Positions 1-64,000 of a stretch of 64,000 nt of DNA are shown in pieces. Positions within the stretch are counted from its first letter, which is position 1, and each line of letters opens with the position of its first letter. The DNA is from an uncultured Acidobacteriota bacterium (GTDB taxonomy: Bacteria; Acidobacteriota; UBA6911), in contig CAWHCF010000010.1 of assembly GCA_963827655.1 (NCBI GenBank), forward strand, positions 224,001-288,000, written 5' to 3'. The notes beneath the pieces were generated by a model, which searched no databases, was not told the DNA's origin, and was given only the letters and a program-made list of their open reading frames with translations. A program made the translations under genes and the position numbers.

Positions 1-1122
1 ACTGGCACTGTATTCCTGTGGGTCTACGCGCTGGCAAATCCGCTCGGCGGCCGTCTCAGCGACCGCTGGTCGAAGAAGGCGCTGGTCATGGGCGCGATCC
101 TCTCCTGGAGTGTCTGCACATTGATGATTGGGGTTACCCAGTCTCCCTCGGGGCTGCTTGCCTGGCGGGCGGCTCTGGCTTTCGCGCAAGCCCTGTATTT
201 TCCCGCTGCCGTCGCCTTGATCAGCAACCTGCACTCCGAATACACGCGTTCAACGGCGCTCTCGCTGCATGGTAGCGCCCAGTTCGTCGGCGTGATTTTT
301 GGCGGCTGGTATGGCGGTTTCGCGACCGAAGCGCTCGGCTGGCGCTGGATGTTGTGGATCCTGGCTGCTGCCGGTACCGCCTACGGTCTGGTTCTCTATT
401 TCCGCCTTGAAGACAAGCAGCCGCCTGCGCGAACCGCGACTCCGTCTACCGTCGATAATGAGTCCGGTTCGACGGGCGTGTTCACGCCGACTTATCTGGC
501 GCTTTGCATCAGTTTTTTCGCTATCTGCGCGATGATATGGCTGATCTATGCCTGGCTCCCCGACATTGTGCGCGAGAGGTTCAACTTGCCGCTGGGAACG
601 GCGGGCCTGGTCGCGACGGCATACGCCCAGGTTGCTATGATCGCCGGCCTCGTTTGCGCCGCTCCGCTCGGGGATTGGCTGATGAAACAGACCAAGCGCG
701 GCCGCCTTTATGTGATGCTGGTCGGGCTGATCGTCTGTTCGCCATTTCTCCATATCCTCGTGCGCTGCCAGACGCTCGAAGGAGTGCGACTGGCCGCTCT
801 GGGCTACGGCTTTTTCACAGGTCTCTTCACGGCCAATTTTCTCGCCTGTGTCTTCGACGTCGTTCCCAAGGAAAAGCGAGGCTTCGCCGCCGGTTTTGCC
901 AACATGATCGGCGGGATCGCAGGCGGATTGTCGGCCTACCTGGTGGGGTTGCTGAAAGGCCGGTACTCGGTCGAAGTAATGTTCAGCGTCGCGGCCGGTT
1001 TCGGGATCGTCTCCGCCATCCTGCTTCTCGCGACGGTCTGGCTGCTGTTTCTTCGCGATTACGGCAGGGCGCACCCCGAGATGGCGCCGGCGGCGGCTGG
1101 AAGCCGGGGGCTGGACCGGTAA
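1..1122 (+). CDS. MFS transporter (5' partial)
   Basis: Frame is open from base 1 (TGTVFLWVYALANPLGGRLSDRWSKK, MFS motif A); many TM helices; second motif GDWLMK. Confidence 0.9.
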   Translation, partial: TGTVFLWVYALANPLGGRLSDRWSKKALVMGAILSWSVCTLMIGVTQSPSGLLAWRAALAFAQALYFPAAVALISNLHSEYTRSTALSLHGSAQFVGVIFGGWYGGFATEALGWRWMLWILAAAGTAYGLVLYFRLEDKQPPARTATPSTVDNESGSTGVFTPTYLALCISFFAICAMIWLIYAWLPDIVRERFNLPLGTAGLVATAYAQVAMIAGLVCAAPLGDWLMKQTKRGRLYVMLVGLIVCSPFLHILVRCQTLEGVRLAALGYGFFTGLFTANFLACVFDVVPKEKRGFAAGFANMIGGIAGGLSAYLVGLLKGRYSVEVMFSVAAGFGIVSAILLLATVWLLFLRDYGRAHPEMAPAAAGSRGLDR

Positions 1123-1187
1123 ACAAAGTGTTCCTGGCTTTGTCAGGCATCATTAACCACGAAGACACGAAGACGCAAAGGCGCTGA

Positions 1188-2000
1188 ATGGACAAACGTT
1201 TGTTGTTCGAAGAGCTCACGCGTGAAGAAGCCCGCGCCATCGCTGCCGAGACCTTGGCCGTCTTGCCGATCGGCGCTGTAGAACAGCACGGGCCGCACCT
1301 GCCGGTCGGCACCGACTTTCTAACCATTGACCACCTGGCCCGCACGGCCGCCGCCCGCGCCGCTGAAGAAATTCCCGTCATCGTCACTCCGACCATGCCG
1401 TTCGGCTCGTCTCACCACCACCTGCCCTTCGGCGGGACAATGTCTCTTTCAACCCGGACTTGTTATCAGGTTCTCTACGATCTGGCGGAGTCGCTGGTTG
1501 CCGGTGGCTTCCGCAGCATCTTTATTCTCAACGGCCACGGCGGCAATCACGAGGTCGCCCAGCTTGTGGCTCGCGATCTTGCACTGAAACACCCGGCGCA
1601 CCTTGCCGCCGCGTCGTACTGGACCATCGCATGGGATGCCCTGATCGAAGAAGGCGCTCACGTTGCCGGACGCCTTCCGGGCCATTCGGGAGCGTACGAG
1701 ACTTCGCAGATGCTCGCTCTCAGGCCCGACCTCGTCCGGCGCCCGCTTCCCGCGCGAGCCGGAGCGTCCGGTTCCAATCCCCGCAGCCTCAATCGCCCCT
1801 ATCGTGCCGAGCGACCCGGGTTCTGGCAAAGCATCGACGGATACAGCGACAGCCCGGACCGTGCCGATGCGGAGCGGGGCCGGGCGTACCTCGACGCCGT
1901 GGCGCGCTCGGTAGCAAACGCGCTGGTCGAATTCCACAAGGGAAGCCGCGCTAAACAAAAACGAACCTCGAAGACGCGAAGAAACGCCAAGAATAAATGA
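1188..2000 (+). CDS. Creatininase family amidohydrolase
   Basis: LPIGAVEQHGPHLPVGTD, NGHGGN and GHSGAYETS motifs. Confidence 0.9.
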   Translation: MDKRLLFEELTREEARAIAAETLAVLPIGAVEQHGPHLPVGTDFLTIDHLARTAAARAAEEIPVIVTPTMPFGSSHHHLPFGGTMSLSTRTCYQVLYDLAESLVAGGFRSIFILNGHGGNHEVAQLVARDLALKHPAHLAAASYWTIAWDALIEEGAHVAGRLPGHSGAYETSQMLALRPDLVRRPLPARAGASGSNPRSLNRPYRAERPGFWQSIDGYSDSPDRADAERGRAYLDAVARSVANALVEFHKGSRAKQKRTSKTRRNAKNK

Positions 2001-2052
2001 GACCAACTTGGGCTAGAATGAACCGCGGTCTCCTGTGCGGCGAGGTTCTACA

Positions 2053-4512
2053 ATGTCAAACTCAGTCAGCGGCTCGCTAACCCCATCGATACGGTTCTGG
2101 GGTGAGCAATTAGTGCGCGATATCCGTTACGGGATTCGAAATCTGGCGAAGAACCCGGGGTTCGCAGCCGTAGCAATTCTCTCGCTGGCGCTGGGGATCA
2201 TGGCCACCACGGCCATGTACAGCGTAATCTACGGGGTGGTTCTGAACCCGTTCCCATACAAGGACGTGGACAGCTTGATGAGTGTAAAAGTCTGGGAACC
2301 GGGGCAGCGCGGGTGGCGGCTTTACTACTCGACCGACCAGTTCCTGGAGATCGCGGAACGCGCCACCATTTTTGACGGCGTGATCGCCTCGACTATCAGC
2401 GACGTGCTTCGGTCCGGAGAGGGAGAACCGCAGCGCCTGCGCGGGAACCACGTCACGACCAATACCTTCCAGGTTCTTGGGGTCCCTCCGCTCCTCGGCC
2501 GGGCGATCACTCCCGCCGATGGGGCGCCGGATGCGCCTGCCGTCTGCGTTCTGGGGTATCGCTTCTGGCAGCGGCAGTTCGGTGGCGATCCCGGCGTGCT
2601 GGGCCGCGAGCTGCGCCTGAACGACAGGGTACACACGGTCGTCGGCGTCATGCCGCGCCGGTTCATGTGGCGTGGCGCCGACGTTTACCTTCCGATCGTG
2701 TTCCGGCGCGGACAGGTTGTGGAAGGGGTCCGTTTCGTGCACCTCCTGGGCCGGCTGAAACGTGGAGTCACCGAAGCCCAGGTGGAAACAGACCTGCAGC
2801 CCATCATCGAAGATCTCAAGCGCCGGGAACCGGCGGCTTTTCCCGAGAAGTTTCGCGTCGGCCTGCTCTCATTCAAAGAGACCTTCCCCAGCGGCATCCG
2901 GGAATTGCTGTGGATCCTTTTCGGCGCGGTCGGCCTTCTGCTGCTGATTGCCTGCGCTAACGTTTCCAACCTGCTGCTCTCCAAGGCGGCTTCACGCCAA
3001 AGGGAAATGGCTCTGCGGGCGGCGCTCGGCGCCGGGCGCGGCCGGCTTGTCCGCCAGCTCCTCACTGAAAGCCTCACCCTGGCGCTGGCGGGAGGCGCCC
3101 TCGGGGTCGCGCTGGCCTATGCTGGATTGGGCGTCATCATCGCTCTGGTACCGCCCGGTACCATTCCCGACGAGTCGGAGATCGTCGTCAACCTGCCGGT
3201 GTTGCTTTTTTCGCTGGCCGTGTCCACGGCGACTTCATTGCTGTTCGGGCTGGCGCCGGCTCTTCATGCCTGCACCCGCGACCTGGCCAACCCGCTGAAG
3301 GACTCGAGCCGGGGCATCAGCGGCGGGCTTCGGCGGGCGCTTCTGCGCCACAGCCTTGTGGTAGCGGAAGTGGCGTTGTCGCTCGTGCTGCTGGTGGGTG
3401 CCAGCCTCATGATTCGCACGCTGTTCGCCGTCCGGGCGCTCGATTTCGGCTTCCACCCGGAACGCCTGCTCACGATGCGGATCCCGCTCCCCGAAAAGCG
3501 CTACCCGGACCCAGTCCGCCGCGGCGCTTTCTTCCAGGAGTTGCTTCCCCGTGTCGCCGCAGTGCCGGGTGTAGTGTCGGTTGGGCTGAATACCTGGATT
3601 CATCCCCTGGGTAATTGGTCGCTTCCGGTAGAGATGGTGGGCGAAGCGCAGATGGACACGCGGCGCACTCTGGTTCACCAGGTTAACCCGGGCTATCCTG
3701 AAACCCTCGGTATTCGGTTCCTTCAGGGCCGGATGTTCAGCGAAAGCGAAGTCGGAAACAAGCAGCGCCTGGCTGTAGTCAACCAGGCGTTCGTAAACCG
3801 GTATAGCGCCGGCCGCGATCCCATCGGGCGGCTCATCCGCATTCCGCGGCTGAAGGAACCGCCCTTTGGCGTGGCCGAGCCCTCCTTCCAGATCGTCGGT
3901 GTGGTCAAGGATGTGATGAACGACGACAACCGGACCGAGCCAGAGATTTACCTGCCTTACACCTTGACGGGCTCCGCCGATAACCTGATCGTCCTCACCC
4001 AGGGCAATCCGTCTGCCCTCGCCCAGGCAGTTCGGGCGCAGGTGTATGAATTGGACAAGGACCAGCCGGTGATGAACGTAAAGACCGTCGAACAGGTGCT
4101 GGATGAAGAGATGTTCTCGTACGCGCGCTTTCAAGTTGTTTTGTTTTCGGTCTTCGCCGGCCTCGGGCTGGCGCTGGCCGTCATCGGAGTCTACGGACTG
4201 ATCTCCCATTCGGTGGCCCAGCGTACCCAGGAAATTGGCGTTCGCATCGCTCTTGGAGCCAGCCTGGGAGACATCATCCGGATGGTGATGGCCGGCGGGT
4301 GCCGCCAACTCCTGATAGGGGTGGCGCTGGGACTGGCGGGGAGCGCCGCCGCCACGCGCGTTGTCGCGCAATATATCGCTGTTTCTCGATGGGATCCGAT
4401 TTCCTTTGCGGGGGTGGCAGTTTTGTTGTTTGCGGCTGGTATGGCCGCCTGCTACTGGCCCGCTCTTCGCGCATCTCGTGTGGATCCCGTGACAGCGCTG
4501 CGCCATGAATGA
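2053..4512 (+). CDS. ABC permease, MacB/FtsX duplicated (ADOP, acidobacterial orphan permease)
   Basis: DIRYGIRNLAKNPGF, LLLIACANVSNLLL, REMALRAALGAGRGRL, EIGVRIALGA, C-terminal VDPVTALRHE; start uncertain (2035 or 2053). Confidence 0.92.
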   Translation: MSNSVSGSLTPSIRFWGEQLVRDIRYGIRNLAKNPGFAAVAILSLALGIMATTAMYSVIYGVVLNPFPYKDVDSLMSVKVWEPGQRGWRLYYSTDQFLEIAERATIFDGVIASTISDVLRSGEGEPQRLRGNHVTTNTFQVLGVPPLLGRAITPADGAPDAPAVCVLGYRFWQRQFGGDPGVLGRELRLNDRVHTVVGVMPRRFMWRGADVYLPIVFRRGQVVEGVRFVHLLGRLKRGVTEAQVETDLQPIIEDLKRREPAAFPEKFRVGLLSFKETFPSGIRELLWILFGAVGLLLLIACANVSNLLLSKAASRQREMALRAALGAGRGRLVRQLLTESLTLALAGGALGVALAYAGLGVIIALVPPGTIPDESEIVVNLPVLLFSLAVSTATSLLFGLAPALHACTRDLANPLKDSSRGISGGLRRALLRHSLVVAEVALSLVLLVGASLMIRTLFAVRALDFGFHPERLLTMRIPLPEKRYPDPVRRGAFFQELLPRVAAVPGVVSVGLNTWIHPLGNWSLPVEMVGEAQMDTRRTLVHQVNPGYPETLGIRFLQGRMFSESEVGNKQRLAVVNQAFVNRYSAGRDPIGRLIRIPRLKEPPFGVAEPSFQIVGVVKDVMNDDNRTEPEIYLPYTLTGSADNLIVLTQGNPSALAQAVRAQVYELDKDQPVMNVKTVEQVLDEEMFSYARFQVVLFSVFAGLGLALAVIGVYGLISHSVAQRTQEIGVRIALGASLGDIIRMVMAGGCRQLLIGVALGLAGSAAATRVVAQYIAVSRWDPISFAGVAVLLFAAGMAACYWPALRASRVDPVTALRHE

Positions 4513-4567
4513 GGTTGTCTTGGTGTCTTCGCTTCTTTGTGATAGATCTTCCGCTATGAGGTGACTC

Positions 4568-5491
4568 GTGAATAGACGAAGGCTCTTGCTCACGGCTTCC
4601 GGGGTGGTAGGTGCCGCCCTGGCTTCCCGGTGGAGGGCAGCCGAGCTCTACGGAGCCAAGCTGCACTTCAAGTATTCCATCTGCAACGAAGTGTTTGAAA
4701 AGTGGGAGTTCGCGGCGCAGTGCCGTGCCATCAAGGCCGCAGGTTATGAGGGCGTGGAGATCGCTCCTTTCACTCTGGCCGACCATCTCGACGAGATCAG
4801 CGCGGCCCGGCGCCGTGAGTTGAGCAACATCATGCGCTCCGAAGGTATTCAATTCGCAGGGCTCCACTGGCTGCTTATCACGCCGAAGTGGCTGCACATT
4901 ACCACGGCGGACCGCGCGATCCGTGAAAAGTCGTGGGCTTATTTCAAGCAGCTGATCGACTTCTGCGCCGACCTGGGCGACAAGGGCATTATGGTCCTCG
5001 GGTCGCCGAAACAGCGGGCTTCTCAGGGCAGCTCGGCCGAAGAGGCGACCAAGCATCTGAAAGAGGGACTGGCCAAAGTCGCGCCTCATGCCGGAGAGCG
5101 AGGAATCACGATTCTGATCGAGCCTCTCGCAGGCAAAGATACCGATGTCGTGAACACGCTCGATCAGGCGGTCCGCATGGTCGAGGAGATCCGCCATCCC
5201 GCCATCCAGACGATGTTCGATTTTCACAATACGCCCGATGAGCGAGAGCCGCTCGATAAGCTGGTGAGACGCCACTTCTCCCGGATTCGTCACATCCACG
5301 TGAATGAGATGGATGGCCGGTACCCCGGGACCGGCAACCTCGACTTTCGTCCGGTGTTTCAGGTTCTTGCGGACTTGAAGTTCTCCCGCTGGGTTTCGCT
5401 CGAGGTGTTCGACTTCAAACCCAGTCCCGAGCATATTGCCAAAGCCTCGATGGAGTATTTTCGAAAGTTGGAAGCAAAATTGAAACTGTGA
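4568..5491 (+). CDS. Sugar phosphate isomerase/epimerase (AP endonuclease 2 TIM barrel) with Tat-like signal
   Basis: NRRRLL N-terminus; GYEGVEI, IEPL, DFHN, HIHVNE, SLEVF metal ligands. Confidence 0.85.
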   Translation: MNRRRLLLTASGVVGAALASRWRAAELYGAKLHFKYSICNEVFEKWEFAAQCRAIKAAGYEGVEIAPFTLADHLDEISAARRRELSNIMRSEGIQFAGLHWLLITPKWLHITTADRAIREKSWAYFKQLIDFCADLGDKGIMVLGSPKQRASQGSSAEEATKHLKEGLAKVAPHAGERGITILIEPLAGKDTDVVNTLDQAVRMVEEIRHPAIQTMFDFHNTPDEREPLDKLVRRHFSRIRHIHVNEMDGRYPGTGNLDFRPVFQVLADLKFSRWVSLEVFDFKPSPEHIAKASMEYFRKLEAKLKL

Positions 5492-5493
5492 AT

Positions 5494-5712
5494 ATTCACG
5501 ATTTACGATTGACGATTGACGATTTGAAAAACGGATCGCGTTTGCGGTATACTTTCTTGGAGTTTCTATGTCTATACCTGAACTCCTGATCACGCATTCG
5601 ACAAGGTAATGAGTGGCGCTGCTTCAAATGACAACTTACGATTGACGATTGAGGATTGAGATTGGAAGACCGGAGACGTTATGGTCAATCGTCAATCGTC
5701 AATCGTCAATCG
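5494..5712. repeat. 7-bp tandem repeat arrays (GATTGAC / GTCAATC) forming inverted pairs
   Basis: acgattgacgattgacgatt at ~5505-5525 and ~5638-5660; tcaatcgtcaatcgtcaatcgtcaatcg at ~5685-5712. Confidence 0.85.
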
Positions 5713-5716
5713 TTGA

Positions 5717-6701
5717 TCGGTCGTCGGCAGCTACCCCGTCCCATCCTGGCTGGTGGGGAACACTTCGCGCGTGGTGCTGCGCGATGCCATCATGACGGTG
5801 CTGAAAACGCAGGAGCTGGCGGGACTCGACGTCATCAGCGACGGCGAACTGCAGCGCTTCGATCCCGGCCATCCCGAAACCAACGGGATGATCGACTATT
5901 TTGTTTCTCAGATGGAGGGGATCCAGACGCGCTTCTCGAAGGCGGACCTGGACCGCTTTCGTTCCGACCAGGCGCTGCAGTATCGCGCGGCTCCCGCCGG
6001 ACTGGTGTTCGGCAAGGTCGGGAGCGGAACGCTCAATCTTCGAAATGACTACCAGCTGGCCCGCGCGCTCACGCCCCGCCCGCTCAAGTTCACCTGCACC
6101 GGGCCGCATATGCTTTCGAAAGTTTTGACCAACAGTTACTATCGCGACCAGGCCGAGCTGGCCATGGACATCGCGGGAGTGCTGCGCGATCAACTGGAGC
6201 CGATCGATGCCGCGGTGGTCCAGCTCGATGAGGCCAACATCAGCGGTCATCCGGAAGACAGCGAATGGGCCATCCAGGCAATCAACCACGTTCTGGATGG
6301 CATCCGGGTGGAGAAGGCGGTTCACATCTGCTTCGGCAATTACGCGGGACAGACCAGTTCAAAAGGGCTTCTGGCGGGAGTTGATCCCCTTCCTGAACTC
6401 TTTGCGAACGAATCACGTGGTGCTTGAATTCGCGCGCCGTGGCTACGGGGAACTGACCGATTTCGTCGGGCTCGACCCCAAAATCGCCCTGGGGATCGGT
6501 GTCGTCGACATAAAGGACAACGAAGTGGAAAACCCCGATCTCATAGCGCGCCGCATCGAACAAATTGTGAAAACCCTCGGCGAGGGGAGGCTGCGATATA
6601 TTCATCCAGACTGCGGCTTGTGGATGCTGCAGCGCAGCGTTGCCGATCGAAAGCTGCGCGCTCTGGTAGAAGGGAGAGATCTCTTTGAAGCCCGGACTTA
6701 G
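5717..6701 (+). CDS. Cobalamin-independent methionine synthase II family (MetE C-terminal-like), frameshift near 6360
   Basis: SVVGSYP, GLDVISDGE, VQLDEA, VHICFGN, LEFA, HPDCGL zinc ligands; split over ORFs 5753-6427 and 6207-6701; true start unclear. Confidence 0.85.
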
Positions 6702-6731
6702 AGATCACGCGCCGCGCTCTGCTCGGCGGCC

Positions 6732-7856
6732 ATGACCGCGGCGCCCTTCAGCCGGATCATGCGAGCTGCAGGCTCCGAGTATCGGCGTCTTCGAGACGAG
6801 GTCACGGGCGCTACCGTGCACCAGCTCACCTCGCATCAGTCTATCAATCATCCTACTTACTTCTTGACCTCTTCGTTCACGCCGGACCGCAAATACGTGA
6901 TCTTTACTTCGTATCGTTCGGGCGCGCCGCAGTTGTATGAGCTTGAATTCCCTGACGGTCCGATGCGGCAGCTGACGAAGGTGGAAGGGCTGCACCCCTA
7001 TTCGGCCACGATCTCGCGGGATGGAAGCGAGATCTACTTCACGCGAAAGGGAAGCGTCGACGCCTTGCGGCGGAAGGATCTGTCGGTCCGAACCCTGCTG
7101 GCGCTCGAGGGGGCGCAGTTCGGCGAATGCAGTCTGAGCCATGACGGCCTGTGGATCGTGACGGCCATGAAGCAAGGCTCGCAGAACGGTGTGGCGCTCG
7201 CCAGCACGGCCGGGAAGACAGGCGGCGTGCTGTGCAGTTTCCCGCGCACCATCATCCATCCGCAATTTCATCCGACCGACAGCAATTGGGTCGAGTTCTC
7301 GGGAGATCCGGCGCCGCGCATGCATCGGGTGCGGCGCGACGGCAGCGGCCTCGAGTGTCTGTACGAGCACGGCAACGACGAGTTCGTCGTGCACGAGACC
7401 TTCCTGGGGCGCACGGGCGACATCGTCTTCACGGTGTGGCCGCGCGCCTTGCGGCGCATGGACTGGAAGACGCGCAAGATAAGCACCATCGCCGAGTTTA
7501 ACGCGTGGCACATCACGCCTAACAAGGCCGGCAGCGCGATCCTGTGCGACACGAATCATCCGGATATCGGGCTGCAGCTCGTGGACGTGGCCACCGGCCG
7601 GAGGCGGACCCTCTGCCACCCGCGCAGCTCGAACGGCGGCAGCCAGTGGAAAAAATCGAGTTATGCGCTGGAAGCGGATTTTGCGGCGGCGCGGCAGGAG
7701 CGCAAGGGAGCGCTGAGCTGGATGGAGATGCCGACCGACACGGTCTACGGCCCGCAATGGACGCACCCGCATCCTTCGTTCAGCCCGGACGAAAAGCTTG
7801 CCGTCTATACCTCCGACGTCTCAGGACACCCGCAGGTCTACGCGGTAGAGCTGTAG
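6732..7856 (+). CDS. Oligogalacturonate lyase family beta-propeller
   Basis: DEVTGATVHQLT, YFLTSSFTPD, HETF, WHITPN, THPHPSFSPD. Confidence 0.75.
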   Translation: MTAAPFSRIMRAAGSEYRRLRDEVTGATVHQLTSHQSINHPTYFLTSSFTPDRKYVIFTSYRSGAPQLYELEFPDGPMRQLTKVEGLHPYSATISRDGSEIYFTRKGSVDALRRKDLSVRTLLALEGAQFGECSLSHDGLWIVTAMKQGSQNGVALASTAGKTGGVLCSFPRTIIHPQFHPTDSNWVEFSGDPAPRMHRVRRDGSGLECLYEHGNDEFVVHETFLGRTGDIVFTVWPRALRRMDWKTRKISTIAEFNAWHITPNKAGSAILCDTNHPDIGLQLVDVATGRRRTLCHPRSSNGGSQWKKSSYALEADFAAARQERKGALSWMEMPTDTVYGPQWTHPHPSFSPDEKLAVYTSDVSGHPQVYAVEL

Positions 7857-8225
7857 CTTCATTCAGCGTGTTCGCGTCTTGGCGGTTGGGTTTTCAAGTC
7901 CTAGCATCTTAGTGGTTGGTGCCGAGGACGCAGAAGTCTATTGACACACGAGTCGCGTGGTCCGATACTCGGACCAGAGTTCATTGATGTTTTGGAACAT
8001 GTGACGGCAGCGAAAGCATCAAGCCGGTAGCGGTTCTCGAAATGACGCCGAGACCCAGCTCGATAGGCTGACCTTCCTGGCACGCAGCCCTGACCGGCCC
8101 TTGCTCGAGGCGGTTGCTCGCCTCAAATCTGTCGAAGGGCGTCTCATGAAATCACGGCCTTAGGATACGCGCACGTGCGCGCAGTGGGTGTTGTGCATTT
8201 CAGTGGCGATGAGCGAGGAGGTTAG

Positions 8226-11200
8226 ATGAAACCATTTGGCTTTGCAGTGATTGCGCGAGTCCTTCCCTTTTTCTTGATCCTGTCTTCCAGCTTCCACAGC
8301 GCTGGGGCAGGGTGAGCGAGGAGCTCTCAACGGCCTCGTAAGTGACATCAGCGGAGCCGTTGTGCCTGGCGCCGAGGTCATGGCGGTCAACAAAGACACC
8401 AGTGTCGAGACCAAAGCGGTCACCACCGATGCGGGCGTTTACCGGCTCCCTTACCTCCCTCCGGGAAACTACAGAGTGACGGCGAGCCTGCCTGGATTCA
8501 AGACGGCGATCGCCGAAACCGTCGTCCTCCACGTCGGCCAGACCCTTACCGTGGACTTCAAGCTCGAAGTCGGTGAGGTGTCCGAGAGAATCACGGTCAT
8601 GGCCGAGACCCCACTGCTCGAGTCAGGCACCGCGGAAGTGAGCCGCTATGTCACAAAGACGGAGTTCGACACCTGGCCGATCGCGGTTGCGGATGGCCAG
8701 CGCCAGATCCAGACGTTCATTTTCTCGAGTCTGCCGGGCACGGTTCGGTGGAACCTTTGAGGGCTCGATCAACGGGGGGCAATACTACTCGCACGAGATC
8801 CTGATCGAGGGAATCCCGCTCGGCCGGTTTGATCTACAGGGGGGAAGCAATAACGAGTTCAGCCCTTCGGCCGACGCGGTCAGTGAGTTCAAACTGCAAA
8901 GCGGAACCATGTCGGCCCAGTACACCGGCGGCCAGACGAGCGTTGCGAATTTTGCGATCAAATCTGGAACCAATGAGCTGCACGGTGCCGCATTCAGCTA
9001 CATCCAGAATGACGCGCTGAGAGCCAACGCTTTCAACAACAATGCCATCAACCGGGAAAGAGCCCCATACAAGCTGTTCAACTGGGGCTACGCCGTCGGG
9101 GGTCCGGTCTACCTCCCGAAGCTTTACGACGGTCGCAACAAGACCTTTTTCTTCACCAATCTCGAGAGCACACGCGTGCGGGATTACAACCCGGGTGGAT
9201 TCATCTCGCTTCCGGTCCCGAGATTCAAGCAGGGGGACTTCAGCCAGCTCTTTGATCCTTCCTTTACGGGAAACACGCGCTCCGGAAGTGTAGTTGGAAC
9301 CGACGCGCTCGGGCGCCCGATCACTTTCGGACAGATCTATGACCCGCGCACGATTCGCCAGGTCGGAGATGCCGTCGTACGCGATCCCTTCCCCGGCAAT
9401 ATCATCCCACAGGCTATGTGGAGTTCCGTCGCGAAGAATATTCTCCAGCAGGCGCCGATTACGGATCCGATCTTCCCGACGATGCTCAACAACTACCCGT
9501 CGATCGGCACCTGCTGCCCGGTGTTCGACGAGAAGATCTTGGCCATCAAGGGGGATCACATTATCAGCTCCAACCACCGCGTGTCGGCCTATTACAACCA
9601 GACGTGGCGGGAGCGCAACAACTCTCCGGGCGGACGCTGGGGTAACCCGCCAGGTACCCCGACCGGGGTCTATCAGCTTCAGAGCACGCCGGGACGGCTC
9701 GCTCGGCTCGCTGAAGACTGGACCATCAACAAGAGCCTCATAAACCATTTCGCGATTGGCTATAACCGGTTCGGTAACTATAACGAGAGCGTGTTCGTCG
9801 ATCAGGGATGGCCCGAAAAGATCGGTCTCCAGAATGTAGATCAGACCCACTTCCCGGTGTTGTTCTTCGACGGGTTGCCGATCCAGGGCGGCGGCATTGG
9901 CGCGGGGGGCCGGCTTGGTTCAGGAAACCGAGGCTTTGGCTACAACGGGAGCTGGATCACCCAGGACGACCTGACTTACATTCGAGGCAGGCACAACTTC
10001 AAGTTCGGGTTCGAGCTGCGGAAGTACTACTACAATAACGTCGGATAAGTCCGGCTCGGGTGACTTCCGATTCGATCCGATCACAACCCAGTTTCCCGGA
10101 TCCAGCGACAGCACTGGGCATGCTTTCGCAAGCTTTCTTCTGGGGGCGGTCCGCAGTACGACCCGCGGAATCAACCCGGACGAACCCCGGATATCGTGTT
10201 GCACAACCCGGATTCTACGCGATGGACGATTGGAAGATCACCCGCAAGCTGACTCTGAACCTCGGGCTTCGCTGGGAGCTCATCAGCGGCTACAACGAGG
10301 TGGTGGGGCGGGAGTCGGGGATCGACCTTGCCGCGCCGAACCCGGGGGCCGGGAACCGTCCGGGGGCGCTCGTCTTCGCCGAAGACCTGGGACGCAAAGG
10401 TTTCCAGGATTGGTACAAAAACATGATAGCGCCCCGGTTCGGCTTCGCCTATGCGGTTTCTGACAGGCTTGTCGTCCGTGGCGGTTACGGCATCACCAAC
10501 ATGCCGTTCGTGACCAATGGATTCTCCTTCCCGGATCTTTTCGGTTATAACGGGAGTATCAGCGTCACTCCGGCGAACACACCACTCCGTTTCGTTCAGG
10601 ATCCCGTGCTGTATCTGGACGATCGCTATCCGGATTTCCCCGGAACGCTGCCGAACAAGGACCCGGCGGGTAAGAACGGCCAGGGGATGATCTACATCGC
10701 GCCCGATTCAAACCGGGTCGGCTACACCCAGAACTACAACCTGGGGATTCAGTTTCAGCTTCCCGCCTCGACGGTGCTCGAGGTCAGCTATCTTGGCAAC
10801 AAGGGAACTCGTCTTGAAGCGAACGGACTCGACCAGCTCGACCAGCTTCCAGTTTCAATGCTGGCGCTCGGCGACAGGCTACTTGAGCCGCTGTCCGCCA
10901 ATCCCGGGCTGGCGCCTCTGCCCTATCCCGGCTTTAACGGGAGAGTGGCCCAGGCGCTGCGCGGGTATCCCCAATACAACGGGATTACCCAGATCTTCGC
11001 GAACTTCGGCACCTCGCACTACGACTCGCTGCAGTTAAGCTTGACGCGACACCTGACGAACGGGCTCGCCGTTCTGGGTGCCTACACCTGGTCAAAAGCG
11101 ATCACGGTCGGGTCCGACAGCGCGATCGACGCGAGGGCTTCTCAGGATGTATATAACCGCGACCTCGAAAAGTCGCTGACGCTCTACCATGTACCCCACT

Positions 11201-11781
11201 TTTTGAAGCTAACCTGGATTTACGACCTCCCCTTCGGAAAGGGGCGGCGGTTTAGCAGCGATAACCGTGCCGTCGATCTTCTGTTGGGAGGTTGGACGGT
11301 TACCGGAATCCACAACTACCGCTCCGGGAATCCGCTCGCTGTGTCAACGAGCGGCTTTACCACCGATGGGATCTTCAACGGCACTTTTCGTCCGGATGTC
11401 GTGGCGGGAGTGCCTCAGATCCTCAATGATAACGCGCCGGTCGGTGTCGGTTCGGGGGGCCCGGGCGATCCCTACCTGAACCCGGCGGCTTTCGCCCAGA
11501 TCCCGCGCTCGCCCAATCAGGTGCCGTTGCGGCTCGGAACGGCGCCGCGTATCCTCGATATTCGTGGCCCGCACCAGTTCAGCGAGGACTTCGGAGTTGG
11601 CAAAAAGTTCAATTTCGACGAAGTCCGGAGCTTCGAGTTGCGCGCGGACTTCTTCAACGCGTTCAACCGGGCCGGACGGGCAGACCCCGTCACCAACATC
11701 ACCAGCCCGCTGTTTGGAAAGATAACCGGATCCCAGCGCGGCCCGCGCAATATCCAGATTGAGATGCGCGTCAACTTCTAG
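8226..11781 (+). CDS. TonB-dependent receptor with carboxypeptidase-regulatory-like N-domain (Oar-like), several frameshifts
   Basis: GGAGG RBS + ATG 8226; LPPGNYRVTASLPGFKT, DAVSEFK, KSGTNELHG, DDWKITRKLTLNLGLRWE, C-terminal RNIQIEMRVNF; shifts near 8290, 8745 and 10045-10170. Confidence 0.88.
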
Positions 11782-11849
11782 AGAACCCTTCTTCGCGTCC
11801 TGGTGGCGAGTCTTTACCTGCTCACCGCCAGGACGCTTCGAGTCCCAAG

Positions 11850-13133
11850 TCAGTAGCCCTCGTACTCCCGCGTCGGAATCCACCTGCCGTCGACCATCAC
11901 GCGCCGGACATTCCTCAGGGCTCGGATGTCGGCGGCGGGGTTGCCTTCGACAACGATCAGATCGGCCAGCATCGCCGGCTTGAGGGTTCCCAGTTCATGC
12001 TCCCGGCGCAGGAACTCGGCGCCTCGCTGGGTGGCGGCGCGGATCACCTCCATCGGGGTCAGTCCGCACTCGACCAGAAGCTCGGTCTCCCGGAAGAAGG
12101 CTCTCCCGCGCTCGGCAAAAGGAACCGACGTGTGACTCCCCACAACCACGCGCGCGCCGGCGTCGTGAAGCGTCTTGACGAAGCTCATCATATTCTTGAA
12201 ACCCTTGACGGCCGTTACTTGAGCTGAGGTAGAGGGCGATCCCTCGCGGCGCTCGAAGACCGCGAGCGTCGGATCGACGAAGGTGCGCCGTTCGGAGATC
12301 AGCGCAAGCAGCGCCTTCGCCTGCAGACTGGAAAAATCCAATTCGGCCCACATGCGATATCGCCCCTCTCTCCGCGCGCTGTTATCCGCCAGGATGGCCT
12401 GGCGGTAAACCTCTCCTTGCCGGAGGGGGGCGAGGGCGACGCCGAAAGACGTGATGTGCTCGAGGCCGTCCAGCCCCATGCGAATCGCCTCGGCCGCATC
12501 CACGATCTCCAGGTGACCGGTCACCGGGACGCCTCGCGCATGCGCGGTCTCGATTACGGTCTTTATCAGATCCAGAGGGAGCCGGAAGTAGACCTTGATG
12601 GCGGTGGCTCCCTGCGCGATGACCTCCTCGGTCCAGCGCCGGGCTTCGAGCGGGCCCAGGATGACTCTGGAGTCCTTGGGATAGGCCGGCCCCGGTCCAT
12701 CAAGATGAGGGCCGGTAAGCGACATCCTCGGGCCCGGGAGATCGTTCTTGCGCATCATTTCCTTCAGGGACTCGAACTGTTCGATCCATTGCCCCGGATC
12801 GCGAAACGCGGTGATTCCGTAGGCCAGCTGTTTCAACGCCAGGTTGGGGTCATTTTCAATATGAAAGTGATGATCGATCAGTCCGGGCAGGACGAAGAAG
12901 CCGCGAAGATCGATGGTCGATGCGCCGGGAGGAGGCTGGATTCCGCTTGAGGGGCCCACCGCCTCAATGCGATTCCCGCGGACCACGAGCCTGCAGTCTA
13001 CGCAAGGGCGCGCCCCTGTGCCGTCAATAATCGTGGCTCCGTCCAGCACGATAGCGCTTTCCTGCTGGTAGAGAACGGAGGCGTTCCCAAAGATCGCCGC
13101 CAGCAAGAAAATTGAGTTCAGGGTTATTTTCAC
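11850..13133 (-). CDS. Secreted metal-dependent amidohydrolase
   Basis: LPGLIDHHFH, AIKVY, GH, LEH, LADLIVVEGNP. Confidence 0.88.
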   Translation of the reverse strand: MKITLNSIFLLAAIFGNASVLYQQESAIVLDGATIIDGTGARPCVDCRLVVRGNRIEAVGPSSGIQPPPGASTIDLRGFFVLPGLIDHHFHIENDPNLALKQLAYGITAFRDPGQWIEQFESLKEMMRKNDLPGPRMSLTGPHLDGPGPAYPKDSRVILGPLEARRWTEEVIAQGATAIKVYFRLPLDLIKTVIETAHARGVPVTGHLEIVDAAEAIRMGLDGLEHITSFGVALAPLRQGEVYRQAILADNSARREGRYRMWAELDFSSLQAKALLALISERRTFVDPTLAVFERREGSPSTSAQVTAVKGFKNMMSFVKTLHDAGARVVVGSHTSVPFAERGRAFFRETELLVECGLTPMEVIRAATQRGAEFLRREHELGTLKPAMLADLIVVEGNPAADIRALRNVRRVMVDGRWIPTREYEGY

Positions 13134-13188
13134 GATTTTCTTTGCGTCTTCGCGTCTCCGTGGTGAGCGTGCGGGAGCCGGACGCGAA

Positions 13189-13626
13189 CTACATTTCAGG
13201 AAACGCCCACGACTGCAGCAGGTCGGCGCGCGCCTTTTCGTCTGAAGCGACCATGCGAAGGACGTCCTGAGCCGAGATCATTCCCCGCGAATGACCCGAG
13301 CTATCCACGACAACGAGATGATAGATCTTGTTCTTTTCCATCAGCCGAACGCACTCTTCCACGCTGCTCTCGGGAGTTACGGTGATCAAACGGGTGGACA
13401 TTACCTCGCGGACTCTGGTCCAGGACGGGCACAGGTGTTCTGCGGCCACTTTGTTGGAGATGTCGCTCTGAGCGATCACGCCCACAGGGCACGTCTTGTC
13501 ATCGCACACTATCGTGGCGCGGACCTGCCGGTCGCGCAGATACATCGCCGCCCGATGGACCGTGTCATCCACGGAAAGGGAATAGACTTCGGTTCGATCG
13601 CCCAGCAGGTCTTTCACTGTAGCCAT
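13189..13626 (-). CDS. CBS domain protein
   Basis: Two CBS motifs (VREVMS...ITVTPE...HLVVVD...GMISAQD). Confidence 0.88.
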   Translation of the reverse strand: MATVKDLLGDRTEVYSLSVDDTVHRAAMYLRDRQVRATIVCDDKTCPVGVIAQSDISNKVAAEHLCPSWTRVREVMSTRLITVTPESSVEECVRLMEKNKIYHLVVVDSSGHSRGMISAQDVLRMVASDEKARADLLQSWAFPEM

Positions 13627-13637
13627 GGCATCCTCCT

Positions 13638-13676
13638 ACGATTTCGGATTGCGGATTTCGGATTGCGGATTGAAAT
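13638..13676. repeat. 7-bp tandem repeat (GGATTGC/GGATTTC)
   Basis: cgatttcggattgcggatttcggattgcggattgaaat; inverted remnant aatccgcaattcgca at ~16379-16393. Confidence 0.7.
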
Positions 13677-13713
13677 GCTTTATTCTTGCCCGTTCACCGC
13701 CAATGCCGAAGGG

Positions 13714-14604
13714 TCAAGCAACCCGGTTGCGCAGGGTTCCGATCTCCGGGACGGTAATCTCGACCAGATCGCCGGACTGCAGAGTGAACTCGTCGGGAGG
13801 AACAATTCCGGTGCCTGTCAGCAGTATGACGCCGTGGGGGAATTCCTGTTCCTGGAAGAGGTACGTGACCAGGTCCTCGAAGGTTCGCTTCATCTGGGCC
13901 ACGCTGGTGCTGCCGTCGAACTCCACGCGGCCGTTGCGTCGAATCACAAGCCGAATGCCAAGCTGACGCACGTCCGGGACCGATTGAGCGAGGAGAATGG
14001 CCGGGCCGAGCGCGCATGAACCCAGGTAAACCTTGGCTTGCGGAAGATAGAGCGGGTTTTCGCCTTCGATATCGCGCGAACTCACGTCATTGCCGATCGT
14101 GTATCCCAGCACCTTCCCTGTGACGCTTACCACAAGAGCGATTTCCGGCTCGGGCACATTCCATTTCGAGTCGGCGCGAATCCGAATCGCGCCGTTCGGG
14201 CCGGCCACCCGATTTGGGGTCGCCTTGAAAAAGAGCTCCGGTCTGGCGGCGGAATAGACTTTGTCATAAAACGAACCGCCGGCCTCGCTTTCTTCCATCC
14301 GCGCCTCGCGGCTGCGAAGGTAAGTCACGCCCGCGGCCCAGACTTCCTGCTCGGTCACGGGAGGGAGCAGGTGTGGCCTGGCGCGATCGGGCGCGGTATC
14401 CAGTTCTGAGAATGGTATACCCGCATTCCTGGTTGCGCTGGTTCCCACAGCTTCCAGCCGTTGCGCCAGGTCATCGAGCGAGAACAATGCGGAAAAGGAT
14501 CCGAAGTGTTGCGGGTCGGCCGAATTCAGGTTGTAGACCTTATCGTCGCGCACCAGGCCGAGCGCGGGACCGGAGTCTGGGTTCCAGTAACGACAGAGTT
14601 TCAT
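13714..14604 (-). CDS. Fumarylacetoacetate hydrolase family, XylX/KdxD-like 2-keto-3-deoxy-pentonate dehydratase
   Basis: EVWAAGVTY, RPELFFKA, WNVPEPE, GNDVSSRDIEGENPLYLPQAKVY, LLTGTGIVP. Confidence 0.85.
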   Translation of the reverse strand: MKLCRYWNPDSGPALGLVRDDKVYNLNSADPQHFGSFSALFSLDDLAQRLEAVGTSATRNAGIPFSELDTAPDRARPHLLPPVTEQEVWAAGVTYLRSREARMEESEAGGSFYDKVYSAARPELFFKATPNRVAGPNGAIRIRADSKWNVPEPEIALVVSVTGKVLGYTIGNDVSSRDIEGENPLYLPQAKVYLGSCALGPAILLAQSVPDVRQLGIRLVIRRNGRVEFDGSTSVAQMKRTFEDLVTYLFQEQEFPHGVILLTGTGIVPPDEFTLQSGDLVEITVPEIGTLRNRVA

Positions 14605-14862
14605 ATTGACGATTGACGATTGACGATTGACCATTATTGACGATCTTCTTTAGAAGATCGTCAATCGTAAATCGTCAATCGGTACACTCCATGGCTGCGC
14701 GTCCTTGCTCGCGCGAACGGGATGACGACTCGTTTATTCCCCCAAAGGCACCTGTGGTTCCACCGACGATTGGCGATCCTTTTTGGCAATCGTCAATCGT
14801 AAATCGTAAATCGTCAATCGGTTGACGATCTTCTTGGCAATCGTCAATCGTCAATCGTCAAT
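14605..14862. repeat. Complex 7-bp repeat/hairpin region enclosing a copy of the ALDH 3' end
   Basis: (ATTGACG)n, hairpin ttgacgatcttct-tt-agaagatcgtcaa, and (AATCGTC)n arrays. Confidence 0.85.
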
Positions 14863-14863
14863 C

Positions 14864-16339
14864 CTAAAGTCCGGCCCGGTCCATGTACACGGTTTTTATG
14901 CTGGTGAAGAACTCCATGGCCGCGCGCCCTTGCTCGCGCGAATGGGATGACGACTCCTTCATTCCACCAAAGGGAACCTGCGGCTCCACGCCGGCAGTTT
15001 CGCCGTTGACCTTCACGATGCCGGCTTCGATGCGGTTGACGTACTCTTGAATCGCATTGAGGTCGCGCGTGAAGATGCTGGCGCTGAGACCGTACCGGAC
15101 GTTGTTGGCGAGCTGTATGGCCTGGTCGAGATCGCGGGCCCGGGTCAGGGACAGCACCGGACCAAAAATCTCTTCCTGGAAGAGATGTGAATCCGGTTTC
15201 ACATCGCCGAAAATCGTCGGCTCTATGAAGTAGCCGTTCGCGAAAGAATCGCCGTCTGGAACGCCGCCGCCGCACAAGAGGCGCGCTTCGCGCTTCCCTC
15301 TTTCGATCGCCGCCAGGATCCCTTTATGTTGTTCCTCCGATACCACGGGCGGCACAACGGTAGACTCGTCCTTTCCGATCCCCAGTTTCAGAGCCCTGGT
15401 TTTTTCCATCAGTTTCTGAACGAAAGTCTCGTAAACCTGGTCGAGGACGATGGCGCGCGAAGTGGCGGTGCACTTCTGTCCCGCGTAGGCGAATGCCCCG
15501 CGCACCGTCAAGGTTGTGGCCTGCTCGAGATCGCAATCAGGCAAGATCAGGACGGGATTCTTTCCCCCCATCTCCAGCTGGCACTTCACACCCCGTTCAC
15601 TCGCCCAAGTTGCGATACGCCGGCCGACCGAGTTGGAACCCGTGAAGGAAACACCGTGTACCTTCTCGTTCTTGACCATCTCTGCGCCGAGAGTACCGCC
15701 CCCTCCCGTGATGAGATTGAGAACGCCGGGCGGAATTCCGGCCTGCTCAAAAACCTGCGCAATGAGCACGCCGCAGTGGGGCGTGACGCTCGCCGGTTTG
15801 AAGACCACGGTGTTGCCGTAAATCAGCGCCGGCGCAATTTTCCAGATCGGAATTGCGACCGGAAAATTCCAGGGCGTGATGATGCTCACCACGCCGAGAG
15901 GCGCGCGAGTTGTGTATATGAGGGTATTCGGATTGACGGACGGCACCACTTCGCCGACGCTGCGAAGTCCTTCGGCGGCATAGTAGCGGAGCAGCGCGAC
16001 GCCGCGCGCGGTTTCCCCTCGAGCTTCGGCGATGGTCTTGCCGTTTTCCCGCACCATCGCCTGCGCCACATCCTGCAGCTTCGACTCGAGAATGTCTGCG
16101 GCCTTGCGCAGGAACTCCCCACGAGCCCATCCCGACAGCTGCCTCCACTGTGGAAGCGCGCCATGCGCCGCGTCGATGGCCCTGCGTACATCATCCAAAT
16201 CCGCAGAAGCGAATTCACCGATAACGTCACGGGTATCCGCTGGATTGATTGAGGAGAACTTCTTGTCTCCGGCGGCGTTTGTCCAGCGACCATTGATAAA
16301 GTTCTGAAAGCTGCCGGGCATTTCTTTCGCCATCTTCAT
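14864..16339 (-). CDS. Aldehyde dehydrogenase (alpha-ketoglutarate semialdehyde dehydrogenase-like)
   Basis: ITPWNFP, FTGS, LEMGGKNP, GQKCTA, EEIFGP, PFGG; GGAGG RBS before 16339. Confidence 0.92.
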   Translation of the reverse strand: MKMAKEMPGSFQNFINGRWTNAAGDKKFSSINPADTRDVIGEFASADLDDVRRAIDAAHGALPQWRQLSGWARGEFLRKAADILESKLQDVAQAMVRENGKTIAEARGETARGVALLRYYAAEGLRSVGEVVPSVNPNTLIYTTRAPLGVVSIITPWNFPVAIPIWKIAPALIYGNTVVFKPASVTPHCGVLIAQVFEQAGIPPGVLNLITGGGGTLGAEMVKNEKVHGVSFTGSNSVGRRIATWASERGVKCQLEMGGKNPVLILPDCDLEQATTLTVRGAFAYAGQKCTATSRAIVLDQVYETFVQKLMEKTRALKLGIGKDESTVVPPVVSEEQHKGILAAIERGKREARLLCGGGVPDGDSFANGYFIEPTIFGDVKPDSHLFQEEIFGPVLSLTRARDLDQAIQLANNVRYGLSASIFTRDLNAIQEYVNRIEAGIVKVNGETAGVEPQVPFGGMKESSSHSREQGRAAMEFFTSIKTVYMDRAGL

Positions 16340-16395
16340 CGATTTCCTCCGATTGCGAGCCAAGCTCAGTCGCGCTTCAATCCGCAATTCGCATT

Positions 16396-17535
16396 CTAGA
16401 GTTTTACCGTTTTCCCTGTTCGGGCCGCCTCGTAGATCGCCATCATGATCTTCAAGTCGCGCAATCCTTCTTCTCCGGGTGTCAGGGGCTCACTGTTATT
16501 CATGACGCACTCGGACATGTGATCCATCTCGAGAGCGAAATGATCCTGCTGTGGAAGCGTTCTCTCTTCAACGGCGCCTCCGCGGCCCACCCTCATGCGC
16601 AAGCCGGTGTAGCTCGTGGCCGGTTCGAGTTCGAACCATCCTTTGGTGGTAACGACGCGATAGCGGTTTTGTCCCGAGTAGCCGTAGCTTGAGGTGCAAT
16701 TGGCGAGAATGCCGCTCGGGAAGCGCAACTGAAAGTTGATGGTTTCTTCCACTTCTTTAAAGCGGACATCTCCGGCGGTGGTGTACATCATGGCGTTCAC
16801 TTCGACCGGTTCCTCCCCCGTAACGTAACGGGTGGCTTGCAGACTGTAGATTCCGATATCCATCAGCGAGCCTCCGCCGGCGAGATCTTTCTTCAGGCGC
16901 CACTGAGTCGGATCTCCGATGTTGAACCCGTGATCTCCGAGAATGACCTTGATCGGTCCCAATTCCTGGTCGCGAGCCATCTTGATCATCGCCTTGTTGA
17001 AGGGCTCGTAGCGGCAGCGGTAGGCTACCATGAGCTTGCGGTTCGCCTTGCGGCACGCTTCGATCATCTCCTGGCAGTCGGCCGGCGTATTGGCCATGGG
17101 CTTCTCGGCAAGAATGTGCTTGCCGGCGCGCGCTCCGCGTATGGTGTACTCGGCATGCATGCCGTTGGGAAGGACGATATAGATGATATCGACCTCAGGA
17201 TTGTCACGGATCGAATCGTAATTCTGATAGTTATAGATACTTTTGGGATTCACGCCATAGCGCTGTGCCAGCTTGTTGGCCTTTTCGGGGCTCCCGCTCA
17301 CGAACGCCACGACTCTCGACTTCTCGCACTTGGCGAAAGCGGGGAGGATCTGATTCATGGACAGGCGCCCGAGCCCGACGATGGCCCAACCCAGCTTCTT
17401 TCCCGGAGGCTCTGGAACTTGCTGGGCTTGAGCACGGCCAAAGAGCGACCCGGTGACATTGACGGCCACGATTCCCTGCCCGACCTTCCTGAAAAATGTC
17501 CGGCGGGAGCTTTCTTTGTGCGATGAATTGGACAT
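16396..17535 (-). CDS. Gfo/Idh/MocA oxidoreductase (glucose-fructose oxidoreductase-like), Tat signal
   Basis: SRRTFF; WAIVGLG; GKHILAEKPMA; GGGSLMDIGIY. Confidence 0.92.
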   Translation of the reverse strand: MSNSSHKESSRRTFFRKVGQGIVAVNVTGSLFGRAQAQQVPEPPGKKLGWAIVGLGRLSMNQILPAFAKCEKSRVVAFVSGSPEKANKLAQRYGVNPKSIYNYQNYDSIRDNPEVDIIYIVLPNGMHAEYTIRGARAGKHILAEKPMANTPADCQEMIEACRKANRKLMVAYRCRYEPFNKAMIKMARDQELGPIKVILGDHGFNIGDPTQWRLKKDLAGGGSLMDIGIYSLQATRYVTGEEPVEVNAMMYTTAGDVRFKEVEETINFQLRFPSGILANCTSSYGYSGQNRYRVVTTKGWFELEPATSYTGLRMRVGRGGAVEERTLPQQDHFALEMDHMSECVMNNSEPLTPGEEGLRDLKIMMAIYEAARTGKTVKL

Positions 17536-17778
17536 GGCGAACTCCTTGGTATGCCAGAGCGGTATGCTATGCCTTCGCCCTGCCCTCGGTCAATGTTTGT
17601 CAGAGTGGAGTAATGCGATCACTACTAACTTCTGATTCTCGAATTCCCGCGCTCGGGATGACTCCTCGAGTTCGACCAGCGGAAGGGCGCCCGCGAGATT
17701 TCAAGGAACGCACGCCGCGCCTGGCCTCAGCGTTTGGACGTCGTGCCCTCGTGGTTTTGATTTGATACAAGTTCGCGC

Positions 17779-18117
17779 TCAGGTTGCGATAATCTCGTTC
17801 AATCCTTCAACGACCTGATCTAATTCCTCTGCGGCCGCCCGACCAATTACCTTTCCTATCCTTTCGACCGCAAGGGTCCGAATCTGGCTAATTTTAACCC
17901 ACGATTTTTTCGGGAGCCCTCTTGCATGAAGTTCAAGCGTCAAAGGAAAGCCGGCGCGTTGAGGTTGACTTGTCAGAGCAACCGCAATTACCGTTCCGGA
18001 CCGTTCATTGAAGACGTCCTGGCTCAGAATCAAGACTGGACGTTGTCCTGCTTGTTCTCGGCCTCGTACCGGATTCAAGTTGGCCCAGCGGATCTCACCT
18101 CTCAGTATTCGGACCAT
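17779..18117 (-). CDS. mazF: PemK/MazF family toxin
   Basis: [33 protein letters not shown]. Confidence 0.92.
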
Positions 18118-18344
18118 TCCGCCAGGTCCTCGGATAGCCCTTCCTCCGCGAGCGCTTTTTCGAAAGTGGGATCAAGTTTCGCGCACTCCTGGGCAAGACG
18201 ACTTTTCTCGAGCCGCGCGAGTTTCTCCACAACAGCATCCTCTATGGCCTGACTACGGTTGGGAAAGACTTGTTTCTTGACCAGCTGATCGAGCCGATTC
18301 AGGGTCGACTCATCCAGAGAAATTGCAATTTTAGACCTTACCAT
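18102..18344 (-). CDS. Ribbon-helix-helix (CopG/NdoAI-like) antitoxin
   Basis: KIAISLDE...[10 protein letters not shown]; overlaps the toxin start. Confidence 0.88.
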
Positions 18345-18451
18345 GACTCACCTCATGGTATGACAATACTTCATACCACAACCCTGGGTCAAACCACGCG
18401 CCGGTCGGGACCGTCGATGCACGGCGCGACCCTCGGCCGCGACCAGATAAC

Positions 18452-18516
18452 GGCCACAGATTCCACGAATTTCACGAAACCTAAATTGGGTCTGTGAAAT
18501 TCGTGTAATTCGTGGC
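18452..18516. repeat. 9-bp-period inverted repeat hairpin
   Basis: gccacagattccacgaatttcacgaa ... tgtgaaattcgtgtaattcgtggc. Confidence 0.7.
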
Positions 18517-18628
18517 AGATGTTTTTCTCTGGTTATACGGGGGACAACTGCCGTGCGTCTACCATTGCGGCCCGCGCTTGCAGGCACAGGATCCTGGCCG
18601 TGATTCGACTCGAGACTCGAGCGCAATA

Positions 18629-20769
18629 ATGAACTTGAAGCCGATGGCGTCGGAGCCGACAATGCTCCATCCGATTAACAAGAGGACCATGGGGGGTGAT
18701 CGACTGTACCGGCACATTCATTACCTCTATTTGTTGCGAGTTCCGATTCTGTTCTGCGTGCTGTTGCTAGCCCTGGTTGCCGTCGCGGTCCCGAAAGATG
18801 GCGCCGCGGCGAGTCTGCTTCGGGGTACGTTCGACATCGCACCGCCTGGCGCGAGCTTCTGCGTCCAGTACGTTTCGTTTCTCTTCTGCGTCATGGCGGC
18901 TGCAAGCGTGGCATTTGCCATCTACATGACGGCGTACCTGGTGCTCCAATACTCCCACGCGCGGTCAAAAGCGGCCAAAATCTCCAAGACAGACCTCGAC
19001 AACGCGGACCTGCTGCTCGTAATCCTTAGCGTCCTCCCGGCGGTGGCGCTGGTGATGGGGGCCTGGGCCGTAACCGATGTTCTGTGGTATGTCGCGCTCG
19101 GGGCGCTCGTGAGCGGTGTGGCGCTGAGCGTCGCCCTTGTATATGTGCGTCCATGTCTGTAACCCGCCGGGGTGGCCACTCCGGTGGCTGGCGGCGAGGT
19201 TCCAGCACTCACCGGCCGGCTTCCTTGACCAGAGGGACGATTTTCTTCCCGGCCATCGGCTCGCCCTCCTCTACCTGATCTTCAGTGTCGCGCTTTACGC
19301 GCTAGCCGGCGTCGTCAAGGGATTCTACCTTGAAGAGAAGATTGTGTTCTCGACGCTCACGATGCTTTTGCTGTGGGCCGCGCTAGCCTGCTGGGCATCC
19401 GGCTTCGTGGCGTTCTTTTTCGACCGCTATCGGATCCCGTTCTTGATTCCACTGGTCCTGTATCTCGGTGCGGGATCGTTTTCTCGAGAGAACGACCACT
19501 TCTTTCCATCCCAGAAAGTCGAGCCACCCGAGCAGGTGACGCCGGGGATTGCACTCGAAAAAGGCGAGCACGACACTGTCATCGTGGTTGCTGCGACCGG
19601 AGGAGGCATTCAGTCAGCCGCCTGGACGGGGAATGTGCTGGCCCGGCTCAAGGAGACGTTTGGCGATGTCCCCCAGTTCGACCGTTCCGTGCGGCTGGTC
19701 AGCTCGGTCTCGGGCGGCAGCGTCGGCGCCATGTATTTCCTGCACGCCTATCAGAACGGGGTCCTTCCCTCCGGCCCGGAAGAACTGCGCTCGCGCATTA
19801 TCGAGCCGGCGCAGGCATCGAGTCTCGACGCCGTCACCTGGGGCTGGTTGTTCCAGGACCAGTTGCGGGCGTTCATCCCGTTCGGCTGGGAGGCGACTGG
19901 GTTTGCTTGCAAACGATCGTGGATTGAGTTTACAGGAGGCATGGTCGGAACGCGCGACGGGGATCGGGAACGCAACACTTGCCTCGTGGCGGCGCGATGC
20001 GGCAGCCGGCCTGCGTCCGGCGGTAATTTTTAACACGACCGTGGTTGAAACGGGACAGCGGCTGCTGCTGTCGACGACCGATCTGAGGAAGCGCGAGAAG
20101 GGATGCGCTCCACGGGCCGCTGCGCTTTCGGCGAGCGTCGGTTTCTACGACCTGTATCCGTGCTCGGATATCACCGTTCCGACGGCGGCGCGGCTGTCGG
20201 CGACCTTCCCGCTGGTGACTCCGGCGGCGCGGATCGAGCAAGGCGGGACCTGTGAGCGGCACAACCATGTCGTCGACGGCGGCTACTACGACAATTACGG
20301 GATGTCTTCGCTGCTGGAGTGGCTCGACATAGGTTTGCAGCAGACGAGCGCGATCCGAAACGTGATTGTCCTCGAGATCCGATCTTCTCCCGCGGCGGAA
20401 GCCTCTCCTGCCGAGGGTAAGTTCGGCTGGTTTTTCCAGACAGGTTCAGCTCTCACCACAATGGCAAAGGTGCGGGAGGATGCGCAGCTTGCCAATAACA
20501 ATCGGATGCTCTGCATGGCGAGACGCCTGTGGGCCTCAAAATCCGTGACGATCACAAGTTTCCCGGTTGTGTACCAGTCTCCGGAGCAGGGCGCGAAGCC
20601 GCCGACGCCTCCCTTGTCGTGGCACCTGACGGCGGAACAGAAGGCGAACATCGAAGGTGCCGCCGCCAGGGCGGCCCAGGGAGTGATCCGCGACGTTAAA
20701 AGCTGTTTTACCAACCCACAGAAATGTGGAGAGCTGGCGAGAAACTATGACGACGCCTGTCGGAATTGA
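18629..20769 (+). CDS. Multi-TM patatin/cPLA2-like phospholipase, frameshifts near 19150 and 19900
   Basis: N-terminal TM helices, then AATGGGIQSAAW, SSVSGGSVG (nucleophile), SATFP, VVDGGYYDNYG (catalytic Asp); spans three ORFs; start uncertain. Confidence 0.8.
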
Positions 20770-21534
20770 GCGACCCGTTCGGTGGCTTGCATGGTGCGCC
20801 ATTGTGATGGCGGCACTGGCCGTGGCCATGGGGGTCCACAAGGCAGCATCGGGCTATGAGGATCGTGAGCTGCCACGGGGCGTCAGCCATCCGATTTTCG
20901 CGCTCCAGCTGGCGGGGAGCGACGCGGAGGTCCGCCTGATAGCAGGATGTTCGAACACCACCGAGAGGCTGGCGCAGTGCCGTGATGAGGCCACGCTGCG
21001 GTGGCAAGTCTACCTCGATTTTCCGTTCGTGGCCGCTTATACCGGGTTTCTACTTACTTGTGCGTGGGTCACGGGTGCGCGGTGGCCGAAGCTGTGCGTT
21101 GGATCGCCTGGGCGGGTGCAATTGCGGCAGTCGTGGCGGCGGCCATGGACTTTCGCGAGAACTTTGCCATGCTGCGGACGCTTGCCGGTAGTGGAGCCGA
21201 TGGCGTCCGCGATGCGGGCTACGACAAATGGGTCTGGGTGTGCGTCGCGGCCTGTTTTGCGGCCCTGGCGGCGTTCGCCGTGGTCTCCGGGCGTGGATTC
21301 TGGTGGAGGTTGATCTCGGTCGCGGTTGCTGCCCAGATCCTGGCGGGCGCCGTGGTCGTGTGGAGCGCAAGCACGAGTGGATGCGACCTGCGGCTGGAGG
21401 AAGGCGCGATGCGGACGATGTCCGGGCTGGCAATGCTGGCGCTGTTGGTGCTGGTGCTAGCCTTCGGCGCGGCCCTCAAGCGTTTCGCCTTTGACAAATT
21501 GGGAGCGCGCTGGCGTCGCGCCGTGTGGGGATAA
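20747..21534 (+). CDS. Hypothetical multi-pass membrane protein, frameshift near 21090
   Basis: Start overlaps the patatin 3' end; LDFPFVAAY...DFRENF motif; ORFs 20726-21313 and 21001-21534 join. Confidence 0.6.
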
Positions 21535-21558
21535 AGCGATTTTGGAGTGCGGTAGCTA

Positions 21559-21796
21559 GCTCTGAACCTTACACGCATCTCACCGTCTTGCGATCGCCCC
21601 GAGGGCGACTGAAATTAGCCTGGGCAAGCGAAGCGCGGCCCGGGGTTTGCGGCGTATGTCCAAGCGCCCTGAAGGGGCGCAGGAGCATTGAGGGGGAAGC
21701 GTCCAGCGCCCCTCCGGGGCGCGTCTCTTTGCTTGGGTAAACCGGGGCAGCGCTTCGCTTGCCCCCGGCTAATTTCCGTCGCCCTTTCAGGGCGCG
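21559..21796 (-). mobile_element. MITE/REP-like element, copy 1 (inverted relative to the 40 kb copy; one TIR visible)
   Basis: TIR gctctgaaccttacacgcatct; internal palindromes cgccctgaaggggcg and aaattagcc...ggctaattt; reverse complement aligns with 40065-40315. Confidence 0.75.
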
Positions 21797-21950
21797 AAGG
21801 TAATCGTTTGACCTTAGCCTAACAAGTCAGTTGTGCCTCGCTCGGAAGCCGGACGTGCTTGATAGCCCGTCCGCACATGCGATCGGTACCGTTTTCAGAC
21901 AATCTCGTTCCTAAGCGTAGTTTGCTATCCGCCAGCGGAACAGGAAGGTC

Positions 21951-23732
21951 CTACTTCGTCGTCGGCACTTCCAGTTCGAAGGCGATTTCGCCGCGGCGCC
22001 AATCAAGGGCTGCGCCCGGCGGCGCCGGTTGGACATTGACCGGTACCGTCAGCACTCCGACGGCGCGGCGCAATTCCTTTTCCGGGGCGTTGGCATAGGG
22101 ATTAAAGGGGAGCACAGGCCAGGTCAGCCGGGCGGCCGGATCGACACGGAGGGTCCAGCCGCGATGGCGGATCCAGCCGCCAATCTGGTCGGGGAGCAGC
22201 TCGACGCGGCTGGCATCCAGAGCGACCTTCGTCCTGGCGGTTTCCAGCATCTCGCCTCCCTGCAAGCGGAGTTGCAGGTTGAGCTGTACATCTTGCAGCC
22301 GTCCGCGGCCCGTCTCGGTGATCGCGAAGCGCAGCGCCACGCGATCGTCGCGCGGCGCCGGCACCTCGGCTTCGGCGAAAAAGGTGAAATAGCCCAGGCC
22401 AAGCCGGTCGCGCTCGTCGTTCATTCGCAGCCGGCTACTGAGCGGTATCGTCGTTACGCGCGGGGCAGGCGCCGGAGGCGTCCCGCTCGACGCGACGTTT
22501 CCCTCGCGCGGAGCCTGCGGACTGCGATCGACGGTCTTCTCCAGAAATGTGGCCAGCTCCGGCTGATACTTGGAGTTGGCGCCGGTGATAATCAGTCCAA
22601 GCTTTTCGTGATAAATGCTCAGGTGACCCTGTCGGTCCAGAGTGAACTGACTGTCGATCGGGGTATCGATCAGGCCGGAAAGGCAGACAACCCAGGGCCC
22701 GCTCTTGCGAATCCCCGCAGCTTCTTTCATCTGGTAGGCGGAACGGGTCAGCTCTTGCGGAATTGGCTCGGTCGGTCCCTCGTGATAGTAGAGCGCGCTT
22801 TGTGAGAGCCGGCCCAGATCGCGCGAGCTTGTTTTCCCGGGCGTGAAGAAACCGGCCAGGAAAGCGGCATAGCGGCGACCGTCGGGCCAGTGAGAAAAGC
22901 CGAATTGGCCCCACGGGCTGACGGCCCAGTGCCGGTTACGGCCGTTGATCGTCTCGACCGGCGTGCCGTCGGGCCACGTGAAATTCTTGTGGAAGTTGGT
23001 CGCCCGCCGCAGGGCCTCGAGCGCCGCGGGGTCGCGGCTGTGTTCCCAGTAAAGGGCGACGCAGCACATGGTCAGATAGTTATAGCCGGTCGCGGGCCCG
23101 TTGTCGGTGAATTCGGCCCAGTAGCCATCCGGGGTCTGTTCCTCGGAGGCCAGCCGGTGGAGCGCGCGCGCGCCCAGCTGCTCCCATTCCTTGTTCGCCA
23201 GGACCCGCCCGGCCAGATAGGTCGTCGAGGCGAAGAGCGCATAGTGATTGGTCGAAGTCCGAATGTACGGTCCCTGGTAGCGGGGGAAGTCAATGCGATA
23301 AGCCACCTGGCCGGCGAACCAGCGCGTGATCTTCTCGATCTCCCGTTGCCAACGGGCGCGCCGCTCATTGCCCAGCTGGGTTTCGAGCAAGCGAAACGTA
23401 TCGAGCCAGAAATGGATTTCCCACTCGTAGTCCTGCTTGTTTTCGGCAGTGTCCTTTTCGCTCTGGCCGGCAAACAGATCGCCAAGCTTCAGCGCCAGGT
23501 CGAGCTTCTGTTTGTCGCCCAGCGAGGGATTGGCCTGATGCTTCTTGGTGTAGAGCACGGCTGCGGCCAGCATTGCGCCGTGGTTGGACTTCAAGTTGTC
23601 GGGTTGGAGCGGTTTCAGCTCGGCTTCCATCAGCTTGAAGTAATATCCCGGCAGCTCCACCGAAGGGGGAGCAGCCGACGCTCCCAGAACGAATCCGACG
23701 AGAATCAGGCAGGTAAAGCGACGCGGTCTCAT
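21951..23732 (-). CDS. Secreted hypothetical protein, probable alpha/alpha-barrel + beta-sandwich (polysaccharide lyase-like)
   Basis: Signal peptide; TSTNH, DGYWAE, GPATGYNY, INGRNR; helical N-half and beta-rich C-half. Confidence 0.6.
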   Translation of the reverse strand: MRPRRFTCLILVGFVLGASAAPPSVELPGYYFKLMEAELKPLQPDNLKSNHGAMLAAAVLYTKKHQANPSLGDKQKLDLALKLGDLFAGQSEKDTAENKQDYEWEIHFWLDTFRLLETQLGNERRARWQREIEKITRWFAGQVAYRIDFPRYQGPYIRTSTNHYALFASTTYLAGRVLANKEWEQLGARALHRLASEEQTPDGYWAEFTDNGPATGYNYLTMCCVALYWEHSRDPAALEALRRATNFHKNFTWPDGTPVETINGRNRHWAVSPWGQFGFSHWPDGRRYAAFLAGFFTPGKTSSRDLGRLSQSALYYHEGPTEPIPQELTRSAYQMKEAAGIRKSGPWVVCLSGLIDTPIDSQFTLDRQGHLSIYHEKLGLIITGANSKYQPELATFLEKTVDRSPQAPREGNVASSGTPPAPAPRVTTIPLSSRLRMNDERDRLGLGYFTFFAEAEVPAPRDDRVALRFAITETGRGRLQDVQLNLQLRLQGGEMLETARTKVALDASRVELLPDQIGGWIRHRGWTLRVDPAARLTWPVLPFNPYANAPEKELRRAVGVLTVPVNVQPAPPGAALDWRRGEIAFELEVPTTK

Positions 23733-23773
23733 GACATGGCCTCCATGCGGCGGAACAAAAACCAACCACTAAG

Positions 23774-24037
23774 AAGACTCGCAGAAACGCTAAGCTTCGC
23801 ACTCGGCGCGAATGTCGGCAGTGAGTTCTTGAAGGGTTTCCGTTTGTGCCGGCCTAAGGCTCAGGATCGCGCCACTTCGGGTGCGCCGAAGGCCCAGCTG
23901 GCTCTGTCCTCGCACCTCACGTACAGACCTCGAAAACGCACGTCGCTACGCGCACTCGCCAGACGGGCCTTGGCCTGCAACAAAACAGCGACTTAGTTCT
24001 GCCGAATCGTAAGACAAAGACTCGAAGAAACGCTAAG
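23774..24037. repeat. Intergenic segment bounded by 21-bp direct repeats
   Basis: aagactcgcagaaacgctaag at ~23774 and aagactcgaagaaacgctaag at ~24017 (1 mismatch). Confidence 0.7.
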
Positions 24038-24044
24038 TGTCGGA

Positions 24045-24491
24045 TCAAAACACGATGCGGTCTTTTTTGGCTTCGATCTTCTCTGCGTCCACCCCGGGCA
24101 CTTTTTTGAGGTCTTCGATCGACTTGAACTTGCCGTTCTTGGTTCGATAGGCAATGATGGCGGCGGCTTGAGAGCGCCGAAGAGAGAGCCTGCTCTCCAG
24201 CTCAATAGCGGCGGCCTTATTCACATTGACGGGGGGAACCTCCCCCGCCGGGAAGTGCTTGGCCAGGTAGTCAAGAATCAAAGCGAGCTCCTGGTCCGAT
24301 GCTTTAGTGCCTAAACCCACCATTTTGTTCAGAGTCGCCAGCCAGCCATCGCGATCCTGCCGCTTTGAGACCGACTGTTCCATATCGTGGCAACCCTTGC
24401 AGACTCTCTCGGTCTCTTCGCGTCCCGGACCTTCAGGGAGTTGCGCCCACAGATTGGTTGAGAACAGCAGAAAGAGAATTATGCCCGTCAT
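24045..24491 (-). CDS. c-type cytochrome fused to ComEA-like helix-hairpin-helix domain
   Basis: Signal peptide; LPEGPG...CKGCH heme motif; VNVNKA...AIIAYRTKNGKFKSIEDLKKVPGV. Confidence 0.85.
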   Translation of the reverse strand: MTGIILFLLFSTNLWAQLPEGPGREETERVCKGCHDMEQSVSKRQDRDGWLATLNKMVGLGTKASDQELALILDYLAKHFPAGEVPPVNVNKAAAIELESRLSLRRSQAAAIIAYRTKNGKFKSIEDLKKVPGVDAEKIEAKKDRIVF

Positions 24492-24532
24492 AGGTTACTT
24501 TATCGTTCGACTCGCGACCGAGTCAGTCCACT

Positions 24533-26156
24533 CTAACGCTCCAGGTGGAAGCCGAACGCGTACTGCGTTCCGTCATAGCCTCCGACATAAACACGGCCTC
24601 CACCTGCCGAGAGTCCACCGCTATGCACAAAGGATGTGATCGCGCCGCCACTGTTCCACAGCTCTTTGCCGGTCACGGCATCGAGCGCGTACAAGACCGC
24701 TGTCGAGGAACGCTGTGCGCGCTGCGCGGCGGTAAGCTGAGGATCGCTCGAGCGGAACTCGCCGCTGGAGAGCGCAAAAACCACGCCATTGACGATCGTG
24801 GGCGGCAGTGGCGAAACCATGTCGCGCGAGACCCAGCGCGGTCGCAAGGTGGGAGCGCCGTTCTCTTCAACGACCTCGAATGCGACAATCGCGCCATTGC
24901 TGACCTCGCCGTTGCCGGACGCAGATCCGGCGGCTGAGGCGACCGAGCCGCCGGCCGGAGCCAATAGCCAACGTGTGCCGTCGGAGCCCTGCCAGCTGGC
25001 CAGGGAGCCCGCGGCAAAGTCCGGGTTTGAAAAAGCGGGCGTTATTGCCAGCGGCTTACCGTCCAGCGCGGCGGTGTCGAGCAACTGAATCCGGCCGTCG
25101 CGGGTAGCCACGGCGATCAGATCCTTGTCCTTGTACTCGAACACGACGGGCGAAGAAGTGAAATCCTTTCCGGCCTTGTAGGAAGTCTTGACCGTGAGCG
25201 TGCCCGGCTCGAGCGCCACCAGTTCTCCGCCCGCGGCGGCCACATAGAGCGTTCCGTCCGGACCCACCGCGAAACCTGCCGATCCGGCCACTCCGCCACC
25301 GGATTTCCAGTGAGTCACCTTCTTCGACTCCAGATCGAGCGCCCAGACACCATCTTCGACACCGCCACAACCGTTGACAGTCGCCACATACGCGGTGTTG
25401 TCAAACACGATCAGGCCGCGGGCATTCGCATTGGGCGGCAAGAACTGGATGGGCGGGTTCGGTTCTTCGCCGTTGGATACATAGAGCGAATGGAACTTGC
25501 CGTCGGACGTAACCGCGTGCACGTACTGCGGACCGCGGGCGAACGGGTTGGGCGCAGGCGCGGTTCTGCGGCCCGCCCCAGTCGCCGGAGTTGCCGGAGC
25601 CGGAGGCTGAAGTGGCCGCTCTTTCAGGGTGACCGCACCCTCGAAGGGTTCGCCAACTCCCGACTTTGCCGGCCCGCCCCGTCCGAAACCGCGGATAGCG
25701 GCCACCGCAGGGTATGCGACAAAAGTGGGACGCGTAAGGCTCGAGGTCATTCCTCCGGGGCAGAGGAGGGACGCGGGCGGCGCTGGAATCCGATGCAAGA
25801 CTCTTTTCCCACTCGATGCGGGCCATGTCGACGTCCATCGCGATGATTTTGTCCGAACTGCCGCCCACGAATCCGAGCGAACGGAAGCCGCGGTACCCGA
25901 TGTAGAAGTCGAACAGCACCGCCGGCATCAATGAATTCAGTTGCCGAGCCTCGTTTTGCAACTTGAGCTTCCATACGAGCTCAAAGCCGGGCTTCGCCAT
26001 GGTCGCGGCGGAAATCTTTGCGTCCCCCCGGACCCAGGACGACCGCTGGCCATCGTTGCCCATGGTCGTCCAGTCCGTACCACGCTGGGCGTACAACTGG
26101 CTTATGGCTCCAAGTGCGTAGCCTGCGAACACCGCGGAACGAACTAACTTTTGCAT
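24533..26156 (-). CDS. PQQ-binding-like beta-propeller protein, frameshift near 25785
   Basis: [47 protein letters not shown]; paralog of the next gene. Confidence 0.8.
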
Positions 26157-26480
26157 ACCAAGAAAACTCCTCTTCGGTTCGCGACCGGAAACTCGGTGAT
26201 TTGAAGCCAGGTTTCCGTCAAATCCGGCGTCCGAGCAATCCGCGAAACACTTGGCATTGTTCATCGGCTATCTTTGCGATTGGTGTCCTGGACGCTTGAC
26301 TTAAAATAGCCCTTCGAAAAATCGCCCACTAACCATAAACATCGACCTTGCCGTACGATGGATCGTCTTCAATCCCCTTACTCCGGGGATGTCACACGCG
26401 TACGGTTTGCTGTATAGTGAGGCGTTTGGGGAGAAAAGTAAAGCCACGTCGACTCATCTGCGTCGTCGGAGAGACCGCCC

Positions 26481-28034
26481 ATGAGAAGATTCCGAATCGT
26501 TGTTCCGTCGTTCCTATGGCTGCTTGGCGTCAGCGCCTGGAGCGCTGACTGGCTGACTGATGGCGGCGATGTGATGCGCACCAACTGGCAGAAGGACGAA
26601 AGCATCATCAACACGAAGAACGCGAAGGACATCAAGTTACTTTGGAAAATCAAGCTGGACAACCAGCCGCGCCAGATGCATTCGCTCCTCCCTCCGCTCG
26701 TAATTGGACGCGTCAACACCGGCAGCGGTCCGAAGCAGCTCGTCATCCAGGCCGGCGTCTCGGATAATCTCTATGCTATCGACGTTGCTACAGGTGAACT
26801 CCTCTGGAAGAGGCGTTTTGAAAGCACATACGAGGACCCGCCCGGCGCCCGCGGACCGACTGTGCTGTGCCCCGGAGGCATGACGGCAAACGTGACGATC
26901 GGACCCGGGGGAGAGCCCGGCAAGTACACTATCTACGCCGCCTCCTGGGACGGCCGCCTGTGGCAGGTCAACGCTGCCGACGGAAAGGACAATGCTCCGC
27001 CTGCCAAATTCATGCCCCCCAACGGCAAGCCGTATGCGATGAACCTGTTCAAGAACGTTCTGTACACCCACAGCGCGCAGGGTTGTGGCGGCAACCCGAA
27101 CGTCGTCTACGCCTATGATCTGGCCACCCACAAGGTAGGCAGTTGGGGACCGGCGGGCGGGGGCATGTGGGGCCGATCCGGTCCTGCCATCAGCGCCAAC
27201 GGAACGATGTATACCGGAACGGGCGACGGGCGTTGGGACCCGGAAAACGGAGTCTTCGGCAACGGTATTATCGGCGTGAAGCAGAATCCCGAGACCAAGA
27301 GTCTGGAGCTCGTGGACTACTACGGGCCTTCCAACGCCGAATGGCTCTTCAAGCGTGATCTGGATATGCAGGTGACGCCCACCATTTTCAGTTACCAGGG
27401 CAAGGAGTACATGGTGGACGCCAGCAAGGAGTGTCGTCTTTACTTTATGGATACGGAATCCATCGGCGGCGACGATCATCGGACACCAGTCTACCGCACG
27501 CCCCTCATCTGCAATGAAATTGTGGATTTTGCGGAGGCCGGCATCTGGGGTTCCCTGGCCACGTGGGAAGAATCGAATGGAACCCGTTGGCTGTTGACAC
27601 CCTTTTGGGGACCGAAGCACTCCCAGTTCAAGGCGCCGGTGGAGCATGGCGAAGTCAAGAAGGGCGCCATCGCAGCGTTCAAGGTGGAGCCGAAGGAGGG
27701 CAAAGTGCAGTTGTCGCCGGCGTGGATTTCGCGCGACATGGATCAGGCCGAGCCCCCCGTGATCGCCAATGGCGTGGTATATGCCTATGGCAGCGGCGAA
27801 AACACGGCGCAGGCATTTCCGGACGTGGGCCTCGACTTCCGGATGGAGCGGCGACTTCCCAAGTCGACGCACGCCGTGCTGTACGCCCTGGATGCCCAGA
27901 CAGGCAAGGAGCTCTGGTCCAGCGGCAAGCAGATCCCCACGTGGAATCACTGGGGCGGTCTCGCGATGGCCAACGGGCGGGTGTACATCAACACGTACGA
28001 CGGGGTTCTGTACTGCTTCGGCATCAAGAAGTGA
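26481..28034 (+). CDS. PQQ-binding-like beta-propeller protein
   Basis: [46 protein letters not shown]. Confidence 0.85.
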
Positions 28035-28045
28035 ACCCCGTATGG

Positions 28046-28072
28046 GATTGACGATTGACGATTGACGATTGC
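28046..28072. repeat. 7-bp tandem repeat (GATTGAC)
   Basis: gattgacgattgacgattgacgattgc just after the gene stop. Confidence 0.8.
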
Positions 28073-28094
28073 GACGCAGGGACGTTGAGAGAAG

Positions 28095-29048
28095 ATGGGC
28101 CAGCGCGTGGCATCTTTACGCTTTCGCTTTCACAGAACGGGTAGAAGAAACCTTGGCTGCACCCCCGGCAGAGCCTGCATGCAGGCTGTCGCGTTTCTCG
28201 ACGCGCCGCGCGGTTTCGGCCGCCTTGCGGTGCGATCAAATGAGAAACGCACTCCGCGCGCCGCCGGCCGATCTCGCAACCGGCTCTGTGGATTTCGGTA
28301 TTTCTTCGGCTTGGTTGTGCTCCTGCTGTCCAGTGTTGGAGTGTCGGTCCAGGCCCAAACGGTGGACCCTGCCAGGACCATCGCCGAGTTGGAACGGGAG
28401 TTGGCCGCTCACGTGCGCCTCCTGAGTGACTGGGGCGGTCTCACACGGTACGGCAGCGAGAATGCCGATCTGGGTCCCCCGGCTCCGGGCGTTGATCGAG
28501 TGGTTTTTCTGGGCGATGAGATCACCGAGATGTGGGGCCGGGGCGAGGCGAAGTTTTTCCCCGGAAAGCCGTTCTTGAACCGGGGCATTCGTCATCAGAC
28601 CACGCCCCAAATGCTGGTCCGCTTCCGCCAGGATGTCATCAGCCTGAAGCCGAAGGTCGTGGTGATCCAGGGAGGTTCCAGCGACCTGGCGGGTTACTCG
28701 GGTCCAGCCACCCAGGGCACCATCTCCGAGAATTTCATGTCGATGACCGAACTTGCCAAGGCCAACGGCATTCGCGTTGTGCTGGCCTCGGTCACGCCGG
28801 TCTGCGACTGCTTCAAGATCCTGACGGACCGCCGGCCGCCGGGAAGGATCATTGGAATCAACGGATGGTTGAAGGATTACGCGGCCGAAAGCGGTTCGGT
28901 CTACCTCGACTACTATTCTGCGCTGGTCGAAGGCCGGGCAATGAGGAAGGAATTCACCGTGGACGGTCTCATCCCGAACGACGCCGGTTACAAGGCGATG
29001 GCTTCGCTGGCCGAGCAGGCCATAATCCAGGCTCTGGGCCCGAAGTGA
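28095..29048 (+). CDS. SGNH/GDSL-fold protein with substituted catalytic residues
   Basis: RVVFLGDEITE, NRGIRHQTTPQMLVRFRQDV, GSSD, DGLIPN; true start probably further downstream. Confidence 0.8.
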   Translation: MGQRVASLRFRFHRTGRRNLGCTPGRACMQAVAFLDAPRGFGRLAVRSNEKRTPRAAGRSRNRLCGFRYFFGLVVLLLSSVGVSVQAQTVDPARTIAELERELAAHVRLLSDWGGLTRYGSENADLGPPAPGVDRVVFLGDEITEMWGRGEAKFFPGKPFLNRGIRHQTTPQMLVRFRQDVISLKPKVVVIQGGSSDLAGYSGPATQGTISENFMSMTELAKANGIRVVLASVTPVCDCFKILTDRRPPGRIIGINGWLKDYAAESGSVYLDYYSALVEGRAMRKEFTVDGLIPNDAGYKAMASLAEQAIIQALGPK

Positions 29049-29142
29049 TCCAGGCACCGGTCTGATGATTGTCGCGAAACCACCCGATACATGTGCGGAC
29101 GGGCTATCAAGCCCGTCCGGCCCCCTGGTGGCACAAAAGCTT

Positions 29143-29257
29143 TCATTGGTCATTTCTCATTCGTCATCTGTCATTTGTCATTAGTGGGTGCTGCGGGCGG
29201 GTTTGCGCTCGCAGACTACGCGGGCCTTGTTACCCCATGAATGACAAATGAAAATGA
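29143..29257. repeat. Degenerate 7-bp repeat inverted pair (TCATTTG / AATGACA)
   Basis: tcattggtcatttctcattcgtcatctgtcatttgtcatt ... aatgacaaatgaaaatga. Confidence 0.65.
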
Positions 29258-29325
29258 ACAGACCTGATGACCCGTCGCCACAGTCAAATTGCAGGGTTAG
29301 AGCTGAGGTTTCAGCAACCGCGGGG

Positions 29326-30813
29326 TCAGCGCTTGGGCGCAACGTCGGCGTCAAACGCGGCGGTCAGGATCCGATCTCCGACCTTGACCTGAACCCAGAG
29401 GCGATAACGGCCGTCCTGCGGGAACTCGAATGGAAAGGAGACGGTGCCGCCGGCCACGGCGGCGTGCTCGCTGTGATCCACTGGCTTTGTGGTTGCGCCG
29501 GCGCCGCGCTCGAGTACCTGCTGAGCCGCCATCGAGAAACTCCCGGCAGGATGGATGTGGGCGAAGACGGAACCGTCATCGCGCCGGACGGCCATGTGTC
29601 CCAGCATCCCCATATAGGGCTCGAGCGCGGCCGGGCGGCCGTCGCTCCCGCGCACCTGAAAAGTGAGAGATGAGGGCTGCCCCGCGACCAGCTCCTGCTG
29701 TTGCCAGACCATGACGATACCGTCGGCGAGCGGAGCCGCCGGGCTTGCCGCGCCACCAAGCGCCGCGGCGACGTGGAAGGAGTCGTCAGGATCGGGTTCG
29801 GGCGCGGCGCCCGGCGCCGCCGTTGATGGGGCTTCGGGTACGTCGACACGATCGGTCAGAGTCTGCGCATATCCGCTCTCGTGCGTGACGTCGGCGTAGA
29901 CGACGTAGCGGCCGGCGGGGAGCGGCGGCAACCTGACGTCAAAAGTGTTCGGGTCAAGGCGGAGCGGATGGAGGTGCGCGAAGGCGTCGAGCGCCGGCTC
30001 GCGCACGAGGAACATGTGCATCAGCTTGCCATGGTCCGGCACCAACGGACTGAAGCGGTTCCGTCCCGGTTCCTGCGCGAGCCACCGCGGATCGTCGATC
30101 GCCAGGCGGAGCACGCGCTGCGAGGCCACGGAGCGGACGCCGGTGGTGATGTGGAGCGGGCGAAACATGTTGGCGCGGTAGCGGGCGTCGACGCTGTTCC
30201 ACCATGCCCTCCCACCCGCGAGCACGAGCGCCAGAACGAGAGCAGATCCGGCGATGACGCGTCGACCACGGGCCCGGCGGGCCGCGTCGGGAACTTCGCC
30301 GGGCGGAAGCACGGCCTCGCGCGCCGCAGCGCCGAGGATGGTCAGGGCCCCGACAAACAGCAAAAGACCGAGCCCTGCGAACAGCACGCCGAGCCCCCGG
30401 TCGATTCCGAGCCGCCGCGTCGCCACCGACATCACCGGGACGACGGCCTTGCCCGACCCGGACGTGCCTTCGACCGCGACGTGGATGCTGTAGGAGCCGA
30501 AGTCCATGAGCCAGAGCTCCGCGCTCCGAAGGGTCGCGTCGCCGCGCACCGGCTGTGCCAGATCGGGGGCTGGCGCACCTTTGGTGCCGGCGTCCCAGCG
30601 GACGGGTTGGACCGTGACCCTCCCCACCTCCGGGCTCTCGACTCGGACGGTCACTTCGGCGCGTCCCGGCACGACGCCGGGCGGGCGGACGATCACGTCG
30701 ATCGCGTAGGGCCCGGCGTTGCCATGATAGAAAACGGTCGAAGCGCCGATGTGCCCCCAGGTGGCGAACGGTATCGCGATAAGGAAAGCGAGGCGCGCGA
30801 GCGTCCTGATCAC
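29326..30813 (-). CDS. Membrane-anchored periplasmic His/Met-rich putative copper protein with PmoB-like topology
   Basis: Signal peptide ending ATWG|H21; beta-rich domain; 2 TM helices; C-domain PDHGKLMHMF, FAHLHP, YMGMLGHM, FAHIHP; GTG start overlaps the upstream TGA. Confidence 0.75.
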   Translation of the reverse strand: MIRTLARLAFLIAIPFATWGHIGASTVFYHGNAGPYAIDVIVRPPGVVPGRAEVTVRVESPEVGRVTVQPVRWDAGTKGAPAPDLAQPVRGDATLRSAELWLMDFGSYSIHVAVEGTSGSGKAVVPVMSVATRRLGIDRGLGVLFAGLGLLLFVGALTILGAAAREAVLPPGEVPDAARRARGRRVIAGSALVLALVLAGGRAWWNSVDARYRANMFRPLHITTGVRSVASQRVLRLAIDDPRWLAQEPGRNRFSPLVPDHGKLMHMFLVREPALDAFAHLHPLRLDPNTFDVRLPPLPAGRYVVYADVTHESGYAQTLTDRVDVPEAPSTAAPGAAPEPDPDDSFHVAAALGGAASPAAPLADGIVMVWQQQELVAGQPSSLTFQVRGSDGRPAALEPYMGMLGHMAVRRDDGSVFAHIHPAGSFSMAAQQVLERGAGATTKPVDHSEHAAVAGGTVSFPFEFPQDGRYRLWVQVKVGDRILTAAFDADVAPKR

Positions 30814-31983
30814 CGTTTCACCCGCGCCATCCAGCCACCCCAGGCGAGTCCGAGTCGGGCCGAGAGGAAAGAGAACAGGAGCGCCAATCCCAGACCGCGC
30901 AAGCTGAGCGGGTCCTGGGCCTGGTTCCAGAACTGGTAACGCCAGGGACCCGGGCGGGCGTCGTACGACCAGATCCGGTCGCCCCCGAAGAACCAGTTGC
31001 GCGACAGCGGGGAAAGCAGAAACTCGGAGAAAAAGAACTGCGCCGCGAGGAAGAGCGCGAAGAACACCGCGCCCACCGCGGCTGCCAGGACCCAGTCACT
31101 CTTGCAGGTCGCGCGGCGGAGCAGGAGGTCGATCCCAAACGCGGGGATTACAAGGAGCAACGGAAAGGCCGGCGGCACCATGTGGGTCACGCGGTTGTAG
31201 ATCGGGCCGAGCAGCGGTTCGGCCGGAAAGAGCGGCAGAATCCAGAGCATCGCTGCGATCAGCAGCATGTAAACGGCGGCCGCGGTGGTCGCGGGCCAGC
31301 GCAGCTTCGAGCCGCGCGCGGTCGCGAGGAGTAAGATGGGATACAGACCGCAGCTTATCTGATAGAAGAGCGAGGCGTGCTGCTGGTTGGGAGTGTTGTA
31401 CTCCATCACCAGGAGCGCGAACAGCGCAATCAGCACCCCCGCAGAGTAGCCGAAGAGTACCTGGACCCGCCCTGTCGGCGGGCCCCCTCCCGTTGTTCTG
31501 CCATGCTAACGAAAGAAGCAGCGAGCCCAGAATAATTCCGAGGATCCCGGCGGCAAGCACCGTGTGGGGCGGGCTCAGCACCTCGACGTCGAGACCATAG
31601 GCGTTGTGCCACCAGTCATCGAAGGGCGCGGAGGTCAGCATCGCAATCGCGCCCCAGATGGCGACCCACGCTCCGAGCGGCGCCCGGAAACCCCAGACCG
31701 GCACCGATGCGCCGCGTTCCGCGGCGCTTCCGGCAAAGGTCGTCTTGAGCGCGAGCCAACCCGAGGAGAGTCCGCCCAGGATGCCCCCCAGGTACATGGC
31801 CACGTGCGCCGGCGTCCAGAAGGTGTCGCGCCCGATCGTCGAGTGCCATGAGATGTCCCAGATGGCTCCGACGATGATGCTGGTCGAGCCCACTGCGAGG
31901 GCGTACAGGTACCACGGGACAGCGCTCGAACGCTCGGTCGGAACCGGCCCGACCTGGTCGAGAGACACGGCGGCGTTGGACAT
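30810..31983 (-). CDS. Polytopic membrane protein, PmoC/PmoA-like fusion; one frameshift near 31480-31490
   Basis: WDISWHSTIGRDTFWTPAH and FDDWWHNAYGLDVEVLSPPH motifs; C-half KLRWPAT...PAFGIDLLL...AAAVGA; GGAGG RBS; ORFs 31096-31983 and 30810-31436 join across a G-run. Confidence 0.75.
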
Positions 31984-32174
31984 CGAGACCTCCTTGCGTG
32001 GAAGCCTGCATTATACCAAAAAGGTTTTTGATGTTTCTTCGTGACTTTGCGTCCTGGTGGTATTTGTTTCGCAGCGCTAACCACGAAGAGCGAAGAACAC
32101 CAAGAAAGCGTGATAAGATGGCGGCAATGAAGCCAAATCCTGGCTGGGAGCTGAGGATGGTGGTCCGCCCCGTA

Positions 32175-34241
32175 ATGAGAGCCAACGGAGCTGTTCTTTT
32201 GCTCGCCTCGCTGCTCACGGCTGCCTCCGGTGAACTCCCGAATCTCGCGCCCCAGGTGCGCTCGATGTCACCACTCGGCGGCCGCGCGGGTGAGACTGTC
32301 GAGGTGGAGGCTTCCGGACAGTGGCTGGCGAACACACAAAGCGTCGCCTTTGTCCGCCCGGATATCCGCGCCGAACTCGTTTCCTCGGAGTTCGCCAGCG
32401 TGAAGCTCAAGATTTCGATTGGACCTCGGGTTCCCACCGGGCTCCACGATTACCGGCTGCGCACTACGCACGGAACGTTCGTGGGAGTTTTTCATGTCGC
32501 TTCGCTTCCGGCGATCGGCGAGACAGAATCCAACAATGATACTTCGCAGGCGCAGAACATTGCGCTTCCGGCCATCATCCACGGAATAGTGACCGCTCGC
32601 GACTACGATCTGTTCCGGTTCCACGCCCGTCAAGGCGAGACTCTGGTGTTCGATGTGCTGGCGCGGCGCGCCGGGTCAGGCCTCGACGCCACATTGGCGG
32701 TCCTCGACGAACGCGGCAATGAGCTGGACTTCAACGACGACTTCTACATCCACAAGGACCCGCATCTGGCTTTCACGGCGCCTCGCTCCGGCGATTACTT
32801 CGTTCAGGTCAGCGGGAGTGAGGAAGGCGGGTCGCCGTCGAGTCCGTACCGCTTGATCGCCGGCGCTGTTCCCCACATGCTGCGCGCGCTGCCTGCGGGG
32901 GCGCGCCGGGGCTCGTCCACGGAACTGAACATCGCCGGACTGAACCTTGACCGCGTCGAACGCCTGGTGCTCGGAGACGGGCTCGGGGAGGGAAAGGTGG
33001 TTCATGCCAGGCAGAATTCGCTCGCGGTCCGCCTGGAGGTGCCCGCCTCGGTCGCTCCCGGCCCGCATGCGCTGCGCGCGTTCGCGGGCGGAGTGGAAGC
33101 GCCCCTTCCTCTCACCGTGCTGGTTTCCGATTTCGAGGAGGCTCTGGCCTTGCCCGCGCGCAGCCGCGCGCAGCCACAGCCGGTTCGCATTCCTGCGGCG
33201 ATCAGCGGCGTGCTGGAGCAGCGCCGGACCGCGCATTTCTACACCTTCGAAGTCAAGTCGGGTGACCGGCTGGTCTTCGAGGTGGACGCCATGAAGCTTG
33301 GTTACCTTGTGGATCCCGTGGTTGGCATCTACACCCTGAATGGGGAGTTGCTCGCCTCCGACGATGACCGCTTGCAGCAAAACGGCGATGAACCACCCAA
33401 CCTGGACCCCTATCTCGTGTACCAGTTTGACAAAGCCGGTCAATATCTCGCCATGATTCGCGATCTGGCGCAGCGCGGCGATCAGAATTACCTGTACCGG
33501 CTCGCGATCTACCCGGCCAAACCGGATTTCGACGTGAGGGCTTTGACGCCGGCAATTACCTTGTACCGGGGTCAGACGGTGCTGCTTCCCGTGCGGGTGC
33601 GCAGACACGGCGGCTGGGAAACGCCCGTCGATGTCTGGTTGGAGAACCTGCCGCCAGGAGTGACCACGGACAAACGCGTTGCGGAACCCAAGCCGACCAT
33701 AGTCAAAGACAACTGTGCGCTGGACCGGCGCCTCGACGGCACAAATGTCGACCTGCCCCTTCATGTCTCCGCCAGTGCGTCGCCTGGTTCCTATTCGCTT
33801 CGCCTGCGGGCGCGCGGCGAGTACAGTGGCCGCGCCGTCGAACACAGTGCCGAGATCCTGTACAAATGGGAGTCCGTCGGCAAAGTGACCGGGGCCATCG
33901 CCGATCAGACTCTGGTGGCAACCGTCACGGAATTCCCGCCCGTGATCCTCGATGTGCCCAGCACATTCACCATCACGCCGGGCAAGCCGGCGCGCATGCG
34001 AGTGCGCGTGACGCGGTTCGACGGCGCTGAATCTCCCCTGACCATCGAGCCTGAAGCGCCTGTCGACGGCCTGAGATTCGAGAACAACGTTCTGGCCGCG
34101 GGAGCGGAACAGGTGGAATTGCGCATCATCGCGTCGGAGCTGGTGAAACCCGGCACTTTCCGGCTCCGCGCCGGTCCTGCGCTGTCGCAGAGCATCACAT
34201 TCAAGTTGCCGAGTCAGGGCGAGGAGGAGGACCCGGAGTGA
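32175..34241 (+). CDS. Secreted PPC (pre-peptidase C-terminal) domain protein of the DUF1549/DUF1501 cluster
   Basis: PLGGRAGETVEV, ETESNN, DLFRFHARQGE, DDF...DPHLAF; start uncertain (32157 or 32175). Confidence 0.75.
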   Translation: MRANGAVLLLASLLTAASGELPNLAPQVRSMSPLGGRAGETVEVEASGQWLANTQSVAFVRPDIRAELVSSEFASVKLKISIGPRVPTGLHDYRLRTTHGTFVGVFHVASLPAIGETESNNDTSQAQNIALPAIIHGIVTARDYDLFRFHARQGETLVFDVLARRAGSGLDATLAVLDERGNELDFNDDFYIHKDPHLAFTAPRSGDYFVQVSGSEEGGSPSSPYRLIAGAVPHMLRALPAGARRGSSTELNIAGLNLDRVERLVLGDGLGEGKVVHARQNSLAVRLEVPASVAPGPHALRAFAGGVEAPLPLTVLVSDFEEALALPARSRAQPQPVRIPAAISGVLEQRRTAHFYTFEVKSGDRLVFEVDAMKLGYLVDPVVGIYTLNGELLASDDDRLQQNGDEPPNLDPYLVYQFDKAGQYLAMIRDLAQRGDQNYLYRLAIYPAKPDFDVRALTPAITLYRGQTVLLPVRVRRHGGWETPVDVWLENLPPGVTTDKRVAEPKPTIVKDNCALDRRLDGTNVDLPLHVSASASPGSYSLRLRARGEYSGRAVEHSAEILYKWESVGKVTGAIADQTLVATVTEFPPVILDVPSTFTITPGKPARMRVRVTRFDGAESPLTIEPEAPVDGLRFENNVLAAGAEQVELRIIASELVKPGTFRLRAGPALSQSITFKLPSQGEEEDPE

Positions 34242-36395
34242 TCTTTGCAGCCGCCGTGCTTTTCGTATCGGTTTTCGCGCCCGTGGCGGCCGGCGAGAGC
34301 CCCAGCTTCGCCAACGACATCGTCCCGATCCTGACCAGGTCCGGCTGTGCCAACTCCAACTGTCACGGCTCGATCCGTGGTCAGGCGGGATTCAAGCTGT
34401 CCCTGTTCGGCTATGAGCCCGAACTCGACTATGACGCCATTGTAAGAGACGCGAACGGGAGGCGTATCGACCGCGCGGATCCAACCCGGAGCCTCATTCT
34501 GGCCAAGCCGACCTTTGCCATCCCGCACGGCGGCGGCGAACGCTTCAAGGCCGGGTCGCTCGAGTACAACGGCATCCTGGAGTGGATCAAATCCGGAGCC
34601 GCGTTCGACACGCCGGGCGCGCCGCGGCTGAAGGAGCTTCAGGTGTCGCCCGCCGAGATGCTGATCACCGGCATCAATTCTCGAGCCGGCCTGTCGGTCG
34701 CAGGCGCATACACGGACGGCTCAATAGCTGACCTCACGAAAAAAGTGCAGTACACAGCCAATGACGAGTCGGTGATCGAGGTAAATGCGGCTGGTGAAAT
34801 CCGCACCCTCAGGGCCGGCGAGACGGCGGTCATGGTCCGCACGCTCGGCAAGGCAGTTGCCGTGCGCGTCGCGGTGGTGGCCCAACCGCCCCGGGCGAAT
34901 TATCCCGAGACGCCGTGCGCCAACTTCATCGACGATCTCGTCGTCGCCAAGCTCAAGCGGATCAACATCGTTCCCTCGCGGTTGTCGAGCGATCACGAAT
35001 TCCTGCGCCGCGTATATCTCGACACCGTCGGCGTGCTGCCCTCACTCGAAGAAACCCGCGCTTTTCTGGAGTCAAAGGATCCCGGCAAGCGAGCTCGGTT
35101 GATCGACACGCTTCTCGAGCGGCCGGAGTTTGCCGAGGTTTGGGCCACCCGCTTCAGCGACCTGTTTCGAGTAGGCTTGCTCGACCAGGGCAACAAAGGC
35201 GGCCGGCTGATCTACAACTGGATGCGCAAGGCGATCCGCGAGGACAAGCCCTATAATGAGTTCGTCACCGAACTCCTGACCGCCTCCGGCAATCTCTTCT
35301 ACAACCCGACGGCCAACTTCTATTACGTCACCGAATTCGCCGAACCGGAGAATTACGCCACCAACATAAGCCAGGTCTTTCTGGGAGTGCGGCTCGAGTG
35401 CGCGCGGTGCCACAATCATCCCTGGGAAAAATGGACCCAGGATGACTTCTGGGGCTTTGCGGGATTCTTTGCCCGCATGGGCGTGAAAGACACGTATCAG
35501 AATGATGAGAGTCAGATCCACCTGAAGTTGAAAGGCGAGGTGCTTCACCCGAAAACCAAGAAACCGGTCGCCGCCAAGTACCTGGACGGTCCGGCCGAAA
35601 CCGAAGGTCCTGATGAGGACATTCGGGAAAAGCTCGCCGCGTGGATGACGTCACCCGACAATCCCTGGTTCGCGCGGGCCATCGTGAACCGAATCGTGAA
35701 GCACTATCTGGGCCGCGGTCTGGTCGAACCCTTGGATGATTTCCGCGTGACGAATCCGCCCAGCAATGAGGCGCTGCTGGACGCGTTGGCGAAGGATTTC
35801 GTCCGCAGCGGATACAGCTTGCGGCATACCATTCGACTTATTCTCAACTCCCGCGTGTACCAGCTCTCCGAGTGAGCCGAACGAAACCAACCGTGATGAC
35901 GAGATCAACTATTCGCGCTATCCCGTCAAGCGTCTCATGGCTGAGCAGCTGGTCGATGCGATCACACAGGTAACCGGCGTGCCTGAGAAGTACCAGGGGT
36001 TTCCGCTGGGTACGCGCGCCATGAGCATCCCGCGAGGCGCGCCTTCTTATTTTCTGCAAGCCTTCGGCCGCATGAAGGCGCGCGAGGTCATCTGCGAACG
36101 CGACCTGCAGCCCGCGATGAACCAGGCGATGCACCTGATCAGCGGCGATACGTTACAGCGGCAAATAACGGCGAAGAACAGCCGGCTCGCGCAATGGCTG
36201 GAAGACCCTTCGCTGTCGGATGAAGAAGTGTTGAAGCGGCTGTTTCTGACCACGCTGGTGCGCGAGCCGGATTCCCGTGAGATCTCACTGGCGCTCGCGC
36301 CCATCCGTCTCCGCGGACCCGAAGCGCGCCGGCAAGCGTTCGAAGACGCCCTGTGGGCTTTGTTCAACTCAAAAGAGTTTACTTACAACCACTGA
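34238..36395 (+). CDS. DUF1549/DUF1553 domain protein with Ig-like domain, frameshift near 35870
   Basis: SFANDIVPIL..GCANSNCHG, FLRRVYLD, LECARCHNHP, NPWFARAIVNR, LWALFNSKEF. Confidence 0.88.
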
Positions 36396-37681
36396 TGAAA
36401 CATTTTGATCGCCGCGCATTCTTGAGAATCGGTTCGACCAGCGTTTTCGGCCTGCTGACCTACGGAGAGGTATTGCGGTTGCGGGCGCAGTCCCCCGCGC
36501 CGGCCAGACGCGATGTCTCGGTGATCCATTTGTGGCTTACGGGCGGCGTGAGCCAGCTCGACACGTGGGATCCCAAGCCTGACGCCGACGGCCGCTACCG
36601 GGGCCAGTTCAAGCCGATCGAAACCAATGTCAGCGGCATACGGATCTCCGAGCAGCTTCCGCTGACCGCCCGCCAGGCCCACAGGTACGTCATTATCCGC
36701 TCGATGACGCATAAGCAAGCCGCTCATGAAGCCGCCTGCAACCTGATTCAAAGCGGTCACAGCCCCCTGCCTACGATCCAATTTCCGGCTATCCAGACGG
36801 TGGCCGGAAAGGAGTTGCCGCGAGGAGGCGATCTGCCCTCGGTGATCGCGATTCCGGCGGCTACCGGGAGCTGGGACAAGGCTGGTTTTCTGGGGCCACA
36901 TTTCAGCCCATTCGAGGCGGGCAACCCGAATGTCGACAACTACCGCGTTCGCGATCTGGATCTTCCCCTCGGCGTCGATTGGTCGCGCGTGGACCATCGC
37001 AGATCGCTCCTTACGGTCGTGGACGAGAAATTCCGCCGTCTCGATACCAGAGGGGTCATCGAAAGCATGGACGCCTACTATCAGACGGCGTTCGAGCTCA
37101 TGCAGTCGGAGAAGGCGAAGAAGGCATTCCGCATCGACGAGGAGCCGGACGCGATGCGGGACAAGTATGGCCGCACGTCGCTCGGCCAGGGCTCTCTGCT
37201 CGCGCGCCGGCTGATCGAGGCCGGGGCCCGGTTCGTCACGGTGTCCCGCGGTTTCAACACCTGGGACCACCACAAGGATATCTTTCCTCTCTTGAAGAAC
37301 GACTTTCTGCCGGAGCTGGACCGCGCCTTTTCGTCGCTCCTGGAGGACCTTCACCAGCGCGGGCTGCTCGAAAGCACTCTTGTGATCGTCACCGGCGAGT
37401 TCGGGCGGACGCCCGAGATCAATGCCATGGGCGGCCGGGACCACTGGCCGAACGTTTTCTCTCTCGTAATCGCCGGCGCAGGAATCACAGGCGGCCGCGT
37501 CTGGGGCTCCTCGGATGAAAAGGGTATGTTTGTTCGCGACAATCCCGTTCAGGTCGCCGACCTGGTCGCCACCATCTACCGGAAGCTCGGGATTGACTAC
37601 GAGAAGGAGTACCAGAGTAACATCGGCCGCCCGGTAAAGCTCACGGATAACGGAAAGCCGCTCGACTTTCTGCTGACTTGA
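36395..37681 (+). CDS. DUF1501 domain protein (Tat signal)
   Basis: DRRAFL, GGVSQLDTWDPKP, LLARRLIEAGARFV, WDHH, GEFGRTP, GRDHWP. Confidence 0.9.
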   Translation: MKHFDRRAFLRIGSTSVFGLLTYGEVLRLRAQSPAPARRDVSVIHLWLTGGVSQLDTWDPKPDADGRYRGQFKPIETNVSGIRISEQLPLTARQAHRYVIIRSMTHKQAAHEAACNLIQSGHSPLPTIQFPAIQTVAGKELPRGGDLPSVIAIPAATGSWDKAGFLGPHFSPFEAGNPNVDNYRVRDLDLPLGVDWSRVDHRRSLLTVVDEKFRRLDTRGVIESMDAYYQTAFELMQSEKAKKAFRIDEEPDAMRDKYGRTSLGQGSLLARRLIEAGARFVTVSRGFNTWDHHKDIFPLLKNDFLPELDRAFSSLLEDLHQRGLLESTLVIVTGEFGRTPEINAMGGRDHWPNVFSLVIAGAGITGGRVWGSSDEKGMFVRDNPVQVADLVATIYRKLGIDYEKEYQSNIGRPVKLTDNGKPLDFLLT

Positions 37682-37830
37682 AGCAGGTGAAACGCGGACA
37701 GCTGGCCGGCGAGTTGTTGACCCAGGGTCGATCTCAACCAATCAGTCCGGCAAGTTCAAGTAATCAGGCAATCGATCTGTCGCAGCGACCCGGGACGAAG
37801 CTTCCACGATCACCAGCGAGAGGAGATTTT

Positions 37831-38718
37831 GTGAATCGTGCAAACGGTCTTATCGCCATGGTCTTCATGTTGGCTGCCTCTCCCGTGGCGCCAGTTTCTT
37901 TGAGTGTTCAGGATTCAAAGCTGCCCAATGTCCTCTTCTTCGCCAATCCGATGGGGTCCGACAACGATGTCATCCGGCGCTCTAATCCGGAAGTTCTATC
38001 GGTCGCAGAGCGATACTTCACCGAGATCACCAAAGGCCTCTTCAACGTGATCGTCACCCAGGACGGGACCGAGGTCACGGGTGAGAAGCTGGTCCGCTAC
38101 CAGGCCGTCGTCTTTTTCACAGCCATCAATCCTCCCGGCGTCGACAAAGAGGGGCTCATCGAGTGGGTCAAGAAAGGCGGGGCTTTCGTGGGAATCCATT
38201 CTACGGCGAATACCTATCAGAATTTTCCGCCCTTCGGCGAGATGCTGGGGGCGTACTACGACCGCCGTCCCTGGAGGACGAAAGAGAACCCCCAGACTAA
38301 AGTCAGGGTCAAGGTGGAGGACAGGAACCACGCCTCGACCCGGCACCTCGGCGACTCCTTTGAGATCGTCGACGACATCTACCAGTTCAAGGACTTCGAC
38401 CGGAGCAAGGTCCAGCTCCTCCTCAGCCTGGACCCGGCAAGCCTGGATCTAGCGAACCCCAAGATGAACCTGCAGGACAAGGATCTCCCGGTATCGTGGG
38501 CCAAGAGCCACGGCAAGGGGCGCGTTTTCTATACTGCTCTTGGGGACTGGGAAGCGACCTGGAAGGATCCCCGATACCGGACCCACCTCATCAAGGGCAT
38601 CGAATGGGCCATGGCCGAAGCCCAAATAGGCCGGGCCGGAATACCATCGTGCGGAGATCCGGCCTCCGCGCGCCGAGGCGGAGCCTTCTTGTGGAGCGTG
38701 CCAGCTCGGAGCGGCTAA
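37831..38718 (+). CDS. ThuA domain protein
   Basis: AGGAG RBS + GTG; GGAFVGIHS, GKGRVFYTALG, GIEWA. Confidence 0.82.
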   Translation: MNRANGLIAMVFMLAASPVAPVSLSVQDSKLPNVLFFANPMGSDNDVIRRSNPEVLSVAERYFTEITKGLFNVIVTQDGTEVTGEKLVRYQAVVFFTAINPPGVDKEGLIEWVKKGGAFVGIHSTANTYQNFPPFGEMLGAYYDRRPWRTKENPQTKVRVKVEDRNHASTRHLGDSFEIVDDIYQFKDFDRSKVQLLLSLDPASLDLANPKMNLQDKDLPVSWAKSHGKGRVFYTALGDWEATWKDPRYRTHLIKGIEWAMAEAQIGRAGIPSCGDPASARRGGAFLWSVPARSG

Positions 38719-38787
38719 GTTGTAGACGAGCGCGTGAGGAGAGCTCTTGAGCATCTCCATATCCCGTCGATTGGAAGAGAGGATAAG

Positions 38788-39228
38788 ATGAACGATGCGA
38801 CATCAATCAAGCCCGTTAAGCAGGGCCGTTGGTTGAGACGAGCAGGTATTTACGCCGTCCTGGCTCTTGCGCTGTTTCTGATCGGCTTCATTCCCATGTG
38901 GCTGACGGCGCGCTCGTGCGCCACCGAACTTCATCAAACGCAGGGCGAACTGCGCCTGGCTCGAATGCAGAACGGGCTGGCCTCCGCAGCTATCGATGCG
39001 CGCCGGGCCGAATACGAGTCCGCTCGCCAGGCAGCCAGCAGATTCTTTACCGAGTCGCGCGCCGAGATAGAGCGTGGAGAGGGTTCAGCCTTGACTCAGG
39101 CGCAACGCGACCAGCTCGGCTCGTTGCTTGCGCCTCGTGATGAGATCATTACCCTGCTCGCACGCGGCGACCCGGTTTCGGCAGACCGTCTCGCAGAAAT
39201 GTATGTCTCGTACCGCAAATCAATGTGA
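38788..39228 (+). CDS. Hypothetical membrane-anchored helical protein
   Basis: One N-terminal TM (FLIGFIPMW) followed by a helical domain; RBS present. Confidence 0.6.
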   Translation: MNDATSIKPVKQGRWLRRAGIYAVLALALFLIGFIPMWLTARSCATELHQTQGELRLARMQNGLASAAIDARRAEYESARQAASRFFTESRAEIERGEGSALTQAQRDQLGSLLAPRDEIITLLARGDPVSADRLAEMYVSYRKSM

Positions 39229-39351
39229 GCTCGAGGCGTCGACGGGGCCGCGTCTCCCTTTTGGACCCCGCGATTATTCCGTGCAAGCATTGCGCTTGAC
39301 TTTGCTTTTCTTTCGCTATATTGACACGCGCGACAAATTCAGGAGGAGATC

Positions 39352-39840
39352 GTGATGGGAAACCTCGAGTTCTGTATCGCCCGCCGCAAGGCCGAGTTAC
39401 CGGCTTTTGTTCGCGTGCTGAAAGCCATCCCTCAGGACAGGCTCGACTATAGGCCCGATCCGAAGGCCCGCACGGCCGCTGAACTCGCCTGGTTTCTCGC
39501 CCTCGCGGAGTCATCGCTTGTTCCCCTGCTCGACACCGGAACAGTCGACTGGAAGGAGGAGCCTCCCCCCGCGAAAATCAGCGATACGGTGGCCCTGTAC
39601 GAACGCAGCGCGGCCGCCATCAACGAGCGGCTCGGGCGACTCGACGAGACCGCCTGGCAGAAATCGGGGCGTTTCCTGTTCGGCGGCAACCCTGTGTGGG
39701 AAGCCCCCATTGGCGAGATGATCTGGGGGTTCCTGTTCGACGCCATCCACCACCGGGGGCAGCTCAGCACGTACCTGCGACCCATGGGGGGCAAAGTTCC
39801 TGCCATCTACGGCCCATCCGGCGACGACTCCGGGCAATAG
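39352..39840 (+). CDS. DinB family protein
   Basis: YRPDPKARTAAELAW, HHRGQLSTYLRPMGGKVPAIYGPS; AGGAGG RBS. Confidence 0.88.
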   Translation: MMGNLEFCIARRKAELPAFVRVLKAIPQDRLDYRPDPKARTAAELAWFLALAESSLVPLLDTGTVDWKEEPPPAKISDTVALYERSAAAINERLGRLDETAWQKSGRFLFGGNPVWEAPIGEMIWGFLFDAIHHRGQLSTYLRPMGGKVPAIYGPSGDDSGQ

Positions 39841-40008
39841 GCACTCGGCCTGGCGGTCTTATCGAGGTTCTCTCCCAGGGACTAATCTCAATCATTTCCT
39901 CAGTGCCTGCCGAGTCCAGGAATTTGTCTTCCCACTGCGATGCCGCGATAGCCGCGCCGGTTAGGTGGGCGAGCCGAAGCAAGCTTCGCCAAATTAAGGC
40001 GGTAGCAA

Positions 40009-40315
40009 GCTCTGAACCTTACACGCATCTTTGTATTGGTCCAGAACGAGTGGTTACGCCAGCTCGCGCCCTGAAAGGGCGATGGAAATTAGCCGGGGGC
40101 AAGCGGAGCGCTGCCCCCGGTCACACACGACCAAAGAGACGCGCCCCGGAGGGGCGCTGGACGCTGCCCCTCAAGGCTCCTGCGCCCCTTCAGGACGCAT
40201 GGACTATAAACGCCAAGACCCCGGGCTGCGCTTCGCTTGCCCCGGGGCTAATTTCCGTCGCCCCTTCCGGGGGCGAAGATCGCCGAGAGCAATGAGATGC
40301 GTGTAAGGTTAAAGC
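40009..40315 (+). mobile_element. MITE with TIRs and 4-bp TSD inserted in a REP-like palindrome
   Basis: TIRs gctctgaaccttacacgcatct / agatgcgtgtaaggttaaagc; GCAA at 40005-40008 and 40316-40319. Confidence 0.8.
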
Positions 40316-40455
40316 GCAAGCTACCGACTCGAAGGTTGCGGCATCGCGTCGCAGATGGAAACACAAACACTGTAAGCATGTAATAAGCGCTGGCAGGATG
40401 CGGACCGCCACACAGTGAGACCCGGATGCGGCGTCCCACATCACGGAGCATACGT

Positions 40456-42402
40456 ATGCCAAGAAATATCATCCGCCTGGCAATTCTCGCGGCGGCGGGG
40501 ATGGTCGCCGCCAATCACGTCGCCCCTGCGCAGAGTTTCAGCCCTGAACTTGTCTCCCGTCGGAATGCGACGGAGAAGGCACTGCAGTCGATCGCCATCG
40601 TCGAGCGCAAGCTCATGGTGCCGATGCGCGACGGCAAGCGCATGGCGACCGACGTCTACCGCCCGAAGGACACGTCCGGGAGGTACCCCACGATCTTTGT
40701 CCGAACCCCGTACAACTTCAATTACTGGGACGTGCGCAATGGCGCGCCGCGCGACATGACCAATCAGCTGGAGGCGGTGAAGCGCGGGTACGCCTACATC
40801 GAGATGAACGAGCGGGGTCACTTCTTTTCCGAGGGGGACTACGACATCCTCGGTCCCCCTCGCACCGACGGTTACGATGCCATCTCATGGATCGCCTCGC
40901 AGCCCTGGTCTAGCGGCAAGGTCGGCACGATCGGGTGTTCCTCAACCGCCGAATGGCAGATGGGAGTCGCTGCGCTCGGCAACCCAGCGTACGCGGCGAT
41001 GATCCCCCAGGGATTTGGCGCCGGCGTAGGACGTGTGGGCCCGTACTTCGAGCAGGGGAACTGGTACCGTGGCGGCGCCGTCCAGATGCTGTTCATCGCG
41101 TGGCTCTACGGAGAGCAGAATCAGGTGCGGCCGATGTTCCCCGCGAACGTGTCGCGGGAGGACCTGCTGCGCGTCTCGAAATCCTTCGACCTCGCGCAAC
41201 AACTGCCGCGGGTCGACTGGTCGCAGGCGCTCCGGCACCTTCCCGTGATGGACATCATCAAGGCCGTGGACGGACCGGGCGGGATCTTCGCCGATCCGAT
41301 GCCCGTCGCCACTGGCGGCGCGATGATCAAGCGGACGCCAAATGATCCGGCCTGGTATCGCGGCGGGCTCTGGCACGACGATATGACGATCAACGTGCCC
41401 GGGCTCTGGTTCATGTCGTGGTACGACGTGTCGGTGGGGCCGAACCTTGCGCTCTATAATCACGTGCGGAAGACGGCCAAGCCGGAAATCGCCGGCCAGC
41501 AGTATGCGGTGATCGCGCCGACGCTCCACTGCGCCTACAAGCGCGCCACGGAGAACACTGTCGTCGGTGAGCGCAGCGTCGGCGACGCCCGCCTCGACTA
41601 TGACGCGCTGACCTACGGCTGGTTCGACTACTTCCTCAAGGGGGAAAACAACCAGCTGCTCGCCACCCTGCCCAAGGTTCGTTATTACACGATGGGGGCC
41701 AACAAGTGGCAGACCTCGGACACATGGCCGCCGCAGGGCGCGCAGCCGATGACCTTCTTCCTGTCGAGCGGCGGCAAAGCAAATACGCTCGACGGCGACG
41801 GCGTACTTGCCGCCGGTCCGCCGCCGGCGGACAACCCGGATCATTTCGCTTACGACCCGATGAACCCGGTACCCTCGCACGGCGGCAACGTCTGCTGCAC
41901 GGGCAATGCCGTCACTGGCGGCGCTTTTGACCAGCGCAAAACTGAGGCCAGGCCCGACGTTCTGGTGTACTCCACTGAGCCCCTCAAGGAAGGCATCGAA
42001 GCCAGCGGCCCGATCGAGGTCACTCTGTACGTGTCATCGGACGCGAAGGACACCGACTTTACGGTGAAACTGCTCGACGTGTATCCGGACGGGCCTGCCT
42101 ACAACCTGGACGAGACCATCCAGCGCCTGCGCTATCGTGAAGGATACGACAAGCCGCTGGTGTGGATGGAACCGGGCCGGGTGTACAGGGTAATTCTCCA
42201 GCCGATGACGACCAGCAACTACTTCGAGGCCGGACACCGAATCCGCCTCGAAGTGTCGAGCAGCAACTTTCCGCGCTTCGACCGTAACATGAATACCGGT
42301 GGCAAGAACTACGACGAAGTGCAGGGAGTCGTAGCGCACAACGCCGTTCACCACTCGAAGCAGTATCCATCGCAGATGAAGATCACGGTGGTGAAGCGGT
42401 AG
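40456..42402 (+). CDS. CocE/NonD family hydrolase
   Basis: [42 protein letters not shown]. Confidence 0.92.
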
Positions 42403-42420
42403 CCGACGGCTTACGCCAGA

Positions 42421-43764
42421 TCAGGGTCGCGTGGTAGTCGTCCTGCTCAGGGCCGACGGAATACTTCGCGGTTCGGACTCGTCGCTGTCAAAGGGACGGA
42501 ACTCGCGCCCGCGAGTCTCGGGGCCGAGCCACATGATCGCGATTGCCAGAGTGGTTGCCACGACCATGATCAGGCTCATCGCCGAGTTCAAGGCCATTCC
42601 GCGGTCATGGAGCCGGCCAATGAGCATGGGGGTAATTGACCCGATCCCCGCACCCGCGTGATAGGCAAAGCCCGGGCCGACGCCTCGGACCGCCGTCGGA
42701 AACCGCTCGCTCAAGTAGGTCGGGACTGCGCCTCCCATGCCGGGTCCGGTGAATCCCATGAGCAACGCGCCGGCCAGCCGCAGCGCAGGGTTGGTGGCGA
42801 ACATATAGGCCGGGATCATGACGACGGCCAGCAAACCGGCTGCTGTCACCGAGCCCCGGCGGCCCAGCCTGGTTTCCGACATCCTTCCCCACGCGGTCGC
42901 GCCCAGGGCGTTCCCCAGATTCAGGGCGACGATGTACCAGAACGGCTCCAGGCCGGATTGCCGGAGATACGTGGGATACCAGAACGAAATCGAATAAACC
43001 GACACCATGAATGCGCTGATCAGGAGTGACGTCTGAATCGTGGTCCCGAGCAGGTCTCGGTGAAACACCCGCAGCAGCGAGATAGGTTCGATATTTCCGG
43101 TTTGCCTGAGAAGCCGCCGGCGCTCGAGCCATACCGGGCTCTCGGACACGCCACTGCGGATCCACAGCACGAGAAGCGCGGGCAGCGCGCCGATCCAGAA
43201 CAGGGCGCGCCAGCCCAGCCCGGGCTGCGTGTTGAAGAGTGGATAGAGATACCGGAAAGCGAGCGCCGAGAGAATGTACCCCCACGAAAACCCGCCCTGC
43301 AAGATTCCGGACGCGATGCCGCGCAGGTGCGTGGGCCAGTGCTCCATGGCCAGGGGCACGCCCGCGGCGTATTCTCCTCCCATGCCGATGCCGAAGAGCG
43401 CGCGGAACGCAAACAGCATGGCGTACGAAGTGGAAAAACCGCTCAGCAGCGAAAAGATCGAGAACCAGAGAATCGACACCATGAGCGGTCCCTTTCGTCC
43501 CCATCGGTCCGCGGCCGTGCCGGCGGCCACGCCCCCGACCAGCCGCGTCATCATCGTGACCGTGCCCAGAGCGCCCGCCAGCGCGCTATCGACGGTGAAG
43601 CTCTCCTGGATGTCGATCAGGACGAACATGAGGAGGGTGAAGTCGAACCCGTCGAGAACCCATCCCCAGAATGCGGCGTTGAATGCCTTCCACTGCTCTT
43701 TGCTGACCTGCCGATACCATGGCCCGGCAGCAACCTGCCGCGAATGATTAACCGCGTTGGTCAT
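42421..43764 (-). CDS. MFS transporter (sialate/carboxylate SHS-like), intact copy
   Basis: GWVLDGFDF, ADRWGRK, GIGMGGEY, ERFPTAVRG, GPETRG. Confidence 0.92.
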   Translation of the reverse strand: MTNAVNHSRQVAAGPWYRQVSKEQWKAFNAAFWGWVLDGFDFTLLMFVLIDIQESFTVDSALAGALGTVTMMTRLVGGVAAGTAADRWGRKGPLMVSILWFSIFSLLSGFSTSYAMLFAFRALFGIGMGGEYAAGVPLAMEHWPTHLRGIASGILQGGFSWGYILSALAFRYLYPLFNTQPGLGWRALFWIGALPALLVLWIRSGVSESPVWLERRRLLRQTGNIEPISLLRVFHRDLLGTTIQTSLLISAFMVSVYSISFWYPTYLRQSGLEPFWYIVALNLGNALGATAWGRMSETRLGRRGSVTAAGLLAVVMIPAYMFATNPALRLAGALLMGFTGPGMGGAVPTYLSERFPTAVRGVGPGFAYHAGAGIGSITPMLIGRLHDRGMALNSAMSLIMVVATTLAIAIMWLGPETRGREFRPFDSDESEPRSIPSALSRTTTTRP

Positions 43765-44697
43765 GACAGCTCAAACTTCGGATCGGACAGCCGGCCCGGC
43801 GCGCCGTGAAATCGCAAGGGAATTCGTCTTGTATCAGGTCGCCAGAGGGGTAATCCCAATGTAGTCTACCTTCTCGAGGAGGCATGGCCTGGGATCAGCG
43901 CCCTCGAGGGCCATCCGGCCCGTCGCATGAACGCGATAGCGATTTAGCCTTAAGAAGTTCATTTGTGCCAGGGTAGCCGGATGGCTTATGCTCCGCACAT
44001 CTTGAGTTTAGGCGTAAGACGTTTTTTCACAGCTCAGCGCCGAGATACGTATTTCTGCGCGAGCCCAGAGCCCTGCCTCGTCCGGGACAATGAGGCTGCG
44101 TCAATTTGGATGTCAACACAAATCGCGGTGGCGTGTGTGCAAGGACTTGCCATTTGACTGTCCCGGAGCGATCATGACCTCGAACGTTGAAGGAACGATC
44201 AAGACCATGTGAATCGCGGCTGGAGGCCTGACGCGTGACAGCCGTGGCCCAGTCCCCCTGGCTCTACGCGCACGGGTTGGGATAGAAGGCCCAGCGCCCT
44301 GCGTGCATTCTCTTCCGAGGGGTTCAACCCACTCTCAGAGGTTCCCAATATGCTCCCACGTTTCTTTGGAACGATTCTACCGCTGAGCCTGCTCGCGGTC
44401 GCGCTGGTCGGCGCGCCGCAGGAGCCGAAGCCGGCGGAACCCCAGGCGCCGCCGAATCCGCGCCTGGAAGCTCTCAAGCAGGAGGCCGCCGCCGAGGTCG
44501 ACCGGATGCGGGAGCTCACGCAGCAGATGGTCGACACGATCTTCAGCTTCGGCGAACTCGGCTTCCAGGAGGTCGAGACCTCCGCCTATCTCACGGGCAT
44601 CCTGGAGAAGAACGGCTTCAAGATCGAGCGGGGAATTGCCGGGATCCCGACGGCATGGATGGCGAGCTGGGGAACGGGCAAGCCGGTCATCGCTCTC
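42633..44697. repeat. ~2 kb direct repeat, copy A
   Basis: Near-identical to 50750-52639 apart from SNPs and a diverged, ~175 bp longer intergenic part. Confidence 0.95.
44205..44349 (+). ncRNA. Putative structured non-coding leader resembling an IS110-family non-coding end
   Basis: Stems gcgtg..gcccag-tcccc-ctgg..tacgc, gttggg-atagaagg-cccagc, gggtt-c-aaccc; family resemblance is from memory only. Confidence 0.35.
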
Positions 44698-44700
44698 TGA
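44350..44700 (+). pseudogene. M20 amidohydrolase (AbgB-like) 5' fragment truncated at the IS91 boundary
   Basis: Matches the 52292 copy up to KPVIAL, then an immediate TGA at 44698. Confidence 0.9.
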
Positions 44701-46386
44701 CAGGGTGTGATCGACTCCGGAACGTAGGCCTCTCTGAAACGGGGATCCTACTGAAATTGGCACGTAAGACCCTGCGGCAGTTAGATTCCATGTGGGATGC
44801 AATCCCCAGGGAATCTATCGGCCCCGAAACGTACGGTCCACCGACCTGTATCGCCTGGTTGAGGACAACTTCGACCAACTCGAGCGCGTCTGGGAGGAAC
44901 GCTACGAAAAACAGTACGGCTTCTGGCGCCCGATCGTCCGTCATGTTGTCGAGCAGTACCTGGACTGCGGTGACCTGCGGTGCGGTTTTGCCCGCGTTTG
45001 GTGCGCATCCTGTCGCAGGGATCTCCTGCTTGCCTATAGTTGCAAGCGCCGCTGCTTCTGTCCCTCATGCCACCAAAAACGTGCCCTGCTCTTTTGCCGA
45101 GCACCTCGAGCAGAACGTGCTGGGCCCAGTCCCCATCCGTCAGTATGTCGTCACCATCCCCAAGATGCTGCGCCTCTGTTTCAAGTACGATCGCAAGCTC
45201 CTGGGGGCCCTGAGCCGGTGCTTTTACCTTGCGCTCAAGGAGCTTTTCCAGGATGGCGCCGCTGACCGCCAGGCGCGCCCAGGCATGATCGCTTCTCTGC
45301 AAACTTACGGTGATGATCCCACCCGGTTTCATCCTCATCTTCATTGCCTGGTGGCCGACGGGCTCCTGCTGCCCGACGGCTCCTTTATCCCCATCCCACG
45401 CCCCGATCCGGTCCGGATCATGCTTCTGTTTCGTCATAAGCTCCTGAAGCTGCTGCTGGCAAGGGAAAAAATCAGCCCCCACTTGGTCGAGATTCTTCTC
45501 TCCTGGCGTCACCCTGGCTTCTCTGTATTTCAGGGCGATCCCGTCTCCCCGGACGACCATCAGTCGCGACAACGCCTGGCCAGCTACATCTGCCATCCAC
45601 CCATGGCGCTGGAGCGTTTGCACTATGACCCCCAAACCCGTCAGGTCGCCTACGATCGAAAAAACACGATCACAGCGCCGGCCCCGAGGCTCCTGCCGCC
45701 GCTTCCTGCTCGGCGCTCGACTTCCTGGCCGGCCTATGCACTCATATACCCGATGCTGGCCAACAACTCATCAGGTATTACGGCGCGTTTTCCAACGTCC
45801 GCCGCGCCCGCGCCCGGCAAACGACAGCCCCGCCGCAGCCGATGACCTCGCGCTCTGCGGAGGATGATGCTGTGCACGAAATGAGGAGTTCCTGGGCCCG
45901 CTTGATTAAGAAGGTACATGAGGCCGACCCTTTGACCTGCCCTCGCTGCGGGCGCCCCATGAAGATCATCAGCCTGATCGATAATCCTGCCGTGATCGAA
46001 AGAATTCTTCGCCACCTCAAGCTCTGGCATCAACCCGAGCGCCCGCCCCCCACTCCGCCTCCGAGAACTCTACACTATGACGTCGATCTCCCCGCCTGAG
46101 GCGATCCCCTCCCGCCGTTCCACGGTGCCGGATGGCGCTCCCGGGCCTCCGGTTGCTGAGCACCGCATGACTTGGCCGGCGCCACCGAGGGAAAGGTGTG
46201 CCTTGTTGAGCACTCGAATGGGGACGGAGGAGTTACCCTCAAGACCCAAGCTCGCTCCTCCGCCCTCGTTCCGCTCCAATCGCCTCCCGAACAGGCCTCT
46301 CACCCAGCCGCCGAGATATTTCAGCAGACCATCTCGCCCAACTCATGCTATTCTCCCACCGGCACCGAAAAGCAATTTCCTATTCT
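44698..46386 (+). mobile_element. IS91/ISCR-family rolling-circle element
   Basis: Left boundary set by loss of repeat identity; gtagg...cctac hairpin at ~44724-44751; oriIS-like AAAAGCAATTTCCTAT at 46368-46383. Confidence 0.75.
44792..46099 (+). CDS. IS91-family transposase (Zn-binding + Y2/HUH), frameshifted
   Basis: CGDLRCGFARVWC..C..SCKRRCFCPSC; FHPHLHCLVADG; IRYYGAFSN; WARLIKKV..DPLTCPRCG. Confidence 0.9.
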
Positions 46387-46400
46387 TTTTAATTTTTTAA

Positions 46401-46426
46401 TTGACAGTAATCCCTTTCACCTGTCA
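46401..46426 (+). promoter_or_regulatory. Putative blaI promoter/operator
   Basis: TTGACA at 46401 after an AT-rich tract; inverted repeat TGACAG-N13-CTGTCA. Confidence 0.4.
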
Positions 46427-46465
46427 TACCTCTATCTATTAATTCTTTAATCTCTCGAGGTCGAC

Positions 46466-46846
46466 ATGGCTAGAAAAAAGTCTCCTCACCTCACTGACGC
46501 TGAGTTGAAGCTGATGGACGTGATTTGGGAGAAAGGCGCCTCGACTGTTTCCGAAGTTGTGGAGGCGGTAGCGAAGGATACGCCGCTGGCGTACTCCACT
46601 GTGCTGACGACGCTCCGGATCCTCGAAAACAAGGGTTACCTGCGTCACACGAAGGATGGCAGAGCATTTGTATACCGGCCCGTTGTGGCGAGAGAGAAAG
46701 CGCAGGAAAACGCGATCAAACACCTGTTGCGGCGCTTTTTTGAGGACTCGCCGGAATTGCTGGTGCTGAACATGATTGAGCGAAACAAGATCAGCGCGGA
46801 TCAGCTCAATCGTTTGCGCAAGCGAATCGAGGAGAAGAAGTCATGA
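46466..46846 (+). CDS. BlaI/MecI/CopY family repressor
   Basis: LTDAELKLMDVIW, LAYSTVLTTLRILENKG, GRAFVYRP. Confidence 0.93.
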   Translation: MARKKSPHLTDAELKLMDVIWEKGASTVSEVVEAVAKDTPLAYSTVLTTLRILENKGYLRHTKDGRAFVYRPVVAREKAQENAIKHLLRRFFEDSPELLVLNMIERNKISADQLNRLRKRIEEKKS

Positions 46847-48975
46847 ATTGGGCTTTGTCGGGGCTCGTGAATGGTCTCCTCGTTAGTGCGCCGCTGACTG
46901 CGGCTGTCTGGTTATTACTGTTTTTCGCGTCCCGGCGCGGTTGGAATGCGGCGACACGATACGTCGTGTGGTGGATAACGCTCTCCGCTGTCGTCATGTT
47001 GCCGCTGGCTTACCTGCCGGTCACTGTTTTTCAATTTGTCGCGCGGCCGGCTCTGCCGCCGGTCCTGGCGGGTCCCGGCGTAGGAACCGCCGGCTCGATC
47101 GGGATCGCCGTGACCCAGACCGAAACTGTCATCGCACGCAGTTTGACTCCCGGCGCAATTCAATCGCGTTCATCGGACAGTTTGTTTCCCGTTCAGGTCA
47201 CTTCGGGACGCTGGGCCGTGTGGGTTCTTATGTCATGGGCAGCGACGAGCGCCCTCCTATTGCTTCGTCTCACGGTCAGCTATGTTCTGCTCGAACGGCG
47301 GAAGAGGCGCGCCGAAAGTGCGTCGACGCATAAAACGCGCCTCGAGGAATGGCTCACGCGACGCCGGGCGGGACAGAGACAGGTTCGCGTAAGAGTATCC
47401 TCCGAGATCGCAGTTCCGATGGCAGCCGGCCCGTACGATCCTGTGATTCTCATTCCGGAGCGCATGATGGATCAGCTGGATGAAAACGATTTGATTCAAA
47501 TCGGGCTGCACGAGGCTGCGCATTTCAGCCGCCGCGATGATTACATGCTTCTGGTGCAGCGCGTCATCGAAGCGGTGTTCGTCTTTCATCCCTTTGTTCG
47601 CTGGATTGCGAGACGTATCGAACTCGAGCGCGAGATTGCATGCGACGATTGCGTCATTCAGGCCACTGGTAATCCCAGGTCCTACGCCGCCTGCTTGACC
47701 CAGGTCATGGAACTGAGCGGCGGCGTGCTGCCGTCACGGCTGGCGGCGCCCACGACCGAACGAGCATCCCAACTCGAAACACGCATCGAAATGCTTTTGG
47801 ATGACGGTCGCAAAACAACCACGCACGTGCTCAGGCCGCGGCTGACCGGTGCAGTTGTAATTCTCTTCGCAATGGTTTGGATGGCGGCGGTAGCGCCAGG
47901 CCCTGTACTTTTCTCAACACGAACCCGGGCCGTGCTTCAGTCACCGCCGGAGGCGGTAACAAGCCCCATCGCATCGCAGTCTATCGCGCCCGCAGTCCTA
48001 GCTCAGACTCCGGTTGCCCGGCAAATTCAACGGACTTCTGATCCCGTCCAGTCCACGGCTTCGCTGGTCTTCGCTCAGACTTCCATTGCCCAGCAAGCTC
48101 CCAAGCCTTCTGGTCCGGGTACGGCCGCCGTAACCACGCCCAATCCCCGGGCGGTGCTGCGATTGACGGTTGTCGTTACTGAACGGCTTGGCCGCTATGT
48201 GTCCGGACTCGAGAAGGAACACTTCAAGCTCTTTGAAGACGATGTGGAGCAGAACATCGCAGAATTCTCGAGCAATGGAGCGCTCTCTCTTGCGCTTGTT
48301 TACGCGATCCGAAACGGCAACCTCGGCAGCGGCGTGTTGGGCGAGACCATCGCGCAATTCCAGAGGATGTCAACCGTTGACGACGAATTCTGGGTTATCT
48401 ACGGTTCCAACGCGGGGCCGGAATCGGTGCGCGTCGATCAGAGCGATGGAGCTCTGGATGAAGTACTGAAGCGGTTGGACTCTGCAAAAAGTGTTCCCCC
48501 ATTGCCAGGAGAGATCCTGACAGCGGTTGAACTGATGAAGTCGGCGAAAAATTCGCGCAGAGCGGTCGTCATCGTCTCGGATGTAAACGATCGGGCCGCC
48601 CTAAACATCCAGGACCAGATCACCGGCATTGCCAACAAAGCCGGCGCTCAGATTTATGCGCTCAGCATGACTCCGCGCGACGCCGCAACGGACAGCGTCG
48701 CGGGCGAAGTGTCCGGCCTGTCGTGGCTGGACGCGATTACCAAACAAACCGGCGGCATTCACTTTTCGGGGCCTGGTGCGACGGAAGTGCTCGATGTACT
48801 CACGAAAATCGGAGTAGGACTGCGCAACACGTATCAGATTGGTTTCACGCCGACTAACATCGCGACAGATGGAGCGTACCGAAGAGTCCTTGTCGAGGTG
48901 CTGCCGCCGCGCGGCATACAAAATCTGTTCGCTCGCAGCCAACTTGGCTACTTCGCGATAAATCAGGGTCGCTGA
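46843..48975 (+). CDS. M56 (BlaR1-like) metallopeptidase fused to acidobacterial VWA domain
   Basis: HEAAH..RRDD, FHPFV, EREIACDD; C-terminal GLEKEHFKLFEDDVEQ, TGG, YQIGF..DGAYRRV; ATGA overlap with blaI. Confidence 0.88.
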   Translation: MNWALSGLVNGLLVSAPLTAAVWLLLFFASRRGWNAATRYVVWWITLSAVVMLPLAYLPVTVFQFVARPALPPVLAGPGVGTAGSIGIAVTQTETVIARSLTPGAIQSRSSDSLFPVQVTSGRWAVWVLMSWAATSALLLLRLTVSYVLLERRKRRAESASTHKTRLEEWLTRRRAGQRQVRVRVSSEIAVPMAAGPYDPVILIPERMMDQLDENDLIQIGLHEAAHFSRRDDYMLLVQRVIEAVFVFHPFVRWIARRIELEREIACDDCVIQATGNPRSYAACLTQVMELSGGVLPSRLAAPTTERASQLETRIEMLLDDGRKTTTHVLRPRLTGAVVILFAMVWMAAVAPGPVLFSTRTRAVLQSPPEAVTSPIASQSIAPAVLAQTPVARQIQRTSDPVQSTASLVFAQTSIAQQAPKPSGPGTAAVTTPNPRAVLRLTVVVTERLGRYVSGLEKEHFKLFEDDVEQNIAEFSSNGALSLALVYAIRNGNLGSGVLGETIAQFQRMSTVDDEFWVIYGSNAGPESVRVDQSDGALDEVLKRLDSAKSVPPLPGEILTAVELMKSAKNSRRAVVIVSDVNDRAALNIQDQITGIANKAGAQIYALSMTPRDAATDSVAGEVSGLSWLDAITKQTGGIHFSGPGATEVLDVLTKIGVGLRNTYQIGFTPTNIATDGAYRRVLVEVLPPRGIQNLFARSQLGYFAINQGR

Positions 48976-49011
48976 TTCGTCGAGCGGGGTTCATATGAAG
49001 GGGCAGAGATC

Positions 49012-50613
49012 ATGAAAGAAACCAGCACAACGACACGGTCCACTCATTTTGTCATACCCGCATTTGCAATTCTGTTGGTGGTGACGACACTCAGCGTGAC
49101 GAGTGTCCCAGAGCTTTCCGCTCAGATGGTAACCGGGATATTCAACGACGCGGATCGCACCGGCGTTTTCCCGCCGCGCATTGCCCAAGGCTCTGTATTT
49201 TTGATAGCCGGCTCAAATCTGTGGCCCACGAAGGAAACTTCCGTTCGGGTTAGTGTAGGAGACACAGTGGTCGAAATGCCTGTAGTCTCTGGTACCGGCA
49301 GTTGGGTTCGCGCCGTGCTTCCCGTCGAGACACCCGAAGGATCCGGGGTTGTCGTGCTTCGGCACGATGGGCGTGAAAGCTACCCACGGGAAATTCGTGT
49401 GGTTCGCCGGGAATTCAGGTTATATGGACGAAACTACGTGACAGCGCTTGCGCATAACCTCACTGCCGCAGGCGAGTGGCAGACGAACCGCTACACCCAA
49501 CCGGCCAGGCCCGGTCAATTAGTCGTGCTCTGGGGTACCGGCTTGGGAGCCCATCGCGAAGTGGGTTCGGCGGAGGTTCTCTTAGGCGACAAACGCGCGC
49601 CGGTGGTTTATGCCGGACCGTCAGAGTGCTGCGGCGCCGGTGTTGACCAGGTCGTCTTTGCGGTACGGCCCGGGATTGAAGGATGCCATGTGCCGGTCAA
49701 GGTGAGGCTGCTGGACGACGAATCGGAAAGTAACTCGCCGGTCCTGGCGATAGGCGCCCCCGGGGATGGACCGTGTTCCGACCCGTATGGCCTGCCGGCA
49801 AATCTGCTGGACAAACTCGAATCTGCAGGCACTCTGGATTTCGGCAATATCCGCGGAAACGCCCGCGATCCAGAACGTGTTCCTACCGCCACAGAACTTG
49901 AGTACGGAGCTACCGACCCGGGACAACCCTGGTTCTTCGCCAGCTTTTGGTATGGCGTGCCTGCAACGGCAACGCTTCCGCCCCTCGGTACGTGCTACGG
50001 TCAAGCGGGGACGATCGGACCTTTCACTGAATCGATCCGCGGCAGTCCCGGCAGTCGGCCTTTCGATGCTGGCGTGTCACTGAACCTGCGCGGGCCGCAC
50101 GGGCTCACCCAGATCGTGCGCAGAGCCACCGATCAGGCGGGCAGCGTCGGCTATGCTGGCGTCGATGTACCGGATCGCCTCGAGGCGGGCGAATACCTGT
50201 TGGATAACGGTGAAGGAACCTCCCGCATCGGACCGTTCCAAACCACGTTTACATTGCGGGATGCATCCTTTGAATGGACCAATCGGAAAAGTTTTAACGC
50301 AGCGTCGATAGAGAACGGTATCCCGATTACGTGGAGCGGAGGTGATCCGGCGGGCGGCTATGTCGTGATATCGGCATATTTGACTCGTCAGACCGAGGAT
50401 TGGCCGGAGGAGGTGAGCCACCTCACATGTGTGCAAAAAGTCGAAGAGAAGAGCTTCACATTGCCACTCTCACTGCTCAAATCCGCAGCCGCGGCGGATC
50501 TAATGACAGTGGGCGTCCGCTACGTTTTCCATCATCAATTTCTTGTGCCGGGACTGGACTTCGCTGAGTTCGCTTATGGCATAGGCAGTTCGGCGCGAAT
50601 TCCTTTACGGTAG
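49012..50613 (+). CDS. Secreted IPT/TIG-like acidobacterial protein
   Basis: Signal peptide; IAQGSVFLIAGSNL, PARPGQLVVLWGTGLG, VVYAGPSECC..GVDQV. Confidence 0.75.
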   Translation: MKETSTTTRSTHFVIPAFAILLVVTTLSVTSVPELSAQMVTGIFNDADRTGVFPPRIAQGSVFLIAGSNLWPTKETSVRVSVGDTVVEMPVVSGTGSWVRAVLPVETPEGSGVVVLRHDGRESYPREIRVVRREFRLYGRNYVTALAHNLTAAGEWQTNRYTQPARPGQLVVLWGTGLGAHREVGSAEVLLGDKRAPVVYAGPSECCGAGVDQVVFAVRPGIEGCHVPVKVRLLDDESESNSPVLAIGAPGDGPCSDPYGLPANLLDKLESAGTLDFGNIRGNARDPERVPTATELEYGATDPGQPWFFASFWYGVPATATLPPLGTCYGQAGTIGPFTESIRGSPGSRPFDAGVSLNLRGPHGLTQIVRRATDQAGSVGYAGVDVPDRLEAGEYLLDNGEGTSRIGPFQTTFTLRDASFEWTNRKSFNAASIENGIPITWSGGDPAGGYVVISAYLTRQTEDWPEEVSHLTCVQKVEEKSFTLPLSLLKSAAAADLMTVGVRYVFHHQFLVPGLDFAEFAYGIGSSARIPLR

Positions 50614-50642
50614 TAGGGACTCCGTACCAGCGATCGCGAGGA

Positions 50643-50720
50643 AATACAAAGACAGAAAGGCACAAAGAAAGCCGGCAATCAAACGTCCTTGATGCCGGCT
50701 TTCTTTTGTGTCTTGTGTCT
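50643..50720. repeat. 9-bp-period inverted repeat hairpin near the duplication junction
   Basis: acaaagacagaaaggcacaaagaaagccggc ... gccggctttcttttgtgtcttgtgt. Confidence 0.7.
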
Positions 50721-50749
50721 CCTCCACTTGGTCGTTTTTAAGCGAGTTT

Positions 50750-51883
50750 TAATTGACCCGATCCCCGCTCCCGCGTGATAGGCAAAGCCCGGGCCGACGC
50801 CTCGGACCGCCGTCGGAAACCGCTCGCTCAAGTAGGTCGGGATCGCGCCTCCCATGCCGGGCCCGGTGAATCCCATGAGCAACGCGCCGGCCAGCCGCAG
50901 CGCAGAGTTGGCGGCGAACATATAGGCCGGGATCATGACGACGGCCAGCAAACCGGCTGCTGTCACCGAGCCTCGGCGGCCCAGCCTGGTTTCCGACATC
51001 CTTCCCCACGCGGTCGCGCCCAGAGCGTTCCCCAGATTCAGGGCGACGATGTACCAGAACGGCTCCAGGCCGGGATTGCCGGAGATACGTGGGATACCAG
51101 AACGAAACCGAATAAACCGACAGCATGAATGCGCTGATAAGGAGTGACGTCTGAATCGTGGTCCCGAGCAGGTCTCGGTGAAACACCCGCAGCAGCGAGA
51201 TAGGTTCGACATTTCTGGTTTGACTCAGAAGCCGCCGGCGCTCGAGCCATACCGGGCTCTCGGACACGCCACTGCGGATCCAAAGCACGAGAAGCGCCGG
51301 CAGCGCGCCGATCCAGAACAGGGCGCGCCAGCCCAGCCCGGGCTGCGTGTTGAAGATTGGATAGAGATACCGGAAAGCGAGCGCCGAGAGAATGTACCCC
51401 CACGAAAAACCCACCCTGCAAGATTCCGGACGCGATGCCGCGCAGGTGCGTGGGCCAGTGCTCCATGGCCAGGGGCACGCCCGCGGCGTATTCTCCTCCC
51501 ATGCCGATGCCGAAGAGCGCGCGGAACGCAAACAGCATGGCGTACGAAGTGGAAAAACCGCTCAGCAGCGAAAAGATCGAGAACCAGAGAATCGACACCA
51601 TGAGCGGTCCCTTTCGTCCCCATCGGTCCGCGGCCGTGCCGGCGGCCACGCCCCCGACCAGCCGCGTCATCATCGTGACCGTGCCCAGAGCGCCCGCCAG
51701 CGCGCTATCGACGGTGAAGCTCTCCTGGATGTCGATCAGGACGAACATGAGGAGGGTGAAGTCGAACCCGTCGAGAACCCATCCCCAGAATGCGGCGTTG
51801 AATGCCTTCCACTGCTCTTTGCTGACCTGCCGATACCATGGCCCGGCAGCAACCTGCCGCGAATGATTAACCGCGTTGGTCAT
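50750..51883 (-). pseudogene. 3'-truncated second copy of the MFS transporter
   Basis: Identity ends after AGIGSI, so the last TM helices are missing; frameshifts near 51072 and 51408. Confidence 0.88.
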
Positions 51884-52291
51884 GACAGCTCAAACTTCGG
51901 ATCGACAGACCACTACCGCGCGCCGTGAAATACCAAGGGAACTTGTCTTGTAGCGGGTTGCGAATGTCGCTTTATCTCCTCGAGGCCGTGCCCGCGAAAT
52001 AGACGCCGGAGATCCCGCCTCGTCCGGGACAATGAGGCTGCGTCAATTTGGATGTCAACACAAATCGCGGTGGCGTGTGTGCAAGGACTTGCCATTTGAC
52101 TGTCCCGGAGCGATCATGACCTCGAACGTTGAAGGAACGATCAAGACCATGTGAATCGCGGCTGGAGGCCTGACGCGTGACAGCCGTGGCCCAGTCCCCC
52201 TGGCTCTACGCGCACGGGTTGGGATAGAAGACCCAGCGCCCTGCGTGCATTCTCTTCCGAGGGGTTCAACCCACTCTCAGAGGTTCCCAAT

Positions 52292-53944
<1,653 letters not shown>

Positions 53945-54169
53945 CGTTTGCTGCGGAGCGCCGGGTCGTGTGAACCCGTCTCGCATGCCGGCGGACGGCG
54001 GACTACCAGGCGCGGGGGGCACGAGATTGCTGGAACGCTTCATCCCGCAGTAAAAGCAAACACGTTTCGGGGAGCAGAGATAGCGAGCGAGCCGCCTTAC
54101 CCGCCGTTGCCTCGTCGTATCAGCGCCGATGGTCAGAAGACACCAACCGCTGTAAACGTCCCTACAGGA

Positions 54170-55251
54170 TTTTCCTTGGAAATCAAGGTCGGGCTTTCCA
54201 TCTCGCTGACAGGCCGCTTTTCGTTCCAGGGACGACAGGCCTTCAATGGAATTCAGCTCTGGCAATCCTTCATTAACTCGCGGTGGAATCACGGTCCGCC
54301 TCTGCATCGAGGGCAGGTCCGCCTGATCTATTACGATGATCAGAGCCGCTCGAGCTGCGCCCGGCAGAACGCCCTCAAATTACTCCGGCACGACCGCGTC
54401 GACATACTCCTGGGGCCTTATGCCAGCAATTTGACAATGGTAGTGGCGGAGGTCGCGGAGCAATACCAGAAGGTCCTATGGAACCACGGTGGCTGCTCTG
54501 ATGAAATCTTCAACCGGAGTTATAAGTGGCTGATCGGAACTGGAAGTCCTGCAAGCCAGTACCTCCGCGCTTTTCACGGCATCTGGCGGTGAACCTGCCG
54601 GGGCTGCAGCGGATCTGTATCTTGCAGTCGGCCGAGGGACTTTGCCTCACACGTGGTGCGAGGACTGATTGAAAGCGACCGGACGCCTCGAAGGTCCTTC
54701 CGCTGCCCAGTGGGGTTTAAGGCGCCTATCCCGTCGTTCAGCTGATCTCCATCGCCGCGGACGTATCTGATCCTGGCCGGGAAGCTTTCAAGATGAGATC
54801 GCACTTATGCGACCGAGGCATGTGGCCCGACACGATACGGAGCGTGGTGGCAGTGGCGGCCGGGGTGCAGGCCTTTTACCAGGAGATTGATGAATGCGCT
54901 GAGGGAGTCATTGGCCCCAGCCAGTGGGAGCCGGAAGTCCACTTCGAAGACACTCGGGGGCCGGATTAAGACTGGTGTGTCCGGAGGTTCGAGGAGCGAT
55001 TTGGGATCGACCGGAGTACATGGCTGCAGGGGGGTTCGCCTGGGCCTGGTTCTTGCTGAATGCATCGGGCGACAGCGGTAGAGGACGAGCAATTGCGCGC
55101 GGCTGCCTCCGAGCTCGATTTCAACACGTTCTACGGAAGATTTCGCATCGATCCCGTAACTGGATGTCAGATTGGACACCGGATTCTGCTCGTGCAATGG
55201 CAACAGGGGCGAAAGGTGGTGCTGCCCGAGGTTGTGCAGAGCAGAGGCTGA
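54170..55251 (+). pseudogene. Degraded branched-chain amino-acid ABC substrate-binding protein (LivJ-like)
   Basis: IKVGLSISLTG, LIYYDDQS, DILLGPY, FNTFYGRFRID...QIGH..LLVQWQ; many shifts, no clear signal peptide. Confidence 0.65.
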
Positions 55252-55405
55252 CGCATGATGCGGCCTCGTGGAAACGGACTCTCAGTTACCTCGCGATGGA
55301 CCCTGTCGTTTAACCGCGGGGCGGCGAAGCTGCCTCCTGCAGAATGACGCTACCTGATTTGGAGAGGGTTACCCGGCGTTCTCCAACAACTTAGTTTTCG
55401 CCTGG

Positions 55406-56016
55406 ATGAAAATGAAACGCCCTTCTCTGCGGGGAGTCGTTCTTCTTCACGCCGGGAAGCCTCCGCGGTTGAGATCCACCAGGGCATTGATGGAGGCGCT
55501 CCGAACGAAGATCAAGCGGGCCAGGCGTAACGGAGTCGCTGACGATCTTTCGACCATTGTCTTGCGCGTCGGAAAGCAAGCGGAGCTGACCAGGGAAGAA
55601 GTGGCATGAGGCGGTATTCAAGACTTGCGCTTTTCGGCCTGCTCGCCTGGTGCGCTTTCTTCTGGCTTTATCCTAGGGTCAACCCGGTGGCTCGATTCGG
55701 GTTTTCGATTCGACCGCAGGCATCGTTAAAATCCACCGGCCCGCCTCTCGGGCTGATTCCCCGAATCCCCTTCCAGGGAGCGGAAGTCGAGCTGCGCGCG
55801 GGCGATCTCCTGGCATTGCATTCAGACGGCATCGTGGAGGCGCAGAACCCCAGCGAAGTGCAATTCGGGGATGAGAGATTTATTGCGGCGCCGAAGGAAC
55901 TCGCCCACCGGCCCGCTGCGGAGATGGTCGCGGAAGTGTTCGAGCGCATAGACCGTTTTGTCGACGGCGCGCCGCAACACGACGACATCACGCTGATGCT
56001 GATCAAAGCCGTGTAG
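55406..56016 (+). pseudogene. Fragments of SpoIIE/PP2C-type phosphatase genes
   Basis: DDLSTIVL in 55406-55609; GPPLG, GDLLALHSDGIVEA, QHDDITLM in 55606-56016; N-terminal half of the domain absent. Confidence 0.65.
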
Positions 56017-56115
56017 CAGAAAAGACGCGTCGCGAAAAAATACCACTAAGCCCCAAAGACACGAAGAAACACCAAGAATCATTGCCAAAAAAGCGGAAAA
56101 GCGCCGCGGACTCGA

Positions 56116-57049
56116 TCACTTCTTGCGTGCCTTCGTCCGCGTGGTGACGTAGAGGTCAAAGCCGCCGGACCCTCCCTCGCGATTCGACGTGAAAAACAGA
56201 GACTCGCGATCCGCAGCGATGTTCGGCATCAAATCCTCGGCCGTGCTGTTCACCGTCAGGCCCAGAGTGGTGGGAGTGGACCAGGCCTGTGCCGGAGTCT
56301 CGCGGGTCGACACCCAGAGGTCCGAGCCAAGGGAGCCGACACGGTCCGAATCAAAAAACACCTCGAGACCGTCGAACCGGACCGATGGCCGTCGATCGTT
56401 CGCTTCGCTACTCAGTTCCGGAACCAAAGTGGCGGGGCCAAGCGAGCCAGGTGCCGTCGCGGCAACGACGTAAATATCGAAATTTCCGAGTCCCCCGGGC
56501 CGGGTGCTGACGAAGAACAGCAGTGGGCGGCCACCCTCATCGTTCTCGAAAAAGCCGGCGCCTGCGTCGATGGACTCGGAGTTCACGCCTGGGCCGAGGT
56601 TGACGGGAGCCTCCCGATGCGAAGTCGTCGTGCTTGTGGGCGCGGTACGAAACCCAGAGGTCCAGTTGACCGAACCCACCTTCACGATTGCTGTTGAAGA
56701 ACAGCCAATGTTCGTCACGTGACAAGGAAGGGACGGCATCGAGCGCGCCACTGTTCACGACCGGCCCGAGATTCCGTGGAGTGCCCCACGGCGCGTCGAC
56801 GCTGGCGCGCTGCGACACCCAGAGGTCCTGGCCGCCAAACCCGCCAGGTCGATCCGAGTTGAAGTAGAGGCTCAAGCCATCTTTGGATATGGCAGGGCCG
56901 ATCTCTCCCGATGAGGAGTTGATGGTCGCGCCGAGATTCACCGGTGTGGACCATGGGGAGAACGTCGCGGTCGCACCGGGATCCGCCGCTATCAATGTGA
57001 TGAGGGTGAATCCGACTGCTGCGCATGTGATGCGGGTGCTATGAGTCAT
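56116..57049 (-). CDS. Secreted PD40 (WD40-like) repeat beta-propeller, frameshift near 56620
   Basis: Repeats PVNLG..INS, PAISKDGLSLYFNSDRPGGFGGQDLWVS. Confidence 0.85.
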
Positions 57050-57198
57050 GGCGATCCTCCTTGTCGGGGCTCGGGCCCCATCGGAAATGTGAACCGTGGT
57101 GACTGGAAGTGTCGATGTCATCCTCGAAACCCTTGTATCGTGCCGAGTCGCGCTTGTGACTGGCGCGCATGGGAAATCCATTCACGCAACCGCCTCCT

Positions 57199-58517
57199 TC
57201 ACTTCTTACGATCGTCGTCATCATCGTCGTCATCATCATCATCATCGTCATCATCGAGAGGCAGCAGAAAGTGCTTGAAGGCCCACTCGGCCACGCGCCT
57301 GCCCTGCCTCCGCGCCCCAGTGTCCGCGAAGCGGAAGTGGATGCCCTGGTAGATGCGGGCGACGACCACATCCTCGGCCGCGTCCGAGAAGCGGCGATAC
57401 GTGCGTGTCTTCTGTACGGCCAGCGGGTTGAGGCTCGTCACTGAAAAGGTCATTCTGTCCGTCCCGAAGAAGAGCTCGAGCATACGGGTCATGGCGCCGG
57501 TAACACTGTTGGCGCCCGAGGTGTAGTCAGGATAGTTCGGCGTGTTGATCAGCGGCTGCCAGGTCGGATCGCCGGCTGTGCGCGGGTTGCCGTCGTTATC
57601 CCCCTCCTGAATGGCCGTGAGGGGCGCCAGAATACGTAATGCCTCTTGGTGTCCCAAGCCGTGATTGCGGCATCGCGCATTGCCAGGTTGGCCAAGGCAA
57701 AGAGCCGGGCACTGTCGCCAATGCTGTGGACATGCGCATTGGCGAGGGCCCGGAGGGCTCGATTCCAGAGAGCAAGGTAGTTATCGGCCCAGAAATAGGC
57801 GAGGTCGGTCTGCTCCGGGTGCGGGCGCTGTTGACGAAGCCGCCCAAGCGCCTTGACCTCGTTATAGTCCTCGGTGTAGCGGGCGCTGGTCAAAGCCGGC
57901 GGCGGCTGGGCGCGGAACTGTGTGGGGCCGGTGAGGGTGAAGGGTCTGACGTTGGCCAGCCACGGCACCGCCATGGGCGCAAGCTGCGGAGGCGGCCCTG
58001 GAGGAGGATGTGTCGGGCGCCAGACGCCGGGGTCGGTGCCGCCGATGAAGGGCGGCGGGGCGGGCGGGAAGCTCCCGTCATTGGCCCGCAGGGCGATGAT
58101 ACCGGCAGCGGCCTTCTGGCCGACTGCCACCCCGGGGTCGTCCTCCCCCAGGCGATTGTTGGCCAGGTAGCTGTGGTAGGTCGTGGCGAGGGACGCGGCT
58201 TGCGCAGGGAAGCGATTTACAAGCACATCGTGCGCGGCCTTGGCGGCCGCCGCCGCCGGAGAGCCGGAGGCTCTCGGGATCTCCACGTGATACGGCTCGA
58301 ACCGCCTGTCGATGGCCTGGACGGCGTCGTACACGGCGGCGTGGACCATGGCTAAGTCGAGTCCGGTGACCAGGCCCGGACGTCCGGCGTTGATGGCCGT
58401 CGTGATCGCTTGCAAGGCGATGTCATTCCAATCGACCACGGCGTCGGCGCGCACGGGACGTGCCCAGATCAGACACGCAAACACGATCAGGCTTGCAAGC
58501 CTTCGTAGTTTTGTCAT
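57199..58517 (-). CDS. Vanadium haloperoxidase/PAP2-like secreted protein with poly-Asp tail, frameshifted
   Basis: DAVVDWN, WDTKRHYVFWRP, PDYTSGAN, RIYQGIHF; AAGGAG RBS. Confidence 0.85.
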
Positions 58518-58774
58518 TGCAGTTCTCCTTTCTTGATTGTCTGGTTCGGTCTCCTTGAGTGAATCTGAGTTTTTCCCGAGGTCAGCAACTTGGATTCCAG
58601 TGGCCAGGGTCTAAGGGATATGGACTCCTGGCCCAAGCCCTCCCAACGGAACTGGGTGCCAGGACGGTATTTTCTCAATATTGCTTCGAGCGAGGTTGTC
58701 GGGCTAGGATAGATCGATTTTTCCCCCTCTAAAAGTCGAGCCAAACAATAAGCTGCGAATAGGTGTCGAAGTCT

Positions 58775-58811
58775 TGAGAAAACTCTCAGGAATTTGTTAG
58801 GAAATCCTTAG
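58775..58811. promoter_or_regulatory. 11-bp periodic direct repeats, putative wHTH operator
   Basis: TGAGAAAACTC TCAGGAATTTG TTAGGAAATCC TTAG between divergent genes. Confidence 0.4.
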
Positions 58812-58818
58812 TAGCGTT

Positions 58819-60786
58819 ATGAATAAGACAGGAAAGATCTTGTACGAGTTCGGTCCATTTCGCATCGATCCGGCTGAGCAGGTGCTGCGCAGGAATGGAG
58901 CAATCGTGCCCCTGGCGCCGAAAGTCTTTGACACGTTGCTGATGCTGGTGGAAAACAGCAGTCAGGTCGTCCCGAAACAAGACATCATCAAGCGAGTTTG
59001 GCCCGAGACTTTCGTGGAGGAGGGGAACCTTGCGCTGAACATCTCCACCCTGAGGAAGGTAATGGGCGAGAGTTCGAAGGAGCGTCGGTTTATTGAGACC
59101 ATCCCAAAGCGCGGCTACCGTTTTGTGGGTGAGGTTCGGATAGTGCCAGGTTCAGGCCCGGGAGAGCGCCTCATGCAGACCGCGACCTCCACCGCAGAAG
59201 CGGTCCACTCTAGCGTGACACCGGACGAGGGGGTAGAGGATAGTCTTTTCCAAGGGGTTCAGGCCGCCAGCTCGCTAAGACAAAAGCGGAGACTTCCAGG
59301 GTTCGTTTCAAGCCATGCGGGTCGGTGGTTTGCGGCAGGATTGTTGGCTCTGGCAGTTTGGGCTGCAAGCGGTTATTGGTGGCAACTTACCAGACAAAAG
59401 GAAGCCAGGGCGGGCACCAGTTTTCGTACTTTGGCAGTACTCCCTTTTCAGTCGCTTTCGCCGAAAGACGATGAAGAGTATCTCGGCCTGGGGCTGGCTG
59501 ACGACTTGATCACTAAATTCAGCCGGTTCCGGCAGATTGTGGTTCGTCCCACCAGCGCCATTCGGAAGTATGCCACTGAAAATCGGGATCCCATCCTGGC
59601 CGGCCGGGAGCTAAGTGCCGACGCCGTCCTGGATGGCTCTATCCAAAGAGTGCAGGACCGAATCCGGGTCACCGTGCGGCTGCTCAATGTCCACACGGGG
59701 TCTCCCTTGTGGGCTGGCCAGTTTGATGAAACGCTTGCCCACGTTCTCGAGCTCCAGGATTCGCTGTCAAAACGTATCGCCGAGAGCCTGGAGCTGCGTC
59801 TCGCGGGCGAAGCTCTCCGCCAGCGGAATCGAAGCTCCATCCGAGACCTGGAAGCGTTTCATCTTTACCACCAAGGCAGGTTCTTCTGGTACAAGTCAAC
59901 CAAGGAGAGCTGCGAAAAAGCACGGACGCTCTTCGAGCAAGCCATCAGCGAGGATCCAAACTACGCCGTGGCCTATACGGGACTGGCCGACTGTTACATC
60001 CATCAGGGCTGTGGACCCTGGCCTCGCCATGAGCGCATCCGACAAGCCCGGCATTGGACTCTGGAGGCATTGAAGCTGGATGATGGGTTGGCCGAAGCGC
60101 ATGCCACACTGGCTACCATTCTTTTCTTTTACGACTGGAATCGCCTGGAAGCGGAGCGGGAGTTTCGGAGAGCGATTGATCTGAACCCCGGCTACGCAAC
60201 GGCGCGCCGCTGGTATAGTCATGCTCTGGCGGCCATGGGCCGTCGCGAGGAGGCCTTAGCCCAGGCCGAACTTGCCGTGGAGTTCGAGCCCGCTTCGGTA
60301 GCTTCCACTGCCACCCTGGGGGCCGTCCTCTATTACTTGAGGGAGTTTGACAAGGCGATTACCCAGTTTGAGTCAAGTCTGAGAATGGAACCTGATTTCG
60401 GGAGGGTCCATCCGTTCCTCGGCCTGGCGTACCTGGAAGCTGGGAGATACAAAGAGGCGATGGAAGCATTCCACAAAGGGCTCGATCATGGTGCGGGCCT
60501 CGTCTGGTTGGGCTACGGCATGGCGCGGACAGGCCAGCGGAGAGAAGCGCTGAAGATCCTGAGAACGGTCCAGGAACAGGTGGCCCGTGGAGAGGCCCCA
60601 GCCAATCACCTGACCTCCCTTCACGTCGGGCTGGGAGAAATCGACTTGGCATTTCGGTTCCTGGAAAAAGAGTTTGAAGACCGGTCGGCGGGGATGATGT
60701 ACCTGAAGACCGACCCTTTCTTCGACCCGCTCCGGCGAGACCCACGCTTTTTACGGCTGTCGCGCCGCGTGGGACTGGAACCATAA
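58819..60786 (+). CDS. CadC/OmpR-type wHTH - TM - TolB_N - TPR regulator
   Basis: YEFGPF, FVEEGNL, IETIPKRGYRF; LAVLPF; TPR repeats; DPFFDPLRRDPRF. Confidence 0.9.
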   Translation: MNKTGKILYEFGPFRIDPAEQVLRRNGAIVPLAPKVFDTLLMLVENSSQVVPKQDIIKRVWPETFVEEGNLALNISTLRKVMGESSKERRFIETIPKRGYRFVGEVRIVPGSGPGERLMQTATSTAEAVHSSVTPDEGVEDSLFQGVQAASSLRQKRRLPGFVSSHAGRWFAAGLLALAVWAASGYWWQLTRQKEARAGTSFRTLAVLPFQSLSPKDDEEYLGLGLADDLITKFSRFRQIVVRPTSAIRKYATENRDPILAGRELSADAVLDGSIQRVQDRIRVTVRLLNVHTGSPLWAGQFDETLAHVLELQDSLSKRIAESLELRLAGEALRQRNRSSIRDLEAFHLYHQGRFFWYKSTKESCEKARTLFEQAISEDPNYAVAYTGLADCYIHQGCGPWPRHERIRQARHWTLEALKLDDGLAEAHATLATILFFYDWNRLEAEREFRRAIDLNPGYATARRWYSHALAAMGRREEALAQAELAVEFEPASVASTATLGAVLYYLREFDKAITQFESSLRMEPDFGRVHPFLGLAYLEAGRYKEAMEAFHKGLDHGAGLVWLGYGMARTGQRREALKILRTVQEQVARGEAPANHLTSLHVGLGEIDLAFRFLEKEFEDRSAGMMYLKTDPFFDPLRRDPRFLRLSRRVGLEP

Positions 60787-60853
60787 ACCAATGCGAAGCC
60801 GTCCTTGGACCCGCCGACCCGAACGCGTCCGCCACCACAACGGAGGAATATCG

Positions 60854-61715
60854 ATGAAGGCCACACTCGCACTCGTGCCGGTGCTTGCGCTTGGCGCGGC
60901 GGCGCCCTCTGGCTCAACAGAAGGCTCCCGCCCTCGGAAGTCAGATTTTCGAGGCGTACCGCGTCATCGGCAACATCTATTACGTGGGCGCGACGGATGT
61001 CTCCTCGCACGTCATTGCCACGCCCGCGGGTTTGATCCTGCTCGATACCGGGACCACCCAGATGCTGCCGATGATTCGCGCCAATGTCGAGAAGCTGGGA
61101 TTCCGGATGCAGGACATCAAGATCATCCTGTCCAGCCACGCCCATTGGGATCACGTGGAGGGCCATGCCGCAATGCAAGCGCTCACCGGCGCACAGGTGA
61201 TGGCGGTCGGTGAAGATGCCGCCGCCATCGCCAGCGGCGTCGACAGTTCCGCCATAGCGGCCCGAGGGTGGAAGCCGGTCAAGGTGGATCGGGTGTTGAA
61301 GGATGGGGAGACGGTGACCCTCGGGAACGTCACGATGCGGGCACACCTGACGCCCGGTCACACAAAGGGGTGCACGACCTGGACGATGACGGTGCAGGAC
61401 GGTGGAAAGTCCTACCTGGTGGTGTTCGTCGGTGGCATCAGCATCAATGAGGGAGTGAAACTTGTTGGGAACACCCGTCATCCGAGCATCATCGAAGACT
61501 ACGCGCGGACGTTTCGGGTCTTGAAAGAGCTGAAAGCCGATGTTTTTCTCGCGCAACACCCAGCGATATACGGCATGGCGGAAAAAGTGCAGCGTCTGAA
61601 GGCGAACGCTTCGCCGAATCCCTTCATCGACCCCCAGGGCTACCAGCGCGCCGTCAGTGACGCAGAAAGCCGGTATTTAAAGCAACTCGCCGAGGAGCGG
61701 GCCTCGTCTCGCTGA
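60854..61715 (+). CDS. Subclass B3 metallo-beta-lactamase-like protein, frameshift in the signal region
   Basis: GNIYYVG, ILSSHAHWDHVEG, TPGHTKGCTTW, LAQH, NPFIDP; GGAGG RBS + ATG 60854. Confidence 0.88.
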
Positions 61716-61777
61716 CCGGAGTCCGGGCAAGGCCAAGCAAGCTTCGCCAAACCAAGTCGGTAGCAAGCTTTGAATCG

Positions 61778-62686
61778 CTACCATACGCTGCTTCTCGTCC
61801 CGCCGGGCATCCGGGGCGGAGTACCCCAGCCGCGCCACCACAGCTCGGTCCAGGCGTCTTTGAACCGGGCGCCGGTATCGAAATCCGCCCAGCGCTTGTC
61901 ATTCCGAGCCTTCCAGGCAGCCAGAATGCCTGCGTATGTTTGCAGTTTGCTCGAGTCGTTGGTTTGACGGGCAGCCGTTTCAACGGCCCGCTTCAAGTCT
62001 CCGGCGTTGGAGTAAGCGACCGCGATTGCTTCCAAAGGCTCGGAGCGATGGGCGTCTTCGATTTCGGTCATTCGCTGGAGAGCTTCGTCCGGCTTTCCTG
62101 CGCGAGCGAGTGCCGCCGCTGCCGCGGCGTGAAACTCTCCAAATGCTGATGCTACTTTCAAGGCTCGATCGGGCCGGCCCGCCTGGATCCAGGCATCCGC
62201 TAAGGCGAGGAATTGGTCGGGTAGATACGATGATTCCACTTTGAGGTTAGGTATTCCATCGACTCGCAGGGGGAGCTCGGTGAACTTCGTCTCGCGCAGC
62301 ACCTCCTGGAAAAACGCGACGGCTTCCGGCGATTCAGCGTTGCTCTCGGGCAGCTCTTTGGAAGGGAAACGGCTGCGGTAGAGCGCCTCCGTCTGGACCA
62401 GAAAGTCCATCAGGCCGGATTTCTCTTTGAGAGCCGCGGCGTAGCTGGAGTTGCCAGGATCGCCGAAGCTCTCCCGGAAATCTTTGAAAAAGTAACGGTG
62501 CAGACCGGGCGCCTCCAGGTCCCAATCAATCATCAGGACGCGCCTACCGCGGTGAGCGGTATCAGTGGCCAGAATATAGGCCACGTTGGCCAAAGCCATC
62601 GACCGGCCCGTGCCGCCTTTGTAGGAGTAGAATGTGATGATTTCGCCGATGGCGCGTTCCGCGCCACGGGCGATGGGGCTTGTCAT
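61778..62686 (-). CDS. ParA/MinD-like (KGGxGR) ATPase N-domain joined to a short TPR-like C-terminus
   Basis: GEIITFYSYKGGTGRSMALANVAYIL, VLMIDWDLEAPGLHRYF; helical repeats at the C-end. Confidence 0.8.
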   Translation of the reverse strand: MTSPIARGAERAIGEIITFYSYKGGTGRSMALANVAYILATDTAHRGRRVLMIDWDLEAPGLHRYFFKDFRESFGDPGNSSYAAALKEKSGLMDFLVQTEALYRSRFPSKELPESNAESPEAVAFFQEVLRETKFTELPLRVDGIPNLKVESSYLPDQFLALADAWIQAGRPDRALKVASAFGEFHAAAAAALARAGKPDEALQRMTEIEDAHRSEPLEAIAVAYSNAGDLKRAVETAARQTNDSSKLQTYAGILAAWKARNDKRWADFDTGARFKDAWTELWWRGWGTPPRMPGGTRSSVW

Positions 62687-62693
62687 CAGAGGA

Positions 62694-63284
62694 TCACATG
62701 GACAACAAGGGGCTTGGAACTGTGAACGAAGGCGGAGTCCGTATCTTTTCGATGCCAACATTCAGTTGAAACATGGCGCAGTCCTCGCAGGGGTCGGTGA
62801 CATCATTGACAAACTTCTCGATCGATTCGGCGATTTTGCGGATCTTCGTGGAATTTCTCACGCTCAAGAGCTGAGAGTTCGGTACGTCCACGCGGAGGTC
62901 GACGGGCTTTCTTTTGAAGTAATCCTCCCACTGCTTGACATCTCCTCGACTCACGACCGGAATGATCAGCCCCTTCTTATTCGGCCCGAGACGCTTCGAT
63001 TCCCATAGCTCCATGGCTTTCCATTCGGCGTCGCACCAGCTGCTATCGGGATACTCGGGAGTCAAGACGGCGACCATGCAGACACTTTTGCACAGCTTTC
63101 GCGAAAGTTCCGTCGGGTATGAGCTTCCGATATCTGCATCCTCGTCGATGAACGTACGGATCTCGGTCGGCAGATAGTACTCCAGGCGGCTTTTGAGCAT
63201 GCGGACGAACTCCCGATAGAAATGGGCGTCAGGAGCGTTTCTCGGAGGATGCTTGTAGCTGATGAAGCAGGCATGTTCGAACAT
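62694..63284 (-). CDS. TIR domain protein (FxsC-like)
   Basis: CFISYKH, TFID, VLTPEYPDSSWCDAEW, IIPVV. Confidence 0.85.
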   Translation of the reverse strand: MFEHACFISYKHPPRNAPDAHFYREFVRMLKSRLEYYLPTEIRTFIDEDADIGSSYPTELSRKLCKSVCMVAVLTPEYPDSSWCDAEWKAMELWESKRLGPNKKGLIIPVVSRGDVKQWEDYFKRKPVDLRVDVPNSQLLSVRNSTKIRKIAESIEKFVNDVTDPCEDCAMFQLNVGIEKIRTPPSFTVPSPLLSM

Positions 63285-63486
63285 GACTAACGCGCGGCGA
63301 TTACCGGACGTGCTCGCAATCTGATCATGATGAAATGAGCCCATTCTAGAGTCCCCTCGGCATTCCGTCAATAAGCAGCTTTCGTTGCGCAGCGAAGGAC
63401 ACGAGGCCCGCCAATGCTCGCATTCCCGGTGCCGCGGATAGGTTACAGGTGGACGCTAGCTCGCGTGAAGTGACATACTAGGGCCC

Positions 63487-64000
63487 ATGCGACGCTCGAT
63501 ACTCATTCTTCTTCTCGCGGCGCCCCTGATTGTGGGCTGCCAGACCCGATATGACCTGGTCATCCAGAACGGCCGTGTGATCGATCCTGAATCCGGGCTT
63601 GACGGGGTTCGCAGCATCGGCGTCACGGGCACAAGGATCGCTGCCGTCAGCGAGGGAAGCCTCGCGGGCAAGCGAGTGCTCGACGCTGCCGGTCACGTGG
63701 TCGCTCCCGGTTTCATCGATCTGCACCAGCACGGGCAGGCCCCCGAAAACTACGCGGCCCACGCGCGCGACGGAATCACCACTTCGCTCGAGCTTGAAAT
63801 CGGCGTGGAGAACATCGACGCCTGGTACGCCGAGCGGGCCGGCGGCCAGATCGTTAACTATGGCGCGAGCATCAGCCATCCCTATTCCCGGCAGATCGCC
63901 ATGACCGGCAGCAATCCCGGCCTGTCAGGGCGAAGCGCTGGCGCGGCCGGCTACCGCGGAAGAGATCCAAAGAACCGCCCAACTGATCGCCAAGGGACTC
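63487..64000 (+). CDS. D-aminoacylase-like amidohydrolase lipoprotein (3' partial)
   Basis: Translated by hand: MRRSILILLLAAPLIVGC, YDLVIQNGRVIDPESGLD, VAPGFIDLHQH, DGITTSLELE. Confidence 0.85.
   Translation, partial: MRRSILILLLAAPLIVGCQTRYDLVIQNGRVIDPESGLDGVRSIGVTGTRIAAVSEGSLAGKRVLDAAGHVVAPGFIDLHQHGQAPENYAAHARDGITTSLELEIGVENIDAWYAERAGGQIVNYGASISHPYSRQIAMTGSNPGLSGRSAGAAGYRGRDPKNRPTDRQGT

Follow-up and report, generated by a model that had tools for sequence, protein, structure and literature searches.

Does a gene that carries both copper-site motifs of PmoC encode a subunit of a CuMMO, a relative of one, or a metal protein of another kind? The question is raised by the window, the 64,000-nucleotide stretch of DNA that was analysed, in which an open reading frame on the minus strand (31096..31983) holds the motifs WDISWHSTIGRDTFWTPAH (motif 1, 31804..31857, with D43, H47 and H60) and FDDWWHNAYGLDVEVLSPPH (motif 2, 31564..31620, with D122, H126 and H140). 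In the translation of this frame the six residues are encoded at 31564-31857, from the D43 codon at 31857-31855 to the H140 codon at 31566-31564, and are spaced 4+13 in motif 1 and 4+14 in motif 2. A first-pass annotation of the window had recorded both motifs with these spacings, and its coordinates and residue numbers proved exact when the minus strand was translated.

The divided reading frame

The protein starts at the ATG at 31983-31981, 5 nt downstream of a Shine-Dalgarno-like AAGGAGG (31989..31995, minus strand) that was read from the sequence. The 5' part of the gene, in frame A (31474..31983, minus strand), encodes residues 1 to approximately 170. It contains four transmembrane helices (TM1 24-49, TM2 58-84, TM3 103-129 and TM4 138-164) that form a bundle resembling the core of PmoC. 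Past approximately residue 168 the membrane-protein character of the open reading frame at 31096..31983 is gone, and the true continuation of the protein is carried by another frame of the same strand, listed as the ORF at 30810..31505. Within it the 3' part of the gene, in frame B (30810..31476, minus strand), encodes approximately residues 170-390 and the stop codon, and corresponds to a domain with the PmoA/AmoA fold. Frames A and B overlap at a one-base insertion at 31474..31476, which shifts the frame after about residue 168-170. Both motifs are confined to the first 165 residues of the protein of about 390 aa, the other half having a PmoA-like fold. The partner gene, which encodes 495 aa (29326..30813, minus strand), has a GTG start that overlaps the stop codon of the upstream gene (GTGA). 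The genome to which the window belongs (8.18 Mb) contains one copy of the gene, matched as two pieces.

A closely similar homologue of 390 aa (P0001) is intact; it is 99% identical over the N-terminal region searched and has no frame break there. In three soil DNA runs with close relatives the base at 31474 or 31476 is absent from every covering contig, the depth without the extra base at these two positions being 10.4/10.4 (X1), 5.31/5.31 (X2) and 11.5/11.5 (X3), values that describe contigs of related strains and not reads from the source sample. Because all the relatives' contigs have one base fewer at this point, the window copy is taken to carry a one-base insertion. A second gene of the window, PSCyt2/PSD1, is likewise divided over two frames, near 35766-35875, and for this reason we think an assembly indel likelier than a genuine pseudogene. 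A real frameshift, leaving a dead gene with functionless motifs in this genome, would be consistent with a gene that spans two frames and would have a parallel in a complete-genome relative (G110), the copy of which is also split, by an internal TGA elsewhere (approximately residues 208-215). We regard it as unlikely given the close relatives that lack the extra base, the intact P0001, the PSCyt2/PSD1 split that points to assembly errors, and the state of the two halves, which are otherwise free of stops and are 98% (residues 1-169) and 96% (residues 162-390) identical to P0001. This judgement concerns the single copy; it is separate from the question of what the family does and is not to be added to the probabilities of the readings discussed below.

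Programmed frameshifting was ruled out, the relatives being without the extra base, P0001 being intact and the G110 copy breaking elsewhere. Contigs from one soil metatranscriptome library differ from the window at 7 of 323 bases across 31009-31331 and at 1 of 288 across 31554-31841, which suggests that the gene is transcribed in soil, with DNA carry-over in that RNA library as a possible source.

The metal-site motifs and their relation to PmoC

The gene belongs to a very large, unnamed family of membrane proteins of soil bacteria, approximately 390 aa long, that neither Pfam nor NCBIfam covers with a model. Searching with the N-terminal 170 residues gave at least 7967 proteins at E<=1e-3, most of them 385-400 aa in length; every member listed carries the source name 'hypothetical protein', and none has a precomputed Pfam domain. 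A scan of 1.84 billion representatives returned 2115 clusters at E<=1e-3 (representatives at 50% identity), 1252 at E<=1e-10 and 298 at E<=1e-30. A pattern derived from a 12-sequence alignment was applied to a species-level genome collection, and at least 577 of the 600 matched stretches listed encode a relative; these loci, being chosen by motif, were kept out of the counts of motif conservation. The best 80 loci are from MAGs labelled as belonging to the Acidobacteriota (Thermoanaerobaculia, Vicinamibacterales and Blastocatellia), Gemmatimonadota (Gemmatimonadales and Longimicrobiales), Verrucomicrobiota, Methylomirabilota, Eisenbacteria and Microscillaceae. Within the window's own phylum the distribution is patchy, with the gene present in 10 of 201 sampled genomes. 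All Pfam and NCBIfam models stay under their cut-offs, and the sub-threshold matches go to models of AmoC/PmoC. A search of the literature, supplements aside, found no published description of the family.

Conservation of the six residues was followed in an alignment (A1) of 59 full-length homologues, which were picked for similarity over the whole protein and share 33-84% identity with P0001. D43 is kept in all 59. H60 and D122 are each kept in 58, with A and E as their respective replacements, and H126 and H140 in 52, where they are replaced by Q, T or S and by Q, F or E. The most variable is H47 (49/59), for which E, D, Q and T are found. All six are intact in 48 of the 59 homologues and at least one is changed in 11; one subgroup of the alignment reads D-E/D-H-D-Q-Q at the six positions. 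Among the homologues of the phylum sample, selected on the whole protein and with G024 excluded, all six are present in 9/9, down to 33% identity.

A model produced by AF2 with no templates (pLDDT 93.5, pTM 0.91) places D43 and H47 where TM1 ends, H60 where TM2 begins, D122 and H126 where TM3 ends and H140 where TM4 begins. By Lys and Arg counts over A1, loops 1-2 and 3-4 are outside, and loop 2-3 lies inside together with both termini. From these helix positions and this topology all six residues are predicted to lie on one, periplasmic, face. The first-pass annotation had held that its reading would fail if the six residues varied among homologues or fell on opposite faces of the membrane; most homologues retain them all, and the model sets every one of them at the periplasmic end of a helix among TM1-4.

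The two halves of the bundle are related to each other. When the hairpin at 20-90 was compared with that at 99-168 using hhalign, the two aligned over 59 columns with a probability of 91.7% (E 7.8e-7), matching D43 with D122, H47 with H126 and H60 with H140 across a one-residue indel. The ancestral internal duplication that had been suggested from the motifs is therefore backed for this family. The same comparison of hairpin 1 of PmoC with its own hairpin 2 detected no repeat, and a symmetry lost from PmoC at the sequence level appears to persist in the family.

In PmoC from M. capsulatus Bath the ligands are D156/H160/H173 for CuC and N227/H231/H245 for CuD. Loci encoding pmoCAB/amoCAB were collected from metagenomes by motif pattern, giving alignments of PmoC (A3, n = 34), PmoA (A6, n = 21) and PmoB (A5, n = 29), and the invariant residues of A3 (D128/H132/H145 and N199/H203/H217) have the same spacings as the window motifs. 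So do the ligands of N. briensis AmoC, Asp134/His138/His151 (CuC) and Asn205/His209/His223 (CuD) (PMC12801151), and the proposed agreement in spacing with PmoC/AmoC is upheld. CuC and CuD together make up the active-site pocket of pMMO (PMC11725843). D43/H47/H60 reproduce the Asp-x3-His-x12-His of CuC within a conserved motif. The CuD pattern, Asn-x3-His-x13-His, is found in D122/H126/H140 in its spacing, in both of its His residues and in co-linear order, with Asp in place of Asn in 58 of the 59 homologues; this substitution had been pointed out correctly from the window alone.

Searching 177,635 distinct PDB sequences with a profile of A1 gave three matches, all of them AmoC and all over the first motif (9leg_C, E 2.8e-4; 9cl6_C, E 0.0044; 9pxf_G, E 0.016), while a single-sequence search of the PDB with P0001 gave none at E<=10. 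Alignment of A1 with A3 by hhalign (probability 85.5%, E 5.7e-6, 86 columns) equates residues 41-139 of A1 with 138-228 of PmoC, and in it D43/H47/H60 fall on the Asp/His/His of CuC and D122/H126/H140 on the Asn/His/His of CuD. Taken alone, hairpin 1 of the family matches the CuC hairpin of PmoC with a probability of 95.5% (E 1.5e-8), over 26 columns that extend beyond the ligands (W-H-x-[ST]-I-x-R-D-[TS]-x-x-T-P-x-H); the match of hairpin 2 alone to the CuD hairpin is not significant (probability 0.1%, E 0.54). Since the two comparisons are so uneven, the claim of homology to PmoC rests on hairpin 1, and the equivalence with CuD is drawn from co-linearity, identical spacing and the internal repeat within the family. 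The resemblance to the PmoC copper sites proposed at first pass is thus confirmed on the CuC side and in the overall order of the ligands, and finds no support in the CuD hairpin by itself. As judged by these profile comparisons, the similarity to the metal-site region of PmoC/AmoC is specific.

Identity as PmoC was ruled out. The window protein falls below the cut-offs of PF04896 (13.5 vs 26.7 bits, E 0.048, residues 41-66 only), NF041641 (15.3 vs 319) and TIGR03078 (14.5 vs 280.6), it is fused to a PmoA-fold domain, and the gene is frameshifted here. At E<=1, 13 of the 59 homologues match PF04896, the best at 0.0011 and none above the cut-off. Comparison with PmoC/AmoC (Pfam PF04896, NF041641/TIGR03078; PDB 9leg_C, 9cl6_C, 9pxf_G and 7s4m_C) shows a shared four-helix-bundle core, a CuC-type triad with the same extended motif, a second x-x3-His-x13-His triad co-linear with CuD, and the location of both triads at periplasmic helix ends. 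PmoC differs in being a free-standing protein of approximately 250 aa with an N-terminal part of about 120 residues that contains extra helices, neither of which applies to the family protein: only 23 residues precede TM1, the hhalign alignment covers PmoC columns 138-228 only, and the approximately 390 aa are arranged in two domains. In addition, Asp replaces the CuD Asn, the loop between the motifs is 8 residues longer, the hairpin duplication is still visible in the family and not in PmoC, and the C-like domain is fused to an A-like domain. PmoC was not among the 50 matches listed by a wide VIA search.

The C-terminal half and the partner protein

In the predicted model, residues 165-390 adopt a PmoA/AmoA-like fold. 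Foldseek with the whole model gave no match at E<=1e-3 and listed PmoA/AmoA and AmoC chains with high 'prob' values; sequence similarity to PmoA was not detectable by hhalign (probability 2%, E 0.023). Set against PmoA/AmoA (PF02461; 7ev9_B, 4phz_B, 7s4h_B, 9cl6_B and 9leg_A), the A-like part of the family differs in being covalently joined to the C-like domain and in having no sequence likeness that could be found. An A-like domain following a C-like core is the order seen in xmoCAB, and homology of the A-like half, as modelled, is plausible. An xmoCAB system has three separate subunits, of which B is homologous to PmoB; here a single polypeptide contains both the C-like and the A-like part. 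No gene in the window's own genome scores above the PF04896 or PF02461 cut-off, and by these models it has no true CuMMO elsewhere.

Wherever a locus has 1500 nt or more of flanking sequence (68 of 68), the partner gene follows immediately on the same strand; it does so too in 11 of the 12 loci with less flank and in 9 of the 10 from the phylum sample (8 of 9 leaving out G024). At least 2678 partner homologues were found, without a Pfam domain, and adjacent NCBI locus tags tie the two families together (VHC97_07315/07310 and VE685_00200/00195). The predicted layout of the partner consists of a signal peptide, His21, a β-sandwich (27-129), two transmembrane helices (139-166 and 177-214) and two more β-sandwiches, which contain invariant His and Met residues. 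The sequence abounds in His and Met, its domains resemble YtkA and CrdA, and H21, H261, H266, H280, H282, H406, H419, H421, M103, M401 and M403 are invariant in 51 sequences; His21 is predicted to be the first residue past the signal peptide. When 51 members were scanned against Pfam, 13 matched YtkA-like and 4 CopC, the CopC matches all below the cut-off, and the window's own partner had no match at E<=1.

The partner is encoded immediately downstream of the C-A-like gene, and its layout was set beside that of PmoB/AmoB (PF04744). The two share a signal peptide, a mature N-terminal His, a periplasmic β-sandwich, two transmembrane helices and further periplasmic β-sandwiches. They differ in the number of sandwich domains (three in the partner, two in PmoB), in the HLHP and MGM His/Met motifs of the partner and in the lack of sequence likeness, hhalign detecting no homology between them (probability 0.1%). 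A profile of the partner alignment (A2) has no matches in the PDB. PmoB does not appear in the Foldseek/VIA lists for the partner, which are full of generic Ig-like folds and were obtained with a model of more than 400 residues. The known YtkA-like (PF13115) and CopC (PF04234; 5icu_A) proteins, like CrdA of H. pylori (9ll2_A), occur in soluble or singly anchored form, unaccompanied by a PmoC-like membrane protein, and the structural scores of the partner against them barely differ from those against generic Ig-like folds.

All three co-folding runs with the two alignments scored 0.83, and the highest of three controls 0.01; of solved complexes 58 of 80 attain that mark, and of mismatched pairs 2 of 110. 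At least 89% of the contacts agree between the runs, and the pLDDT of the partner is at least 82. In the predicted interface the two transmembrane helices of the partner pack against TM3 (103-124), and its N-terminal domain (47-50, 70-82 and 101-104) sits on residues 126-138 and on the loop at 255-262. The interface residues in motif 2 (126-134 and 137-138) contain H126 and flank H140. The co-folding supports the formation of a complex between the membrane protein and its partner.

Beyond these two genes no conserved neighbour was found in the loci compared: the next real cluster occurs in at most 11 of 80, the largest clusters being shadow ORFs of the pair itself, and no dehydrogenase or redox partner is conserved beside it. 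Such isolation is not typical of a catabolic monooxygenase and agrees better with a role in housekeeping or copper handling.

Possible functions of the two-gene unit

Building on the motifs, their conservation, the hairpin-1 homology and the internal repeat, on the PmoA-like fold, and on the obligate gene pair with its predicted complex, all shown here, we infer the identity of the metal, the catalysis and the substrate as follows. The product of the window gene would be a single-chain membrane protein of approximately 390 aa and very distant kin of two CuMMO subunits. Its residues 24-164 would form two duplicated hairpins, each with a periplasmic Asp-x3-His...His triad comparable to the CuC/CuD ligand sets. 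The partner, a bitopic protein encoded by the translationally coupled downstream gene, with an invariant His at its putative mature N-terminus and sandwich domains resembling YtkA, CrdA and CopC, would take up or deliver periplasmic copper. The two triads, at the outer leaflet, would bind one metal ion or two, with copper the likeliest candidate, and next to them the PmoA-like half would line a lipid-facing pocket. The whole would act as a copper-dependent oxidase or monooxygenase on a membrane-soluble substrate, and not on methane or ammonia for energy. That the pair makes up a two-subunit membrane complex which binds metal and is homologous to the C core of the CuMMOs is probable. The fuller proposal, a two-subunit copper complex distantly related to the CuMMO C and A subunits and having an enzyme role, is the one that we favour, with a confidence that falls just short of even.

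The same partner could hand copper to the triads for storage, buffering, import or supply to cuproenzymes, by analogy with CopC-CopD or YcnI-YcnJ. Such a copper-trafficking module would account for the YtkA-like and CopC matches of partner members, for the single gene copy in the window's own genome, for the spread of the family among ordinary soil heterotrophs of several phyla, and for a predicted interface that sets the N-terminal domain of the partner over motif 2. It stays a strong competitor because the conserved unit is just two genes with no metabolic neighbour and the partner is chaperone-like. Against this, the conserved candidate ligands are all periplasmic and none is seen crossing the membrane as an importer would need, Pfam CopD and CopC never score above cut-off, and the PmoA-fold domain would have no obvious role. 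An enzyme is preferred to a trafficking protein because the ligands lie in the periplasmic leaflet and because both ligand sets and the A-like domain are kept; we consider trafficking possible and, on balance, somewhat doubtful.

Alternatively, the likeness to PmoC may reflect convergence, or a relationship too ancient to say anything of function. The two sites would then bind another metal (Zn, Fe or Mn), and the protein would work as a hydrolase or di-metal oxidase, or serve as a structural membrane protein, with no functional tie to the CuMMOs. The Asp in place of the CuD Asn would indeed yield two classical 2-His-1-carboxylate triads, and the Pfam and NCBIfam scores given above lie far under their cut-offs. 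Yet the profile search of the PDB finds AmoC alone, the 26-column match extends well past the ligands, and an A-like fold placed after a C-like domain, as in xmoCAB, would be unlikely to arise by chance, all of which makes this reading distinctly improbable. A bolder form of the favoured, enzymatic reading is that the family is a deep sister lineage of the CuMMOs, possibly nearer the ancestral form, whose single-chain C-A protein still displays the hairpin duplication from which CuC and CuD arose, and in which a symmetric two-metal centre activates O2 for use on a lipophilic substrate in hundreds to thousands of soil species (Acidobacteriota, Gemmatimonadota, Verrucomicrobiota and others); this is speculative, and we would not expect it to be correct in full.

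To our knowledge the evolutionary origin of the pMMO/AMO enzymes has not been established, and the internal repeat of the present family suggests how a two-site pocket may have arisen. The nature of the active site itself is still debated, as to whether catalysis takes place at CuC or at CuD and whether metal is present in both (PMC11725843, PMC12801151). The family is abundant and offers an independent natural experiment on this CuC/CuD site, with both ligand sets retained, a simpler, fused two-gene format and a symmetric variant of CuD that contains Asp. As its members are named 'hypothetical protein' and no Pfam or NCBIfam model covers them, naming the family would annotate thousands of genes from soil metagenomes. 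At least the two closest relatives that were checked, both from soil metagenomes, are intact.

Divergent neighbour and split PSCyt2/PSD1 gene

The PmoC-like gene is flanked by a divergently transcribed gene (31998-34241, plus strand) encoding a 747-residue exported protein, in which a Qn_am_d_aIII-like domain accompanies two PPC (pre-peptidase C-terminal) domains. The adjacency of this gene to the pair formed by the PmoC-like and partner genes is not conserved in other genomes. It is followed on the same strand by a gene for a PSCyt2 (DUF1549)/PSD1 (DUF1553) protein (34238-36395), which is broken across two overlapping open reading frames. Positions 2-84 of the PSD1 profile form the end of the first frame (34238..35875), and positions 85-241 lie in the second (35766..36395). 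The split gene is followed by genes of the DUF1501 (36353..37681) and ThuA-like types. The break is the second frameshift within the window, which suggests indel errors in the assembly. Near-identical metatranscriptome contigs, from a soil RNA library (run X15), fall within 31009-31841 and differ from the motif region of the PmoC-like gene at 1 position in 288 bases.

Broken and hybrid relatives

A PmoC-like gene copy in two frames was also observed in genome G110 (loci L011 and L015, on one contig), where an internal TGA lies close to residues 208-215, a position that differs from that of the break in the window copy. The protein P0022 (481 residues, encoded on an 8.38-Mb contig) is a natural hybrid of the PmoC-like and partner families: its N-terminal ~180 residues are those of the PmoC-like family and join directly to the partner family's second transmembrane helix and C-terminal domains. 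Both the PmoA-like domain and the first sandwich of the partner are absent. The hybrid, which is represented by one member sequence, could be the product of a deletion or a genuine fusion.

Variant ligands and an unexpected carrier

Within the alignment of 59 full-length homologues, a subgroup comprising P0145, P0167, P0175 and P0176 (also P0183 and P0239) has the six motif residues replaced by D-E/D-H-D-Q-Q or similar. Both aspartates and H60 are retained and three histidines are lost; judged from these substitutions, the subgroup may bind another metal or none at all.

One genome record with a family member (L150) is titled as a Klebsiella pneumoniae metagenome-assembled genome. As all other family-carrying records among the matches listed are from soil phyla, the bin behind L150 is probably either contaminated or wrongly labelled.
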